NCBI GenBank assembly: GCA_046290225.1
Contig: JBKAGE010000070.1
Span: 128,001 to 192,000, forward strand
Reading direction: 5' to 3'
Length of the DNA: 64,000 bases
Source: Bradymonadia bacterium
GTDB taxonomy: Bacteria > Myxococcota_A > Bradymonadia > UBA7976 > UBA1532
The notes under the pieces are model-generated. The model saw nothing but the letters and a program-made list of their open reading frames with translations, made no database searches and was not told where the DNA came from. The translations under genes were made by a program, and so were the position numbers. This document shows, piece by piece, positions 1-64,000 of this stretch; the first letter of the stretch is position 1, and the number at the start of each line of letters is the position of its first letter.

Positions 1-203
1 GCGTCGCGGCCCAAGCCTCTGAAGGCGACGACTCGAACTTCGCCGGCTATGTGAGCGGCCTCGGCGGCTACACCGCCATCTTCGACGGCTGGTTCGTGCT
101 CTCCGGCGGCCTGGGCGTGCAATACATCAGCTACAAGGTCGGTGACGTGGGCACCCGCGGGGTGTTGCCGGCGGCCCACACCACCCTCGGGGTGGCTTTC
201 TGA
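1..203 (+). CDS. 3' end of a probable outer-membrane beta-barrel protein (partial, begins before window)
   Basis: Open frame ...GYTAIFDGWFVLSGGLGVQYISYKVG...HTTLGVAF* with alternating hydrophobic strands and a C-terminal Phe; its TGA overlaps the next ATG (TGATG, 201-205). Confidence 0.6.
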   Translation, partial: VAAQASEGDDSNFAGYVSGLGGYTAIFDGWFVLSGGLGVQYISYKVGDVGTRGVLPAAHTTLGVAF

Positions 204-892
204 TGCTGACCCTGTGCCTGGTCCGTCATGGTCAGACCCATCAGAACAAGAGCAAGATCATCCAAGGGCAACACCCACGCTTCGGGCGCCTCACCCCTCT
301 GGGAATGGATCAGGCTCGGGCGGCGGGCCGCGCCCTCGTAGATGACTTCGACTTCGATCACATCCTCTGCTCCCCACTGGAGCGGGCCGTGATCACCCTG
401 TCTCTCATGCTCTGTGAGCGCCCTGGCGTCGACACGCGCCCCATCCGGTTCGAAGACCAGCTCAAAGAGATCGACATGGGCGAACTCAGCGGCCAGCCCT
501 CGGCGGCGTGGTGGTCTGCCGCGGAGCAGGCGGACCACCCCATGGACTTTCGGCCGCCAGGGGGTGAGTCGTGGCACGATGTGCAACAACGTGTGGCCCA
601 GTTCTTCGAAGAGCAGATCAAACCTCTGAGTGGTCGAGCCCTCCTGGTGGCCCACGGCGGCGTGATCCGCGGGCTGCTCGCCCACTTCACCGGGTTGCCC
701 ATGGCATGGGGCGGCAAAGGCGACGGTATCAGTCAGCGCAACGCGTGCATCAACACCGCAGTCTTCAATGATGACGGTCAGTTGATCTCGCTCACCGTCG
801 ACGACACAGCCCATCTCAAGGGCCTGGGCCTGCCCGTCGACGCCGGCCGGCGCTGGGATCTCGAGACCCGAAGCTTCACGCCCCTGGGGTGA
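203..892 (+). CDS. Histidine phosphatase (phosphoglycerate mutase-like) family protein
   Basis: LVRHGQT catalytic motif, SPLERA, LKEIDMGE, GGES and VAHGGVIR. Confidence 0.9.
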   Translation: MLTLCLVRHGQTHQNKSKIIQGQHPRFGRLTPLGMDQARAAGRALVDDFDFDHILCSPLERAVITLSLMLCERPGVDTRPIRFEDQLKEIDMGELSGQPSAAWWSAAEQADHPMDFRPPGGESWHDVQQRVAQFFEEQIKPLSGRALLVAHGGVIRGLLAHFTGLPMAWGGKGDGISQRNACINTAVFNDDGQLISLTVDDTAHLKGLGLPVDAGRRWDLETRSFTPLG

Positions 893-898
893 TCGACC

Positions 899-1555
899 AT
901 GTACATCGACTTCCTCGGCCACGCCTGCTTTCTGCTCACCGACGCCCGGGGGGTGCGCATCATGCTCGACCCCTACGAGTCCGGCGGGTTCTCTGGCCGT
1001 GTAGGGTACGCCCCCATCGACGAAGCGCCTGATGTGGTGATCCTCACCCACGACCACGCAGATCACAGCCACACCGAGGGCTTGCCAGGCACTTTCGAGG
1101 TGTTGCGACACGCAGGCACCGCCCGTGGAATCACCACCCGAGAGGTGCCCGTGGCCCACGACATGTTCGAAGGGCGCCGTTTCGGCGGCTGGGTGGACAT
1201 GAAGATCTTCGAAGTGGACGGGCTCACCGTGGCCCACTGCGGTGACATCGGCGAGCTCGTCGAGGACGACGCCCGGCGAGATCTCATCGGGGCCCTCGAC
1301 GTGCTCATCGTGCCCACGGGCGGTTTCTACACCCTGGGCCCTGACGGTGCCGCAGCGCTCACGCGACGCCTGAAGCCCCGCGTGGTCATCCCCTGCCACT
1401 ACAAGACGAGCCGTTGCGGATTCGACATTGCCCCCGTCGATCCCTTCCTCACCCACTTCGAGCACGTGATCCGCTCAGAGGACTCTACCTGGACGCTCAC
1501 ACCGGACACGCTGCCTTCGGAGACGACCTGCCTGGTGCTGAAAATGCGGTTCTGA
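899..1555 (+). CDS. MBL-fold metallo-hydrolase (Lactamase_B_3-like)
   Basis: FLGHACF, LDPY, THDHADH, HCGD and IPCHY motifs. Confidence 0.9.
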   Translation: MYIDFLGHACFLLTDARGVRIMLDPYESGGFSGRVGYAPIDEAPDVVILTHDHADHSHTEGLPGTFEVLRHAGTARGITTREVPVAHDMFEGRRFGGWVDMKIFEVDGLTVAHCGDIGELVEDDARRDLIGALDVLIVPTGGFYTLGPDGAAALTRRLKPRVVIPCHYKTSRCGFDIAPVDPFLTHFEHVIRSEDSTWTLTPDTLPSETTCLVLKMRF

Positions 1556-1788
1556 CCCCTTGAACCAACATCAAATACTTCTACACCCTCCGTACGACCC
1601 ACCTCTCCTGCCCTCCTAAGCATACGAAATCATAGGCAGAACATTTTTTTCTGCTTTTTTTTCGACCCCATCCCACGCAGAACATTAAGAACCAAAAAGA
1701 AGATACCGAAACATTAATCAGCAGCGACGCACAGAAGAAAACGAAGACAAGCAACAACAACCACCGCGTCGCCAAAGAGGTATCCACC

Positions 1789-2049
1789 ATGTGCCACGTC
1801 AAGCTCTCACTTTCCGCCCTGGCTCTGGCCCTCGCGCTCCCCTGGACCGCCGCCGCTGAGATCGGCGGGGAGGATGTTGACGAGGCCATGAACCCCTACA
1901 TGGCCGCCCTTGACGCCGAGGCCGGCCCCAAAGTGGAGGTCACCGCTCGACCCGACCTGAAATGGAACTCGCTCGTGGAGAAGGAATCCCACCTCCCCAT
2001 GGGCCTGCAGCTCGACCCAGAAACCCGCCGTATGGAGGAATCTGAATGA
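1789..2049 (+). CDS. Small secreted protein of unknown function (86 aa)
   Basis: SD (AGAGG) upstream of ATG; signal peptide ending AAA-E; codon usage like the host. Confidence 0.7.
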   Translation: MCHVKLSLSALALALALPWTAAAEIGGEDVDEAMNPYMAALDAEAGPKVEVTARPDLKWNSLVEKESHLPMGLQLDPETRRMEESE

Positions 2050-2059
2050 TGTGAGCCCC

Positions 2060-2089
2060 GACACCGAGGGGCGCTCGCTTCTCGGTGTC
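2060..2089 (+). terminator. Hairpin directly after the small gene; terminator or RNA stabiliser
   Basis: GACACCGAG (2060-2068) pairs with CTCGGTGTC (2081-2089), extendable with G-U pairs; no long U tract. Confidence 0.45.
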
Positions 2090-2241
2090 TGGCTGGTCCG
2101 TCCCTGTGGCCGCTCGCCACTCCGACTTCCCCCTGCAACGCTATGGCTTCAGGGGCGGACCGGCCGCACCTTTTGGTCAACGTACCGCCGCCGTGCTGCG
2201 GTGCCTTGACCAATGGGTGTGGCCTCTTCGACAATCCCCCC

Positions 2242-3006
2242 ATGCGAACACTCCCCCTTTGCATTGCCCTGTCGTGTGTCGCGCTCTTCGGCTGTGAGCG
2301 CGATGACGAGATCTGTGGTGCCCGCCCTGTCTCCGGCTCTCCTCCTGGTCCATTGCTGCCGGGGCCCTGCGAGGTCTTCTACGACGTCGACGGCGACTCG
2401 GAGATCGACAACCGCGAGGTGTACCGGTACGACGCCCTCGATCAAGAGATCGAGCGCTACACGTATTACGACGGCCCTCAATGCAACAGCGCCGTGCTCC
2501 ATCTCAACGAATACGAAGACGGCCGACAGGTTCGACAGCGCCGCGATGCACAGGTCGATGGTTTGCTCGAGTCGACCACCGATTACGCCTATGACGAAGA
2601 CGGGCGCCTCGTGGAGCGGCTCGAGACCACCCAAGATGCCGACGGCACCACCCGCACCCTCTCCCGGGCGAGCCTGACCTATGACGACGAGGGCCGCCTC
2701 GAATCGGAGAGCCTCTTCCGAGGCATCGACAACGCGCGCATTCAGCGATCTCGCTTCACATATGACGAAGAGGGTCGCCTGATCTCCGAGGTGAAGGACG
2801 GCGCGATCAACGCCAGCGAGACCCTGGTGTACGACGACGCAGAGCGCGTGGCCCGACGAGAAGTCGACACGGACGGTGACGGCACGGCCGATCGGCACAT
2901 AGACTACATATACGACGGCGCGGGGAATCCGGTGAGTGCCACCACCCGTTCTGTAGACTCGGGGCAACGCTTGGAGGAGATCACCTACGATTATGGCTGC
3001 TGGTGA
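2242..3006 (+). CDS. YD-repeat-like lipoprotein
   Basis: Start moved to ATG 2242 (MRTLPLCIALSCVALFGC lipobox); repeated YxYDxxGRL units. Confidence 0.75.
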   Translation: MRTLPLCIALSCVALFGCERDDEICGARPVSGSPPGPLLPGPCEVFYDVDGDSEIDNREVYRYDALDQEIERYTYYDGPQCNSAVLHLNEYEDGRQVRQRRDAQVDGLLESTTDYAYDEDGRLVERLETTQDADGTTRTLSRASLTYDDEGRLESESLFRGIDNARIQRSRFTYDEEGRLISEVKDGAINASETLVYDDAERVARREVDTDGDGTADRHIDYIYDGAGNPVSATTRSVDSGQRLEEITYDYGCW

Positions 3007-3979
3007 TCGAAGTCGCAGGGGCGGCGCACATTCGAATCGCTCGCGTAGACACCCGCCACGGGCTCGATGGCCTTTCTTCTGGGCAGGCGTCGCCGTGCTT
3101 TCGGCAGGGTTGATCTGGTGGCTCACCTCAGAGCCAGATCCACACGATCAATATGATGCTCGCCTCGAGAAGGCCCTCGCTGATGTAGAGGCTCGACCGC
3201 GTAGCCCTCGGGCCTGGATGCGCCTCGGCGAGATCTACATGAGCCGCTCGGCGGGGGCCGACGCTGAAGCGGCCTTCCAGCGGGCCTTGTCTCTCGATCC
3301 GGAAAACGCCGGCCTCAACGCTCGCGTGGGTTTTCTCTACTACGAACGCGGCGCGGACGATCTGGCCCGGGTGTATCTGGGCCGGGCCCACCGACTCGAC
3401 GCTGACGAAGAGGGCGTCGCCTGGACGCTCAAGATCCTCGACGATCAAGCGGAGCCCGAGCCACCTCCGCCAGCGCCTCCCCAACCAAAGCCGCCCACTG
3501 AGCCCCCGGAGACTCAACCACCTGCAGATCCAGAGCCTGAGCCTGATCTTGAGCCAGACGCCGAGGCCCCACCACCGCCCGACGATACGCCGAGCGATAC
3601 CTGCACCCTGCCGCTCTCCGGCGGCAATGGCAGGCCTCTGAGCCTGGAGGTGGCCATCGAAGGCGCGCCGGTGGAGTTCCTCCTCGACACGGGGGCCACC
3701 CTCACGGTGATCACCGCCGAGCTCGCAGATCGCCTGTCTCTACCTCTGGATCGGGATCGCATCATCCGTGCGAGCACCGCCAACGGCATTGCCGAGATGC
3801 GGGTGGCCCTCATCGACGAGATCACCCTCGGCGAGGTGAGTCTCACCGACGTGAGCGTTGCGGTCTGCGAGGACTGTATGCACGGCCTCGGCGAGGGGCT
3901 CTTCGGCCTCGATCTGCAAGAAGCCTTCGAGGTGGATCTCGATCTGGGCGCCCGCCAGATTCACTACCCCTGCGAATGA
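2993..3979 (+). CDS. Membrane-anchored TPR protein with C-terminal retropepsin-like aspartyl protease
   Basis: N-terminal TM helix, TPR (AWMRLGEIY...AFQRALSLDPEN), Pro-rich linker, FLLDTGA and GLFGLD protease motifs. Confidence 0.85.
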   Translation: MAAGDRSRRGGAHSNRSRRHPPRARWPFFWAGVAVLSAGLIWWLTSEPDPHDQYDARLEKALADVEARPRSPRAWMRLGEIYMSRSAGADAEAAFQRALSLDPENAGLNARVGFLYYERGADDLARVYLGRAHRLDADEEGVAWTLKILDDQAEPEPPPPAPPQPKPPTEPPETQPPADPEPEPDLEPDAEAPPPPDDTPSDTCTLPLSGGNGRPLSLEVAIEGAPVEFLLDTGATLTVITAELADRLSLPLDRDRIIRASTANGIAEMRVALIDEITLGEVSLTDVSVAVCEDCMHGLGEGLFGLDLQEAFEVDLDLGARQIHYPCE

Positions 3980-3997
3980 CCGCGCTCCAGACTGGGC

Positions 3998-5734
3998 CTA
4001 AATATCGATGTTGAGGGCTTCGAGACGTCGGTAGAAGGTGGCGCGGCTGATGCCGAGCATGCGCGCAGCCTGAGTGCGGTTGCCACCGGCGCGGCGGATC
4101 GCCTCCAGGATCCGCTCCACTTCGCCCTCTGGAGTCCTGCTCTGCCCGTGCAGGTGCTCCTGCTCCAGCTCGGGGGGCAGGTGTTGAGGCTCGATGGGCC
4201 GGCCACGGCTCCGGATCATCGCATGCTCCATGGCGGCCTTGAGCTCTCTCACATTGCCAGGCCAGTGATGCTCCAGCAGCCTAGCAATGGTCCTCTGCGT
4301 CAGCGGAGGTACGGGGATCGCCGCCCGGGCGCCGAAGGCTTCGAGGAAGCTGTTGGCCAGCAATGGGACATCGTCTCTGCGCTCGCGCAAGGGCGGCAAC
4401 TGCAGCTGCATGATCCGAATACGATAGAGCAGATCGGCCCTGAATCGTCCGGCTTCGACCTCTTGAGAGAGATCTCGATGGGTGGCGGCGATGACCCTGA
4501 CGTTCACGGGCCGAGGTCGCGTCTCTCCCAACCGGGTGATCTCACGCTCTTGCAGCACCCTGAGTAGATTGGTCTGCACCTTCGGCGGGATGTCACCGAT
4601 CTCGTCGAGAAACAGCGTGCCCCCCTCGGCAGCCTCGAAGAGACCCTCGTGATCCTCGATGGCCCCGGTGAACGCCCCTCGACGATGGCCGAAGAGCTGG
4701 CTGGCCAGCAGGGAGTCCGTGAGCCCGGCGCAGTTCACTGGGATGAAGGGCTTGTCCTTTCGAGGGCTCGCCGCGTGAATCGCGTGGGCCACGAGCTCTT
4801 TGCCCGTGCCGGTCTCCCCTTCGATGAGCACGGTGATGTCGAACCGCGCCACGTCTCTGATCAGCTGAAACAGCTCGGTCATGACCGCGCTGCGCCCGAT
4901 CAGCGCGTGGAACTCGTGCCGATCTTCGAGTTGCCGCCTGAGGGCTTTGACCTCGGTGACATCATAGAAGAAGAGCATGCGACGGCTCGGATCCCGCGGA
5001 TCGTCCACCACGTCGAGATCGACCTGATACAACCCCCCGCGTACGCCCTTCACTTCGAGGCTCAGTCGCTCACGCACAGCGGCCGGTTGCTGGCTCGCCT
5101 CGACGATCTGCATCAGCATCTGGGGGGCGATGCCCGGCAGATTGCCCAGGGGCACCCCGAGCAGCACCTCTGACGAGGTCTCGAACAGGTGGGCAGCGGC
5201 CTCGCTCATGAAGGTCAACCTGCCGGTCTGATCGGCGAGGGCACACCCCACCGACAAGCGATTGAACAATGCCTGGAGATCCTCGTGGTTGCCCTCAAGG
5301 CGCGCATAGGCCTCGGCGAGGCGGGCTTCACTGTCTTTGAGCGCCTGAGCGGCCCGAGCCCGCTCGTGGGTGTACCTCAAGACCCGAGCGAGCCTGCGGC
5401 TGTCGAGGGCCTGTTTTTCGAGATAGTCCGTTGCCCCTGCATCGAGGGCGCGGATGTCGATGGCCTCTTCGGTGGAGGCCGTCAGCATGACCACGGGGAC
5501 CTGGCACCCGCGGGCCATGGCTGCGGTCAGCATCTCGAGGCCATCAGTGGGGCCGAGGCGAAAATCGAGCAGGCAGATGTCGTGTGTATTGCTGCACAGC
5601 ACTTCGAGCCCCTCATAGGGGTCGTGATACAAATCGAGAGTGCACGACATGCCCTCGACCCTGCTCAGGTGCCATTTGAGGATGCGGGCGTCATGGGGAT
5701 CATCATCGATGAGCAGAACACGCAACGAGATCAC
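3998..5734 (-). CDS. Sigma54-dependent response regulator (receiver-PAS-AAA+-Fis HTH)
   Basis: Start taken as GTG 5734 after AGGAGGAG; VLLIDDD/LLDFRL receiver, [22 protein letters not shown] and C-terminal HTH ([12 protein letters not shown]). Confidence 0.93.
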
Positions 5735-5814
5735 AGCGTCTCCTCCTGGCGTCGTTCTTGCTCGTACATGTAGGTAGCATCGTCTTCGGGTCTGGCGGTG
5801 CGGGGGAGCATGAG

Positions 5815-6921
5815 ATGAACAGCCACCTCGTCGAGTGGTTCTTGAAAACACATGAGCAGGCATTGCTCGCCTGCGATGAGGATCAGCGCATCGTCGCAGT
5901 GCACGATCCCCTCGGGTTGCTCGCCGAGCTCGGCGCCGCGGTCATCGGACATGCCCTCTTCGATGCGTGGCCCGAGCTGGAAGCCCACCTGCTGGATCTT
6001 CAGGATGTCGCCGCTGGTGCACTGCCACACTGGTCCACAGACACGATATCGTGGCAGCACCTGCGCCCATCTCCTCAGGGCGTCTCGCTGTTTGTCAGCG
6101 CCGAAGGCGGGCAGCTGAGGCTGTTGCTCAAACCCGCAGCTCAGCCCCTGGCAAACGCTCGAGACACCGGGCACCTCACGGCACTTCAAAAGCGCGTCGA
6201 TCTGCTCGAGAGCCGACTCGCAGCTGCCCAAGCTGATCAGCACACCTTGCTGAGGGCCATCTCTCACGACCTTCAGTCTCCGCTGAAGACCATCTCGGTC
6301 TATGCCCAGATGATCGAAGAGACACAGCCGTTCACCGAGGTACATGCTCGGGAGATGGCTCAAGAGATCGCCACAGTGGCGCGCAGCAGCGGCGCCCTGG
6401 TGGCCAAGCTTCTGGAGTATGCCCGCATCGATCGGCAGACCCTCACTGTCGGCCCGGTCGATCTGTCGATCCTGATGACGCAAATCGTCCGACAACATGA
6501 CGGCGACATTCAGCGACTGGGTGCCACCGTCGATCTCTCGGGGCCCTTCCCCGCGGTGGTCACCAGCGAGGTGTTGCTCACTCAAGTCCTGGGGAACTTC
6601 ATCTCCAACGGACTCAAGTATGTTCGGCCAGGTCAAACACCACAGCTGCACGTGACGGCTCAATGGATCGCTCGACGACTCCGCATCGCCGTAGCCGACG
6701 AGGGGATCGGGATCCCCGCTGAAGCAGCGACGCGGATCTTCAAACCCTTCGAGCGCCTGCACGGCCGTGCGGAGACGCGCTATGGCGGGTGTGGTCTCGG
6801 TTTGTCCATCGCAGCCCGGGCGGCCCATCGACTTGGTGCCTCTCTCGGCGCAGCCCCCAGAGCCGGGGGCGGCTCGATCTTCTGGATCGACTTCCCCGAG
6901 GCAGCCTCCAAGAGGCCCTAG
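5815..6921 (+). CDS. Cytoplasmic sensor histidine kinase
   Basis: H-box ISHDLQSPL, N-box NFISNGLKY, DEGIGIP, FKPFERL and GCGLGL; start ATG 5815 after GGGAG. Confidence 0.9.
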   Translation: MNSHLVEWFLKTHEQALLACDEDQRIVAVHDPLGLLAELGAAVIGHALFDAWPELEAHLLDLQDVAAGALPHWSTDTISWQHLRPSPQGVSLFVSAEGGQLRLLLKPAAQPLANARDTGHLTALQKRVDLLESRLAAAQADQHTLLRAISHDLQSPLKTISVYAQMIEETQPFTEVHAREMAQEIATVARSSGALVAKLLEYARIDRQTLTVGPVDLSILMTQIVRQHDGDIQRLGATVDLSGPFPAVVTSEVLLTQVLGNFISNGLKYVRPGQTPQLHVTAQWIARRLRIAVADEGIGIPAEAATRIFKPFERLHGRAETRYGGCGLGLSIAARAAHRLGASLGAAPRAGGGSIFWIDFPEAASKRP

Positions 6922-7000
6922 AGCTTCAGTGTCTGCCTGATAACGCTCTCAATCTCGGGGCGTGGCCATCTCTATGAAGATGCTGGTCCGAGGTTTGGCA

Positions 7001-7017
7001 TAGCAAACTTCACACCA
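7001..7017 (-). promoter_or_regulatory. Sigma54 (-24/-12) promoter
   Basis: Minus strand TGGTGTGAAGTTTGCTA = GG-N10-GC with TTGC. Confidence 0.6.
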
Positions 7018-7079
7018 TCACCCATCGAGATGTGTGCATCAGAGATACGGCGAAATGTTCGGTGGGCTGAAGCGTGAAA

Positions 7080-7127
7080 CGTCTCAAAGAGACACACCTA
7101 ATGAGACACAACCGTCTCAGAGAGACA
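7080..7127. promoter_or_regulatory. Putative enhancer-binding-protein sites: two GTCTC-N3-GAGAC palindromes plus a half site
   Basis: GTCTCAAAGAGAC (7081-7093), TGAGAC (7102-7107) and GTCTCAGAGAGAC (7114-7126), 60-110 bp upstream of the sigma54 element. Confidence 0.65.
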
Positions 7128-7146
7128 CTCTCTTCACTGTATGTGC

Positions 7147-8601
7147 TCAGAGCTGGTCGAGATCTTCCCACTGGCTGTGTACAGGCGTCTCGGGGGCATC
7201 GAACCGACGGTAGGTGTGGGCGCCGAAGTAGTCGCGTTGCGCCTGGATGACGCTGGCGGTACCGCGGCCGTGGGCGAGTGTGTCGAAGTAGGCCAGCGAG
7301 GCGCTTAAGCCCGGTACGGGACGCCCAGCGGCGATGGCCTCCCGCACCACAGTCCGCAGGGCGGGGATACGCTCGGTGAGATCCTGGGCGAAGTCGGGCG
7401 ACAGCGCCAGCGAGGGCAAGTCGGGATCAGCCTTGAAGGCATCGTAGACCCGATCGAGGAAGGCGGCCCGGATGATACAGCCAGCCTTCCAGATGCGGGC
7501 GATCTCGGGCAGATCTGTCTCATACCCACGGGCCTCAGATCCGGCGCGGAGCAAGGCGAAGCCCTGGGTATAGCTCATGAGCTTGGCGGCATAGAGCGCA
7601 TCGCCGAGCACATCGTCGCTCAGCACCGGCACGTAATCAGGGGTGGGGAACGCCACGTCTGCCCGCTCGCGCACGGCCTTCATCGCCGAGAGGGCTCGGC
7701 CGTCGACGGCGGCGGTCACCGTCGGTACGGGCACGCCCAGCTCGATGGCGGAGATCGAGGTCCAACGGCCAGTGCCCTTCTGCCCTGCCACGTCGAGGAT
7801 CTGCGCCACGAGGGGCCCGTCGCCCTGAGGATCTCGGGCGCCGACGATGTCGGCGGTGATCTCGATGAGGTACGAGGCGAGAGGGCCACTGTTGTACGCC
7901 TGGAAGGCGGTGCGCATCTGCTGGGGCGTGTGCCCCATGGCCGACATGAGGCCATAGACCTCGGCGATGAGCTGCATGTCGCCGTACTCGATGCCGTTGT
8001 GCACCATCTTCACAAAGTGACCGGCGCTGCCGTAACCACACCACGTGACGCAGGGGCCGCTGTCACTCACCGCTGCAGCAGGTGTGAGCACGGGGCCGAG
8101 GATCTCCCAGGAGTCTTTGTCACCGCCGGGCATCATCGAGGGCCCCTCAAGGGCGCCCTTCTCGCCGCCGCTCACGCCCATGCCGAAGAAGCTGAAGCCC
8201 CGCTCGTCGGCCCACTTCACCCGACGCTCGGTGTTGGGGAAGTGGGAGTTCCCACCGTCGATGACGATGTGACGCCCACCCTCGGAAGGCCGCGCGGCGA
8301 GCACGGGGGCCAGGGCCTCCAGGACCAGATCGACCACCTTACCGGCGGTGACCATGAGCAACATACGGGCGGGGGCCCCCTGAAAAGCCGTGAGCAGAGA
8401 CGCATAGTCGTCGCAGACGACAAAACGCCCCCCATCGCCTTCAGCGCCGTACTCGGTGATGAACTCTGCCCGGCGGGCGTCTCTGACGTCGAAGACCGCC
8501 ACAGTCTGGCCCCGACTGCGGAAGTTGCGCGCGAGGCTGGTGCCCATGACCCCGAGGCCGATGATGGCGATGTCTGCCGGTGGGTGGGAAGTGTGCTCCA
8601 T
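7147..8601 (-). CDS. gnd: NADP-dependent 6-phosphogluconate dehydrogenase
   Basis: IIGLGVMG, IDGGNS, GVSGGEKGA, KMVHNGIEYGDMQ, QKGTG, IWKAGCIIR and QAQRDYFGAHTY; ATG 8601 after AAGGAG. Confidence 0.97.
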   Translation of the reverse strand: MEHTSHPPADIAIIGLGVMGTSLARNFRSRGQTVAVFDVRDARRAEFITEYGAEGDGGRFVVCDDYASLLTAFQGAPARMLLMVTAGKVVDLVLEALAPVLAARPSEGGRHIVIDGGNSHFPNTERRVKWADERGFSFFGMGVSGGEKGALEGPSMMPGGDKDSWEILGPVLTPAAAVSDSGPCVTWCGYGSAGHFVKMVHNGIEYGDMQLIAEVYGLMSAMGHTPQQMRTAFQAYNSGPLASYLIEITADIVGARDPQGDGPLVAQILDVAGQKGTGRWTSISAIELGVPVPTVTAAVDGRALSAMKAVRERADVAFPTPDYVPVLSDDVLGDALYAAKLMSYTQGFALLRAGSEARGYETDLPEIARIWKAGCIIRAAFLDRVYDAFKADPDLPSLALSPDFAQDLTERIPALRTVVREAIAAGRPVPGLSASLAYFDTLAHGRGTASVIQAQRDYFGAHTYRRFDAPETPVHSQWEDLDQL

Positions 8602-8615
8602 CAGAGACTCCTTGT

Positions 8616-9355
8616 TCACAGATCTCGGGCGACGGCGGGGTCGACGACCCAGCGGGTAGAACCTGTGGCCTCTCTCAGCAAGGCCCCGAGGGGCAACTCG
8701 CCGTCGAGGGCCTGAGCGAAGACGGTGGCCTTGTCGGCCCCCCGCGCCACCACCACCCGGTGCCGCGCCTCGGCGAGCACCCCGAGGGTGAGGCTGAGGC
8801 GCCCGGCGGGGGGCTTGGGGCTGTCGGTGACGGCGACGGCGCAGCCCTCGACCTCGAGGGCCTCGTGATCGGGAAACAACGAGGCGATGTGGCCATCTGG
8901 TCCTGCACCCAACAGCGCCAGATCGATTGCGCCATCGAAGCGATCGAGGAAGGCCGGCGTGAACTGCGCTCGGGCGTCCTCGGGATCAATGCCGTGCATG
9001 GACAAAACGTCGCCGGGCAAGACAGAAACGTGCTGGAGCCAGTGACGCCACGCGAGGTGCAGGTTGGTGTCGGGGTGCCAGGCTGACCACCGGGGCATGC
9101 CCTCATCGGCCAGTGCCGGGCCCGCGTCGGTGGTGGGCAGAATCCGCTCGTCGGCCCAGGTGATGGCCAGCGCAGGGTAATACGCCTCCGGCAGATGATC
9201 GCGCAGCCACTCGAAGAGCGGCTGTGGTGTGGAGCCGCCACTCAAGGCGATGCGGCACCGCCCCTGCTCGCCAAGGCACTGCTCGATGATGTCGAGCACC
9301 AGCGGCCCGGAGGCGAGGGCCGGCGCGTCATCGATGGTGATTTCGGGGCGCCACA

Positions 9356-9356
<1 letters not shown>
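8616..9356 (-). CDS. pgl: 6-phosphogluconolactonase
   Basis: ALSGGSTP, WADER, LGAGPDGHIASLFP and SPKPPAGRLSLT; lies between zwf and gnd. Confidence 0.93.
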
Positions 9357-10903
<1,547 letters not shown>

Positions 10904-11020
10904 GGTGACCTCTCTATGTGTGGGATTGCCGCCTTCCGGTGTAGTCGGGGACTGCACGCACAGCAAGTTGCTGCCATCTTTCGGCAGCCCGCGGTCTCGA
11001 AAAACCCCCTTGGGGTGAGC

Positions 11021-12184
11021 TCAGCGGGTGATGTCAACGGCGCTCAGGGTGAGGCCGAGGTGGTGGGCGAAGGCCTGAGCTTCAGCTTCGACTTCGGGCA
11101 TCAAGCTGTCTCTCCACAGGCTCAGGGGGCTCACGGTCACCGACACCGTCTTCCCCTTCTTCTTGTGGCTCCAGGTGGCGGCGATCTGCCCTTCGGCGAT
11201 CACCGTGGCCGACACCACCGCCGCTCGCTTCCAGACCAGGGACTCTTCTGCAGCATTGGGCAGAATCAGCCCCTTGTCCTTGTGACCCATGAGGGCGGTG
11301 TCGTACGCCGGCAGCAGCCGCGTGGGCCACGGGCCCACCGGCGCCTGCAGCGCCTCGACGTCGGGCCGCAGCACCATCAGCTCGCTGCGATCACCACATC
11401 GACACCACACCACCTCGCCAGCGAAGGCTTTGCCCCACTTTCTCACCTCGCTGATCTTGGCGCCGAGGTGGTAGGCGATGTCTCTGAGACTCGCGGGGCC
11501 AAAGGCAGACAGATAACGCAGGCCGATGCGTCCGTGGGCCTCGAAGACGCCGTATGGCGCCCACTTCAGATCCGGGCACCAGTGGCGCCGGTGCACATAG
11601 GCCTGGGTCGACCCCTGTTTTCGAGCGAAGACGATGTCGCCTCGCCGGGCCAGACACCAGATCAGCCGGGTGGCGGCGAAGTGAGCGGGCTTGCCCTGCA
11701 CCGCCGGATGATCCGTGAGCGTGTCGACGTATGCTTCAGGGATGTGAGGGATGAGATCTGCGCGGGTCATGGGCCCACCGTGGGCCTCGAAGACCTCGGC
11801 CATCTGCGCCACCACCGCCTCGTCCGGGAACCCACCGCGGCGCCCGGAAGTGGCCCACGCCTGGCTGCCGGCATTCATCAGGGGTAAATCGCGCTGATCA
11901 TAGAGGTGCAGGGTGCCGCGCTGGCCCCAGGTGCGCACCAGCGGGTGTGTTCCCTCGGCGATGAGGGCGGTGAGGGCCGCAGCAGTGGGTCGGTGCCCAT
12001 CTGCGTCAGGGGCGGTGCGCATGCTCAACGCGTGGAGCGCGCACGACTCCACCTGGGCCTGGGCCCCGAGGATTTTGCGCGCGCACTGCACGGGATCAGC
12101 AGCGCCCGGGCCTACGAGGAAGCCGCGCTGGGCGCGAAAATACCTGAGCTGCTCAGGGGTGATGGTCAAAGTCGCCGGGGGCAC
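11021..12184 (-). CDS. AlkZ-like (HTH_42) winged-helix DNA glycosylase family protein
   Basis: GAQAQ motif, RTWGQRGTLHL, RYLSAFGPASLRD and RLLPAYD. Confidence 0.8.
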   Translation of the reverse strand: MPPATLTITPEQLRYFRAQRGFLVGPGAADPVQCARKILGAQAQVESCALHALSMRTAPDADGHRPTAAALTALIAEGTHPLVRTWGQRGTLHLYDQRDLPLMNAGSQAWATSGRRGGFPDEAVVAQMAEVFEAHGGPMTRADLIPHIPEAYVDTLTDHPAVQGKPAHFAATRLIWCLARRGDIVFARKQGSTQAYVHRRHWCPDLKWAPYGVFEAHGRIGLRYLSAFGPASLRDIAYHLGAKISEVRKWGKAFAGEVVWCRCGDRSELMVLRPDVEALQAPVGPWPTRLLPAYDTALMGHKDKGLILPNAAEESLVWKRAAVVSATVIAEGQIAATWSHKKKGKTVSVTVSPLSLWRDSLMPEVEAEAQAFAHHLGLTLSAVDITR

Positions 12185-12403
12185 GAGACACCTCTTTGCT
12201 GTTCATTTGCGCAGTGTCTTACAGCGCAGCCCCCACCGCAATCCTTCCGCCTGCTCCAGAGCCCTCGGTGGGCTCGTTCAAGGCCAGGGCGCCGAGGGAC
12301 TCGTCAGCTCGGAAAATCGCATCACCCTGGCGGTGGCCCGTGATCCTGCGATAGGAGGGGGCGACGTGACCTTCTATTGGGTGGCCTCGATGGAGTCTGA
12401 GCC

Positions 12404-15004
12404 ATGACCGAGCCGGTGCAGTTCGTCGTCCTCAAATTCGGTGGCACCAGCGTGGCCACCGCCGATCGCTGGCGCACCATCGCCGACCTCGTCCGCCAGC
12501 GGCAGGCAGAGGGTTTGATCCCGGTGGTGGTGTGCTCGGCCCTCTCAGGCATCTCCGATTTGCTGCAGCGTCTGCTCGACGACGCCCTCGCGGAGCGGCA
12601 CACAGAGACCCTCGCAGAGATCGAGGCCCGCCACGCTGCCCTCGCCGAGGCCCTCGGCCTCGAGGGTTTGCCAGCGGAGGTCCGCTCTGCTCACGCGCTG
12701 TTGGAGCGGCTCACCCTCGGGGCCTCGCTCGCCGGTGAGTACACACCCCGCATGCAGGCCCGGGTCATGGCCCAGGGCGAGCTGATGTCCACGCAACTCG
12801 GGGCTGCGTGGCTCAGCGCCTCTGGTGTTCAGGTCACCTGGGTCGACGCCCGAAGCTGTCTGAGCACTGCCGCAGACCCGGATCGTCCGCTCGCGGCGCG
12901 TTACCTCGACGCCCGGGTGGAGGATCACGCCGACGAGGCCCTGGCTGCGCGCCTGAGCGCATACAAGGCAGTCATCACCCAGGGCTTCATCGCCGCGGGT
13001 CCTGGCGGCGAGACCGCCTTGCTCGGCCGCGGCGGCTCGGACACCTCGGGGGCGCTCTTCACGGCCCGGTTGTCTCCAAAGGTGGCGCGGCTCGAGATCT
13101 GGACCGACGTGCCGGGGGTATACACAGCCAACCCCCGAGAGGTGCCCGACGCCCGCCTCCTGACCCGGCTCGACTACGACGAGGCCCAGGAGATCGCCAC
13201 CGCCGGCGCCAAGGTACTGCACCCCCGCAGCCTCGGTCCGGTGCGGCGCCACGGTGTACCTCTGCACTTGAAGTGCACCCCCCGCCCCGAGCTGCCTGGC
13301 ACGGTCATCGCCGCCCAGGGGGCCGCTGGCGCCGAGGTCAAGGCCATCGCCCTGCGCAAGGGGGTGGCTCTGGTGTCGATGAACACCCTCGGCATGTGGC
13401 AGCAGGTCGGGTTCCTCGCGGACATCTTCGGAGCGTTCAAACGCCACGGCGCCAGCGTCGATCTGGTGAGCACCAGCGAGTCGAACGTCACCGCCAGCCT
13501 CGACGCCGGGCAAGCAGGTGTGGATCTCGACGCGCTGCTCGCCGATCTCAACGACCTGTGTGCCGCGAGGCTGATCACGGGCTGCGCTGCCATCAGCCTG
13601 GTGGGTCGGCGCATCCGGGCGATTCTGCACCGTCTGGGCCCCGCCCTCTCGGCCTTTGAAGAGCAGCGCATTCACATGGTGGCTCAGGCGGCGAGCGATC
13701 TGAACCTCACCCTGGTGGTGGACGAGCGCTCGGCCGACACGGCGATGCAGCGCTTGCACGGTCTGCTCTTCGGTGAAGGCGCGCCCCGGCCGGGCCTCGG
13801 CCCCACCTGGCGCGAGATCTTCGCCCCTGCACAGGGCGCAGCGCCGACGCCAGACACCACCGCCTCCACCTCTGAGGTCTGGTGGCGACGAGAGACAGAG
13901 GCGCTGCTCCAGCTCGCCACCGAGCAGACCCCGACGTACGTCTACAGCTCTGCGGAGCTACAAGCCTCTGCTCAGGCCCTCACCTCGCTGAGCCACGTCG
14001 ATCGCGTGCTCTACGCCATCAAAGCCAATGATCACCCCGAGGTGTTGCAGCACCTCGCTGCTGGCGGCGTGCAGGGCTTCGAGTGTGTCAGCGTCGGCGA
14101 GCTCGACCACCTCGCCAGCGCCCTGCCGAGCTGGCCAGCCGCTCAGACCCTCTTCACCTCGAACTTCGCCAGCAAGGACGAACTCGCCGAGGGCATCCGT
14201 CGAGGTGGCATGATCACCATCGACGCCTTGCACCCGCTGCAGACCTGGCCCGAGATCTTCGCGGGTCGCGAGATCATGTTGCGGCTCGATCCAGGACGTG
14301 GTCAGGGACACCACGCCCACGTGCGCACCGCAGGGCCCCAGAGCAAGTTCGGCATCTCCCCGGCACACGTAGAAGCCGCAGTGGCCGCGGCGAGGGCTGC
14401 GGGGGCGAAGATCACGGGCCTGCACGCCCACGCTGGCAGCGGCATCCTCGACGGCACGAGCTGGCAGCACACGGCCCTGTTCCTTGCCGAGGCCGCCCGG
14501 GCCTGCCCCGAAGCCCGAGTGCTTGATCTCGGCGGCGGCCTCGGCGTCGTGGAGAAGCCCGGTCAGCGCCCCCTCGACCTGCAACAGCTCGACGAGACCC
14601 TGGGGCAGTTCAAAGCCGCCCATCCGGGCTTCGATCTCTGGCTCGAGCCCGGACGATTCCTCGTGGCCACCGCGGGGGTGATCCTCACCCGGGTGACGCA
14701 GATCAAGACCAAGGGCGATCGCCGCTACATCGGCGTCGATGCAGGCATGCACACCCTCATCCGCCCGGCGCTGTACGGGGCATGGCATCAGATCGTGAAC
14801 CTGAGTAAGCTCGGTGCCCCCCTGGATTGGCGGGCCAACATCGTGGGGCCAATTTGCGAGACGGGCGACACGCTGGGTCGGGATCGGGCGCTCCCCGTCA
14901 CCGAGGAAGGCGATGTGTTGCTCATCGCCACCGCTGGGGCATACGGCAGGGTGATGTCGTCGGATTACAACCGTCGAGGGTGGGCACGAGAGGTGATGCT
15001 GTAA
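12404..15004 (+). CDS. lysC-lysA: Bifunctional aspartate kinase / diaminopimelate decarboxylase
   Basis: VLKFGGTSV, LGRGGSD, WTDVPG and ACT domains, then YAIKAN, HAHAGSG, DLGGG, EPGRF and GPICETGD. Confidence 0.95.
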   Translation: MTEPVQFVVLKFGGTSVATADRWRTIADLVRQRQAEGLIPVVVCSALSGISDLLQRLLDDALAERHTETLAEIEARHAALAEALGLEGLPAEVRSAHALLERLTLGASLAGEYTPRMQARVMAQGELMSTQLGAAWLSASGVQVTWVDARSCLSTAADPDRPLAARYLDARVEDHADEALAARLSAYKAVITQGFIAAGPGGETALLGRGGSDTSGALFTARLSPKVARLEIWTDVPGVYTANPREVPDARLLTRLDYDEAQEIATAGAKVLHPRSLGPVRRHGVPLHLKCTPRPELPGTVIAAQGAAGAEVKAIALRKGVALVSMNTLGMWQQVGFLADIFGAFKRHGASVDLVSTSESNVTASLDAGQAGVDLDALLADLNDLCAARLITGCAAISLVGRRIRAILHRLGPALSAFEEQRIHMVAQAASDLNLTLVVDERSADTAMQRLHGLLFGEGAPRPGLGPTWREIFAPAQGAAPTPDTTASTSEVWWRRETEALLQLATEQTPTYVYSSAELQASAQALTSLSHVDRVLYAIKANDHPEVLQHLAAGGVQGFECVSVGELDHLASALPSWPAAQTLFTSNFASKDELAEGIRRGGMITIDALHPLQTWPEIFAGREIMLRLDPGRGQGHHAHVRTAGPQSKFGISPAHVEAAVAAARAAGAKITGLHAHAGSGILDGTSWQHTALFLAEAARACPEARVLDLGGGLGVVEKPGQRPLDLQQLDETLGQFKAAHPGFDLWLEPGRFLVATAGVILTRVTQIKTKGDRRYIGVDAGMHTLIRPALYGAWHQIVNLSKLGAPLDWRANIVGPICETGDTLGRDRALPVTEEGDVLLIATAGAYGRVMSSDYNRRGWAREVML

Positions 15005-15019
15005 GAAGCCCTCTGAGGC

Positions 15020-18000
15020 TCAGCCGTTGAGCGCCACCAGCTCGGGCGGCGCCGCCGCGCCCACAGTCGACAGCATCGCTTCTGCTCTCAATCGATCGGT
15101 GGCACCGTCACCGGCCTTGATCGTGTCTCGGGCCACCCCCAACACCCCCAACGCCAGGGCCTGAACCACGGGGTTCTGGGTGTTGTCGGTGAAGTTCGCC
15201 AGGCGCGTCGTCACCCGCTTGGCGCCATCACTCACCAGCTCCCCACAGGCCGTGAGGATCTCCAGCCAGCTCTCCGGCGTGGGCACGGCCCGGCGGAGAG
15301 GACGAAGCATGTCGACCAGCTGTCCGCGGGCGGCGCTGGTCACCGCTTTCTCACCACGGCGCCAGGCCTGCAAGGCCATGACTGCATGGGCCCGAGCCAT
15401 GAGCAGGATCACCTCACCGGCGGGCTCGCGGCGGGCCACCATGGGCTCGAGGGCGCCATCGTCCCGCAGGGCTCGAAGCGTGCGGATCGCCAGCTCCGGT
15501 GCCCCCTCGTGCAAGGCCAGCCGGGCTCGGGCGAGGCTGAGCCAGACCTGAGGCTGCGCCGCCGGCGCGTCGGACCAGACCGCTTCACCCTCGTCGAGCA
15601 GCCGGGCCGCGAGCAGAGGCGCGCCCGCGGCCATGTGCACGTTGGCCATCAAGGTGCAGGCCTGAGCCAGCCCCCCATAAAGCTTTCGGCCGCGGGCCTC
15701 TCTCAGCAGGCTCCGGGCCAGCTCTCGCGCCTGGGGCAGACGACCCAGCTGAAGGGCCAGCACACCCTGAGCCAGGCGCACGCGGTAGGCGTTGAGATCG
15801 TAGGCGGTCATGCCGTGGGTGTCGTTGGAGAGCAGAAGCTCCAACCCACGCAGGGCCTCGTCGAGGCGGCCCTCGGCCTGTCGAACGGAGACCTCGGAGA
15901 GGGCTTGCGCGGCCACATAGGCCCGAGCCTCGGCCCCTTGCAGGCGATCAGCGCCCTCCTGGGCTTTCTTCAGCAGCCGCGCGGCACGAGAGACCGAGCG
16001 CTGGCGGTTCTCACCAGAGAGCAACCGGGCCCTGACCAGACGGGCGAAAGGCGAGTCTGCCTGCCCGAGCATCTCGCCGGCGCGGATCGGATCGAGCGGC
16101 GTCAGCAAATCGGCGAGGCGCACGCGGGCGTCGGCGTCGGTCACCTGATCCAGACGGGGGGCCACCACCTTGAGGTGTCCGGCCATGAGGTGCAGCTCGA
16201 GCTGCCGGGCCATCCACCGATCCCGCTCGTGCCCTTTCTGATGTGCCACCAGAGGCTCGAGGGCCTGGGCCGCGTCTTCGTAACGACCGATCTCCGTCAG
16301 GGCTGCTACGAGCCGGCTGCGCACCTGCTCGACATCGACACCTTCAGGGGGCTGTTCAAGGACCAGATTCAGCCACTCGGCGGTCCGCTCTGGCTGAGCT
16401 CGACGCTCGCTCTCCTGCGAAGCCTGAAGCGCAAACTCCGCCGCCCGCTCCGAGGTGCCTGCGGCATCGAAGTGGAACGACACCGCCTCGACTGGGCCAC
16501 CCACGGCGGAATACGCCTCGGCGAGCAGACGGTGTACTTGCGCCTTGAGCGCCGGGCTCAAAGCCTCTTGGGCCACCTGCTTCAAACGCTGATGCGGCAT
16601 GCGCAACACCAGCCCGCCCTCGCGGGACTCCACATGGAGCATCGCCATGGCCGCCATGCGATCGATGGCCTCGTACAGGCGGGAGGGCGGCAGCTCGGTG
16701 GCATGCTCCAATACCGCTGAAGGCACCGGGAACGGGCTCAACGACACCGCCGCCATCACCCGGCGCCCCGGGCCATCGAGGGACACGATCTCGTTGCGCA
16801 GCAGCTGCTCCAGGCTCACGTGGGCCGAAGACTGCCCCGGATAGCGCTTGAGGAACCTCACCAGCTCCGAGAGGTAGTAGGGGTTGCCCTCCGACTCCTC
16901 GTGCAGCTGCTGGATCACGGTGGGGGCCGGCTCTTCGCCCAGAGCACCGCCGAGCATGGCCTCGGTCTCCACGAGGGAGAGCGGATCGAGCACGAGGTGA
17001 TGACCCGCCTCACTCACCTCTGCCATCTCCATCAGCGCCTGCACCGCCGGCGTCACCCGCGTGCCGTCCACGGAGAGCAGCAGCATGATGGGCATACGGC
17101 GGATGTCTTGCTGGAGCGCCTCCACGAGCTGCACCGTCAGCGGATCGGCAAAATGCAAGTCGTCGATCATCACGATGAGCAGGCGATCTCTCGCCAACCC
17201 TGCGATGAGGGTTTTGAGGGCCAGGGCCGCGGCACCTTCGTCGGGCTCTGCGCCAGGGGGCGAAAGCGGCAAGTCTTCAGGGAGAAGATCGGTGAGGAAC
17301 GGGAACACCTCGATGAGACGCCCACGCTGCCCGGCAGGCAGCTGCCTGATCAGCTCGCTCGCCTGTCGGCGATACCCTTCGGCGAGGCGCTCCACCACCG
17401 TATCGAGGCCTCGGGCAGGCACGTGATCGCGCTGCACACAGGCTCCCATCACCGCAGCTGCGCCATACAGCTTCGCCTCGGCTGCAAAGGCTTTGAGCAA
17501 GGCTGTGCGGCCGGCGCCGGGCGTACCCTCGACAAAGACCACCTGACCCGCTTGCGCGCTCCGGATCGACTCCACCGTGGAGATCAGAGTCTTGCGCAGC
17601 GTGCGCCGGCCCACGAACTCGAAGCTGTCGGCCGAGATCTCTGCCTCGACCTCACCCCCGAGCATCTCGATGGCCTCTCGAGCCCCCGGCCGAGCCTCGG
17701 GCGCCTTGGACAGCAGTGCCATGCACAGGCGATCGAGATCGTTGGGCAGCCCCGGGGCCCGCTCCCTGAGAGAGGGCGGATCCTTCCGGTGGTGCATCAC
17801 CAGGATCTCGTTGTCGTCGTCGCCATAGAAAGGCGGCTGCCCCGCGAGCATCTCGTAGAGCACCACTCCAGCGGCGTAGAGATCGCTCGCCGGGGTGATC
17901 TTCGTCGAGCCGATGGACTGCTCCGGGCTCATGTAGATCGCCGTGCCGAAGACCTGCGAAGGTTGCGGCTCGCCGGGGTGCACCTCGTTGAGCTCTCGCA

Positions 18001-18514
18001 CGATGCCGAAGTCGAGCAGCTGCACCCTGCCGGTGGTGTCCACGAGAATATTTGAGGGCTTGATGTCGCTGTGGACTCGACCGTGCTCGTGTAGATAGGC
18101 CAGCGCCATCAACAGCTGAATGAAGGTGTCGCGCAGGCGCTGAATACGGCCTGGATGCACCAGCGCCTGCTGGAGCATGTGTGGATCGGCAGGCAACCCC
18201 TGGGGGCCATCGATGTATCGAGTGAGATCGGTGCCTTCCACCAGATCCATCGTGTAGAAATAGCGGCCGTCTTCCAGGTGCAGATCGTAGAGCTGCACGA
18301 GGTTGTGGTGGCTCAACCGGGCGATGGCCCGGAACTCTCGCTTGAAGTAGCGCAGCGCTTGAGGCCAGTGGGCCTGGAGCACCTTCAGGGCCAGCTCTCG
18401 ACGACGCACCGGGTCGAAGACGCGGTACACCTCACCCATACCCCCACCGCCGATGGCGTCGCGGATCTCGTAGCGACCGATCGTCGAAGGAACGGGTGCG
18501 GATTGTCCTTCCAT
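15020..18514 (-). CDS. Ser/Thr protein kinase with AAA ATPase and helical C-terminal domain
   Basis: IGGGGMGEVY, LALK, HSDIKPSN, DFG and YMSPEQ; then GTPGAGRT, MIDDLHFAD and SEGNPYY; start taken at ATG 18514. Confidence 0.9.
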   Translation of the reverse strand: MEGQSAPVPSTIGRYEIRDAIGGGGMGEVYRVFDPVRRRELALKVLQAHWPQALRYFKREFRAIARLSHHNLVQLYDLHLEDGRYFYTMDLVEGTDLTRYIDGPQGLPADPHMLQQALVHPGRIQRLRDTFIQLLMALAYLHEHGRVHSDIKPSNILVDTTGRVQLLDFGIVRELNEVHPGEPQPSQVFGTAIYMSPEQSIGSTKITPASDLYAAGVVLYEMLAGQPPFYGDDDNEILVMHHRKDPPSLRERAPGLPNDLDRLCMALLSKAPEARPGAREAIEMLGGEVEAEISADSFEFVGRRTLRKTLISTVESIRSAQAGQVVFVEGTPGAGRTALLKAFAAEAKLYGAAAVMGACVQRDHVPARGLDTVVERLAEGYRRQASELIRQLPAGQRGRLIEVFPFLTDLLPEDLPLSPPGAEPDEGAAALALKTLIAGLARDRLLIVMIDDLHFADPLTVQLVEALQQDIRRMPIMLLLSVDGTRVTPAVQALMEMAEVSEAGHHLVLDPLSLVETEAMLGGALGEEPAPTVIQQLHEESEGNPYYLSELVRFLKRYPGQSSAHVSLEQLLRNEIVSLDGPGRRVMAAVSLSPFPVPSAVLEHATELPPSRLYEAIDRMAAMAMLHVESREGGLVLRMPHQRLKQVAQEALSPALKAQVHRLLAEAYSAVGGPVEAVSFHFDAAGTSERAAEFALQASQESERRAQPERTAEWLNLVLEQPPEGVDVEQVRSRLVAALTEIGRYEDAAQALEPLVAHQKGHERDRWMARQLELHLMAGHLKVVAPRLDQVTDADARVRLADLLTPLDPIRAGEMLGQADSPFARLVRARLLSGENRQRSVSRAARLLKKAQEGADRLQGAEARAYVAAQALSEVSVRQAEGRLDEALRGLELLLSNDTHGMTAYDLNAYRVRLAQGVLALQLGRLPQARELARSLLREARGRKLYGGLAQACTLMANVHMAAGAPLLAARLLDEGEAVWSDAPAAQPQVWLSLARARLALHEGAPELAIRTLRALRDDGALEPMVARREPAGEVILLMARAHAVMALQAWRRGEKAVTSAARGQLVDMLRPLRRAVPTPESWLEILTACGELVSDGAKRVTTRLANFTDNTQNPVVQALALGVLGVARDTIKAGDGATDRLRAEAMLSTVGAAAPPELVALNG

Positions 18515-18650
18515 GTCACCTGCGTGGGTCGAGGGGCCATTCACGTGCCAGCTCCGATGTTCGACCCTTCGTTCGACCTCTCGGCGGCCAGCTGCTCGAT
18601 GTTTTCTAGTATCACAAGAGCACATGACCGGGGGCAGGTTATTCCACGCC

Positions 18651-19064
18651 TCATGGGGCGGTGTCCTGACTCAGCTCATATGCGGGGCCACCCTGGGTGT
18701 GCTTGAAGCGCAGGCGACCTTCAGGTGTGAGGTGATAGACCAGCTCCCCAGCAGGCTCTCCTTCTTCGGTGAGCAGCTTGATGCGATTGGCCCCTTTAAA
18801 GGCATATCGGCCCGCAGCGCGGCGGGTCTTGCACGGCGGCAGCTCACAGGGCAGCGGCTGCTCCCAGTCGTACCAGCCCTTCGGATGCAACATGAGGCTG
18901 TGGCGCTCACCCACCCAGCGCCCGATGGGGTTCTCTTGCGCCCCCTCCAAGCCCTGTGTGCCCTCGCCGCTCGCAGCAGTCTGACCCCCACCACACCCGG
19001 CGAGGGTCATCGCCCCAGCAAAGACGAACCACGTGAGCGCGCGTGCTCCATAAAATACGTTCAT
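18651..19064 (-). CDS. Lipoprotein of unknown function
   Basis: Lipobox TLAGC; CELPPC motif; start taken at ATG 19064. Confidence 0.65.
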   Translation of the reverse strand: MNVFYGARALTWFVFAGAMTLAGCGGGQTAASGEGTQGLEGAQENPIGRWVGERHSLMLHPKGWYDWEQPLPCELPPCKTRRAAGRYAFKGANRIKLLTEEGEPAGELVYHLTPEGRLRFKHTQGGPAYELSQDTAP

Positions 19065-19289
19065 TGGTGCAACCACCTTCGACAGTCTGCGTCTCTCAGA
19101 CAGCACGTCAGCTCGCACCCGACGTGCTGTGCGTGGGGTTGGGACATTCATGATCAACGCCGTTGATCATCGACAATCTTTCGAGCGCGATGGAACATCA
19201 GCTCCGACTCGCCACTCCTCCCCCCGATGCTTCATTGAGCCCGATGGTGGTGTCGATGTCCCGTCCCCGCGCCTTCTCCCTCTCTGATG

Positions 19290-19310
19290 CGACATCATGG
19301 CCTCGTGTCG
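19290..19310. promoter_or_regulatory. CGACA-N11-TGTCG palindrome upstream of the sigma54 activator gene
   Basis: CGACATCATGGCCTCGTGTCG; the same motif and spacing recur at 22537-22557. Confidence 0.5.
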
Positions 19311-19419
19311 ACTGACTGCACCTGATGCACACAACGTCACACATTGTAGTTTGGCATCAAAGTCATGACAACCCCGGAGAACATCGCGCTTTGTGGTCAA
19401 TCACGGTAATCAAAGAACC

Positions 19420-20418
19420 ATGAGTACGACGTTGCATCGACGCCCTGCCCGTTCGATCACCGAATTCATGGGGATGGCCACTGTCTCCCCTCAAATGTTG
19501 GAGTTCTTCGAACTGCTCAAGCGGGTGGCTCGAACCGACGCATCAATCCTCATCCGAGGCGAGACGGGCACCGGTAAAGAGCTGGTCGCCCGGGCGCTGC
19601 ATCGACTCGGGCCGCGCCACAAGGCGCCCTTCAAGGCCCTCAACTGCGCCACCCTCACCCCGGAGCTGCTCGCCAGCGAGCTGTTCGGTCATGTTCGGGG
19701 GGCCTTCACCGGGGCCTACCGCGATCGACAGGGCCTCTTCGCCCTCGCCCACAAAGGGAGCGTGTTTCTCGACGAAATCGCCGAGCTGCCCCTCGAGCTC
19801 CAGGCCCGGCTGCTCCGCGTGCTGCAAGAGAAGAGCTTCACCCCCGTGGGCGGCGCCGAGGCGATTCAGGTCGACGTGCGGGTGCTCTCGGCCACCCACC
19901 GCGCGTTGCGTGAAGAGGTGGCTCAGCGTCGGTTCCGAGAAGACTTGATGTACCGCGTGCGGGTGGTGCCTCTGTTCCTGCCCCGACTCGCCGATCGTAC
20001 AGGCGACATCGAGGCGCTCACGTGGCACTTCATCGACCGCTTCAATCAACCCACCCCTGGATCAGGCTTCCACGGTGATCGTGTCATCGACGCCATTGAC
20101 GACGATGCCCTGTCGGCCCTGCTCAGTTACGACTGGCCAGGCAACATTCGCGAGCTGCGAAATGTCGTGGAGCACGCCTTCGCCGTCGGTGAGGGGCCAG
20201 TGCTCAGCCTGGGAGATCTCACCCCGGAGCTGCGAGGCGAGCCACCCCCCATCGGGCACCGCGAGCCCCTCAACGCCGCAGAGTTGGAGCGGGCGCAGCT
20301 GCTCAGCGCCCTGAGAGAAGCCCGAGGTCGAAAGGCCCGGGCAGCGGAGATTCTCGGCATCAGCCGCTCGACGCTCTGGCGCAAGCTCAGAGAGCACCGC
20401 ATCGAGCCGGCGAAGTAG
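19420..20418 (+). CDS. Sigma54 enhancer-binding protein lacking an N-terminal sensor domain
   Basis: GETGTGKE within about 50 residues of the start, GAFTGA, FLDEI, WPGNIREL and HTH LGISRSTLWRKL. Confidence 0.92.
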   Translation: MSTTLHRRPARSITEFMGMATVSPQMLEFFELLKRVARTDASILIRGETGTGKELVARALHRLGPRHKAPFKALNCATLTPELLASELFGHVRGAFTGAYRDRQGLFALAHKGSVFLDEIAELPLELQARLLRVLQEKSFTPVGGAEAIQVDVRVLSATHRALREEVAQRRFREDLMYRVRVVPLFLPRLADRTGDIEALTWHFIDRFNQPTPGSGFHGDRVIDAIDDDALSALLSYDWPGNIRELRNVVEHAFAVGEGPVLSLGDLTPELRGEPPPIGHREPLNAAELERAQLLSALREARGRKARAAEILGISRSTLWRKLREHRIEPAK

Positions 20419-20424
20419 CCTGAC

Positions 20425-21306
20425 TCATCGCGCCTCGGGATCCTGAGCGAACAGGTTCAAAGGCACCTTGATGTAGCGCATCTCATTGGCCTCGGCCTTG
20501 GGCAGATGCCCAGCGTCCACGTTCACCTGCACACTGGGGAACAGCAGGTTCGGCGCCTTGAGCGTCTTGTCCCGAGCTTCGCGAAAGCCGACGTAGTCAG
20601 GTTCACTGGTGATGGCCTTCAGCTGAATATTGCTCGCCTTGCTCTCGCCGATGGTGGTCTCCCAGGCCACCTCTCGACCACCGGGCATGTAGTCGTGGCC
20701 CACGAAGACCCGGGTCTCGTTGGGCAAGGTGTAGAGGCGCTCGCTGATGGAGTGATACAGCGCCGTCGCGCTCCCTGAGGGGAAATCACAGCGACCCGTG
20801 CCGTAGTCGGGCATGAACAGGGCGTCGCCGGTGAAGACCGCGTCACCGATCAAGAACGAGGCGCATGCGGGTGTGTGGCCAGGTGTAAACAGGGTCTTGA
20901 TCTTCAGGCTGCCTGCCTCCACCACCTCGTCGTCGTCGAGCAGTCGGTCGAACTGACTGCCATCGACGGCGAAGTGATCTGGCAGGTTGAAGATGTGCTT
21001 AAAAACCTTCTGCACCTCTGTGATCCGAGCGCCGATGGCCACGAGCGTGCCTGGAAAGCGACCTTTGAGGCGTTGAGCACCGCTGAGATGATCAGCGTGG
21101 GCGTGGGTCTCGAGCACATAGTGCAGATGCAAACCCTCGCCCTCGAGGAAGCGGGTCAACAGGTCGAGGGACTCGCTGTAGGTTCGAGAGGCGCGTGGGT
21201 CGTAATCGAGGACTGGGTCGATCACCACAGCGTCACGGGTCGACACATCGTAGACCACATAGGTCACGGTAAAAGTGCGCTCGTCGAAGAAAGCTTTAAT
21301 CTCCAT
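20425..21306 (-). CDS. Persulfide dioxygenase-like (ETHE1/Blh) MBL-fold protein
   Basis: [43 protein letters not shown] and VGHDY; ATG 21306 after GAGGAG. Confidence 0.9.
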
Positions 21307-21439
21307 GGTCAACTCCTCGAAGGTGGACGTTGCTTTGATACACATGTCCTGTGCCACCTCAGGATGCTCTGAAGCACTCCACCAGATGGTTGGACAAGGT
21401 GAGCATTGAAGGACGGTCAGGGCAGCCTGCGGCTCTGGC

Positions 21440-21916
21440 TCAAACGCTTGAGGCCTGGCTCACGGCAGTCTCGGCAGAATGCGTACCAGCGCGACGCCGG
21501 GCTCTGGCCCAGTCGACAAGCTTGAACGCGTACATCCCTCCAAGCATGGCGCCGAGGAACACCAGCAAACCCGAGGTCGCCGTAGAGGTCGAGGCGATGG
21601 CTGGCCCGGGGCAGTAGCCACCGAGGCCCCACCCAACGCCAAAGAGCGCAGCGCCACCGAGCAGGCGGCCATCGACGTCATTGCGGGTGGGCAGATGAAA
21701 ACGGCCCGCGAGCACAGGCTGGCCTCGCCGCCAGATCAATCTGAAGAGCACAAAGGTCACCATGACGGCCCCACCCATCACAAAGACGAGGCTGGGATCC
21801 CAGGTGCCGGTGAAATCGAGAAACCCGATGACTTTTGCGGGCTCGGTCATGCCCGAGAGGGCGAGTCCCACAGCGAAGACCACGCCAGCGACGAAGGCGA
21901 CGAGAGGCTGCTTCAC
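21440..21916 (-). CDS. YeeE/YedE-family sulfur transporter subunit
   Basis: GLALSGM, KVIGFLD, WDPSL and [17 protein letters not shown] start overlaps the upstream stop. Confidence 0.9.
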
Positions 21917-22344
21917 ACCACACCTCCCATCAGGTGATTGACGACGAAGACGGTGATGGCGCCCGTGGCCATGAAGGTCATGGTGGCCACGATCGATCGG
22001 GTGGAAAGCCGGCTGATGCCGCATACGCCGTGGCCGCTGGTGCAGCCACTGCCCAAGCGGGTGCCGAAGCCCACGAGCAAGCCTGCCCCGGCGAGAGCGA
22101 CGTAGGATCGATCGATCTCGACGACGAACCGCTCTGGCTGAAGCGCGAACATGAGCGCGCCACCCGCGAGAAGGCCCACGACGAACACGGCCCGCCAGGC
22201 AGTGTCGCCACGGGCGGGGCTCAGCACGCCGCCGACAATGCCGCTGATCCCGGTGATGCGGCCGTTGAAGAGCATGATCATGGCCGCTGACAATCCGATG
22301 AGGATGCCGCCGATGGTGGGCCATATGGGGTCGAATTCAGCCAT
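21913..22344 (-). CDS. YeeE/YedE-family sulfur transporter subunit
   Basis: [14 protein letters not shown] and [18 protein letters not shown] 22344 after AGGAG. Confidence 0.92.
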
Positions 22345-22420
22345 GGCTCGTCTCCTGAGCACTCCACATGAGTCTGCGCCCTCTAAGGATGCCTCTGTGC
22401 CGCCCGAAGGCTCAAAGCAT

Positions 22421-22440
22421 CCTTTGATTATATTCAAAGG
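22421..22440. promoter_or_regulatory. Palindrome resembling an FNR/CRP-family box
   Basis: CCTTTGA-TTATAT-TCAAAGG; inner TTGAT-N4-TTCAA matches TTGAT-N4-ATCAA at 9/10. Confidence 0.4.
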
Positions 22441-22466
22441 GCCCTTTGAAGGACTTTCTGAGGATT

Positions 22467-22483
22467 GGCAACTGGCGTGCCAG
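22467..22483 (-). promoter_or_regulatory. Sigma54 promoter of the YeeE/YedE-dioxygenase operon
   Basis: Minus strand CTGGCACGCCAGTTGCC, near-perfect TGGCACG-N4-TTGC. Confidence 0.85.
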
Positions 22484-22536
22484 AAGGCAGAGCACCAGAA
22501 CACGAGGGGGTGCTCGAGGATCTACGAGGAACAGCC

Positions 22537-22557
22537 CGACAACGTTTCAACGTGTCG
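22537..22557. promoter_or_regulatory. Putative enhancer (CGACA-N11-TGTCG)
   Basis: CGACAACGTTTCAACGTGTCG, about 55-75 bp upstream of the -24 element. Confidence 0.55.
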
Positions 22558-22561
22558 CGCC

Positions 22562-23425
22562 TTACTGTGACGCCACCAACGTCAGATTCATCTGTCGCCA
22601 CGCGCGGTGTGCCGCCTGTCGCCAGGCAGAAGACTCGAAGTATCCGTGCAAGTGCTTGGAGAACGGGACGAGCTGCTCTCGGGGCGGCCACTCGATCACC
22701 TCACCGGTCTTCACATCTCGCACCCGCCCCTCTTCGAGGCCCCAGGCCACCTCGGCGAGCGGATGGTCTTCGAGCAGCCGCAGCAGGGCCATGAACCTGC
22801 CCTGCATATGTGGATCGATGAAGTGGGCGCGGCGACCATAGAAGGCTGCGTTGTGAAAATACTGAGGCACTTCGAGGAGGCCATCGAAGTTCAGCCGCTG
22901 CCCGGCGATGGACAACAACAAGAACACCTCTTCCCCGAGGCCACTGCCAGGATGAGTCTGCCCGGGCAGCTGGGGTCGCTGAGGGGTGAATTGTCCTCGA
23001 GGATCTTCGAGCTCGAGCCACTCGACGTACAACAGCTGGAACGATCGATGCCGCTGCAGCTCAGCGATGCATGGGTCTTCAGCACCGGCGACCTTGCGCA
23101 GCACGCAGTCACAGATGCTCTCACCATCGGCGAAGAACCTGAGCCGGTGGGCGAACTCCTCGAGGTTGAACTCCACCCTGAAGTCGGCGTAGCCCCTGCC
23201 CCGCAGCTCGTCGAGCAGCCCGTAGGCTTCATAGGCAGCGAGCACCCCGGACTCGCTGTAGAAGCCCAGCAGGCGGTTGTCACCGGCGCCGCTGAGCTGG
23301 CCATAGATGATGTCTTCGAGATCGTCGAAGTCGTCGCCCTCTCCGCTGAGCACGGAAGGGTCGAGGGATCGAGCGATGGTCTGGAACCGATCCTCGAGGG
23401 CCTTGAGCTTGCGTGCCCTGCTCAT
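22562..23425 (-). CDS. Hypothetical protein resembling the accessory domain fused to myxobacterial histone-deacetylase-family proteins
   Basis: Start at ATG 23425 coupled to the upstream stop; LYVEWLELEDPR, RPQLPGQTHPGSGLG and PQYFHNAAFY motifs. Family recalled from memory, not searched. Confidence 0.6.
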   Translation of the reverse strand: MSRARKLKALEDRFQTIARSLDPSVLSGEGDDFDDLEDIIYGQLSGAGDNRLLGFYSESGVLAAYEAYGLLDELRGRGYADFRVEFNLEEFAHRLRFFADGESICDCVLRKVAGAEDPCIAELQRHRSFQLLYVEWLELEDPRGQFTPQRPQLPGQTHPGSGLGEEVFLLLSIAGQRLNFDGLLEVPQYFHNAAFYGRRAHFIDPHMQGRFMALLRLLEDHPLAEVAWGLEEGRVRDVKTGEVIEWPPREQLVPFSKHLHGYFESSAWRQAAHRAWRQMNLTLVASQ

Positions 23426-24840
23426 CACTCGTTGAGCACGCAGACGTTGGCCATGCCGCCGTTCCCATCGGGAATGGCGTTGCAACTGTAATCTTCGGGA
23501 CAGCCCTGGGCGTTGGCGCAGAAGGCGGTGCACGCGGACAAGTTGGGGCGCTCGTCGTTGTAGAGACACGCGCCGGTGAGGCACTGATCGGCCCCCTGCT
23601 GGCCGCCGACGTTGCACTTGTAGCCGGCGAGGGGTACGCAGGCGCCGCCATTGCCGTCGTTGAAGTCGTTGCAGGCAAAGCCCCGGGGGCACTGGGCGCT
23701 GGTCTGGCAGGTGCACGAGCAGAAGCCATTGCCACCAGGCTGCTGCACGTAGGCGACGCAGCCACCATTGCCGCCACCGGGGCAGACACCGGCGCAGGCG
23801 GCGTTGTTGCCTTGCGGGCAGACCCGAACGTCGACGTTGGGGGCGCAGAGGTTCTGCATGCCGTTGTCGGTGTTCACTGGCAGACATCGATAGCCCTGCG
23901 GGCACTTGAAGTCGTTCTCGCACGGGGCCGAGCACACCGGCGGTGGCGTGAACCAGCTGAGCTCGGTGCTGCCGGGTACCTGCAAACAGAACCCGGAGAC
24001 GCACACATCGCCGGGGCCACCACATGGCAATCCGGTGTCGTTCGGGAAGCACACATTGACGATGCCGCCCTCGGGGCTCTGAGCGCCCAGGCACAGATCG
24101 GTCCCGGGACAGCTGTTGGCGTTGGCACACCCGATGGTGCACTGACGCTGGCCAGTACGCTTGTTCTCGACGCAGAAGCCGCTCTCGCACTGGGCGGCCC
24201 CGTCGCAGCGATCGCCATACTGGCCGTCGCCCATCATCATGCCGCCCATGGGCTCACCGCCCATGCCGCCCTGAGGCACACCGCCCATACCACCGGCACC
24301 GCCATCGCCACCCTGGGGCACACCGCCCATGCCGCCATCACCGCCCATGCCCCCTTGGGGCACGCCGCCGGCGCCGCCCTGGCCGCCCTCGCCGCCAGTG
24401 CACAGGTTGTCGACACAGCGCTCACCGTCTTCGCAGTCGCGGTCGATGCGGCACTCGAGGGCACACTCATTGTCGATGCACAGCAGGGGGAGCGGGCACT
24501 CGGCGTTGCGACGACAGGCCATGCCCACGCCACCACCGGCGCCGCCAGCGCCGCTCATGCCTCCAGCACCCCCCTGACCGCCTACAGGTGTCGAAGCGTC
24601 TCGGCCGATGGGATCGGACTGGCAACGGCTCTCGATGCAGCGACTGCCCCGGGTGCAGTCGTCATCGATGCGGCACTCAAGGGCACAGGCGCCGTCGACG
24701 CACACCTCGGGCAGCGGACAGTCCTGGTTGCGGACACACCCGCCACCGCTCGCGCTGTCGTCGCACCCCATCACAGGCAGCAACACTACGCTCAAAGCCA
24801 CGGCCCACAGGGCGACCTTCCAGTTGGGGGCGTCGTTCAA
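23425..24840 (-). CDS. Cys-rich, Gly-linker surface lipoprotein
   Basis: Lipobox VMGC; repeated CxxxxDC/CxxGxxC modules; GGMGG linkers. Confidence 0.85.
   Translation of the reverse strand: MNDAPNWKVALWAVALSVVLLPVMGCDDSASGGGCVRNQDCPLPEVCVDGACALECRIDDDCTRGSRCIESRCQSDPIGRDASTPVGGQGGAGGMSGAGGAGGGVGMACRRNAECPLPLLCIDNECALECRIDRDCEDGERCVDNLCTGGEGGQGGAGGVPQGGMGGDGGMGGVPQGGDGGAGGMGGVPQGGMGGEPMGGMMMGDGQYGDRCDGAAQCESGFCVENKRTGQRQCTIGCANANSCPGTDLCLGAQSPEGGIVNVCFPNDTGLPCGGPGDVCVSGFCLQVPGSTELSWFTPPPVCSAPCENDFKCPQGYRCLPVNTDNGMQNLCAPNVDVRVCPQGNNAACAGVCPGGGNGGCVAYVQQPGGNGFCSCTCQTSAQCPRGFACNDFNDGNGGACVPLAGYKCNVGGQQGADQCLTGACLYNDERPNLSACTAFCANAQGCPEDYSCNAIPDGNGGMANVCVLNE
24241..24395 (-). repeat. Imperfect tandem repeat encoding GG(M/A)GGVPQGG units
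   Basis: Translation ...GGAGGVPQGGMGGDGGMGGVPQGGDGGAGGMGGVPQGGMGG...; boundaries approximate. Confidence 0.7.
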
Positions 24841-24897
24841 GGCTGATCCTCTTCGATGAAATGCGAGCGCTACTCTAGCAGTGATCTCCCGAGCGGT

Positions 24898-25842
24898 TCA
24901 CCATCGGCGACCGAGAGGGCGGATCCCCGCGAGATCTGCGGGCCACGGGCTGTGGAACTCCAGGGTCTCTCCGGTCATGGGGTGCCGCAAGGACATATGA
25001 GCGGCGTGCAGGGCCACCCGAGGGGCACCGTCGATGCGACCATAGACCCGCTCGCCGAGGATGGGGTGGCCGATCTCGGAAAGGTGAATTCGGATCTGAT
25101 GGGTCCTGCCCGTGGCGAGCCTCACCTCGAGGGCGGCCCGCTTCTGTTGCATGTCGGTGGCGTCGGTCTGGTACCGGGTGATGCCCAGCTTGCCCGATCC
25201 GGGCATGGGCCCCGGATCCGGGTCGTCGATGTGACGCACCCTCAACGAGTTGGGCCGGGATCCCTTCCGGCCGGTGCCCGTGTCGCCGATGAGCATGCTG
25301 GTGATGAGGGCGCTCTTGCGCTCGGGGATCCCCCGCACGACGCATCGATAGGTCCGGGTGATCTCGTGGGCGTCGAACATGGCCCGAAGCCGCCGGGCGG
25401 GCTCGGTGCCTCGGGCGAAGAGCAACAACCCCGAGGTGGTCTTGTCGAGCCGATGCACCACCTTGGGCCCCTGGCCCCGACCACCATGCTTACGGCACAA
25501 GGTGCCTGCGGCGTGCAGCGCGGTCTTCTCGTCGCTGTTGGGAATGGGCGCCGACAGCAGCCCTGCGGGCTTGTCGATGATGATCAAGTGGGGATCCCGA
25601 TGCACGAGGGTGACACCGAGAGGCTCGGTCCGGGAAGGGTTGGGGGCGTTCCACTCGACGCTGATCGAGTCACCAGGGGCCACGGGGTGGCTGCCGTCGA
25701 GCACCCGCTTGCCCTTGAGCCGGACCTTGCCGGTGCGCACGCACTCCCTGGCCTTGTTGTTGGAGATCTCGGCGCCGATCTTCACCTCGGCGTCGAGGCG
25801 CCCCCCTCGGCCTTCGGGGACCTGCCACTGTGTAATGTCCAT
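24898..25842 (-). CDS. RluA-family pseudouridine synthase with S4 domain
   Basis: GRLD (S4), DKPAGL, HRLDKTTSG, TGRTHQIR, GHPILGE and LHA; ATG 25842 after AGGAG. Confidence 0.92.
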   Translation of the reverse strand: MDITQWQVPEGRGGRLDAEVKIGAEISNNKARECVRTGKVRLKGKRVLDGSHPVAPGDSISVEWNAPNPSRTEPLGVTLVHRDPHLIIIDKPAGLLSAPIPNSDEKTALHAAGTLCRKHGGRGQGPKVVHRLDKTTSGLLLFARGTEPARRLRAMFDAHEITRTYRCVVRGIPERKSALITSMLIGDTGTGRKGSRPNSLRVRHIDDPDPGPMPGSGKLGITRYQTDATDMQQKRAALEVRLATGRTHQIRIHLSEIGHPILGERVYGRIDGAPRVALHAAHMSLRHPMTGETLEFHSPWPADLAGIRPLGRRW

Positions 25843-26016
25843 GTGATCTCCTGATCTCCACCGTTCGGTGAGGATTTTCCTGTGACTTTCGCCCTGCTGA
25901 CTTGTCTGAGCGCAGGGTGTTTGTTTCATCGGGCGAGGCTGCTATGTAGCAACCGCTGCCCTCTGACAGCGCGCTGAAGCACTGGGGCTTCGGCGGTTTA
26001 TATACGGAGAATCGAG

Positions 26017-26286
26017 ATGTCCAGCTACTACAAGACCATCGACGGTGTGAAGTACGACAAGAGCCTGCTCGAGGCCGCTGACGAAGCGGTGGCCGGCCGC
26101 GGCGACGGCCGCATCTCCCTGGCCGACGCCGAGAAGCTCCTCGCCGAGGTGAAGGACGGCAACAGCTACACCGACATCGAGAAGGTGACGGTGAAGTACA
26201 TCCGCGAGAACTACAAGTGGACCGACGAGGCCGACAAGTGGTTCCGCACCGAAATCAACAAGTGGAACCTGCAGGGGCACTCTTGA
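26017..26286 (+). CDS. Small protein of unknown function (89 aa, GDGRIS motif)
   Basis: GGAG SD; very strong codon bias; YYKTIDGVKYD...GRGDGRISLADA. Confidence 0.85.
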   Translation: MSSYYKTIDGVKYDKSLLEAADEAVAGRGDGRISLADAEKLLAEVKDGNSYTDIEKVTVKYIRENYKWTDEADKWFRTEINKWNLQGHS

Positions 26287-26301
26287 GGCTCCGAGGCTCC
26301 A

Positions 26302-26453
26302 GCTCCGTTCGCGGTCGACTGCGGCGCGATGCGCAGCGTCTGGCCGGCGCTTCCCTCCTCGACGATGCTTCCAGCATCGCCTGCGGGTGAATCACCACCC
26401 AGCCACTACACCTCACAAAGGCATGTGCCGACGCAGTCGACCGCGACCGGGGC
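26302..26453 (+). ncRNA. Candidate structured RNA: long closing stem with three internal hairpins
   Basis: Perfect 15-bp inverted repeat 26309-26323/26432-26446 with extensions; internal hairpins 26335-26351, 26363-26379 and 26385-26400. Confidence 0.45.
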
Positions 26454-26595
26454 CTCCGCCTCTCCGCGGGGCTCGCCTGATGTGGGTTTGGGTGGTGTTT
26501 TCGACGAGAGATTTCTGGACACTTTTGTGACCACTGGCGGGTCCGCTGGTCATGGCACGCCTCGTATTTTCAACACATTAGAGACTTCTGGTGTA

Positions 26596-26611
26596 TGGCA
26601 CGACCTGTGCT
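26596..26611 (+). promoter_or_regulatory. Sigma54 promoter
   Basis: TGGCACGACCTGTGCT (GG-N10-GC), 50 bp before ATG 26661. Confidence 0.75.
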
Positions 26612-26660
26612 CTTCTCCTCTTCGTCACAACCAGAGCGGTTGGTCAGGGGAGGTCAGGTC

Positions 26661-28319
26661 ATGTTGAAGCTGGGTCAGATGGTCGTTCTGGGGGGCGCTG
26701 TGGCCCTCGTGGGGTGCGGTGAAGAGGCCAGCGAGTCGATGGTGAATGGTGAGGTTGAGGCCTCGGCCCCTGCCACCATCAAGGGAGAGCCCGGCAAAGC
26801 CGACAGCAGCGCCGAAGCCGTATTCCTCGATTTCGAGTTCGAAGGGCGCGTGATCCTCGACAACCAGTGGGGTCTACAGGCGCAGATCGAGAATCAGATG
26901 CTCTACACCATCGGGCACCTCAACGGGGATCGCTCGGTGGGGCGGCTCGATCGACTCGAACTGAGCAACGTCAGGGCCGAGCGCAAGGATGATCACTATG
27001 AAGTGACCTACACCGCTCAGCTCCCCGTGGCCTGGGGCAAGAAGAACAGCATCCCCGAAACGTATGAGCTCGTACTGCCCGTCGACGGTACCAGCGCCGG
27101 GTACAACGACTTCACCGAAGCCTACATGGGCAGCTGCGTCGACTGGGGGGCCCACGACGTCGACGCTGGGAGCATGTGGTACTACTACCGCCCCAACCGC
27201 AACGGCTGCCGCCTCGACGAGGCCGACGTCTTCAAGACCACGGCCACCATCAGCCCCAACGCCAACCAGACCACTGGCAAGTTCCCCGAGTACGACCGCA
27301 TCTGGGCCGACGACGCGATGAACGTGGTGGCGGTCTTCGGCAAATACAAAGATGACGCCACCCGCGACAGCGACGCAGGCATCAGCGCCTACAACCGCTT
27401 CGTGAGCACAGTGGGCTCCACGTTCACCGGCGACGTGGAGATCACCCCCGCCGAGCTCGCAGAATCAGGGCTGAGCAACCCTGGGGTGGTGCACCCCTAC
27501 GTCACCTTCAACATCAAGCTCGAAGATGGGCGGGCGGTGAACATCCACGCCCTGCTCGTGGACAACGTGCGCACTGCCGGCCCCGAATTCACCGAGCGCT
27601 ACGAGCGCCTGACAGGTGACGCAGATCTGATCTTCTACAACGGCCACGCGGGCCTCGGCGCCAACATCCGCGCCCTCGCGCAGAAGGGCAAGTGGACGCC
27701 GGGTCAGTATTCCGTGGTGTTCATGAACGGCTGTGACACGTACGCCTACGTCGACTCAGCGCTCTGGGACGCCCGGGCCGAGGTGAACCCCGATGATCCC
27801 GAGGGCACACAGCACCTCGACATCATCAGCAACGCCCTGCCCTCGTTCTTCTCCTCGATGAGCAGGACCTCCATGGTCTTGATCAATGCCCTCACCGACA
27901 TCGAGAATCCCAAGACCTACGAAGAGATCTTCGCCGGCATCGATCGCAGCCAGGTGGTGCTGGTGAGCGGCGAGGAAGACAACACCTTCGTGCCCGGTGG
28001 CGCGGTGCCCACCGATGCCGACATGGCCTGGGACGGCTTCACCGCCGACGGCGCGCTGACGCAAGGCGAGGCGGCGCGCTACGAGACCCCAGTGCTCCCC
28101 GAGGGCAAGTACACCTTCGAGCTCATCGGCACCGGCGATGCTGACCTGTACGTACGCATCGGCGAGGCCCCCACGACGAGCACCTTCGACTGCCGCCCCT
28201 ACCGCAGCAACAGCGAAGAAACCTGTACGGTGAGCCTGCCTGCGGCCGCATCAGTGCACGTGATGGTGCGCGGATACCGTGCGTCGAACTTCCACCTCAC
28301 GGCCTACCGCGTGGAGTAA
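26661..28319 (+). CDS. Lipoprotein with putative His-Cys peptidase domain and C-terminal PPC domain
   Basis: GGAGG SD; lipobox LVGC; GKAD motif; FYNGHAG and FMNGCDT; GTGDADLYVR...FDCRPY PPC signature. Confidence 0.85.
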   Translation: MLKLGQMVVLGGAVALVGCGEEASESMVNGEVEASAPATIKGEPGKADSSAEAVFLDFEFEGRVILDNQWGLQAQIENQMLYTIGHLNGDRSVGRLDRLELSNVRAERKDDHYEVTYTAQLPVAWGKKNSIPETYELVLPVDGTSAGYNDFTEAYMGSCVDWGAHDVDAGSMWYYYRPNRNGCRLDEADVFKTTATISPNANQTTGKFPEYDRIWADDAMNVVAVFGKYKDDATRDSDAGISAYNRFVSTVGSTFTGDVEITPAELAESGLSNPGVVHPYVTFNIKLEDGRAVNIHALLVDNVRTAGPEFTERYERLTGDADLIFYNGHAGLGANIRALAQKGKWTPGQYSVVFMNGCDTYAYVDSALWDARAEVNPDDPEGTQHLDIISNALPSFFSSMSRTSMVLINALTDIENPKTYEEIFAGIDRSQVVLVSGEEDNTFVPGGAVPTDADMAWDGFTADGALTQGEAARYETPVLPEGKYTFELIGTGDADLYVRIGEAPTTSTFDCRPYRSNSEETCTVSLPAAASVHVMVRGYRASNFHLTAYRVE

Positions 28320-28339
28320 GAGGCCCTGGCAGGAGCGCC

Positions 28340-28861
28340 TCAACGAAGCGCTCGGGAGAACCCGGAGAAGCCCGCGCCATAGACCAGCACCAGCACCAGA
28401 CCCACCTTGATCATCTCGTCGGGGCTGCGCTCGATGACCAGAGCCATGGCGGTCATCACCCAGCCCACCGCCAGGGCCAGACCACACAGGATCATGCTGA
28501 AGCCGCTCATGGCCCGGCGCGCTCGCGGGAACTCTCGGGTGTTGGTGTTGCTGGCCATATAGAGCATGACCCCCACGATGCCCCCACCGCCGATGAGCAA
28601 CCCTGCAGACACCCGCAAGAACTCCTCGGTGTGTCGCTCCATGAGTCCAAACAGCGCGACGGCGACGGCGATCAGGCAAATGTGAAGACCGAGGGCCCCA
28701 AAGTAGTACAGCACCACTTTGAGGCCCAGCTGTGTGTCTTCGGGCTCTCCGGGTTTGCCCTGGCGCCAGCGTAGGACGAGATAGACCAGGGGCAGAATGG
28801 GCAGCAGGCAATAGAACAGCCACGAAAAGGCCATCATCGACCCATACTCGAAGAACATCAT
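28340..28861 (-). CDS. Integral membrane protein (about 5 TM helices)
   Basis: GGAGG SD before ATG 28861; successive hydrophobic segments. Confidence 0.75.
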   Translation of the reverse strand: MMFFEYGSMMAFSWLFYCLLPILPLVYLVLRWRQGKPGEPEDTQLGLKVVLYYFGALGLHICLIAVAVALFGLMERHTEEFLRVSAGLLIGGGGIVGVMLYMASNTNTREFPRARRAMSGFSMILCGLALAVGWVMTAMALVIERSPDEMIKVGLVLVLVYGAGFSGFSRALR

Positions 28862-28959
28862 CGCGCCTCCATCCACAGATACCTCCGAAATCAGCTCAGC
28901 TCTCGCCGCTCGATGTGCCGTTCTTGCATTCACCTCCATCACATCGGGACAGTGGTGAG

Positions 28960-29772
28960 ATGCAGCCGACCGCCCCCACAGCAACGTGCGCCGAAGCCGA
29001 CGGGTCTGATCTGGCAGCAGTTTTTCGGGCGCAAGGCTTCGTCATCGTACGCGACGTCTTCACCGCAGGCGAGGTGGCCGTGATGTCGGCGGCCTTCGAT
29101 GATCTGGTGCACACCGCCCGTAGCCTGCCAGCCGACGGCCTCACCAAGGCCATGCACCAGGGCAGTCAGTTCGTGGTCGAGCATGATCCTGCGCTCACAG
29201 GTGGCACGCGCATTCATCGGGTGGTCTGGTGTGGTGCCGCGGCTCCACCCTTGCTCGCACTCGGTGGAGACGCTCGCCTCGTAGATCTCGCCTGTGACTT
29301 GATGGGGGTCGACGCTGTGGATCAGCTCATCAATCAGGCCCACTTCAAACAGCCTGGAGATCGCATCACCTTCCCGTGGCACCAGGACTCAGTGCACCGA
29401 CGCTACGGTACACCGCTGTGGACCGACGTCACCGGTGAAGGCAGCTTTGTGGAGATCGCCACCGCAGTCGATCTGATGGCCCACGACAACGGGCCCCTTC
29501 AAATCGTGCCCCGCTCCCATGTGCAGGGCCACCGCGCCCAGGCGCCGGGTGTAAAACACGTCACCTTGACCCCAGAAGAAGAGGCCCGGGCAGTCTCGGT
29601 GCATCTGCGCCCTGGTGATGTCGTGGCCTTCGGGCCCTATGTGGTGCACGGCAGCGGCACCAACCACAGCCCTCGATGGCGACGGTTGTTTCTCAATGGC
29701 TTCGCCGCTCCTGGCGCCAACAGACGCGACTACCCAGGGGATGGCTCGGGGCGGCGATTGCTCAGAACGTGA
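28960..29772 (+). CDS. Phytanoyl-CoA dioxygenase (PhyH) family Fe(II)/2OG oxygenase
   Basis: GFVIVRDVF, PWHQD, NGPLQIVPRSH, PGDVVAF and VHGSG-N. Confidence 0.88.
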   Translation: MQPTAPTATCAEADGSDLAAVFRAQGFVIVRDVFTAGEVAVMSAAFDDLVHTARSLPADGLTKAMHQGSQFVVEHDPALTGGTRIHRVVWCGAAAPPLLALGGDARLVDLACDLMGVDAVDQLINQAHFKQPGDRITFPWHQDSVHRRYGTPLWTDVTGEGSFVEIATAVDLMAHDNGPLQIVPRSHVQGHRAQAPGVKHVTLTPEEEARAVSVHLRPGDVVAFGPYVVHGSGTNHSPRWRRLFLNGFAAPGANRRDYPGDGSGRRLLRT

Positions 29773-30172
29773 ACAGCACCTGAGCCCACTGCTCATCCTC
29801 AGTGCGTCCCTTGAGCAGCCCCTGCCCAGGGGGCGGATCGAGATCGCAGATGATCGAGTCCCACTGATCTCTGAAGATCGTCTCTGAGGCCTCGTGAGGC
29901 ACCTGATCCCGAAGCTCTTCGGGGATCCAGGCCCAATGCAAAATGCGCGGCCGGTTGCCTGAGGCGGTCAGGGTGAACCAGAACACCTTCTGATCCGGGC
30001 AGTAACGCAATGGCGCGGTGTACTTCGCCATGGCTTTCGCCGAGGTCTCGCTCTTGGCACGGCCCTTGAGCAACGAGAAAACGTGAGCGCCTGCCGCTGA
30101 CTTGGTCGGCGCCAGGAACACAAATCGCTTTGAATAGTGCACGGCCATGAAGGGCACAGGGGTACGGGCCAT
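29762..30172 (-). CDS. Hypothetical protein
   Basis: 136-aa ORF filling the gap between the flanking genes; GGGAG upstream; no motif recognised. Confidence 0.55.
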
Positions 30173-30270
30173 GGGGCGCTCCCGGTGAGTTGCGTGTTGG
30201 CCCTCGGTGGGGCATAAGTGCCGTGACCATACTGCCGACCCCCCTGGCAGTCACCCATAGGAGACACGAT

Positions 30271-30828
30271 ATGTTCGGTCGCAAGAAGCTCTTCGATCCC
30301 CCTGCCATCAACGTGCCCGGCGAAGGCGAGCTGCGGGTGGAGATCAAGACCAACCGGGGCACCCTTGTGGGCCGTCTCTTCGAGAAAGAGGCCCCCAAGA
30401 CCGTGGCCAACTTCGTGGGCCTCGCCATGGGGCAGATCGAGAACACCGCGAAGCCTGCCGGCACGCCCTACTACGACGGCATCATCTTCCACCGCGTGAT
30501 CGCCAACTTCATGGTGCAGGCCGGCTGCCCCGACGGCCGCGGCACCGGCGGCCCCGGCTACGAGATCGCCGACGAGTTCAGCCCCAACCTGCGCCACGAT
30601 CGCCCGGGCATCTTCAGCATGGCCAACCGCGGCCCCAACACCGGCGGCAGCCAGTTCTTCATCACTGAGGTGCCCACCCCACACCTCGACGGTCGTCACG
30701 CGGTCTTCGGTGAGCTGATCGAAGGTCTGGAGCTGCTCCAGGCCATCGCCCGCGAGCCCCAGAACCCCCGCAACAACCGCCCCAACACCGACGTGGTGAT
30801 GGAGCAGGTGCGCATCTACCGCGCCTGA
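30271..30828 (+). CDS. Cyclophilin-type peptidyl-prolyl cis-trans isomerase
   Basis: [35 protein letters not shown] and HAVFG; AGGAG SD. Confidence 0.96.
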
Positions 30829-30974
30829 GCCCCACCCTGCCCTCGGCGTATTTAAGCCTCTCAGGATCGGCCCCAGACAAGGGCCTCACCGGGGGCGAAA
30901 AATCCTGCACCGGCTTCCCATCTCTGGTGTCGCTATCTTTGCCGAGCAAAGATTCGCCCCTGGAGGACCCCCTC

Positions 30975-32096
30975 ATGCGCCTCACCCGCACACATATTTC
31001 TCCCCGATTGCTCTCTCTCTGCATCGCCGGCCTCGCCCTCTTCGGGTGTGATGATGGTGGTGGAGACTCCGACGCCGCGGGGGGTGAAGGGGGCGCCTTC
31101 GCTGGTGGTGCCGGTGGCGCAGCAGGTGGCGCTGGCGGAGCAGCGGGTGGTGCCGGCGGGGGTGCGCCTGTGGGCGATGGCTCCACCGCCACCAACTACA
31201 TCGGCCCTGAGGGGGGTGAGATCGAGCTGCCTGGCGCCACCCTGGTGATTCCACAGGGGGCCATGGCCACTCGGCTGATCGTCACCCTCACCGCCACGGA
31301 CCTCCAGCCTGAGGGCCCGTACACGCGTCACAGCGTGGTCTACCGACTCGAGCCCGAAGACGTGGCGCTGGTGCAGCCTGCAGAGATCAGGTTGGAGATC
31401 GACGACGCTCCGGACGATCTGGCGCTCTTCTGGTCAGAATCCATGACCGGCTTCACCCCTGTAGATGATCTGCGCCGCTCTGGTGGCAAGCTCGTGGGCC
31501 GCGTCGAGGCTCTCGGCTATCTCTTCGCAGGGGTTGCAGATCCCGACGCCCCCATGGGCGGCATGGGTGGCGGTGAAGGCGGTATGGGTGGTGGAGAAGG
31601 CGGCTTTGGTGGTGGCGGCGAGGTCATCCCCTCCTGCGCCGAGCTCGACGAGGTCTGGTCTGAAGAGTGGGTGGAGTTCGAGTTCGAGGTGTTGAGGCTC
31701 ACCAATGAGTATCGAGCTCAGGGCTTCAACTGCGATACTCAAGGGGAGTTTGGTCCTGCGGGGCCCCTCGAGTTCAACGCCACCCTGCGGTGCTCCTCGC
31801 GTCTGCACAGCCAGGACATGGCCGACCAGGGCTACTTCGAGCACAACTCCCTCGACGGCCGCACCCCCTTCGACCGTATGCGGGAGGCCGGTTACCAGGG
31901 CGGCTCCATGGGCGAGAACATCGCCGCAGGCCAGCGCACCCCTGAAGAGGTCGTCGCCGGCTGGATGGACTCCGATGGCCACTGCGCCAACATCATGAAC
32001 CCCAACTTCAACGAGCTCGGGGTCGGTTACTTCTCGAGCCCCATCGGGGCATCACCCTTCGGTCACTATTGGACCCAGAACTTCGGCAGCCGTTAA
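30975..32096 (+). CDS. Lipoprotein with ZU5-like domain and C-terminal CAP (SCP) domain
   Basis: Lipobox LFGC; IGPEGG..LVIPQGA; HSQDMA, GENIAAG, WMDSDGHCANIM and YWTQNFG. Confidence 0.88.
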   Translation: MRLTRTHISPRLLSLCIAGLALFGCDDGGGDSDAAGGEGGAFAGGAGGAAGGAGGAAGGAGGGAPVGDGSTATNYIGPEGGEIELPGATLVIPQGAMATRLIVTLTATDLQPEGPYTRHSVVYRLEPEDVALVQPAEIRLEIDDAPDDLALFWSESMTGFTPVDDLRRSGGKLVGRVEALGYLFAGVADPDAPMGGMGGGEGGMGGGEGGFGGGGEVIPSCAELDEVWSEEWVEFEFEVLRLTNEYRAQGFNCDTQGEFGPAGPLEFNATLRCSSRLHSQDMADQGYFEHNSLDGRTPFDRMREAGYQGGSMGENIAAGQRTPEEVVAGWMDSDGHCANIMNPNFNELGVGYFSSPIGASPFGHYWTQNFGSR

Positions 32097-32100
32097 ATCC

Positions 32101-32655
32101 ATGACCCGCTCAACAGTCCTCCCCTATCTGCGCCCGGCCACCTGGCCTCATCTGAATCAGGTCCCTCATCACCCTCTGGCCCAGGTGGACGGCATCGACG
32201 TCCCCATGGTGACCTACGTGGCTCAGGGCCCTGACGGCACCCGCCAGGTCATCACCCTCGAGGCCATGGCCCAGGGGGGCATCGAGATCGACGATCTCGC
32301 CGCCGAGGGCACCCTCGCCCTGAGCCGGCTGGCCCTCGACTTCACCCCCAAACCGCTCGTGGAGACGGGGGGTACCCTGCTCATCTCTCTCGCTGACGAG
32401 TGCGCCGCCGAGGCGGTGGGGTGCCCACCCTTGATGCACGCCGCCCACGAGGCTCTGGGCACTGAGCGGCTCGCCGCCGCCCTGCCTGCTCGAGGGGTCT
32501 TGATGCTCGGCGACGGCCGCGACGAGAACGCCACCGCAGTGCTGAGTCAGTGGGCTTACGAGATCTATACCGAGGCGGGCCCAGCAGGGCTGACCCCTCA
32601 CCTGCTCATGCTGCGGCTTGGTATCCCCGAAGGGGTGCTCTACCCCAGTCACTGA
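32101..32655 (+). CDS. Hypothetical protein
   Basis: 184-aa ORF 4 bp after the previous gene; host-like codon usage. Confidence 0.65.
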   Translation: MTRSTVLPYLRPATWPHLNQVPHHPLAQVDGIDVPMVTYVAQGPDGTRQVITLEAMAQGGIEIDDLAAEGTLALSRLALDFTPKPLVETGGTLLISLADECAAEAVGCPPLMHAAHEALGTERLAAALPARGVLMLGDGRDENATAVLSQWAYEIYTEAGPAGLTPHLLMLRLGIPEGVLYPSH

Positions 32656-32791
32656 CCGCTCGACGCCCCCCACCTCGATGACTCATTTGGGTCAACCCCA
32701 ATTACGTCAAATTCTGTTTCAGAAACGTGTCTACGTTACCGATATGGAGCGTGGTGATGACCACATTCAATCGCAAACAGTGGGGTAGGCA

Positions 32792-34852
32792 ATGCGTCTT
32801 GACCGGCTCAAACTGAACACTCGAATCAGTCTCCTGCTGGCCATTCCAATACTGGCGCTGTGTATCACGGGCATCGGCAGCTTCTTCGAGTTGAGAGCCG
32901 AGAGTCAGCAGGCCGATCGCGTGGCCCGCCTCGCCCAGCTCGCCCCCCAGCTCAGCGCCGTGGTGCACGAGCTTCAGCGAGAGCGTGGCAACTCCGCAGG
33001 GTTCCTCGGCAGCAAGGGCAAAGGTGTCTTCGTCGAGCGCCTGAGCAACCAGCGCGGTGTCACTGATACAGCCGTCACTCAGCTACGCGAACATCTCGCA
33101 GGGCTGGAAACTGATGCCTTCGACGCGTCGCTCACCACAAAGCTGGACGAGATCAGGACATCGCTCGATGGCCTCACTGCCCTCAGAGCCAAGGTGGCCG
33201 CTCAGTCGATCCCGCTCAAGGCGATGGCCACCCAATACACTGCCAGGATCCGCATGATTCTCGGCACCATCAATCAGATGAACGCCGCCACCGCCCAAAG
33301 CAAACTCGGCAGCCAGGTTGCGGCCTACATCGCCTACCTGGAGTACAAAGAGCGTGCAGGTCTCGAGCGGGCCATGGGGGCCAACGGTTTCGGCTCTGGC
33401 CAGTTCCGCCCCAATGTACACAGGCGATTTCTCACCCTGATGGGCGAGCAGCAAGCCTACCTCTCCACCTTCAAGGCCCTCGCTGATCCCAGCCTGGCCA
33501 CGCTCCACGAAACCACCGTCTCCGGCGAAACCATCGCCGCAGTGGATCGCATGCGTGAGCTCGCCGTGGCCAACGCCCACGGAGGCGACATCAGCAGCGT
33601 CAAGGGTGGCCAGTGGTTCGACACCATCACTGCCAAGATCGACAAGCAGTGGACGGTGGAGCAGGGCATCGCCAACTTCGTGGAGCAAGTGGCCCTGGAG
33701 ACTCAGGCGGCGGCGAACAGCACCATGTGGTGGACTCTGATCTTCAGCATCATGGTCATCGTTGTCACCCTGGTCACAGGTCTGAGCCTGACCCGATCCA
33801 TCACCCGGCCCATGAGGGGCTTGCAGAACAGCATGTTCATGCTCGCCCAGGGCCAGCTCAACATCGAAGTCGAGGGCATGCATCGCACCGATGAGCTGGG
33901 CAGGATGGCTCAGACGGTGGAGATCTTCCGTCAGAATGCCTTGGAACTCTCCACCGCACGCAGCGAACAGGTGGAAGCGGAGTCACGGGCCCTGGCAGAG
34001 CGTCAGGCCACGTTGAAGGAGACGGCCGATCGCATCGAGCGTCAGGCCCTCTCGGCGATGACGCACGTGAAGTTGGGCACGCAGGAGATCGACACCGTAT
34101 CCCACAACATCAAGCACACCGCATCGCAATTGAGCAGCGACGCAGACGAGGCCACAGAGGCCGCTCAAACCGCTCTGCGCAGCGTGAAGCAAGTCGCCGA
34201 CGAGATTCACATCCTCACCGAGGCCATCGACGAGATCACCTCACAGGTCGGCGAGTCGTCAGATGTCATCTATCAGGCCCTCGCGGTGGCGGGCAAAACG
34301 CAGGAGATCGTAGGCAGCCTCGCCGAGAGCGCCCAGGAGATCGGCGACGTGGTGGGGCTCATCGACGAGATCGCCGAGCAGACGAACTTGCTGGCATTGA
34401 ATGCCACCATCGAAGCCGCCCGGGCAGGCGAAGCGGGCAAGGGTTTCGCCGTCGTTGCTGACGAGGTGAAGAACCTCGCCAATCAGACCGCAGATTCCAC
34501 TCACCAAATCACTGATCGGGTGAGCGCGATTCGCGAAGTGACTCAGACCGCGGTGAGCACGCTCAACGAGATGGTGACCATCATCCAGCGGATGGGCGGG
34601 ATCTCCACCAGCATCAACCTGGCGGTCGAAATGCAGAAGGCCTCTGCAAAAGAGATCGATGACCACACGCAGGAGGCCACCCGCACATCACAGCAAATGA
34701 GCGAGCAGATGAGCCGTATGGCCACACATGTCTGCTCGGCAGCAGCGGTGGCAGAGCAGGTGGAGGCCGCCGCCGAGGTCCTCACCCTGAACGTACGCCA
34801 AATGGACGAGACGCTGGTGTCCATCGTGAACGAGAGCACGATGGCGGCCTGA
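32792..34852 (+). CDS. Methyl-accepting chemotaxis protein with NIT (nitrate/nitrite) sensor domain
   Basis: TM1, [15 protein letters not shown] and KERAGLERA (NIT), TM2, HAMP, and [30 protein letters not shown]. Confidence 0.93.
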
Positions 34853-34873
34853 GCCGGCTCTTCTTGCTCTCTT

Positions 34874-35998
34874 TCAGGCCTTCTCGCCAGTCTTGCGCGA
34901 CTGAAAGGCCGAAGCCCATTGTCCAAAGCGTTGAGGTGATGCCATGAGCCATGGTGTGAGGTGAAGACTCACCGCCCGCTTCACCCATACGTTGTCGATG
35001 CCCTCTTCGAGCACAGAGCGATCGCAGTTGAACCTCGTGTACTCGAGCTTCACCTGAATCACGGCGGCGATGCCTCGGGACGAGGGTGTGATCCGCGCCT
35101 CCCACTGCGGATAGACCTTCAATACATCCTTGATGGCCTGGCGAATGCCCGCTCTCACCTGGCTGACGTGTATGCCTTTGGGCGTCTGCAGTTCCTCTAC
35201 ATAGGATCTCCACGTGGCGTTTTCTGCGTCACGCAGTGCCAGGGCAATGCTGAGCTGGTCGAACTCTGAAGGGCCTGGCAGGGTGAAGGTGAAGGCTTCT
35301 TCCTGTGAGGCAGGTAGCAGCGCCTGAATCCCCTGTGGATACACACAATGCGCAGTGAGGCCACTGGCCTCGTCCCGCAGTTGCACGCTCATCCCCGGGT
35401 TGAGGGCCATCAGCTCATCGACCCGTTCGACGAGTGTTGTCCAACGGATGCCTGAGCACTCTGTGAAGAACTGGGGGTCCAGGGTGGCGTGAAAGGTCAA
35501 CGTCTCGGGCCATGGTTGCTCGCTCAACACCTCATGCTCAATCAAGCGCCCATCTTTGAAGCGCCACTTCCGTGTCTCCCCACCGTGTGTGTGCACGGCC
35601 CTGAGTGCGCTGCAGAGCGCATTGAACACAGGCATGCCGAAACAATACAGGGATGCTCTCGAGACGCGTTTCCATCCCCCCGCGCTCAACGTGCTCAGCA
35701 GCAACTCCAACTCTGCGCGCCCGTCCTGCGGGTGACACTTGTTCTGCCACCGAACGCCCACCAGCTCGAGGCTCAGAGAGTATGGGCGCTCGACCGTCAG
35801 GGTGGCCCCATCCACCTCACCGCGATCGTACAGCCCCAACATGAACTCCAGGAGCCCTTCGATGGTGGCCATCAGCGCCTGCTCATCACACCCACCGATA
35901 TACATACCGGGGCGTTTGCGGACCGCCTCCAGCGCCTCGAGCACCACAATACTGCTGGCATCATATGTGTACTCTGCCTCGTTCGACTGCTCTGACAT
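34874..35998 (-). CDS. GyrB/ParE-like protein, N-terminal half only, with degenerate ATPase motifs
   Basis: YDASSIVVLEALEAVRKRPGMYIG, LSAGG, NALCS and ELMALNPG; ends at 374 aa without a TOPRIM domain; AAGGTGAG upstream. Confidence 0.85.
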   Translation of the reverse strand: MSEQSNEAEYTYDASSIVVLEALEAVRKRPGMYIGGCDEQALMATIEGLLEFMLGLYDRGEVDGATLTVERPYSLSLELVGVRWQNKCHPQDGRAELELLLSTLSAGGWKRVSRASLYCFGMPVFNALCSALRAVHTHGGETRKWRFKDGRLIEHEVLSEQPWPETLTFHATLDPQFFTECSGIRWTTLVERVDELMALNPGMSVQLRDEASGLTAHCVYPQGIQALLPASQEEAFTFTLPGPSEFDQLSIALALRDAENATWRSYVEELQTPKGIHVSQVRAGIRQAIKDVLKVYPQWEARITPSSRGIAAVIQVKLEYTRFNCDRSVLEEGIDNVWVKRAVSLHLTPWLMASPQRFGQWASAFQSRKTGEKA

Positions 35999-36366
35999 GA
36001 CTCACCTTTTTCAAGGCGCACCTCGCCATCACCGGGATCACCCCAGCCACCGCGAGGGGCCGTTTTTCGTGTGAGCCTTCAGCGCCGAAAGCACAGTCAA
36101 GATACCGAAAAGCAAAGCGCACTTCAGGCTGCCCATCAGAGCGCCCGCGGGTGTTCAACCGGGACTGAACCAGCCCCTCACGGCGCACCAGATGCTGAAT
36201 AGGGAGCGGCTCGGCATCAGTGAGGGTAGTGGGCTCGCTGACTGCACACTGCGCAGCAACGCACGCTCAGGCCTGCTGTGAGGCGAGAAAAAAGTTGGCG
36301 CTGCTACCGAAAGCATGCGCCTTTACGGCCAGGCCTCATGCCCGTGAAGTTGAGCCGCCTTCCACC

Positions 36367-37167
36367 TCAGCTGAACATCGCCCCCATCTCCATCATCCAG
36401 CGCTCCGAGGCCTCGTCTGCAGGGAACATGAGCTCGAGCCTCAGCTCGTGCAGAGTCACCTCGCGGGCGCCACCGAACTGAGCGATCGTCGACAGAGTGG
36501 AGATGCATTGATCCCCCACCCTCAAGCGGGTGCAGACCACAGGCTCGATCTGCTCCACGGGATCGTGCACGTGGGGTGGCAGCGATTCGACGACGGCCTG
36601 CAAGCGACCGAGCAGCGCCTCGAGATCGGCGTCCTGGCTCACGGCCACCTCACGTCTCAAGCGCATATAGGCATGCCAGACCAGCTCCTCCCAGTTCTCG
36701 ACCAGGGCCTTCACCTGGGGGCTCACGAGCCAGTCCAGGGCGCTCACCCCCGGAGCGATGCCAAGGAGGCCCTGGGCAGGGCCGTTGGCCTGTACCACTG
36801 TCCAGAGACGATCAAAGACCACCGCGGGCAATGGGGCGTGGCGGGCGAGCATCTGATCGATGACCCGGCGAAAAGGTGCCATACGCGCCTCGTCAAGGCT
36901 CTCCTCGGGCCACGCCGGCGGCAGACCTGCGGCAAGGAGCAGGTCGTTGTGGCCCCTCGGGGGAATGTCCATGGCCTCGGCCAGACGCATGATGAGGGCA
37001 GCCCCTGGCCGAGATCGTCCAGTCTCGATGAAGGAGACGTGTCGTGGAGAAGCCCCAGCTTTGAGGGCGAGCTCGAGCTGGCTGAGGCCTCGCAGCTTGC
37101 GCCAATGACGCAGCTGCTGGCCAAAGGGTGTGGAGAGACGTTCAGTTTTGGCAGATGTGGCAGTCAT
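36367..37167 (-). CDS. XRE-family HTH regulator with MmyB-like ligand-binding domain
   Basis: FGQQLRHWRKLRGLSQLELA...HVSFIETGRSRP, LLLAAG, PLPAVVFDR and ELRLELMFPAD. Confidence 0.9.
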   Translation of the reverse strand: MTATSAKTERLSTPFGQQLRHWRKLRGLSQLELALKAGASPRHVSFIETGRSRPGAALIMRLAEAMDIPPRGHNDLLLAAGLPPAWPEESLDEARMAPFRRVIDQMLARHAPLPAVVFDRLWTVVQANGPAQGLLGIAPGVSALDWLVSPQVKALVENWEELVWHAYMRLRREVAVSQDADLEALLGRLQAVVESLPPHVHDPVEQIEPVVCTRLRVGDQCISTLSTIAQFGGAREVTLHELRLELMFPADEASERWMMEMGAMFS

Positions 37168-37202
37168 GCGGTCATCTTCGCCCATGGAGGGCATGAAATC
37201 AC

Positions 37203-37217
37203 TTCCCTCAAGGGGAA
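37203..37217. promoter_or_regulatory. Putative operator TTCCCT-N3-(A/G)GGGAA, copy 1
   Basis: TTCCCTCAAGGGGAA, 36 bp upstream of the regulator start. Confidence 0.5.
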
Positions 37218-37222
37218 GGACC

Positions 37223-38545
37223 TCACGGCATGGGCGGCGCGGCGACGTCCAGCTGAAGCCACGTGAAGTCACACAGCTGCACAACTGCACCTTCGACGAG
37301 GGGCAACGTCGCAGTGAGGGTGTAGCGGCCCTCGGGCACAGGGGCATTGCAATCGGTCTCTACAGCCGACACCCGAGCCCACGGCGAGATCGTCGACGCC
37401 CCCTGAGGATCGAGGCTCACCGTTTTGGGCATGCCCGTGCGCTCACAGGGGCCTGCCATACACACATCGTACGGATCGTGCCCTTCGGGCAGCCCTGCCC
37501 AGAGCGCCTCGCCGGCAGGACACTGATCGACGACGTCGAAGCTCAAGGGCTGCTCAGTGTAGTTGCGGCCCTCCAGGCTGATGCCGGCGGTGCGGTTCGC
37601 GAACCTCTCCTGGTTGATACACACACCACTCCTCAGGTCAGGCCAGGCACCCCCTATGGCGAAGACGCCCACGTCACACACACGGTCTCCTGGAGCGTCG
37701 CAACGAGGTGCCACTGGCGGCACGCTGCAGCCCTCTTGACCGGTGACGCATACCCCTGAGACGGGATCAGCGAAGGCCACCTCTTCACCACACACCAGCT
37801 CAGCACAACAGGCCTCGTTCACCGACTCTCCCGTGGGGCTGACGCACACACCTTCACGGCGCCATGCCCCAGCACAGGCGGCCTCTGCGCGGCAATCAGT
37901 CGGTTCGAAGCAACCCGGATCAGGCACACAGCCCTGCTCAGGGTCGAACCTGCCATTGCCGCAATCACAGGCGAAGGTGCAGTCCTCAGCGCAGTCTCCT
38001 TCCACCCCTTCGGCCCAGGTGCCGCAGCTCTTGGGGCCGCACGCGATCACCCAGCGGCCACGGGTGCCCTCGCACAGCGCCTGGGCGCCCTGCTCGAAGC
38101 AGGCCCCGGCCCGCATGGGTGTGTGAAACGCCGTGATTGCGGCGCAGCGGTTGGGCCACGTGGCGCAGAGCGTGCCGCACACGGGCTCGTCGACGCCGAG
38201 CAGCCGGTCGTCGGGCACACACTCACCGTCCATACAGACATAGCACTCGTCGCACAGTGTCTCCTCACAGGGATCCCCAGGCGGTGTCGCGTCGGGCACC
38301 TCGGCATCGGACTCGCCCATGCCCGGACCAGGGTCAGCATCAACCGCCTCAGGGCTCGCATCTGGTCGGGGCAGCTCATCACGTGAAGGCGCGAAGGCAT
38401 CGCTCGGCTCTGATTCGGTCCCTGCGTCGAAGAGCACCGAGCGTCCGCCATTGGGGCGCATGGGATCATCCTGATCCCGAGTGCGGCTGGACTCTGAACA
38501 TCCGAGACAGGTGAAGCACGATAGAAAGATCAGGTAGAGGCGCAT
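37223..38545 (-). CDS. Cys-rich lipoprotein of unknown function
   Basis: Lipobox CLGC after ATG 38545; D/P-rich linker; many Cys. Confidence 0.75.
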   Translation of the reverse strand: MRLYLIFLSCFTCLGCSESSRTRDQDDPMRPNGGRSVLFDAGTESEPSDAFAPSRDELPRPDASPEAVDADPGPGMGESDAEVPDATPPGDPCEETLCDECYVCMDGECVPDDRLLGVDEPVCGTLCATWPNRCAAITAFHTPMRAGACFEQGAQALCEGTRGRWVIACGPKSCGTWAEGVEGDCAEDCTFACDCGNGRFDPEQGCVPDPGCFEPTDCRAEAACAGAWRREGVCVSPTGESVNEACCAELVCGEEVAFADPVSGVCVTGQEGCSVPPVAPRCDAPGDRVCDVGVFAIGGAWPDLRSGVCINQERFANRTAGISLEGRNYTEQPLSFDVVDQCPAGEALWAGLPEGHDPYDVCMAGPCERTGMPKTVSLDPQGASTISPWARVSAVETDCNAPVPEGRYTLTATLPLVEGAVVQLCDFTWLQLDVAAPPMP

Positions 38546-38643
38546 GGTCGACACGGCTCGCTCCAACAGGGCTGCGTTTGGTGCCTACCCTAGATGGACC
38601 CCACGGCGATTTCTTACCGCGAAGCCTCAAAGAATCACCGCCC

Positions 38644-38658
38644 TTCCCTGGGAGGGAA
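38644..38658. promoter_or_regulatory. Putative operator, copy 2
   Basis: Perfect palindrome TTCCCT-GGG-AGGGAA upstream of ATG 38716. Confidence 0.55.
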
Positions 38659-38715
38659 TTGAGAGCATGACCTCAGGCGGCTCTACTGAGTGCACATCGA
38701 CCAAGGAGCCCTTCC

Positions 38716-39150
38716 ATGCAACGCAACCCCGCCCTCAAAGCCGCCATCTGCTTCGGCGCCCTCGTCTCGCTCACCCTCTTCGCCTCCGCGGTGGTGCCCA
38801 GCGATGCTTTTCTTACTGCATTGCTCAACCTCGTCTTCACCACAGATCCGGGCCCGGTGACCCCAGGCACCCGCCTCTGTATGGGCATGGCTGGGGGGAT
38901 CATGTTCGGCTGGATGGTGCATTTGTGGGCGCTGATGCCCCACGCTCGCCCCACAGATCGACAGCTCGCCAGGGCCTTGCTCACCGGGCTGGCGGCGTGG
39001 TTCGTCGTCGACAGCGCCGCCTCGCTGATCAGCGGAGGCGGGCTCAACGCCGTGGGGAATCTGGGCTTCTTGATGCTCTTCGGCCTGCCGCTGATGGGGC
39101 CGGCACGCAAGGCAGAGGCAGGGGGTGGGCTTCAGTCGACTACAGGCTGA
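38716..39150 (+). CDS. Small integral membrane protein
   Basis: AAGGAG SD; four hydrophobic segments; GGIMFGW and WFVVDS motifs. Confidence 0.75.
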   Translation: MQRNPALKAAICFGALVSLTLFASAVVPSDAFLTALLNLVFTTDPGPVTPGTRLCMGMAGGIMFGWMVHLWALMPHARPTDRQLARALLTGLAAWFVVDSAASLISGGGLNAVGNLGFLMLFGLPLMGPARKAEAGGGLQSTTG

Positions 39151-42100
39151 TACTGGAAGCCCTTGTACTTCACGCGGAAGAACACCGCGTAGAGCACCGG
39201 CACCACGCCGAGGGTGAGTGCGGTGGCGAAGATGAGGCCGAACAAGATGGCCACGGCCATGGGCTCGAACATGGGTCCGCCACCGAGCCACAGCGGGATC
39301 AACCCGCCCACGGTGGTGGCGGTGGTGAGCAGGATCGGCCGGATACGGCGCTGACACGCCACGATGATCGCCTGATCCGGGCTCAGCCCGTTCTCCTCGA
39401 TCTCGAGCTTGATCCGCTCGATGAGCACGATGGCGTTGTTGATCACGATGCCCGCCAGCGACACCACCCCCAGCAAGGTCATGAAGCCGAAGTAGGACCG
39501 GGCGATGATGAGCCCCGCCACCACCCCGATCATGCCCAAGGGGATGGTGAGCAGGATGATGGCCGGCCGCCTGATGGAGTTGAACTGGGCCACCAGCAGC
39601 AAAATGATGAGCAGCAAGGCGATGGGCATCTTGGCGCCGATGGAATCGTTGCCCTTCGACGAGGCCTCCACGTCACCGCCCACCTCAAAGCGGAAGTCCG
39701 GACCCTGAGTCTTGAGGTGCGCCTCGAGCCAGGGGGCCATGATGGCGTTGATCTGCACCGCGGTGACCCCAGGATCAAGGAAGGCCTGCACGGTGTAGAC
39801 CCGCTCGCGATCCCGACGCCGGATGATCGAGGGCTCCCAGGCTGCGCTCACTGTACCCACCTGCTCGAGGGGGACCGAGCGCCCGGTCTGCTGCACGAAC
39901 ATGTTCAGGCCTTCGACCTTGGTGACGTCGTTGCGCTCCGCGAGCTCGCTGCGCAGGGTGATGGGGATCAGCTCGGTGCCCTCGCGGTATTGCGAGGTGT
40001 CGAGGCCGGTGAGGCTGGTCTGCAGCGAGACGGCGATGTCCTGGCTGCTCAGCCCCGCTCGGCGCGCTCGAGCCTGGTCGATGTCCACCTTGAACTTCTT
40101 GGCCCAGCGCCCCCAGTCGTCGCTGACGTTGCGCACCCCGGGCACCGTGGCCAGCTTGGCCTTCACCTGCCCCACCACGTCGAGCAGCGCAGGGTTGCCG
40201 TCGGCGTAGATGCGGAACTCCACCGGGGCTTTGGTGGGCGGCCCGTTGGCGAGCGGCTTGGCGGTGACCTTCGCCTCGGGGAATGTCTCGAAGACGAAGT
40301 CGGCGATCTCCTCGTTGAGGGTGTCCACGTGGGGCCGGGTGGCGTTGTCCACGATGATGATGGCGTAGTTGTCCGCCGGCGGTGAGGGGTTGAAGCTGAG
40401 CACGAAGCGCGGCCCACCCTGGCCGATGAAGGTGTTCCAGACCTTCACGCCGTCGGGCCATGTGCCATCTTCGTTCTGCTTCACCACCTTCTTGGCGATC
40501 AACTTCTCGATCTCCACCGCGACCTCGGAGGTACGCTCGATGGGCGTGCCCTGAGGCAGCTCCAGCTCGATGACGCTGTAGGTCTGATCCGAGGGCGGGA
40601 AGAAGATGAAGGGGATGATCTTGAAGCCCTGCATCGACCCGAGGAACACCCCAATGACGAGCAACACGGTGACGAACTTGAAGCGCAGGGCAGGCATGAG
40701 CACAGCCCGATAGAGCCGATATCCGAGGCTGCCGAAGAGGGGCCCGCCCCCGGCTTCTCGGGGCTTCACCTTGATGAACCACATGCTCAACAGCGGGATC
40801 AGGGTGAGCGCGAGCACCCACGAGGCCATCAAGGTGATGGACACCACCACGAAGAGGGCGGCGGTGTACTCACCGACGTTGGACTCGGCGAGGTAGATGG
40901 GCAGGAAGGCCGCCGCGGTGGTGAGCGACGAGGTCAGCAGCGGGATCCGCAGCTCCTTGGCAGAGTCGATGGCGGCGTCGAAGGGCTTCATGCCCGACTC
41001 CATGCGCACCATGATGCTCTCTGCCATCACGATGGCATTGTCCACCAACAGACCCAAGGCGATGATCAGGGCCGCGAGGCTCATCTGGTTGAGCCCCTCA
41101 CCGACAGCGCCCATCATCAAGATGGCGGCAATGATGGCTGTGGGGATCAGCGAGGCCACCACCAGACCGGTCCGCAGGCCCAGGGTGAGCAGCATCACCA
41201 CGATGACCAGCCCGATGGCCTGGAGCAGGTTCTCGACGAACTCGCCCACCTTCTTCTCCACCGCCTGGGGCAAGAAAGCGGTGACCTCCATCTCGATGCC
41301 CCAGGGATAGATGGACTCCATGATCTCCATGGCCCCCTTCACCTGCTCCCCGAGGGTGATGATGTTGCCGCCCTCGCGCATGGAGATGGCGAGGCTGAGG
41401 CCCTGATTGCCGTTGACCCGGTTGATGTCCGAGGCCGGATCCACATAGCCCCGACGCACATCGGCGATGTCACCGAGGTAGACCAGGCCGCCTCCAGGGG
41501 TCTGGATCAAGGTCTGCTTAAGCTCGTCGACGGACTCGAAGTTGCCTGAGGGCTCGAGGGCGATGCGCTCGGGGCCGATGCGCACGTACCCACCGGGGAT
41601 GACGATGTTTCTGCTGGCGAGCACGGCCTGCAGGATGCCCGGTGACAGCCCCACCTCGGCGAGGCGAGCGTTGCTGTACTCGATGAAGATGCGCTCCTCT
41701 TGCACACCGAAGATTTGCACCTTGGCCACGTCGGGCAGCCGCAGCAGCCGTTTGCGCGATTTCTCGGCCACGTCTTCCAGCTCGGCAGGGGTAAAACCGT
41801 CTCCGGTCATGCCCACCACGATGCCGAAGACGTCGCCGAACTCGTCGTTGATGAAGGGGCCCGCCACGCCATCGGGCAGCGACGGCTTCACATCGTTGAT
41901 CTTGCGGCGCAGGCGGTCCCAAACCTCGCGAACCTTCTCGGGGGGCGTGGTCTCCTTGAGGTTGACGAACATGACCGAGAGGCCGGTCTTGCTGTTGCTG
42001 TTCACGAAGTCGAGTTCGGGGATCTCCATGACCACCTCTTCGAGGCGATCGGTGACGAGCTCTTCCACACGCTGAGGGCTGCCCCCGGGGAAGAAGGTCT

Positions 42101-42236
42101 GCACCAGGGCGGTGCGGATCGTAAAGCCCGGATCCATCGAGCGGGACATGTTCTGGTAGGTGGTGAAGCCTCCGAGGAGCACCACCAGCACAGCGACGAG
42201 GGTGACGCGGTTGTTGATGAGGGCAAACCGCGTCAT
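39132..42236 (-). CDS. RND efflux permease (AcrB/AcrD/AcrF family)
   Basis: 1034 aa; GLLVDNAIV, GIVINNAIVL and RIRPILLT. Confidence 0.95.
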   Translation of the reverse strand: MTRFALINNRVTLVAVLVVLLGGFTTYQNMSRSMDPGFTIRTALVQTFFPGGSPQRVEELVTDRLEEVVMEIPELDFVNSNSKTGLSVMFVNLKETTPPEKVREVWDRLRRKINDVKPSLPDGVAGPFINDEFGDVFGIVVGMTGDGFTPAELEDVAEKSRKRLLRLPDVAKVQIFGVQEERIFIEYSNARLAEVGLSPGILQAVLASRNIVIPGGYVRIGPERIALEPSGNFESVDELKQTLIQTPGGGLVYLGDIADVRRGYVDPASDINRVNGNQGLSLAISMREGGNIITLGEQVKGAMEIMESIYPWGIEMEVTAFLPQAVEKKVGEFVENLLQAIGLVIVVMLLTLGLRTGLVVASLIPTAIIAAILMMGAVGEGLNQMSLAALIIALGLLVDNAIVMAESIMVRMESGMKPFDAAIDSAKELRIPLLTSSLTTAAAFLPIYLAESNVGEYTAALFVVVSITLMASWVLALTLIPLLSMWFIKVKPREAGGGPLFGSLGYRLYRAVLMPALRFKFVTVLLVIGVFLGSMQGFKIIPFIFFPPSDQTYSVIELELPQGTPIERTSEVAVEIEKLIAKKVVKQNEDGTWPDGVKVWNTFIGQGGPRFVLSFNPSPPADNYAIIIVDNATRPHVDTLNEEIADFVFETFPEAKVTAKPLANGPPTKAPVEFRIYADGNPALLDVVGQVKAKLATVPGVRNVSDDWGRWAKKFKVDIDQARARRAGLSSQDIAVSLQTSLTGLDTSQYREGTELIPITLRSELAERNDVTKVEGLNMFVQQTGRSVPLEQVGTVSAAWEPSIIRRRDRERVYTVQAFLDPGVTAVQINAIMAPWLEAHLKTQGPDFRFEVGGDVEASSKGNDSIGAKMPIALLLIILLLVAQFNSIRRPAIILLTIPLGMIGVVAGLIIARSYFGFMTLLGVVSLAGIVINNAIVLIERIKLEIEENGLSPDQAIIVACQRRIRPILLTTATTVGGLIPLWLGGGPMFEPMAVAILFGLIFATALTLGVVPVLYAVFFRVKYKGFQYQPVVD

Positions 42237-43408
42237 GGCGTGGGCTCCTCACCCTCGGGGGCGGCCTTCGGTGCAGCCTTGGGCTGGGCTTCGCCGCCGA
42301 GGGTGGCCAGCAGCTCGGGCATGAGCTTCACCGTGAGACCCGGCTGAATGTGGCGCAGGCCCGCGGTGACCAGGAGCTCACCCCCCTTCAGCCCCTCGGT
42401 GATCTCCATGCCCTGCTCGGAGATGTCGCCCACGGTGACCATCACCCGAGCCACCTTGCCCTGGCCCTCTTTGACGTCGTTCACCACCAGCACGTGGCGG
42501 CCCTCGCGATCCTCACCGACGGCGACGAGGGGCACGATGATGCGCGGCGCGGCGTTGGCCTCGCCGAAGGTGAAGGTGATCTCAGCGGCCATACCGGGCC
42601 TCACCTGAGCATCTTCCTTCTCGAGGACCACGGTGACGGGGAACGTGCTCTGGCCTCGGGCGGCGGGGCTGATCTCCGTGACGGTGCCGGGGATGGTGAG
42701 GGCGTTGGCGGCGGGGAACTTCACCTGCACGGTGGCCTGCGGCTCGACCTCGCTGATGAGCGACTCGGGCACCGCCACCACCACCTCGGTGCGGCCGCCG
42801 GTGTTGAGGGTGATGACCGGCTGCCCCGAGCCGAGGTTCTCGTTCACCTCGGAGATCGTGGCGGCCACCACCCCATCGGCGGGGGCCGACAGCACGGTGT
42901 ACTTCACCTGCTTCTGCAGCAGCTTGATGCGCTGGCCCGTCGACGCAAGCTGCGCCCGAGCGGACTCGTAGCCTGAGCGTGCAGCGTCGAGATCAGCCTT
43001 GGCGGCGTTGCCGTTGGCGTAGAGCTTGCGCACCCGATCGTAGCTGGCCTTGGCGCTCCGAGACTGGGCCCGGGCAGCGCCAGCGCTCGCTCTGGCCTCG
43101 CTCAGCTGCAGCTTGTAGTCGCTGTCGTCGAGCTCGGCGAGGCGCTGGCCTTTCTTGACCTCGTCGCCGACCTTCACCGCCAGGCTCTTGAGGGTGCCGT
43201 TCACCTTGAAGCTGAGCTGGGTCTCGGCGCCTGCCTGAGCGGTACCCGAGAGCACCCGGGTCCGCTGGGCGTCGGCTTGCTCGACCACAATGGCCCGCAC
43301 CGGGCGGATCACGGTCTTCTTCTCGGGTGGCGGCTTCTGGCAGCCAGCGAGCAGGGCGCTCAGCATGATGCCGCTGAGCCAGATACTGGGGGTGGAGACA
43401 GTCTGCAT
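42233..43408 (-). CDS. RND efflux membrane fusion protein
   Basis: Lipobox LAGC; LSFKVNG, VKVGDEVKKGQ, LSAPADG and RPGM. Confidence 0.93.
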   Translation of the reverse strand: MQTVSTPSIWLSGIMLSALLAGCQKPPPEKKTVIRPVRAIVVEQADAQRTRVLSGTAQAGAETQLSFKVNGTLKSLAVKVGDEVKKGQRLAELDDSDYKLQLSEARASAGAARAQSRSAKASYDRVRKLYANGNAAKADLDAARSGYESARAQLASTGQRIKLLQKQVKYTVLSAPADGVVAATISEVNENLGSGQPVITLNTGGRTEVVVAVPESLISEVEPQATVQVKFPAANALTIPGTVTEISPAARGQSTFPVTVVLEKEDAQVRPGMAAEITFTFGEANAAPRIIVPLVAVGEDREGRHVLVVNDVKEGQGKVARVMVTVGDISEQGMEITEGLKGGELLVTAGLRHIQPGLTVKLMPELLATLGGEAQPKAAPKAAPEGEEPTP

Positions 43409-43416
43409 GGGAGACC

Positions 43417-45873
43417 TCACTGCTGAGCGGGGGTAGAGGAAGAAGGGGTCTTGGGAGCGCGGGCTTTGCGGAACCAGGCGTCGGCCCGATCGAGCCACGC
43501 CTTGCGGGACACGGCATCAGACTCGAGGTGAGAGAACGATCCGACGGCCCGCTCTGCGGTGAGATAGTCGAGCAGGAAGTCGAAGATGGCATTGGCTGCG
43601 CCCTGATCAGCCACCAACGCGGCGTTCTGGGCGTCGACCAGCTGAATCACGTTCGCCGCTCCGCGTCCATAGGCGTCGGTGACCAGATCGAAGTTCTGCC
43701 GAGCGGCCTTGGCAGCGTCACGGGCGAGCTGGATGCCTCGATAGGAAGCCGAGACAGTCTGCAGAGCCGCCCGCATACGTTGCTCAACCCGAAGTTTTGC
43801 CGAGGCCCGCTGCTGTTTGAGACGCATCAGCTCCGCCTCTGCCTTGCGCACCGCCGCAGAGCGACCGCCGCCCTCGTAGAGGGGCAGGCTCACGTTCACG
43901 CCCACGGACCAGAAGGTCTCGTCGAAGGTGGGGAAGCTCAGATCGATGGGCAAGTCGTCGGGCAGGGTGATGCCGGCCTCTGCCCCCTCACCGCCCTTGG
44001 CCAAGCGCTGCTGCAGCTCGGCCTGCAAAGCCACGGTGGGCATGTAGTAGCGGCGCTCCGCCAACAGCTCCGAGCGTGCCTGAGCCTCGATGAGGCTGTC
44101 GAGCTGCTTGAGCTCTGGCGAAGCCTTCACCGCCTCTTCCACCATGAAGTCCCGGAAGATGCTGAAGCTCAACGGATCGTTGAGGAACTGGAACACTCGC
44201 TGGTCGGAGATGATCAATCGGGGATCTTCCAGAGTGGTCTCTTCCACCTCGAAGCCGTCTTCGAGATCGTGATTCATCACCCGGTTCACCTCGATCTCCG
44301 CCAGATGGCGGCCCGCGCGGGCGTCGAGGGCCGACTGCTTCACCTGGGCGATCTCGCTCTGCCAGCGATACACCTCGCCGGGGTTGCCAGAGCCCACCTC
44401 TTTGCGGATCTCCGCGAGCTCGAGGTTCTTCCGGGTGCGGCGCAGGTTCTCTTTCTGGATCCGCTCGAAGGTCCGGGCCCGCAGCAGGTTCAAGAAGGCC
44501 TGACCGGCCTCCAGAGCCACGTCGAGCTTCTGTTGATCTCGGGACTGCCGCCGCTGCTTCTGCAGTTTTTGCTGAATCTCGTACTGCCCCCACACCGGAT
44601 CGGCGTAGAGCACCTGACTCAAGCTGATGGTGCCGTCGATGTATCGCTCGGGGCTGTTGCCCTGGGCTGCTCGGGCACGATCGCGATCGATCATCAGCCC
44701 CAGGGCCGAGACCTCCACCGTGGGCAGCAGGCTGGCCTTGGCGCTCTCGACGTCCTCTTCACCGGCAGCAACCTGCTGATCGGCCACCTTGAGGTCGAGG
44801 TTGCGCTGCATGGCCTGACGCATCACCGCGCTGAGATCGAGGGTGCGCAGCTTCGGGCGCCGGGCGTTGAGCAGCTCGGCTTCGGAGAGCACATCCCAGG
44901 AGGGCAGGCGGCCGATGGCCCGAGCCGTGGCCATGTTCACCACGAGACGCTCCCCTTCCACGAAGCGCACGGGGATCTCCGACGCCGGCGTGCCCATGAG
45001 CATCTGCTGAGTCTCCAGGGCGATGCGCCGGGCTCGACGCTGAAGATCAGCCTGTGGTGCAGCCCCTGCGAGGGCGCCGCGCTCTACCTCAGGGCGGCCG
45101 AAACGTGACCATGTGGGCAGCTTGCGATCCTTGAGGGCGTCGTAGAGCTTCTTGCGATCGGCAGGCTTCATCTGAAACAGCGGCGCCAGATAGACCGCCT
45201 CGATGTCTGCCGGCAGGGCTGCGATGACCGCCTCAGGATCAGTCCCCGAGGGCACGATGCCAGCCAGCTCTATGCCTGCATCCTGAGTCTGCGCCTGCCC
45301 CCAGGCCAGCGCCTGGGGCATTGTGGACACCACGAACTCGGGCACCACGATCGCCATGCGCTTGAAGGGCACCACGCTCTGGAACAGCTGCAGCTCGCGG
45401 GTCATGCTCCAGCTGCCCACGAGATAGGCCAGGTTCTTCACCCCACTCCGGCCGTCTTTTTGAGGCAACGGCAGCCCCACGTCCACGAGGCCACCGGCAT
45501 ACACCACCTTGGGGAGATCTTTGCGCTGCGTCGCGGTGTACGACGCCTGAAAACCCAAGGTGATCACCAGAGTGACCTCTGGATCAGCGAGCAGGCTGTC
45601 GAGGGCTTTACCGATGCCTTCCGGGGTCCAGTCTGCGGTGAGGGTCTTGTCTTTGGGAAAGCTCACCTCGAACTCTGCCCCGGCGAGGGTGAGCACCTCG
45701 CGCTCCACCGCTGCTCTGAGCTGGGCGTTCGTGGGCGCCGGGCCATCGAAGACCAAGCCGATCCGGTGAGCGCCTCGGGCGCTCGCCGCCGATGTCATGA
45801 ACATCACGGCGATCAAGGCCATCAAGGCACTCAGAGGGCGCGTCAGCGTGCTTCTCGGCGTAAGGGTCTGCAT
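43417..45873 (-). CDS. TolC-family outer-membrane channel with N-terminal ABC substrate-binding-like domain
   Basis: C-terminal ~470 aa TolC (NLDLKVA, SLLPTV, WSVGVNVSLPLYEGG, YGRG) preceded by ~330 aa after the signal peptide (IGLVFDG, EVERGALAG, LVVNMATARAIG). Confidence 0.88.
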   Translation of the reverse strand: MQTLTPRSTLTRPLSALMALIAVMFMTSAASARGAHRIGLVFDGPAPTNAQLRAAVEREVLTLAGAEFEVSFPKDKTLTADWTPEGIGKALDSLLADPEVTLVITLGFQASYTATQRKDLPKVVYAGGLVDVGLPLPQKDGRSGVKNLAYLVGSWSMTRELQLFQSVVPFKRMAIVVPEFVVSTMPQALAWGQAQTQDAGIELAGIVPSGTDPEAVIAALPADIEAVYLAPLFQMKPADRKKLYDALKDRKLPTWSRFGRPEVERGALAGAAPQADLQRRARRIALETQQMLMGTPASEIPVRFVEGERLVVNMATARAIGRLPSWDVLSEAELLNARRPKLRTLDLSAVMRQAMQRNLDLKVADQQVAAGEEDVESAKASLLPTVEVSALGLMIDRDRARAAQGNSPERYIDGTISLSQVLYADPVWGQYEIQQKLQKQRRQSRDQQKLDVALEAGQAFLNLLRARTFERIQKENLRRTRKNLELAEIRKEVGSGNPGEVYRWQSEIAQVKQSALDARAGRHLAEIEVNRVMNHDLEDGFEVEETTLEDPRLIISDQRVFQFLNDPLSFSIFRDFMVEEAVKASPELKQLDSLIEAQARSELLAERRYYMPTVALQAELQQRLAKGGEGAEAGITLPDDLPIDLSFPTFDETFWSVGVNVSLPLYEGGGRSAAVRKAEAELMRLKQQRASAKLRVEQRMRAALQTVSASYRGIQLARDAAKAARQNFDLVTDAYGRGAANVIQLVDAQNAALVADQGAANAIFDFLLDYLTAERAVGSFSHLESDAVSRKAWLDRADAWFRKARAPKTPSSSTPAQQ

Positions 45874-45941
45874 CAGGGGAGCCTCGCAATCGTGCTGTGT
45901 CCTCGGTGGCATCACAGTCGGACACGTTCGCCATTGCGTAA

Positions 45942-45957
45942 ACCAATTCCCGTGCCA
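45942..45957 (-). promoter_or_regulatory. Probable sigma54 promoter of the efflux operon
   Basis: Minus strand TGGCACGGGAATTGGT: perfect -24 element, with TTGG in place of TTGC at -12. Confidence 0.6.
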
Positions 45958-46023
45958 TCAGGGGCACCTCGGGCAGGCCGTTGGATTTATTCAAAGTTTT
46001 TTAACAAAGTATTGGCGAGCAAG

Positions 46024-46061
46024 TTGTCCATCAGGGTGGACAAGTGTCCGACCGGACACTT
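46024..46061. promoter_or_regulatory. Tandem TGTCC...GGACA palindromes (putative enhancer sites)
   Basis: TTGTCCA-N6-TGGACAA (46024-46043) and AAGTGTCCG-AC-CGGACACTT (46042-46061); an AT-rich IHF-like tract at about 45985-46013 lies between them and the promoter. Confidence 0.6.
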
Positions 46062-46227
46062 CAGACGGCTTGTCCAGGCGCCCCAAGATTCGCTCGAGGT
46101 GCCCGACGTCGATCACACATCACGAGATCTTCACGGCACCCGATCTGTGTGCCATACCTCTCCCTCGAGGGGCCTGCCACAGTCCTCTCGTGCAGATCGA
46201 ACGCCCCACCGAAAACAGGAGCGTCAG

Positions 46228-47229
46228 ATGGACACCCCCTCGCCTCCCCCGCCTCGAGCTCTATGGACGCTCACGCGGCTGGTGTTCTTCGGTGCGGGTC
46301 TCGCCGCAGTGCTGGCCATGCTCCCGGATACGCCGTGGTGGATGGGACTCTTCGATCACTTCCGGCTGCACATCGGCTTCGGGTTCATCCTCGCAGGGTT
46401 CTTTGCGTTGCTGTGCCGCAAATGGCCCGCAGCGGTCATCGGCGCCATGCTCGCCGCCGCCCATCTGCTTGCTCTGGGCCATCAAGGCGGCGGCCCGGAG
46501 GCCCAGGGCCATGGGCCCACCCTGAAGATCATGAGCTTCAACGTGCTCGGCTCCAACACCGCCCTCGACGATCTCGAAGCCTTCGTCGAAGCAGAGTCAC
46601 CCGACATCATCGTACTTCTGGAAGTGCGCCCTCACCTCGCCACGCGGCTGCGACGGTGGCCAGGCTACAGCGTGCAGGCTCTGAGGCCTCGAGAAGACAA
46701 CTTTGGCGTGGCGTTGCTGAGCAAGTGGCCCATGGTCCCTTCTGAGACTCGACCCCTCGGGGGCATCTACGACAGCGTCATCGGCGCCACAGATCTCGGC
46801 GGTCGGCCCCTGGTCGTCATCGGCGCTCACCCACCGCCGCCGGTGAGCGGCCCTGTGACCGAGACCCGAGATCGCACCATCGACGCCATCGCCGGTTTCA
46901 TCGAGGGAGACATCAAGGGGTTCCTCGGCGCCATGGCCCCTCAAGGCATCACCCCACACGTGGTGGTGGTCGGTGATCTCAACGCCACTCCATGGTCTCA
47001 ACCTGTTCAGAAATTGATGACTTCAGCGGGGCTGTGGGACAGCCGTCGGGGCTTTGGCTACCACGCCACGTGGCCCGCGAAGCTGGGCCCTCTCGGGATC
47101 CCCATCGATCATGCGCTGGTCTCTGGTGATCTCGCAGTGCTTGAGCGTCGGGTGGGGCCTGCTCTGGGCTCAGATCATCGCCCTGTGCTGCTCACCGTCA
47201 CCCCAGCAGTCGAGCAGCCTTCACTCTGA
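46228..47229 (+). CDS. Endonuclease/exonuclease/phosphatase family membrane protein
   Basis: N-terminal TM helices; MSFNV, PDIIVLLE, GDLNATPWS, PIDHAL and GSDHRP; AGGAG SD. Confidence 0.9.
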   Translation: MDTPSPPPPRALWTLTRLVFFGAGLAAVLAMLPDTPWWMGLFDHFRLHIGFGFILAGFFALLCRKWPAAVIGAMLAAAHLLALGHQGGGPEAQGHGPTLKIMSFNVLGSNTALDDLEAFVEAESPDIIVLLEVRPHLATRLRRWPGYSVQALRPREDNFGVALLSKWPMVPSETRPLGGIYDSVIGATDLGGRPLVVIGAHPPPPVSGPVTETRDRTIDAIAGFIEGDIKGFLGAMAPQGITPHVVVVGDLNATPWSQPVQKLMTSAGLWDSRRGFGYHATWPAKLGPLGIPIDHALVSGDLAVLERRVGPALGSDHRPVLLTVTPAVEQPSL

Positions 47230-47862
47230 CTCTTCTTCCACCACGAGGCTGGCGGTGATCTCTTCTGTCTGCACACACACCACCGCAGCCCCCGAAGGCG
47301 GGTTGTTCACCGCCCCCAGACAATTGGCCACGCCGTCTACAGTGAGATCGGTGTCTTCGATCACCGCCACCGACTCTCGCTCGGTGCGACTCAACCGCGC
47401 GCTGTCGGCCTCTTCACCCTCGACCTGCAGCACGATGTCCACCTCACGGTAGCGGCAGACGATGACATTGCTGCCTGCGGTGGCCTCCAGGGCCGATGTT
47501 TGGGTGAGTTGTCGCCAGTTGGTGCCGCTGACCGTGTTCAACACCACCACCTCACTCTGGCTCAGGATCTCCGGATCGGCCGGATCGATGCTGGCGCAGG
47601 CTTCGGCCCCATCGCAGGGGAAGACGACCTGGACCGTACCCCCGCCCGCCTGCTGCGGCCCCATCACAAAGGTCGAGGCTGGCACCAGGCAATCGATGCA
47701 GCTGCTGGGATCAGGGATCGTGGTGGGGGTGCCATCACAGGCCCCCTCGGGGGTGATGGTGTATTGCTGCACCTGCCAGGTTCCAGCCACTGCAGGGATC
47801 TCTTCAGGTGGCTGGCAGCCGAGAACGCCCAACGCCAGCGCGCCGATGATGCACGCCCTCAT
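47221..47862 (-). CDS. Lipoprotein of unknown function
   Basis: Lipobox VLGC; ATG overlaps the stop of the barrel gene; several Cys including CIDC. Confidence 0.75.
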   Translation of the reverse strand: MRACIIGALALGVLGCQPPEEIPAVAGTWQVQQYTITPEGACDGTPTTIPDPSSCIDCLVPASTFVMGPQQAGGGTVQVVFPCDGAEACASIDPADPEILSQSEVVVLNTVSGTNWRQLTQTSALEATAGSNVIVCRYREVDIVLQVEGEEADSARLSRTERESVAVIEDTDLTVDGVANCLGAVNNPPSGAAVVCVQTEEITASLVVEEESE

Positions 47863-49403
47863 GTGCCCAGGTTGTGTCGCGCGATGACCTGAAACCTGAG
47901 ACCGGAGAACTCCGGAAAATCGCGACAGACGCCGGCGACGCATTTGATGCCTCCACGCTGGTTGCCGATGATGGTCCGCAGCTGGACCTCGGGGATCGGA
48001 TTGTAGACCAGAATCCCCGCGAGGAACGAGTTACGCACCCCTTCGGAGTTGTTCTGAGTGTCGTGGCCCACCTCCACGGTGGCTGATCCCACCCCGGTCC
48101 ACTCCACGGCGAGCAGCGAGCTGCCTCGGGCGTACTTCCGGCCCTCGAGCTCCCAGAACTGATGGTAGAGCTGCATGTGAAACGCCAGGGATCGGGTGAT
48201 GGGCTCGAGGTAGTCGAGATCGAGGTGGCGCAGGCTCTTGATGCTCCGGCCATTCTGCACCTCGTCGCGAAAGCCCCCGGCGAGGTTCATCCGGGCCCGG
48301 CCCTGACGGTATCGCCACTCGAAGCCCCCATAACCGTGGTACTGCTTCACCTTCCCGGGCTCGTCGGGGTTCACGATGCGGTGCATGCCGTTGACGTAGG
48401 GCACGAAGTCACCATCGAGCAGGAAGAGATCAGCCCGGATGCGCCCCCCGAGGATGTCGCGGTTGTTGAGCACCTCCTGGTCGAAGCGCTCCACAGTGGG
48501 GGGCTGGTTGTAGTTGAACCGGTTCTGAGTGGCTGTGTTCTCGCCACCCCGCAGCTCGTATTTGTCGAGATACAAGCCCTCGAACAAGATGCCGTAGTGC
48601 TCTTGCAGCACGTTGAGGGCCACGAAGCCCGCAGTGCCGTCTTCCTCGTCACCCACCAGCCTGCGCTGTTGATAGTCCACCTCACCGTAGAAGGTGAGCC
48701 AGTCCGTCAGCTCAGGCACATCGAGAGAGCCACCGACGGTCTGAGTCTGATCATCATCCAGGCCCGGACGATCGAGGATGGGATCTCGGGGCTGGAGATA
48801 CACATAATACATCGTGAGATCGATGGACCGGTCGAAGTCGAACAGCTCACCGACCCGCAGCGTGTATTCGCCACCCGCGATGAGATCTTCCGAGTCTTCC
48901 ACGAACTTGAGCGACACCCAGTCGAGGTTGGCCGGATTGGTGTAGCCCCCGAAGACGGTGGCCTTCATCACGTCACCGTCATACTCCGCCAGGCCCCCTC
49001 TCAAAGAGACGTCTACCCCGAGCTCGTCCACCTTGCGCAGCGAGAGCGCGATGCCGCGGCCGAGCTGTCGATAGAAGTCACCCGCCACCAGCGTATAGGT
49101 GCCCGGCGCATATTTGAGACCCACCCGCTCCAAGCGAATGTCATCTTTGAACTCGTCGGTGGGCGCCCCGATGAAATACATGGAGTCGAGACGGTTCACC
49201 GAGGAGAAGTCGCCCCACTTCCCGTTGAAGTTCAACCGGTTGACGATCATGTCATAGTTGTCGTCGTTGGGATCGCCGTTCCTGTTGTCGGTGCGGCGGT
49301 CGACGGTGAGCGTGTCGGTGAGCTGCACCGCCGGCCCCTGGGCCAGCGCCTCGGTGGCGATGAGGCCCAGGGAAAGGGTCAACACGTGTGTCAGGATCTT
49401 CAA
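47859..49403 (-). CDS. Outer-membrane beta-barrel protein (DUF6029-like)
   Basis: Signal peptide, GDFYRQLGRGIAL, amphipathic strands and C-terminal RGGIKCVAGVCR motif. Confidence 0.75.
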   Translation of the reverse strand: MKILTHVLTLSLGLIATEALAQGPAVQLTDTLTVDRRTDNRNGDPNDDNYDMIVNRLNFNGKWGDFSSVNRLDSMYFIGAPTDEFKDDIRLERVGLKYAPGTYTLVAGDFYRQLGRGIALSLRKVDELGVDVSLRGGLAEYDGDVMKATVFGGYTNPANLDWVSLKFVEDSEDLIAGGEYTLRVGELFDFDRSIDLTMYYVYLQPRDPILDRPGLDDDQTQTVGGSLDVPELTDWLTFYGEVDYQQRRLVGDEEDGTAGFVALNVLQEHYGILFEGLYLDKYELRGGENTATQNRFNYNQPPTVERFDQEVLNNRDILGGRIRADLFLLDGDFVPYVNGMHRIVNPDEPGKVKQYHGYGGFEWRYRQGRARMNLAGGFRDEVQNGRSIKSLRHLDLDYLEPITRSLAFHMQLYHQFWELEGRKYARGSSLLAVEWTGVGSATVEVGHDTQNNSEGVRNSFLAGILVYNPIPEVQLRTIIGNQRGGIKCVAGVCRDFPEFSGLRFQVIARHNLGT

Positions 49404-49479
49404 GACGTGTCCTCGAGGGATGAGACTTCGGCGGGTCGAGTCGATCGAGCGGTCAGGGGGGATCTAGCAGAGATCTGCC

Positions 49480-50037
49480 TCAGGGCGTAGGGGCAGCAGG
49501 CGCCGGGGTCGGCGCAGCATCTGCGCCTTCAGCGATCAGGGTGTCGATGTGCTTTTTGATCTCCACCTCGTCACCGCTGGCGTAGCCCTCGTGCTGGAAG
49601 GCGATGCGGCCCTCTCGATCGACCCCAACAGTGAAGGGGGGCGTACCGCGGGGGTTCAGCGCTGCGAGGGTAGAGCCGTCCTGATCGAGCAGCACGTTCA
49701 TCTTCCAGCGCTTGCGCTTGGCGAGCACCCGCACCTCGGAGAGGGTCTGGGGGCTGTCGATGCTGATGGCCAGCACCTCGAGGCCTTTGTCCTTGAGGTC
49801 TTTCTGGTACTGATCGAGGAAGGGCAGCTCTTGCTTGCAGGGCCCGCACCACGTGGCCCAGAAGTTGATGATCACCACCTTCCCCTTGAGCTCGGAGAGC
49901 TTCACCTTCTTGCCCTTGATGTTCTTCAGGGCGAAGTCGGCGATGGCCGAGCGCTTCTCAGGGGGAGTCAGATCACTGGCCGAGGCCAGGCTGGTGGTGG
50001 CGAAGAGAGCCAGCAGAGCAAAAATCAGGTGGCGCAT
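49480..50037 (-). CDS. TlpA-family thiol:disulfide oxidoreductase
   Basis: Signal peptide; GKVVIINFWATWCGPCKQELP. Confidence 0.93.
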   Translation of the reverse strand: MRHLIFALLALFATTSLASASDLTPPEKRSAIADFALKNIKGKKVKLSELKGKVVIINFWATWCGPCKQELPFLDQYQKDLKDKGLEVLAISIDSPQTLSEVRVLAKRKRWKMNVLLDQDGSTLAALNPRGTPPFTVGVDREGRIAFQHEGYASGDEVEIKKHIDTLIAEGADAAPTPAPAAPTP

Positions 50038-50095
50038 TGAAGCTCCTCGATGGTGGGCCGCACAGCCCAGAACTGGTGTTTCGAACGCGAGGGCC

Positions 50096-50728
50096 TCAGA
50101 GCAGGGCGCCGATGATGGCCCGCACTGCGCTCTCGTCGAAGCCGGTGTCGATCTTCACCATCTCCATGGTGTCGAGATCGACGATCATGGTCATGGGGGT
50201 CAGGCTGCGATCGTAGTAATCCTGGAGCACGAAGGGCTCATCGGAGACGACGTACACGTCGTCGCCGAGGCTGTACTGCCTGCGCCACTGGTTCGCGAGA
50301 TCAGCGTTGGACGGGTTGAACTCGGCGTCCTCGAAGAGGGCGACGAAGACCACGAGGCCGTCGTCGTGCAGCTCGTCGGAGAGGGCCTGCAGTTTGGGCT
50401 GCTCCTCGATGCACGCAGTGCACCAGCCCGCTGAAGTGGAGATCAACAGCACCTTGTTGCTGGCGTCCATGCGGATGTCGCCGAGATCGATGGCGTTGCC
50501 GAGATCGTCGACGAAGCCCAGGTTCGTCAGGATGGCACCTTCAGAAGTGCCGTACCCGCTCGCGGGGTAGGTGGCCCGATCGACGCCGCCAGCGGCACCG
50601 CCGGCAGCACCTGCGCCGCCACCACCGGCGCCAGCCTCACCGCCAGCGTCGTCTTCTACGTCATCGCACCCCAAAGCAGCGGCGGCGATGATCATCGAGC
50701 TCAAGAGCATGGTTTTCAGAGTACGCAT
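50096..50728 (-). CDS. Thioredoxin-fold (redoxin) lipoprotein
   Basis: Lipobox ALGC; Gly linker; SAGWCTACIEE; TP cis-Pro loop. Confidence 0.85.
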   Translation of the reverse strand: MRTLKTMLLSSMIIAAAALGCDDVEDDAGGEAGAGGGGAGAAGGAAGGVDRATYPASGYGTSEGAILTNLGFVDDLGNAIDLGDIRMDASNKVLLISTSAGWCTACIEEQPKLQALSDELHDDGLVVFVALFEDAEFNPSNADLANQWRRQYSLGDDVYVVSDEPFVLQDYYDRSLTPMTMIVDLDTMEMVKIDTGFDESAVRAIIGALL

Positions 50729-50804
50729 CAGTTTCTCTCCAGGGCGCAGAGATGTACGAGTGAAAGCAGGGCCTCATTCAGCCGGCAATGTTCGAGGCGT
50801 CTTC

Positions 50805-51989
50805 TCAGCGGGGGGCGTAGCCCATCCAGTTCAGACAGGGTAGACCGCCGGACTCACCTTCAGAGACGATATACACCCCTTCGGCGTCGACGACACCCTC
50901 CCCATACCGCTCCCAGTCTCCCTCGGGTACGTGCTCTCCGTCAGCGAGGGTGCAGTTGAGCCCACCCAACGCAAACAGATCGACCGTGGTGCCCGGGGGG
51001 AGTTCGGTCTCGTTGGGGATACGCACCGTGAAGGGGGTGCCCTGCACGTCGCCCTCGGGCACGAAGGCGTAGATCGCAGTGGGCGTGGGCTCGTCTTCGA
51101 GGAAGTACAGCCCCGGAGCATCTTCAGGATCGATCCGGCGCACACCCAGGCGGTCGTAGCTGGAGAAGAAGCGATCAGGCACGACCTCGACCTCGAGGCC
51201 ATCATAGAAAGTCACCGTACGGGGGGCCGCGCCGTCCCCCTCGGGGGGCAGGTCGCCGCCTACAGTGCGGTAGAGCACCGTAGGCGAATCGAGGCGCATG
51301 ATGCCGTCGGTCACCGTGTCGAAGGTGGCCACATCATAGCTCGTGGCCTGCTCGGAGCCCGGCAACAACACACGCTGAGCCACCTTCTCCATGCACTGCG
51401 CTTCGGCGTTCACCGAGATGGTGTATGCACCGTCGGCTCGCGTGTCGGCAGGTTGCAGACAAAGCAACATGCCATCGGGGGCGATGTTGATGCAGGCCTG
51501 GGCCTTGGCACCCGAGACCGCCTGACCTTGATCGTTCACGACCCAGCCGCGGATCTCGGTGACCCATTCAAACTCGGCGCCACAACTCGGCGGCCGGGGG
51601 ATCACCTGTGCCGGGGGCTCGGCGATGCTCGCCGGCATGTCCAGCTCGGTCTCCACAGGCGGAGGAGGCGCCACACCAGGACCACCGCCACCGACATCAC
51701 CACCAGCGCCACCGGGCTCACCGCCCATGCCACCGAGGCCACCGGCACCGCCCATGATCTCGCCGCCAGCGCCGCCGGCCATGCCTCCGGCGCCACCGGG
51801 CTCGCCGCCACCGCCGCCCATACCTCCGGCGCCTGCCATGCCCCCGCCGGCAAAGGCACCACCGCCTCCGCCAAAGGGCGACGGATCAGAGTCACTGTCG
51901 TCTTCGGAGCAACCGGCCAGGGCCAGCGCGAAAATTAAGCCTGGGGCCACAGGGATCAGGGACCGAACGCGCATTCGGGGGTGTCGCAT
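50805..51989 (-). CDS. Gly-linker lipoprotein of unknown function
   Basis: Lipobox LAGC; long GGxGG linker; beta-rich C-terminal region with paired Cys. Confidence 0.8.
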   Translation of the reverse strand: MRHPRMRVRSLIPVAPGLIFALALAGCSEDDSDSDPSPFGGGGGAFAGGGMAGAGGMGGGGGEPGGAGGMAGGAGGEIMGGAGGLGGMGGEPGGAGGDVGGGGPGVAPPPPVETELDMPASIAEPPAQVIPRPPSCGAEFEWVTEIRGWVVNDQGQAVSGAKAQACINIAPDGMLLCLQPADTRADGAYTISVNAEAQCMEKVAQRVLLPGSEQATSYDVATFDTVTDGIMRLDSPTVLYRTVGGDLPPEGDGAAPRTVTFYDGLEVEVVPDRFFSSYDRLGVRRIDPEDAPGLYFLEDEPTPTAIYAFVPEGDVQGTPFTVRIPNETELPPGTTVDLFALGGLNCTLADGEHVPEGDWERYGEGVVDAEGVYIVSEGESGGLPCLNWMGYAPR

Positions 51990-52195
51990 CACTCAACCTC
52001 TCTCGACTTCTTCAGACGCTGGCAGCCTATGGCAACACTGACATCGTGCGCAAAGGTACGCACGTCGCCGAGAAAAGTTATCCATGTCGATGACTCAAAG
52101 TGAAAGGGGCAGAAATCTGCACATCGGCCTTCTCCTCAGCTCTGTGTTACTCTGACGCCGACTGGGAGAGAGACACCAACAGCATCGGAGGGCAT

Positions 52196-53755
52196 ATGCG
52201 TCTTCACATTTTCGGCCTCATCACCCTGTGCCTCGCCTTTGGCGTCGCCTGTGACGATGGCGGCGGCAGCGCCACCCCTGATCTCAATGATCCCAAAGCA
52301 GGTGTCGCTTCGACGCAGCTCACCGCCCCCGAGAATGCTCAGTTCTCCGAGGGTGCTCTGCAGCTCATCGTGGAAGACAGCATCGCCCTCAACCTAGTGG
52401 CCGTCCTCGAAGACGGCAGCACCCAGAGCGGCACCGAGGCCGCCACCTGGTCCAGCTCCGACAGCTCGGTGCTCGAGCTCACTGGCCCCGGCGCCTTCAC
52501 CGCCCTCAAGGCCGGCGAGGTGGAGATCATCGCCACCCTCGGTGAGCAGACCGCCACCATGCCCGTGGCCATCGCTCCCATCGCCGTTGAGTCCCTCACC
52601 GTGAGCCCCAGCGAAGAGCAGGTGCTCTCCATCGGTGAGTCGGTGCAGCTCACCGTCACCGCCACCCTGGTGAACGGTAAAGAAGAAGACGTCACCGAGC
52701 GCGCCGAGTGGACCTCTTCCAACCTCGACGTCGTCGACGTCGATGGTGGCCTCGTCACTCTGCTCAGCGCCGGCGGCGGCGAGATCACCGCCACCGTCGA
52801 CGACGTGAGCGTGAGCGTCTTCGTGAAGGCCGACTGCGCCTACCCCGAGAACGCCCCCGCGTCGAGCGACAACGGCCTGCAGGTGGGCTCGGTGATCCCG
52901 AACCTGACCTGGAACGGTGCCTTCGGAAACAACAAAAACGTCGACTTCAGCCTCGAGGACATCTACTGCGGTGCCCAGGGCTTCGAGAATGTCAGCTCCA
53001 TCACCTTCATCCTCACCGCCGGCTGGTGCCCCGCCTGTAAAGAGTTCATCCCGGCCTTCAACAACGAGTTCCACAACCGCATCACCCAGAGCGGCAGCGT
53101 GGTGATCTACGTGGAGACCGAGACCGACACCTACGGCCCGGCGACCCACGCCTACGCCAACGACGACATCACCCGCCTCATCGGCCCCAAGAACGGCCTG
53201 CGCGTCGGCGACGCCCAGACCACCCCCACGCAGGATTTCTTCCGCACCAGCCCCACCATCACCGCCATGCCCACGCAGATGGTGGTGCGCACCAGCGACA
53301 TGCAGATCATCGCCAGCTCGGCCCAGACCCCGAGCCTGCTGCCCTTCGCCGAGCTCGCCGCTGATCCCGAGGGCGACTGGAGCCACCTGCTGCCCACCCC
53401 GAACTGTGGCCCTGAAGACGAGGAGCCCACGGAGCCCAACAACGATCCCGCCACCGCAGGCATGATCTCCGCCGGCAGCTTCGAAGGCGGTGTCTGTGAC
53501 GGCCAGCCCGACTTCTTCCAGATCAACGAAGAGGGCAGCTACGACGTGGTGCTCGAGTTCAACCACGGCGAGGCCGATCTCGACATGGCCATCTGGCCCG
53601 CGGGCTCTGATCCCCAGAACGATCAGCCCACCGCCGTGAGCGATGGCACTGGCAACCAGGAGCAGGTGAGCTTCACCGGGCCTTCCCTGGTGGTGGTCTA
53701 CAGCTACAGCCCCGCCTTCAGCACCAGCTACCGCCTGTCAGTGACCCCCAACTGA
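52196..53755 (+). CDS. Lipoprotein with two Ig-like (Big_2) domains, a thioredoxin-fold domain and a PPC-like domain
   Basis: GGAGG SD; lipobox GVAC; WSSSD/WTSSN Ig repeats; TAGWCPAC; EPNN...ADLDM. Confidence 0.85.
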   Translation: MRLHIFGLITLCLAFGVACDDGGGSATPDLNDPKAGVASTQLTAPENAQFSEGALQLIVEDSIALNLVAVLEDGSTQSGTEAATWSSSDSSVLELTGPGAFTALKAGEVEIIATLGEQTATMPVAIAPIAVESLTVSPSEEQVLSIGESVQLTVTATLVNGKEEDVTERAEWTSSNLDVVDVDGGLVTLLSAGGGEITATVDDVSVSVFVKADCAYPENAPASSDNGLQVGSVIPNLTWNGAFGNNKNVDFSLEDIYCGAQGFENVSSITFILTAGWCPACKEFIPAFNNEFHNRITQSGSVVIYVETETDTYGPATHAYANDDITRLIGPKNGLRVGDAQTTPTQDFFRTSPTITAMPTQMVVRTSDMQIIASSAQTPSLLPFAELAADPEGDWSHLLPTPNCGPEDEEPTEPNNDPATAGMISAGSFEGGVCDGQPDFFQINEEGSYDVVLEFNHGEADLDMAIWPAGSDPQNDQPTAVSDGTGNQEQVSFTGPSLVVVYSYSPAFSTSYRLSVTPN

Positions 53756-53785
53756 TCTCAACATGACCGACCCTGAGGTGTTTCG

Positions 53786-54583
53786 ATGACATATGATCAG
53801 CGCCACACACCTCAAGCCCAGGCCGGTGCGCAGTTGCAGCTCACCGAGGCCCAAGCGGCCACCCCCTTCGGTGCCCAATCGAGTGCAGTTCAACAGAGCG
53901 CCGAGCTCATCGCTGCCCACACAGACGCAACATCGGGCAACGCCGCCACTGTGCAGCATGCGCCCTCAGATCGTGGGGCAAAGGTGAGCCCCCACGTCGC
54001 CCGCCTGCACCTCTATGCAAAAGTCGATGTCGCCGAGATGACACTCGAGCATCTCGAACAGGGTCATGTGGGCCACACTTGGGTGGCCCTTGAGTGGAAA
54101 GATCCTTCGGCTGTGCCCGAAGACATTCACGCGGCCCATCGCCCCCTGCTCCAGAGTGGGGGCGCCTACGCCGATCCCTTTGGATTCTGGCCTGCAGAGG
54201 GATACGAAACCAATGTGCTGTCTTCGTACGTCAAAGGCGTTCTGCTGCAACCAGACACCGCGTACCAGGGCAGCGAGCAGGCCTCACAGACCTGGGATCT
54301 CACTCAGGCCGAGGCCGAATCGGTGATCGAGTATGCCGAGTCCAAGCGTGATGCTGAGTACTCGGTCTACTTCTACAACTGCACCACCTTCGGCAAAGAA
54401 GCGGTGGAAGCAGCAGGCAAGAGCCCCCCAAGCATGTGCGACGTCAATGTCTGCATGCCCAACACCCTCTACGAAGGCATCAAAGAGCGCCAGGACGACC
54501 GCCAAGGGCAGACGCGCACCCATGATCTGGAAACAGGTGCCAGCGTGGAAGCCTACCACCCCGACACGCGCTCCAAGATCTGA
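53786..54583 (+). CDS. Hypothetical protein with permuted papain-like His/Cys motifs
   Basis: GAGG SD; low-complexity Q/A-rich N-terminus; GHVGHTWV, FGFWP and YSVYFYNCTTF. Confidence 0.7.
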   Translation: MTYDQRHTPQAQAGAQLQLTEAQAATPFGAQSSAVQQSAELIAAHTDATSGNAATVQHAPSDRGAKVSPHVARLHLYAKVDVAEMTLEHLEQGHVGHTWVALEWKDPSAVPEDIHAAHRPLLQSGGAYADPFGFWPAEGYETNVLSSYVKGVLLQPDTAYQGSEQASQTWDLTQAEAESVIEYAESKRDAEYSVYFYNCTTFGKEAVEAAGKSPPSMCDVNVCMPNTLYEGIKERQDDRQGQTRTHDLETGASVEAYHPDTRSKI

Positions 54584-54773
54584 CTCGGCGCCATTCACGG
54601 GCCCACCTCACATCAGCCGTACGATACAACCGCGCGCTGGCTACGACTCCAATGTGTTTGTCTCAAACAACTTGATGCAGTGCTCGCTCATCCATTGTGA
54701 GTGAACCGCCATTCAATCTCGGCTATATTGCCCCGGATCACAGCCCCGCCATATGGCCTAAGGAGCAAGAGAC

Positions 54774-55940
54774 ATGACCCGCCCCGCCCTCACGGTACTC
54801 GCCGAAGACGAGCAGATGTTCTACGACGAGGTGGCCAAGTTCGCCCGCAACCAGATCGGCCCCCTGGTCCACGATATGGACACCCAGGGCCAGGTGCACC
54901 CCGAGCTGATGCCCAAGCTCTTCGAGCAGGGCGTCATGGGCATCGAGATCCCCGAGAAGTTCGGCGGCGCCGGCAGCAGCTTCTTCACCAGCATCGTGGT
55001 CATCGAGGCCCTCGCCACCATCGATCCGAGCATCTCGGTGCTCGTCGACGTGCAGAACACCCTCGTGATCAACGCCCTGAACCGTTGGGCCACCGACGAG
55101 CAGAAGGCGAAGTACTTCCCCAAGATGGCTTCCGAGTGGGTGGGCTCCTACTGCCTGAGCGAAGCCGGCAGCGGCTCCGACGCCTTCGCCCTCAAGACCC
55201 GCGCCGATCGCAACGAGGCCGGCAACTGGGTCATCAACGGCACCAAGCTCTGGATCACCAACGCCAAGGAGGCGTCGCTGTTCCTGGTCTTCGCCAACAC
55301 CGACTTCGACAAGGGCTACAAGGGCATCACCGCCTTCATCGTCGAAAAGGGTGCCCCGGGCTTCACCGTGGGCAAGAAGGAAGACAAGCTCGGCATCCGC
55401 GCTTCGAGCACCTGCGAGCTGACCTTCGAAGATGTCGAGGTCACTGACGCTCAGGTCCTCGGCGTGGTGGGCAAGGGCTACAAGATCGCCATCGAGACCC
55501 TCAACGAGGGCCGCATCGGCATCGGCGCTCAGATGGTGGGCCTCGCTCAAGGCGCCCTCGACGTGGCCATGAAGCACATGCTCGAGCGCAAGCAGTTCGG
55601 TAAGCGCCTCGCTGACTTCCAGGGCATGCAGTTCCAATACGCTCAGTGCGCCACCGACATCGAAGCAGCCCGCCTGATGGTCTACAACGCCGCCCGCTTG
55701 AAAGATGCCGGCAAGCCATTCCTCAAAGAGGCGGCCATGGCCAAGCTCTTCGCCAGCCAGGTGGCCCAGCGCGTGTCGTCGCAGTGTGTCGAATTCCACG
55801 GCGGCGTGGGCTTCACCCGGGAGTACCCTGCGGAGAAGTTCTACCGTGACGCCAAGATCGGCTCGATCTACGAGGGCACCTCGAACATGCAGCTGCAGAC
55901 CATCGCCAAGCTGATGCAGGCCCAGTACGACAAGGGCTGA
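54774..55940 (+). CDS. Acyl-CoA dehydrogenase (short/branched-chain type)
   Basis: YCLSEAGSGSD, NGTKLWITN, KLGIRASST, RKQFG, GGVGF and IYEGT. Confidence 0.96.
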   Translation: MTRPALTVLAEDEQMFYDEVAKFARNQIGPLVHDMDTQGQVHPELMPKLFEQGVMGIEIPEKFGGAGSSFFTSIVVIEALATIDPSISVLVDVQNTLVINALNRWATDEQKAKYFPKMASEWVGSYCLSEAGSGSDAFALKTRADRNEAGNWVINGTKLWITNAKEASLFLVFANTDFDKGYKGITAFIVEKGAPGFTVGKKEDKLGIRASSTCELTFEDVEVTDAQVLGVVGKGYKIAIETLNEGRIGIGAQMVGLAQGALDVAMKHMLERKQFGKRLADFQGMQFQYAQCATDIEAARLMVYNAARLKDAGKPFLKEAAMAKLFASQVAQRVSSQCVEFHGGVGFTREYPAEKFYRDAKIGSIYEGTSNMQLQTIAKLMQAQYDKG

Positions 55941-56148
55941 GCAATACTGACCTCCCCTGCTCACCACCCACCTCGCCAAGATCCACAAAGTACGCACGGC
56001 TCGATACGAGAGACTGTTCAAGAATGAGCGTCGAGCTGGTTTGCACTTGAGCGTCGACCCATTTTGGTTCAGCCTGACGCAGAAGACGGTCGCGTGCGCA
56101 AGCCGCTCGGCGGTGATCGCTCAGTGACAACAGTGTGGGGTGAATTCA

Positions 56149-57801
56149 ATGAATCGTTTTGTATGTGTGGCCGGCGTCGCCTGGTCGCTTGTGGGCTGTG
56201 ATCTCATCTCTTCCTCAGAAGACTCATCAAATGAGCTCCGTCGGCAAAGAGAAGCTGTCGTCTGTGAGGTGCAAGCATGCGAAGATGGAATCGGTCATCG
56301 CCAAAGCGCGCTGAGCAGCGCAGCCCCCGTATTCATGCGGCGGGTTGAAAAGGCCGAGGTCGTCGCCAAGCTCGACACCCTCTTACACGAAGACCATCTG
56401 GCAGCGCAGTGGCTGTATGCGTGGCTTCAGCCCGAAGCCCTCGACGCCACCCTGGCGCCTGAGCTGCTGGAGGCCGCCCGAAGCGCCGCGCTCTCACCCG
56501 TTCGGCGGGCCAAGGTATCTCAACAACTCGACGAAGCTCTGCCTCACTGGCGACAACTTGGCCAACGGCGCATCGAAAGCGTGGGTCATCATCTGAACGC
56601 ACGGCCGGAGCGACCTGCCCTCGCAGTGGGCAGATACCCGCTCGAAACATCAGGCTGTGGCGAGATGGCTCTACGCATGGCCATCGAGAGCGTGCAAGTC
56701 GTCGAGCGCGAAGACAACATCCTTGGCGATAAGATCTATTGCGTCATCCGAGCGCAAGATGACACACAGGTCGAGGTCTTGCAGACTGATCCATCGCCAG
56801 CACTCGGGGTGAACGGACGGCACGACTTCGAGCACACGATCTTTTATGGGCGAGCAGGACATCGAGACCCAGGGCAAGATCTGAAGATCAACTATGACTG
56901 CTACGAGATCGACGATGACGAGGATTACGAGCGTATCTCTGAAATCATCGACGAACTTGAGCGCGTTGGTGTGCATCTGGGCAAGCTCACTGGCACGCCG
57001 CAGGCCGCAGCATTCGCGGTGCAGATCGCCGAGTGGGCCCGCATCGTCGCCCAGTTTGCGGCGATCTTCGACGGAGACGATCATCTCTACATACATGAAG
57101 AGATTCTGGATCGCCGCGCCCTATGGCGCCTGATGACCGACCGCAGGCGCACCCTGGTGGCCCGAGACGAGAACAACCTCTCGGAATGGTCTTGGGTGCT
57201 GTCGTTTCGCACGGATGGGTGTGCCATGGGCGTCTCTTCCGAAGAGCCAGCGCCCTCGGGCCCGCGCTGTTCAGAGACGTGTGTTGGGTGCTGCGTGGGC
57301 GAGCGCTGCGTGACGGCCACCGACAACCAAGCATGTGGCTCGGATGGAGCGTCATGCCGTTCCTGTCAGGGGGCGGACGTCTGTACAGATGGCGTGTGCA
57401 CCTTCGACGTTGATCGCGTGGCGGTGGATCTGAGCGTGGTCTCGGCCCACATAGAGCGCAATAAGTCTGACGGGCGATGCTGGGATCTCGGCGGCTGTGG
57501 CAACCCGCCCGATGTGTATATTTCAGTTGATGGCGGCGGATGCCAGGGTGCCACCCCCATCCAAGAGGCCTTCTCACCCGCATGGGGTGCCACAGTGTGT
57601 CCGAGCCTGACCGCCGGGGCGCTCCTCGACGGTGTCTTCGTACGGGCGATCGACGACGACCTCCAAAGTGACGATCTCATCGGCGAGTGCTGGTTTTACT
57701 TCACTGAGCAAGAGATACGTGGGTTCTCTTCTGGTCGAGTCGAAGAGAAGACCCGACGCTGCGGCGCTGCAGAGATCACTCTCGGGATTCAGCTTCGCTG
57801 A
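56149..57801 (+). CDS. Lipoprotein with Cys-rich module and C-terminal C2-like domain
   Basis: Lipobox LVGC; CxxxCxGCC...ACG...C module; WD..GNPPDVYI...IDDDLQSDDLIG; start GTG 56140 or ATG 56149. Confidence 0.75.
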   Translation: MNRFVCVAGVAWSLVGCDLISSSEDSSNELRRQREAVVCEVQACEDGIGHRQSALSSAAPVFMRRVEKAEVVAKLDTLLHEDHLAAQWLYAWLQPEALDATLAPELLEAARSAALSPVRRAKVSQQLDEALPHWRQLGQRRIESVGHHLNARPERPALAVGRYPLETSGCGEMALRMAIESVQVVEREDNILGDKIYCVIRAQDDTQVEVLQTDPSPALGVNGRHDFEHTIFYGRAGHRDPGQDLKINYDCYEIDDDEDYERISEIIDELERVGVHLGKLTGTPQAAAFAVQIAEWARIVAQFAAIFDGDDHLYIHEEILDRRALWRLMTDRRRTLVARDENNLSEWSWVLSFRTDGCAMGVSSEEPAPSGPRCSETCVGCCVGERCVTATDNQACGSDGASCRSCQGADVCTDGVCTFDVDRVAVDLSVVSAHIERNKSDGRCWDLGGCGNPPDVYISVDGGGCQGATPIQEAFSPAWGATVCPSLTAGALLDGVFVRAIDDDLQSDDLIGECWFYFTEQEIRGFSSGRVEEKTRRCGAAEITLGIQLR

Positions 57802-58074
57802 TGTACGTGCAGACCCCTGATACACCTCTATCACTGCTCGATGTGCGACACTGCGTGTGTTGTGCAAAAAGAAAACATGAGCACCCTGCCTGAAAGCCAA
57901 ACGTAAAACGCTCGACCACCCCACTGCTCATCTGGCGGACTTGAAGGGCCCTGCCTCGCCCCTACACCCAAATCCCCTGCGCCTCGTGGGCAAGGCATCA
58001 AGCGTGCCACCTACCCCATTGGACGCTAAGCGACTGAATTATTTAAGAACAGGTACCCTGGAGCTTCTAGGAGG

Positions 58075-58153
58075 TATGTGCGTGCACATGTGCATGCACA
58101 CGGCTTTGCACATGTGCACATGTGCGCGCACACCCCTGACCATGTGCGCATGC
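58075..58153. repeat. Overlapping TGCACATGTGCA-type palindromic, alternating purine-pyrimidine repeats
   Basis: TATGTGCGTGCACATGTGCATGCACAC...TGCACATGTGCACATGTGCGCGCACAC...CATGTGCGCATGC. Confidence 0.8.
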
Positions 58154-58214
58154 TCGCCTCTCGGCCCATCGTCCGTGGCGCATACAGCACTTACGCGAGT
58201 AGCCCGTTTCGCTC

Positions 58215-58632
58215 TGGGTCCTCGAAAAGTGACCCATTAGGGAACACAGTCAAAAGCCGATGATCAGGTCACTACATGGAGCTGCTCAACAGTTTGTGTA
58301 GTTGTGCCTCTGCACACATGACTTGGGGCCGGGTGGCAAATCTCTTTCCTCTTCAGCCAATCCCTGCCACTCGGCCCCTGTCTCCGCATCCTTGTCACAC
58401 ATCACCTCCCCAGGCAATGCGCCTATTTCATAAAGACGCAACGAAACGAATCCGAAACATTAACTAACTACGCCAGCATCCCCTGTGCTTGCGTAGCAGT
58501 GCCTTTGAGCACGTCAGAGGATCGAGTGGCGCCACACTGGTCTGCTTAGGGCAGGCTCCCGCCTCGCTGAGTATGTAAAACCCGATCTCACCTCAGCATA
58601 TCTGACCTCAGCCCTGCGCTGCTCGATCCTCT
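58215..58632 (+). ncRNA. Candidate structured non-coding RNA region (series of hairpins)
   Basis: Stems at 58215-58236, 58271-58302, 58325-58378, 58468-58496 and 58516-58632; most non-Watson-Crick positions are G-U on the + strand. Confidence 0.5.
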
Positions 58633-58685
58633 CTACTTGAGATTCACCAGGGCAAACAATGAGCGACAGCCAGCACCTCCCGAGA

Positions 58686-58922
58686 TCAATCGTCTTCGAT
58701 CACATCCAGTGTGATCTCGTCATTGCCCCAGCTCATCGCCTCCCCCACACAGCGTGCCACATGGGGCATGCAAAGCATCACTGCAGGTCGCCCGGAGCAA
58801 TGACAACCTGTACCTGCCCCACCTGAATAACGGAAGCCTCTCTGCTGGGCATGCACGGTGCCAGTACACGCTCTCTCCGGTGCCTCACGCGCCTTGCAGC
58901 AATCTGCCTCGACTCTGGTCAT
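58686..58922 (-). CDS. Small Cys-rich protein (78 aa), possibly metal-binding
   Basis: GGGAGAGG SD before ATG 58922; 7 Cys including CC, CHC and LCMPH. Confidence 0.45.
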   Translation of the reverse strand: MTRVEADCCKAREAPERACTGTVHAQQRGFRYSGGAGTGCHCSGRPAVMLCMPHVARCVGEAMSWGNDEITLDVIEDD

Positions 58923-59108
58923 CACCTCTCCCTTCGAACATCTTCGACGCATGTGGGCAGGGCATCCTCACCACACTTGCTCACCGCATACCCCCGTACA
59001 CAGTGAACCCACCCCACACCCTCATCTAGGGGGCAGCCTGCGCCGTTCTCTCTGGACATCTCGGAAAAAGTGAACTTCCGGGTCTTCAAGTGTCGGGAGG
59101 TCAGCATC

Positions 59109-59504
59109 ATGACGGTAAAATCGAGTCATCGTTCGGAACTGGTGTGCCTCCTGGCGCGCTTTGACCTGCCGGCTCTGGCGGAGGCGCTCGGGGTCAGTCT
59201 GAAGCGACTTCAGAGGGTTTTGCGCGCACTCGATACCGGCGGGTCATGGCCCACCCGGGGGAGGCTCACGATGGACCGGGTGGCTGTGGCCTTGCAGGTC
59301 GATCCGACCCTGCTCGAACGCGAGACACCCGATCTGCGCCGACTGGTCCTCGAAGGATGGTTGAGGGAGAAACACGGGCCCGAGTTGGAGCGTACAGCCC
59401 ACGAGGTTCGGGGCTATGGCGAGGCGGTATTGAGAGAGGCCCGCGCCTTGCGGGCTGCGGCAGAGCGACCTCTCAAGCGTCTCGGGGGCGGGGTGGCGGA
59501 GTAG
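59109..59504 (+). CDS. Putative XRE-like HTH DNA-binding protein
   Basis: GGGAGG SD; LPALAEALGVSLKRLQRVL and RVAVALQVDPTLL pattern. Confidence 0.65.
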   Translation: MTVKSSHRSELVCLLARFDLPALAEALGVSLKRLQRVLRALDTGGSWPTRGRLTMDRVAVALQVDPTLLERETPDLRRLVLEGWLREKHGPELERTAHEVRGYGEAVLREARALRAAAERPLKRLGGGVAE

Positions 59505-59814
59505 TCACGGGTCCCAGCGCCCGACGCAGCCGGTCTCGTGTTCGGTATGCCTCTCGTACAGGCCGCGGGGTGGGAACAGGCGTGAGGGGCAGAGGTAGGG
59601 GTGTTGAAGTCATGCCCACCTCTACGGCACACGCGCTCGCTCACCGACTTTCGCCCAATGACCCAGCCGGCCCCATTGTGGGCCAGGAAGCCTCATTGCC
59701 TTCAAAAAGCGCGTGTGCTGTTTCGAAGCGATCCGGGCCGACCTGGGTGAGCTGGACGAAGTGGAGCTGTGAGGTCACTCTGAAGCACCCTTCCGAGGCC
59801 GCACACAGGCTTCA

Positions 59815-60360
59815 TCAATGTGTCCCAATGCACATGAACGCGCCAGGCGCCGAGCCTTCACACGACTCACCATGACAGCTGTGGTTGCTCTCCTCGCCAG
59901 AGCCACAGAACATCTCACAGCATTCCGCAGTGAGCGTGCGCTGCGTACACCCCAATGGGTTGGGCACACAACGCGGACTGGCCATGCTGCATACGCTGTC
60001 CACGAACTGTATGCAGATCTCGTCGGGGGCACATTCCGGGCACGTCTGGCCACTTCCAGGGGTGAGAGCGACTCCTTCATCCGGAAGGCCTTCATCGGGA
60101 AAGCCATCATCTGGAAGATCATCGTCGGGCACATCCTGATCTGAGGTGCCGCGGTCGGAGGGATCGTCCGGACTGCCTTCATCGGGCACTTCACCTTCCA
60201 TCGAAGGCTGCTCATCCTGGTCGCCGCCCTCTTGATGCCCCTGCAGGCCGAGATCGGCGGTGACCTCAGCTTGCCCCCCATCATCAGCGGCCCCGTCGTT
60301 GTGCTCTTCCACACATGCAATGCAGCCCACGCTCAGCGCGCACACGATGATGGACTTCAC
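59815..60360 (-). CDS. Small lipoprotein with acidic repeats and Cys-rich C-terminus
   Basis: GTG 60360 after GGGAAGG; lipobox-like CIAC; PD(E/D) repeats; Cys-rich C-terminal domain. Confidence 0.7.
   Translation of the reverse strand: MKSIIVCALSVGCIACVEEHNDGAADDGGQAEVTADLGLQGHQEGGDQDEQPSMEGEVPDEGSPDDPSDRGTSDQDVPDDDLPDDGFPDEGLPDEGVALTPGSGQTCPECAPDEICIQFVDSVCSMASPRCVPNPLGCTQRTLTAECCEMFCGSGEESNHSCHGESCEGSAPGAFMCIGTH
60074..60192 (-). repeat. Degenerate 15-bp tandem repeat encoding xPD(E/D)(G/D) pentapeptides
   Basis: CCTTCATCCGGAAGG / CCTTCATCGGGAAAG / CCATCATCTGGAAGA / TCATCGTCGGGCACA... Confidence 0.7.
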
Positions 60361-60543
60361 GACGCCTTCCCCAATCATGTGACCTCCCTTTTCAGATGCC
60401 CGCGACCAGACGCCCTCCGACTCAAAGCCTTACACCGTGTGATGGGTGTCTGGCAGCGTATCCGCTGGGCGTGGTCGTACTCTCGCAGAGCACATGGCCA
60501 TCGAGAGCGCCATCACAGACGTTTTCCTGTAGGGTCGACACCC

Positions 60544-62412
60544 ATGAAACCATGGCCTGCTCTAATCGTTACGTGTGCGCTGTGCGCCTGCACTGATGAT
60601 CCCGTGGGGGATGCCCGCCCCGACGATGCTCAGGTCGGTATGCCTGACATCGGCATGGCTCCTGATCCTGACGCAGTTGCTCTACCTTCTCCGGATGCGC
60701 AGCTCATCGACGCGTTTGTCCCTGATTCGACCCCCTTGTCGGACGCGGATGTCATGGACGCCAGCCTCTTTGACGCGGGCATGGAAGATCGACCAGATGC
60801 CGCCCCTGACGCTCAGGTCGATGCGCTGACCCTCACGGTGCCCGACGATGTCACCCTCGACGAGGGTGAGCCCTTCGTGGGTGCCATCGATGCGCGGGCA
60901 CCTGGCACCCTGGAGGTGTTCGTCTTCGATTTGCCCCCTGGTGCGCACTGGCATCCGGGGCGCCGAGAGATCACCTTCACACCGGACTTCATCCAAGGCC
61001 CAGACGCATGGACGATTCGGGTGCTCGCCCGCAGTGAGGGTGAGACGCTGGAGAGCACCTTCACCGTAAACGTACGCGATAACATTCGGCCGCCAGCGCC
61101 GGAGATCATCCGTGAGCAGGAAGGTGACGGCTTTACACGTCTGCAGCTGCGGCAACGCACTGATGGGTTTCTCGATCATCCTGACGAGGCCGGGCGCACC
61201 TTCGACGGGTATGTCATGGCGCCTGATGAGCGAAGCCCCGCTGGCCTCAAGCCAGTGCGCATTCTGCTGCACGGGTTCGCCAGTCAGCCGCCCACTGAGG
61301 GCTGGCGCGGTGAGTACCGCATTGCACCACACGATCCGTTCAACACATATTGGTGGGGGTATCAGGGCTCAGGAGACGCCGGGCCACAGCCCTACACTGT
61401 GCGCCGCGTACTGCACCTGCTCCACTGGGTGCTCGAACGATACCCCGACGCCGATGTCAACAACGTATACATTGAGGGCGCCTCGATGGGCGGTGCTGGC
61501 GCCGCCACCATGGGCCTGTTGTGGGGCCGGCACTTCAACATGGTGCACTCCACCATCGCGCAGTGGGTGCCCCGGAACCACCGACCCTCGCGCCTGGCAC
61601 AGCTGGGTGGGCACTGGGGTGCGCCGGGGCCGAGCTGGGACGTGATGGACCTCACTGATGCCATGGCGTCCCGGGCCGAGGCTCAAAATCAGTATGTGTT
61701 CCTCAAGCATGGCAAGGATGACGGCATCATCCACTTCGGGGCGGTGATCTTCCCCAGCCCGCTCACCGGGTTGAGCGCTTATCAGGCGCTGCAAGCCCAT
61801 CATGTAGGCCATATGGCAGTCTGGGACGAAGGCGGTCATGGCATCCCTGATCCGATTTTGGGTGATCAATGGTGGACCCAAGGCTGGAACCCGGTCTTCG
61901 ACGACACGGCATGGTTGCGACGAGGTGTGGCCTTCCCGGTGTTCTCCAACAGCTCTGGAGATGATGACCCGGGTGACGGCTCGGGGAACGGACGCCGGCC
62001 CTTCGACGAAGACACAGGGTACGCAGGGGGGGTCTTCGCCGCGGACGACACGGGCTGGTCCGGTGATGTGGCAGGGGCGCTCAACCGCGCGCTGCGCTGG
62101 GACTCGAACGGCCTCGTAGACGAAATGGAGCGCTTCGAGATCCCACTGCGGGTGCTCGATGTCCCGAATGGGGATGCGCCCCGAGCAGGCTGGCCAACAC
62201 CTGGTGACGTGCAATCGGGGCCGATCCCGGTGAGGGTGGACGTGACCCTGCGTCGAGTACAGCGATTTCAGGTGATGCCGGGGGCCTCGGTGCGCTGGCG
62301 ATTTGGCGCGCTTGAGGGGGTGACGCACGCTGATGAGTCGGGGGTGATTACGGTGCCTGAAGTGCCGGTATCCTCAGATTGGCAAACACTGATGCTTCAA
62401 CGAGAAGAATGA
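60544..62412 (+). CDS. Lipoprotein alpha/beta-hydrolase with Ig-like domain
   Basis: Lipobox LCAC; PDA-rich linker; DLPPGA Ig motif; LLHG, GASMGG nucleophile elbow, HGKDD and EGGH. Confidence 0.82.
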   Translation: MKPWPALIVTCALCACTDDPVGDARPDDAQVGMPDIGMAPDPDAVALPSPDAQLIDAFVPDSTPLSDADVMDASLFDAGMEDRPDAAPDAQVDALTLTVPDDVTLDEGEPFVGAIDARAPGTLEVFVFDLPPGAHWHPGRREITFTPDFIQGPDAWTIRVLARSEGETLESTFTVNVRDNIRPPAPEIIREQEGDGFTRLQLRQRTDGFLDHPDEAGRTFDGYVMAPDERSPAGLKPVRILLHGFASQPPTEGWRGEYRIAPHDPFNTYWWGYQGSGDAGPQPYTVRRVLHLLHWVLERYPDADVNNVYIEGASMGGAGAATMGLLWGRHFNMVHSTIAQWVPRNHRPSRLAQLGGHWGAPGPSWDVMDLTDAMASRAEAQNQYVFLKHGKDDGIIHFGAVIFPSPLTGLSAYQALQAHHVGHMAVWDEGGHGIPDPILGDQWWTQGWNPVFDDTAWLRRGVAFPVFSNSSGDDDPGDGSGNGRRPFDEDTGYAGGVFAADDTGWSGDVAGALNRALRWDSNGLVDEMERFEIPLRVLDVPNGDAPRAGWPTPGDVQSGPIPVRVDVTLRRVQRFQVMPGASVRWRFGALEGVTHADESGVITVPEVPVSSDWQTLMLQREE

Positions 62413-62430
62413 GCCAGTGTCAAAGTTGCC

Positions 62431-64000
62431 TCATCGCACCTGAAGCGACATCCACCCCACCATCAACCCTCGCAGCCCGGCGGCGAGAGCCGAGAGCCCC
62501 CCAGCGACCTCCACACCAGTGCGTAGATCCCACACGGTCGGCGGCTCGTCGCTGATCTCACGTACGACGACAGCCTCGTCATCGGGCTCAGTGTCAGTGG
62601 CTTCCCTCACCAGGAAATCCCATGTGCCCGATTCACCCGTGATGCGGTGTAGACCCATCTCGCCTCTGAGGCACGTGGCCGCAGACACACCCATCACATG
62701 GATCGCCTTCTCGTGCGGATGGGTGATCTCGTGACCTTCACCATGGGCCCACGCCTGAAGACCCTCGATGTATTGCGTGCAGTCAGTCTGCGCTTCGGGA
62801 TGCAACGCGATGACTTCCAATGTGATCTCATCCTGTCGCGGCAGCGCCGCGAGGCAGAGGGACCATTCGAGCGTCATCAATGATGACATCATCTCCTGTG
62901 CACCGCTGACATCGACCTCAGATGCCTCGCCCAGTCGATCCACGACAGCGCTCAAGGCATTCAACTCATCGAGCAGCGGTGAGCCACTCGACCGGAAGCC
63001 GCGGATCAACGCGCTCTCCATCCAACCCTGTAGACGACCACGCACTGCCACGAGATGCCGGCGCCACAGATGCTCATGGGTGAGCACGGGCTCGGTGAGG
63101 CGCAGCGCCTGGCTGCCCACAGCACCGCTGCGATCGCCCACAGCCTTGTCGGTGACCACCTCGACGCGGCCATCGTGCACGTACAATTCGAAGGCGTCGC
63201 CTTGTACGCCCTGACGCAAGGCCAGCCGGCGAGACAATGGGATCAACAGACGCTGCTCGATGGCCCGCTTCATCGGGCGAGCCCCATAGCGGGGGTCGAA
63301 GCCGTGCACCATGAGCAGATCGAGCACAGCATCGTCGTAGGTCACCGTGATCTCACGCCGGGTGAGCCCCTCGCGCTTGAGGGCCTTGTCGAGCATGAGG
63401 CGGGCGATGTGGGCCACTGAGGGGGCGTCGAGGCTGCCGAAGGGTACGAGGTGATCGATGCGGTTGAGGAACTCGGGCCGGAAGAACGCCCGGGCGGCTT
63501 CGAGGTAGCGACCATCATCCCCCCCATCGCCAGTGTTGATGCCGATGGCGCGCTTCTTCGTGGCCCCGAGGTTGCTCGTGAGGATCACGATGGCGTGGCG
63601 CAGCGAGGCGGTACGCCCTGTGCCGTCGGTGATGCGGCCTTCGCCAAGGGCCTGGAGCAGCAAGTCGAAGACCCCTGGCTCAGCTTTCTCCACCTCGTCG
63701 AGCAACAACACGCAGAAGGGCTGCTCTCGCAGCTTTCGGGTCAGCTCCCCTTCCCCGCGGGCACCTCCGACGAGTCGGGCGGCGCTGCCAGGGTAGCCGT
63801 ATTCGCTCATGTCGAAGCGCACGAGCCGATCGCGATCGCCGAACAGATACTCGGCGAGGGTGAGGGCCGACTCGGTCTTCCCCACCCCTGTGGGTCCGGC
63901 GAAGAGGAACGAGCCCAGCGGCTTTTGCGGATCGTTGAGCCCCGCCTTGATGACCGAGACCAGGTGCACCATACGGTCGATGACCAGGGGCTGACCGATG
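62431..64000 (-). CDS. ClpA/ClpB-family AAA+ ATPase, C-terminal part (starts beyond window), with extra C-terminal domain
   Basis: IGQ at the window edge, FLFAGPTGVGKTE, RFDMSEY, LLDEVEKA, GRITD, FRPEFLNRID and YGARPMKR; ~240 extra residues including LRGEMGLHR. Confidence 0.9.
   Translation of the reverse strand, partial: IGQPLVIDRMVHLVSVIKAGLNDPQKPLGSFLFAGPTGVGKTESALTLAEYLFGDRDRLVRFDMSEYGYPGSAARLVGGARGEGELTRKLREQPFCVLLLDEVEKAEPGVFDLLLQALGEGRITDGTGRTASLRHAIVILTSNLGATKKRAIGINTGDGGDDGRYLEAARAFFRPEFLNRIDHLVPFGSLDAPSVAHIARLMLDKALKREGLTRREITVTYDDAVLDLLMVHGFDPRYGARPMKRAIEQRLLIPLSRRLALRQGVQGDAFELYVHDGRVEVVTDKAVGDRSGAVGSQALRLTEPVLTHEHLWRRHLVAVRGRLQGWMESALIRGFRSSGSPLLDELNALSAVVDRLGEASEVDVSGAQEMMSSLMTLEWSLCLAALPRQDEITLEVIALHPEAQTDCTQYIEGLQAWAHGEGHEITHPHEKAIHVMGVSAATCLRGEMGLHRITGESGTWDFLVREATDTEPDDEAVVVREISDEPPTVWDLRTGVEVAGGLSALAAGLRGLMVGWMSLQVR

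What the first reader, a model, noticed from the sequence alone, without database searches (positions are those of the whole stretch)
58215..58632. About 420 nt of near-continuous + strand RNA structure with no convincing ORF
Seen: TGGGTC/GACCCA (58215-58236); ACTACAT-GGAGCTG/CAGTTT-GTGTAGT (58271-58302); a 14-bp stem GGGGCCGGGTGGCA/TGCCACTCGGCCCC with a 26-nt C/U-rich loop (58325-58378); an A-rich linker; CTACGC-AGCA/TGCT-GCGTAG (58468-58496); and a 17-bp stem (58516-58532/58616-58632) closing two hairpins. Most non-Watson-Crick positions are G-U on +, as expected for selection on RNA. RNase P, tmRNA, SRP and 6S hallmarks are absent. Inference: a novel large ncRNA or sRNA cluster, convergent with the small Cys-rich ORFs.
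Basis: partly seen in the sequence, partly recalled or inferred. Interest (0 to 1): 0.7.

Follow-up and report, generated by a model that had tools for sequence, protein, structure and literature searches.

The report
Tandem sigma-28 small RNA twins
The hairpin-rich stretch is not one long RNA but two related, folded, non-coding copies in tandem, the second sitting right behind a motility-type (sigma-28) promoter, so they are likely a new pair of small regulatory RNAs of a marine myxobacterium-like genus, with targets still unknown.

Summary
The stems are real and favour the + strand, but the stretch is not one 420-nt RNA. It holds two diverged paralogues, copy 1 (58271-58382) and copy 2 (58467-58632). 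A covariance model built from copy 2 alone finds copy 1 end to end (26.2 bits; best unrelated hit 11.5). Folded separately, they share 23 base pairs: 6 changed on both sides, 4 on one. The scaffold is the same; the apical part differs (26-nt C/U loop or 83-nt insert). Its class is strand- and spacing-specific in this genome and precedes chemoreceptor, cheY and pilM genes. Copy 1 has a good -10 box but a poor -35 box. No Rfam match; no homologue in 27 family genomes or 400 phylum genomes; a close relative occurs in two marine metagenomes. Best reading: sigma-28-driven, Hfq-independent small RNAs that pair with mRNAs through C/U-rich loops, like Campylobacter CjNC1/CjNC4. Expression and targets are untested. 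The scan noted a sigma-28 sRNA in another genome; a sequence look-up found no look-alike of this stretch.

The parts
58237..58263 (+). Candidate sigma-28 promoter of copy 1: TTAGG (58237-41), 14 nt, GCCGATGA (58256-63). The -10 box is good, the -35 box poor.
   Evidence: Spacing and -10 box fit the genome's flagellin/flgM/fliS promoters, but the score is only 7.3 (rank 2562 of 4405 intergenic hits). It aligns with the copy 2 promoter. Weak.
58271..58382 (+). Copy 1 RNA (about 110 nt): hairpin 1 (58271-58302), hairpin 2 (58303-58316), 14-bp stem P3 (58325-38/58365-78)
   Evidence: z -5.62 on +, -4.09 on -; found by the model of copy 2 at 26.2 bits; ends are predicted, not mapped
58339..58364 (+). 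26-nt C/U-rich apical loop of copy 1, candidate pairing seed
   Evidence: Unpaired in the ensemble; no sequence-specific target
58431..58458 (+).
58467..58632 (+). Copy 2 RNA (about 166 nt): hairpin 1 (58468-96), hairpin 2 (58499-58512), 17-bp stem P3 (58516-32/58616-32)
   Evidence: z -4.68; begins 9 nt after the -10 box; 4 differences in 171 nt in a relative; no U-tailed terminator
58533..58615 (+). 83-nt branched insert of copy 2, in place of the loop of copy 1
   Evidence: Model alignment; several near-equal folds
58215..58236 (+).
   Evidence: 58205-58310 folds at z -1.40 only; no counterpart in copy 2
59109..59504 (+). Neighbouring 131-aa gene with a likely HTH; link to the RNAs not shown
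   Evidence: Homologues at 77% and 66% identity from metagenomes; weak HTH signals; no true hit in 60 related genomes (one weak hit inside an unrelated large protein)

Best explanation
The stretch holds two diverged tandem copies of one folded non-coding unit, and these are likely two small RNA genes switched on by sigma-28-family factors that would repress mRNAs by pairing their C/U-rich loops with purine-rich ribosome-binding regions, without Hfq. Shown: the two copies, their shared three-helix fold with compensatory changes, the promoter-class match in front of copy 2, the motility and chemotaxis genes behind other promoters of that class, and no Hfq or ProQ match. Inferred: transcription, start sites near 58271 and 58465-67, 3' ends set by trimming to the long stem, a working promoter for copy 1, and the pairing mechanism. 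My odds: two paralogous structured RNAs 0.85; sigma-28 promoter for copy 2 0.85; working promoter for copy 1 0.45; base pairing as mode of action about 0.55.
For: Paralogy: model R1, built from copy 2 alone, finds copy 1 over the full model at 26.2 bits, E 9.5e-8 in 64 kb; the best hit outside the 57800-59815 stretch is 11.5 bits. By sequence alone the two halves align better than 1990 of 2000 shuffles. Selection on structure: folded separately and aligned by sequence only, 23 of the 34 pairs of copy 1 map onto pairs of copy 2; 13 are unchanged, 6 changed on both sides and 4 on one; all 14 P3 pairs are kept. The model-fitted alignment gives 7 both-sided, 5 one-sided and 1 broken of 29 pairs. 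Promoter: T[AC]AAG-N15-NCCGA[AT] occurs 23 times in sense and 4 in antisense upstream of genes; spacer 16 gives 9 and 3, and the other nine spacers give 0-3 in sense (p 3e-4). Of 27 intergenic sites 25 are sense, and the other 24 sense sites lie 35-193 nt before a predicted gene. Pfam names MCPs, STAS, CheY-like and PilM among those genes. Two FliA/WhiG genes and eight flagellin-domain matches are present. Among the 27 sites this one has the most folded downstream 172 nt: z -5.5, with 25 of the other 26 at -1.7 or weaker. Conservation: the relative's contig over copy 2 differs at 4 of 171 bases against 33 of 369 in the two flanking pieces (p 0.003). Loops: confidently unpaired bases are 33 of 44 and 33 of 46 C/U, with 2 and 3 G. 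No Hfq or ProQ.
Against: No expression data. The promoter pattern was drawn up after seeing this site; the published rule is independent but looser (158 intergenic matches, about 0.03 expected per 418 nt). Whole-genome counts of the stricter pattern exceed the reversed control clearly in only a few of 28 family genomes (own genome 12 against 7). The -35 box of copy 1 is poor. Covariation rests on two sequences, and I chose the segments that were aligned. Copy 2 is not significantly more conserved than all other pieces of run X1 together (p 0.13). The piece holding the loop and 3' strand of copy 1 is the most diverged (16 of 151), and the contigs are shallow, from one study, and may be different strains. 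No intrinsic terminator. No specific target: flagellar starts pair better with the copy 1 loop (p 8e-5), but 1 of 2 shuffled loops did as well (p 2e-4). The loops differ between the copies, so what is conserved is the scaffold, which could instead point to a protein partner.
Confidence: 0.5

Rival explanations
1. Same two sigma-28-driven RNAs, but they act by binding a protein through the shared scaffold (two hairpins plus the long stem); the loops are passengers.
For: The scaffold, not the loops, is what the copies share; no target enrichment beyond composition; a conserved HTH-like gene lies 480 nt downstream.
Against: CsrA is ruled unlikely as partner: 3 GGA on + against 5.4 expected, and csrA sits beside a gene I recognise as fliW from its sequence. 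The unpaired bases are strongly C/U-biased in both copies, as in pairing sRNAs.
Confidence: 0.17
2. One transcript: the copies are read together (copy 1 running into copy 2, or copy 2 running on as a 640-nt leader of the HTH gene) and act in cis or are cut out by nucleases.
For: No terminator after either copy. The HTH gene is the next + strand gene. 58551-76 is 77% complementary to 59016-41, near the HTH start.
Against: Sequence beyond 58632 has no + strand folding signal until the HTH start, and the long transcript folds at only z -2.0. That stretch is more diverged in the relative (17 of 218 and 12 of 151). A full promoter between the copies argues for a separate start.
Confidence: 0.17
3. 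A duplicated fold-back DNA element (MITE or REP-like relic) that is not transcribed; the promoter match is chance.
For: This genome is rich in hairpin repeats; long stems form on either strand; no homologue outside the genus.
Against: Only two copies, adjacent. Changes between them keep RNA pairs, including G-U on +; DNA folding shows no strand preference. No target-site duplication is seen around the 17-bp stem. A rare promoter sits 9 nt before copy 2.
Confidence: 0.1
4. A minus-strand small-protein gene (58286-58441 or its 38-codon form from 58402), with the stems as mRNA structure.
For: GGAGGTG directly before an ATG; best coding score among the small ORFs (-0.8); three GGAGG[TC]G motifs on - in 900 nt.
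Against: No homologue. GGAGG 2 nt before a start is rare here (8 of about 480 starts). It does not explain copy 2 or the + strand promoter.
Confidence: 0.05

Closest known systems
CjNC1/CjNC4 (CJnc10/CJnc170 = FlmR) of Campylobacter jejuni (PMC4626219 and PMC11187230, passages read)
   Same: Two paralogous non-coding RNAs behind sigma-28 promoters in a flagellated bacterium without Hfq; proposed to pair with 5' UTRs of motility genes
   Different: Those are about 44 nt, 37/44 identical, at separate loci, with a conserved pairing region and a terminator-like stem. Here the copies are 110 and 166 nt, tandem, 48 of 81 aligned bases identical, with a conserved scaffold, different loops and no terminator. 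No Rfam match links them.
UhpU, MotR, FliX, FlgO of E. coli (PMC10578931, abstract and section 16 read)
   Same: Sigma-28-dependent sRNAs layered on the motility regulon
   Different: UTR-derived and Hfq-bound; here stand-alone intergenic copies in a genome with no Hfq or ProQ match
Pxr of Myxococcus and its Cystobacter paralogues (PMC5568312, passages read)
   Same: Same phylum by inference; three stem-loops, about 110 nt; several paralogues that diverged
   Different: Pxr has a sigma-54 promoter next to nla19. No sigma-54 site was found upstream of either copy, and there is no Rfam match.
WhiG/FliA promoters T(A/C)AA-N16-GCCGA (PMC12871210, passages read)
   Same: The copy 2 promoter meets the published search rule; the class precedes chemotaxis and type IV pilus genes, as reported for actinobacterial WhiG
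   Different: Here it lies before a non-coding unit; which of the genome's two sigma-28 factors reads it was not tested

Membership tests
Sigma-28-dependent sRNAs (functional class; CjNC1/CjNC4, MotR/FliX) | Sigma-28 consensus promoter directly upstream | tested here: met
   Copy 2:
Sigma-28-dependent sRNAs (functional class; CjNC1/CjNC4, MotR/FliX) | Same for copy 1 | tested here: inconclusive
   -10 GCCGATGA good, -35 poor; score 7.3, rank 2562 of 4405
Sigma-28-dependent sRNAs (functional class; CjNC1/CjNC4, MotR/FliX) | Transcript exists and depends on FliA | not testable with these tools
   No RNA holder listed
Sigma-28-dependent sRNAs (functional class; CjNC1/CjNC4, MotR/FliX) | Base-pairs with motility mRNAs | tested here: inconclusive
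   Signal explained by base composition; no stand-out target
Any Rfam family, including the Campylobacter, E. coli and myxobacterial sRNAs it holds | Covariance-model match | tested here: not met
   Nothing at gathering score in the window; only E 3.3 and 4.7 hits on - over 58260-58645
Housekeeping RNAs (tmRNA, RNase P, SRP, 6S) | Model match here and no other copy in the genome | tested here: not met
   Found elsewhere: C41, C41, C35, and C36 (6S below cut-off, E 1e-4)
CsrB/RsmZ sponges | Many GGA motifs in loops on the transcribed strand | tested here: not met
   3 GGA on + (5.4 expected); 10 on -, reached by 156 of 2358 intergenic windows
Pxr | Sigma-54 promoter upstream | tested here: not met
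   Only one loose match in 57801-59815, inside the HTH gene
MITE/REP-like repeats | Many dispersed copies | tested here: not met
   Two adjacent copies only
Retron ncRNA | Reverse transcriptase gene next to the inverted repeats | tested here: not met
   No RT domain in the 10 nearby ORFs scanned

The most novel reading that the evidence does not exclude
The twins are a modular RNA switch wired to the genome's two sigma-28 factors. Copy 1, with 14-nt flagellar-type spacing, answers to the flagellar FliA. Copy 2, with 15-nt spacing, answers to the orphan FliA/WhiG that drives chemoreceptor and pilus genes. One conserved scaffold carries two different payloads, so that swimming and pilus programmes repress each other through RNA without Hfq.
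Probability: 0.1. Interest if true: 0.72.

Novelty: new variant of a known kind. Interest (0 to 1): 0.46.

Why it matters
My three paper searches for sRNAs of this lineage, or FliA-linked tandem sRNAs in myxobacteria, returned nothing. If expressed, this is a new sRNA family, and it extends sigma-28-controlled riboregulation to an Hfq-less, flagellated predator lineage. The work also gives two distinct sigma-28 promoter classes in one genome, which makes the wiring testable. Reach is limited: the family is known from one genome and a close metagenomic relative, and the kind of system is known.

Tried and rejected
Homologue searches without result: DNA search in 60 relatives (two short hits of 50 and 23 nt, not followed as homologues); models R1 and R2 in 60 relatives; R3 in 27 family genomes; scaffold pattern in 400 phylum genomes; phages and plasmids (one 39-nt hit outside the finding); viral patterns (none; two inverted repeats with unrelated interiors). 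HTH-gene loci could not be fetched: the metagenome scan gave one unrelated locus, and viral and genome scans gave none. No RNA holder listed. The positions of the relative's differences inside the two copies were not shown, so covariation between strains is untested. Rejected: dif site or replication origin (dif-like match on C3 and no skew shift on C70; dif motif recalled); att site at a tRNA end (best shared words 10-11 nt); pseudogene (tblastx gave only low-complexity noise in the part of the output shown); island boundary by synteny (the two flanking conserved genes are on different contigs in all 4 relatives that have both, so uninformative); a third copy at 58037-58145 (12.2 bits, close to the 11.5 background) or at C82:21445-21631 (16.6 bits, E 0.19, lacks hairpin 1 and P3). 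My first sigma-28 test, with the flagellin-type matrix, did not support either site; the second class emerged only when the spacer was varied. The HTH structure model was poor (pLDDT 54.5) and gave no fold match at E <= 0.001. Supplements of the papers were not opened.

Full report
Setting. The window is C70:128001-192000 of an 8.58-Mb, 99% complete genome. Earlier scan notes call it Bradymonadia, Myxococcota; I did not test that label. The finding lies in a 1.3-kb non-coding gap between a 553-aa gene ending at 57801 and a 131-aa HTH-like gene at 59109-59504.

Observation. The stretch folds at z -4.52 on + and -2.95 on -. Of 503 long intergenic regions, 4 have two stems of 14 bp or more. Of 58 random windows (out of 308 eligible), 8 reach this z; 7 are multi-copy repeats and 1 is the probable 6S RNA. 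The structure is not continuous: 58385-58465 is unfolded (z +0.53) and 58205-58310 is weak (z -1.40). Rfam has nothing, and the housekeeping RNAs lie elsewhere.

Two paralogues. 58271 and 58467 both begin ACTAC and continue with a hairpin of about 30 nt, a small GUGC/GCAC hairpin and a long stem. A covariance model built from copy 2 alone finds copy 1 end to end at 26.2 bits, E 9.5e-8 in the window, against 11.5 bits for the best hit outside this region (E-values rough). The earlier filtered genome search had missed it. By sequence alone, 10 of 2000 shuffles matched the halves as well. With each copy folded on its own and aligned by sequence only, 48 of 81 aligned bases are identical and 23 of the 34 pairs of copy 1 map onto pairs of copy 2: 13 unchanged, 6 changed on both sides, 4 on one side. 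All 14 pairs of the long stem are kept (I chose the segments). The model-fitted count is 7 both-sided, 5 one-sided and 1 broken of 29. The long stem closes a 26-nt C/U loop in copy 1 and an 83-nt insert in copy 2. This is the pattern of selection on an RNA fold after a tandem duplication, though it rests on two sequences.

The linker is a promoter. An earlier scan note on another genome (e1-6711299) prompted a look for sigma-28 boxes. The genome has two FliA/WhiG genes and eight flagellin-domain matches. Its flagellin, flgM and fliS promoters read YTCAAG-N14-GACGATGT; with that matrix the box before copy 1 scores poorly (7.3, rank 2562 of 4405) and the box before copy 2 is not listed (flgM and fliS named by me from sequence and position). 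Varying the spacer exposed a second class, T[AC]AAG-N15-NCCGA[AT]. It occurs 23 times in sense and 4 in antisense upstream of genes; spacer 16 gives 9 and 3, and the other nine spacers give at most 3 in sense (p 3e-4). Of its 27 intergenic sites 25 are sense; 24 lie 35-193 nt before a predicted gene, and the last is 58431-58458. Genes behind the class include two MCPs, a STAS-CheY operon and pilM. A matrix made from 7 other sites ranks this one 6th of 520 intergenic hits and first among non-seed sites, 19.6 against 16.7. Cautions: my pattern was shaped by this site; the published rule alone would be met by chance about 0.03 times in 418 nt; and whole-genome counts in relatives were mostly not above the reversed control. 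Copy 2 begins 9 nt after the -10 box, and its first 172 nt are the most folded downstream sequence of all 27 sites.

Relatives. Nothing was found in 27 family genomes with the two-copy model, in 60 relatives with the single-copy models, or in 400 phylum genomes with a scaffold pattern. Two marine metagenome runs of one study hold a close relative over parts of 57860-59970. The contig over 58466-58636 differs at 4 of 171 bases; its two neighbours differ at 16 of 151 and 17 of 218 (p 0.003 together; p 0.13 against all other pieces of that run). Where those differences fall was not shown. The HTH gene has metagenomic homologues at 77% and 66%, so the locus probably has more distant versions that I could not fetch.

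Mechanism. Shown: two copies, shared fold, promoter class, no Hfq or ProQ match, and loops about three-quarters C/U with almost no G. Inferred: both are transcribed from + under sigma-28 control, are protected at the 3' end by the long stem (no U-tailed terminator), and pair their loops with purine-rich ribosome-binding regions of mRNAs, most likely of the motility programme. Target scans over 5670 gene starts gave no stand-out hit, and the apparent preference for 47 flagellar starts was matched by 1 of 2 shuffled loops. A CsrA sponge is unlikely. A protein-binding scaffold and a processed or leader transcript remain open.

Comparison. It works like the sigma-28-dependent paralogues CjNC1/CjNC4 of Campylobacter (PMC4626219 and PMC11187230, passages) and the E. 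coli sigma-28 sRNAs (PMC10578931, abstract and one section). It differs in size, tandem layout, conserved scaffold with unlike loops, and lack of a terminator. It is not Pxr (sigma-54; PMC5568312, passages). Searches for 'Bradymonadia + non-coding RNA', 'Bradymonadales + sRNA' and 'myxobacteria + sRNA + FliA + tandem' returned no paper.

Verdict. A real, undescribed, narrowly distributed pair of structured RNA units, one with a strong sigma-28 promoter: a new variant of a known kind. Expression and targets are untested. Interest 0.46.

Noticed in passing
G000 C45:52507-52625 (+) and C61:11092-11026 (-) (loci L059, L060): Two copies (94% identical over 67 nt) of another sRNA-like unit: a hairpin with a C-rich tract, each behind a sigma-70-like TTG..-17-TA... 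promoter (read by eye); the C45 copy ends in a strong U-tailed terminator (z -3.64). No Rfam match above noise. Window 57936-57971 resembles its C-rich part weakly (E about 1).
   Followed up: partly
window 58072-58137: 23-bp inverted repeat built of alternating purine-pyrimidine GCACATGT units; a shorter look-alike lies at C70:269297. Possible protein-binding array; function unknown.
   Followed up: partly
window 58566-58584 and G000 C82:21544: GCTGAGTnnGTAAAA occurs only twice in the genome: inside the copy 2 insert, and 30 nt upstream of the sigma-28 promoter of an MCP gene. Chance or a shared DNA site.
   Followed up: partly
whole genome; C75:117524 and C82:157617: Two FliA/WhiG paralogues and two promoter classes (14-nt spacing at flagellins/flgM/fliS; 15-nt spacing at MCPs, STAS-cheY and pilM). 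The orphan paralogue has close matches (57-76% identity) in 15 of 27 family genomes. Which factor reads which class is untested.
   Followed up: partly
window 59109-59504: Narrowly distributed HTH-like protein; its C-terminal half resembles P0011, a protein with a transposase-type HTH (E 1e-4).
   Followed up: partly
window 1684-1712 (C70:129684): Another class-II-like promoter that shares CCGAAACATTAA with the copy 2 promoter, 105 nt before a small exported protein.
   Followed up: no
window 58400-58931 (-): Repeated GGAGG[TC]G motifs on the minus strand (3 in 900 nt; 0.3 expected), i.e. anti-Shine-Dalgarno-like CACCUCC words on +; most lie outside the two copies.
   Followed up: partly
G000 C36:5251-5458 (+): Probable 6S RNA, below the Rfam cut-off (34 bits, E 1e-4).
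   Followed up: no
G000 C78:534039-535013 and 538266-539192: Two genes that look like tyrosine recombinases (by eye, from their N-termini) interleaved with three flagellin genes; possible flagellin shuffling.
   Followed up: no
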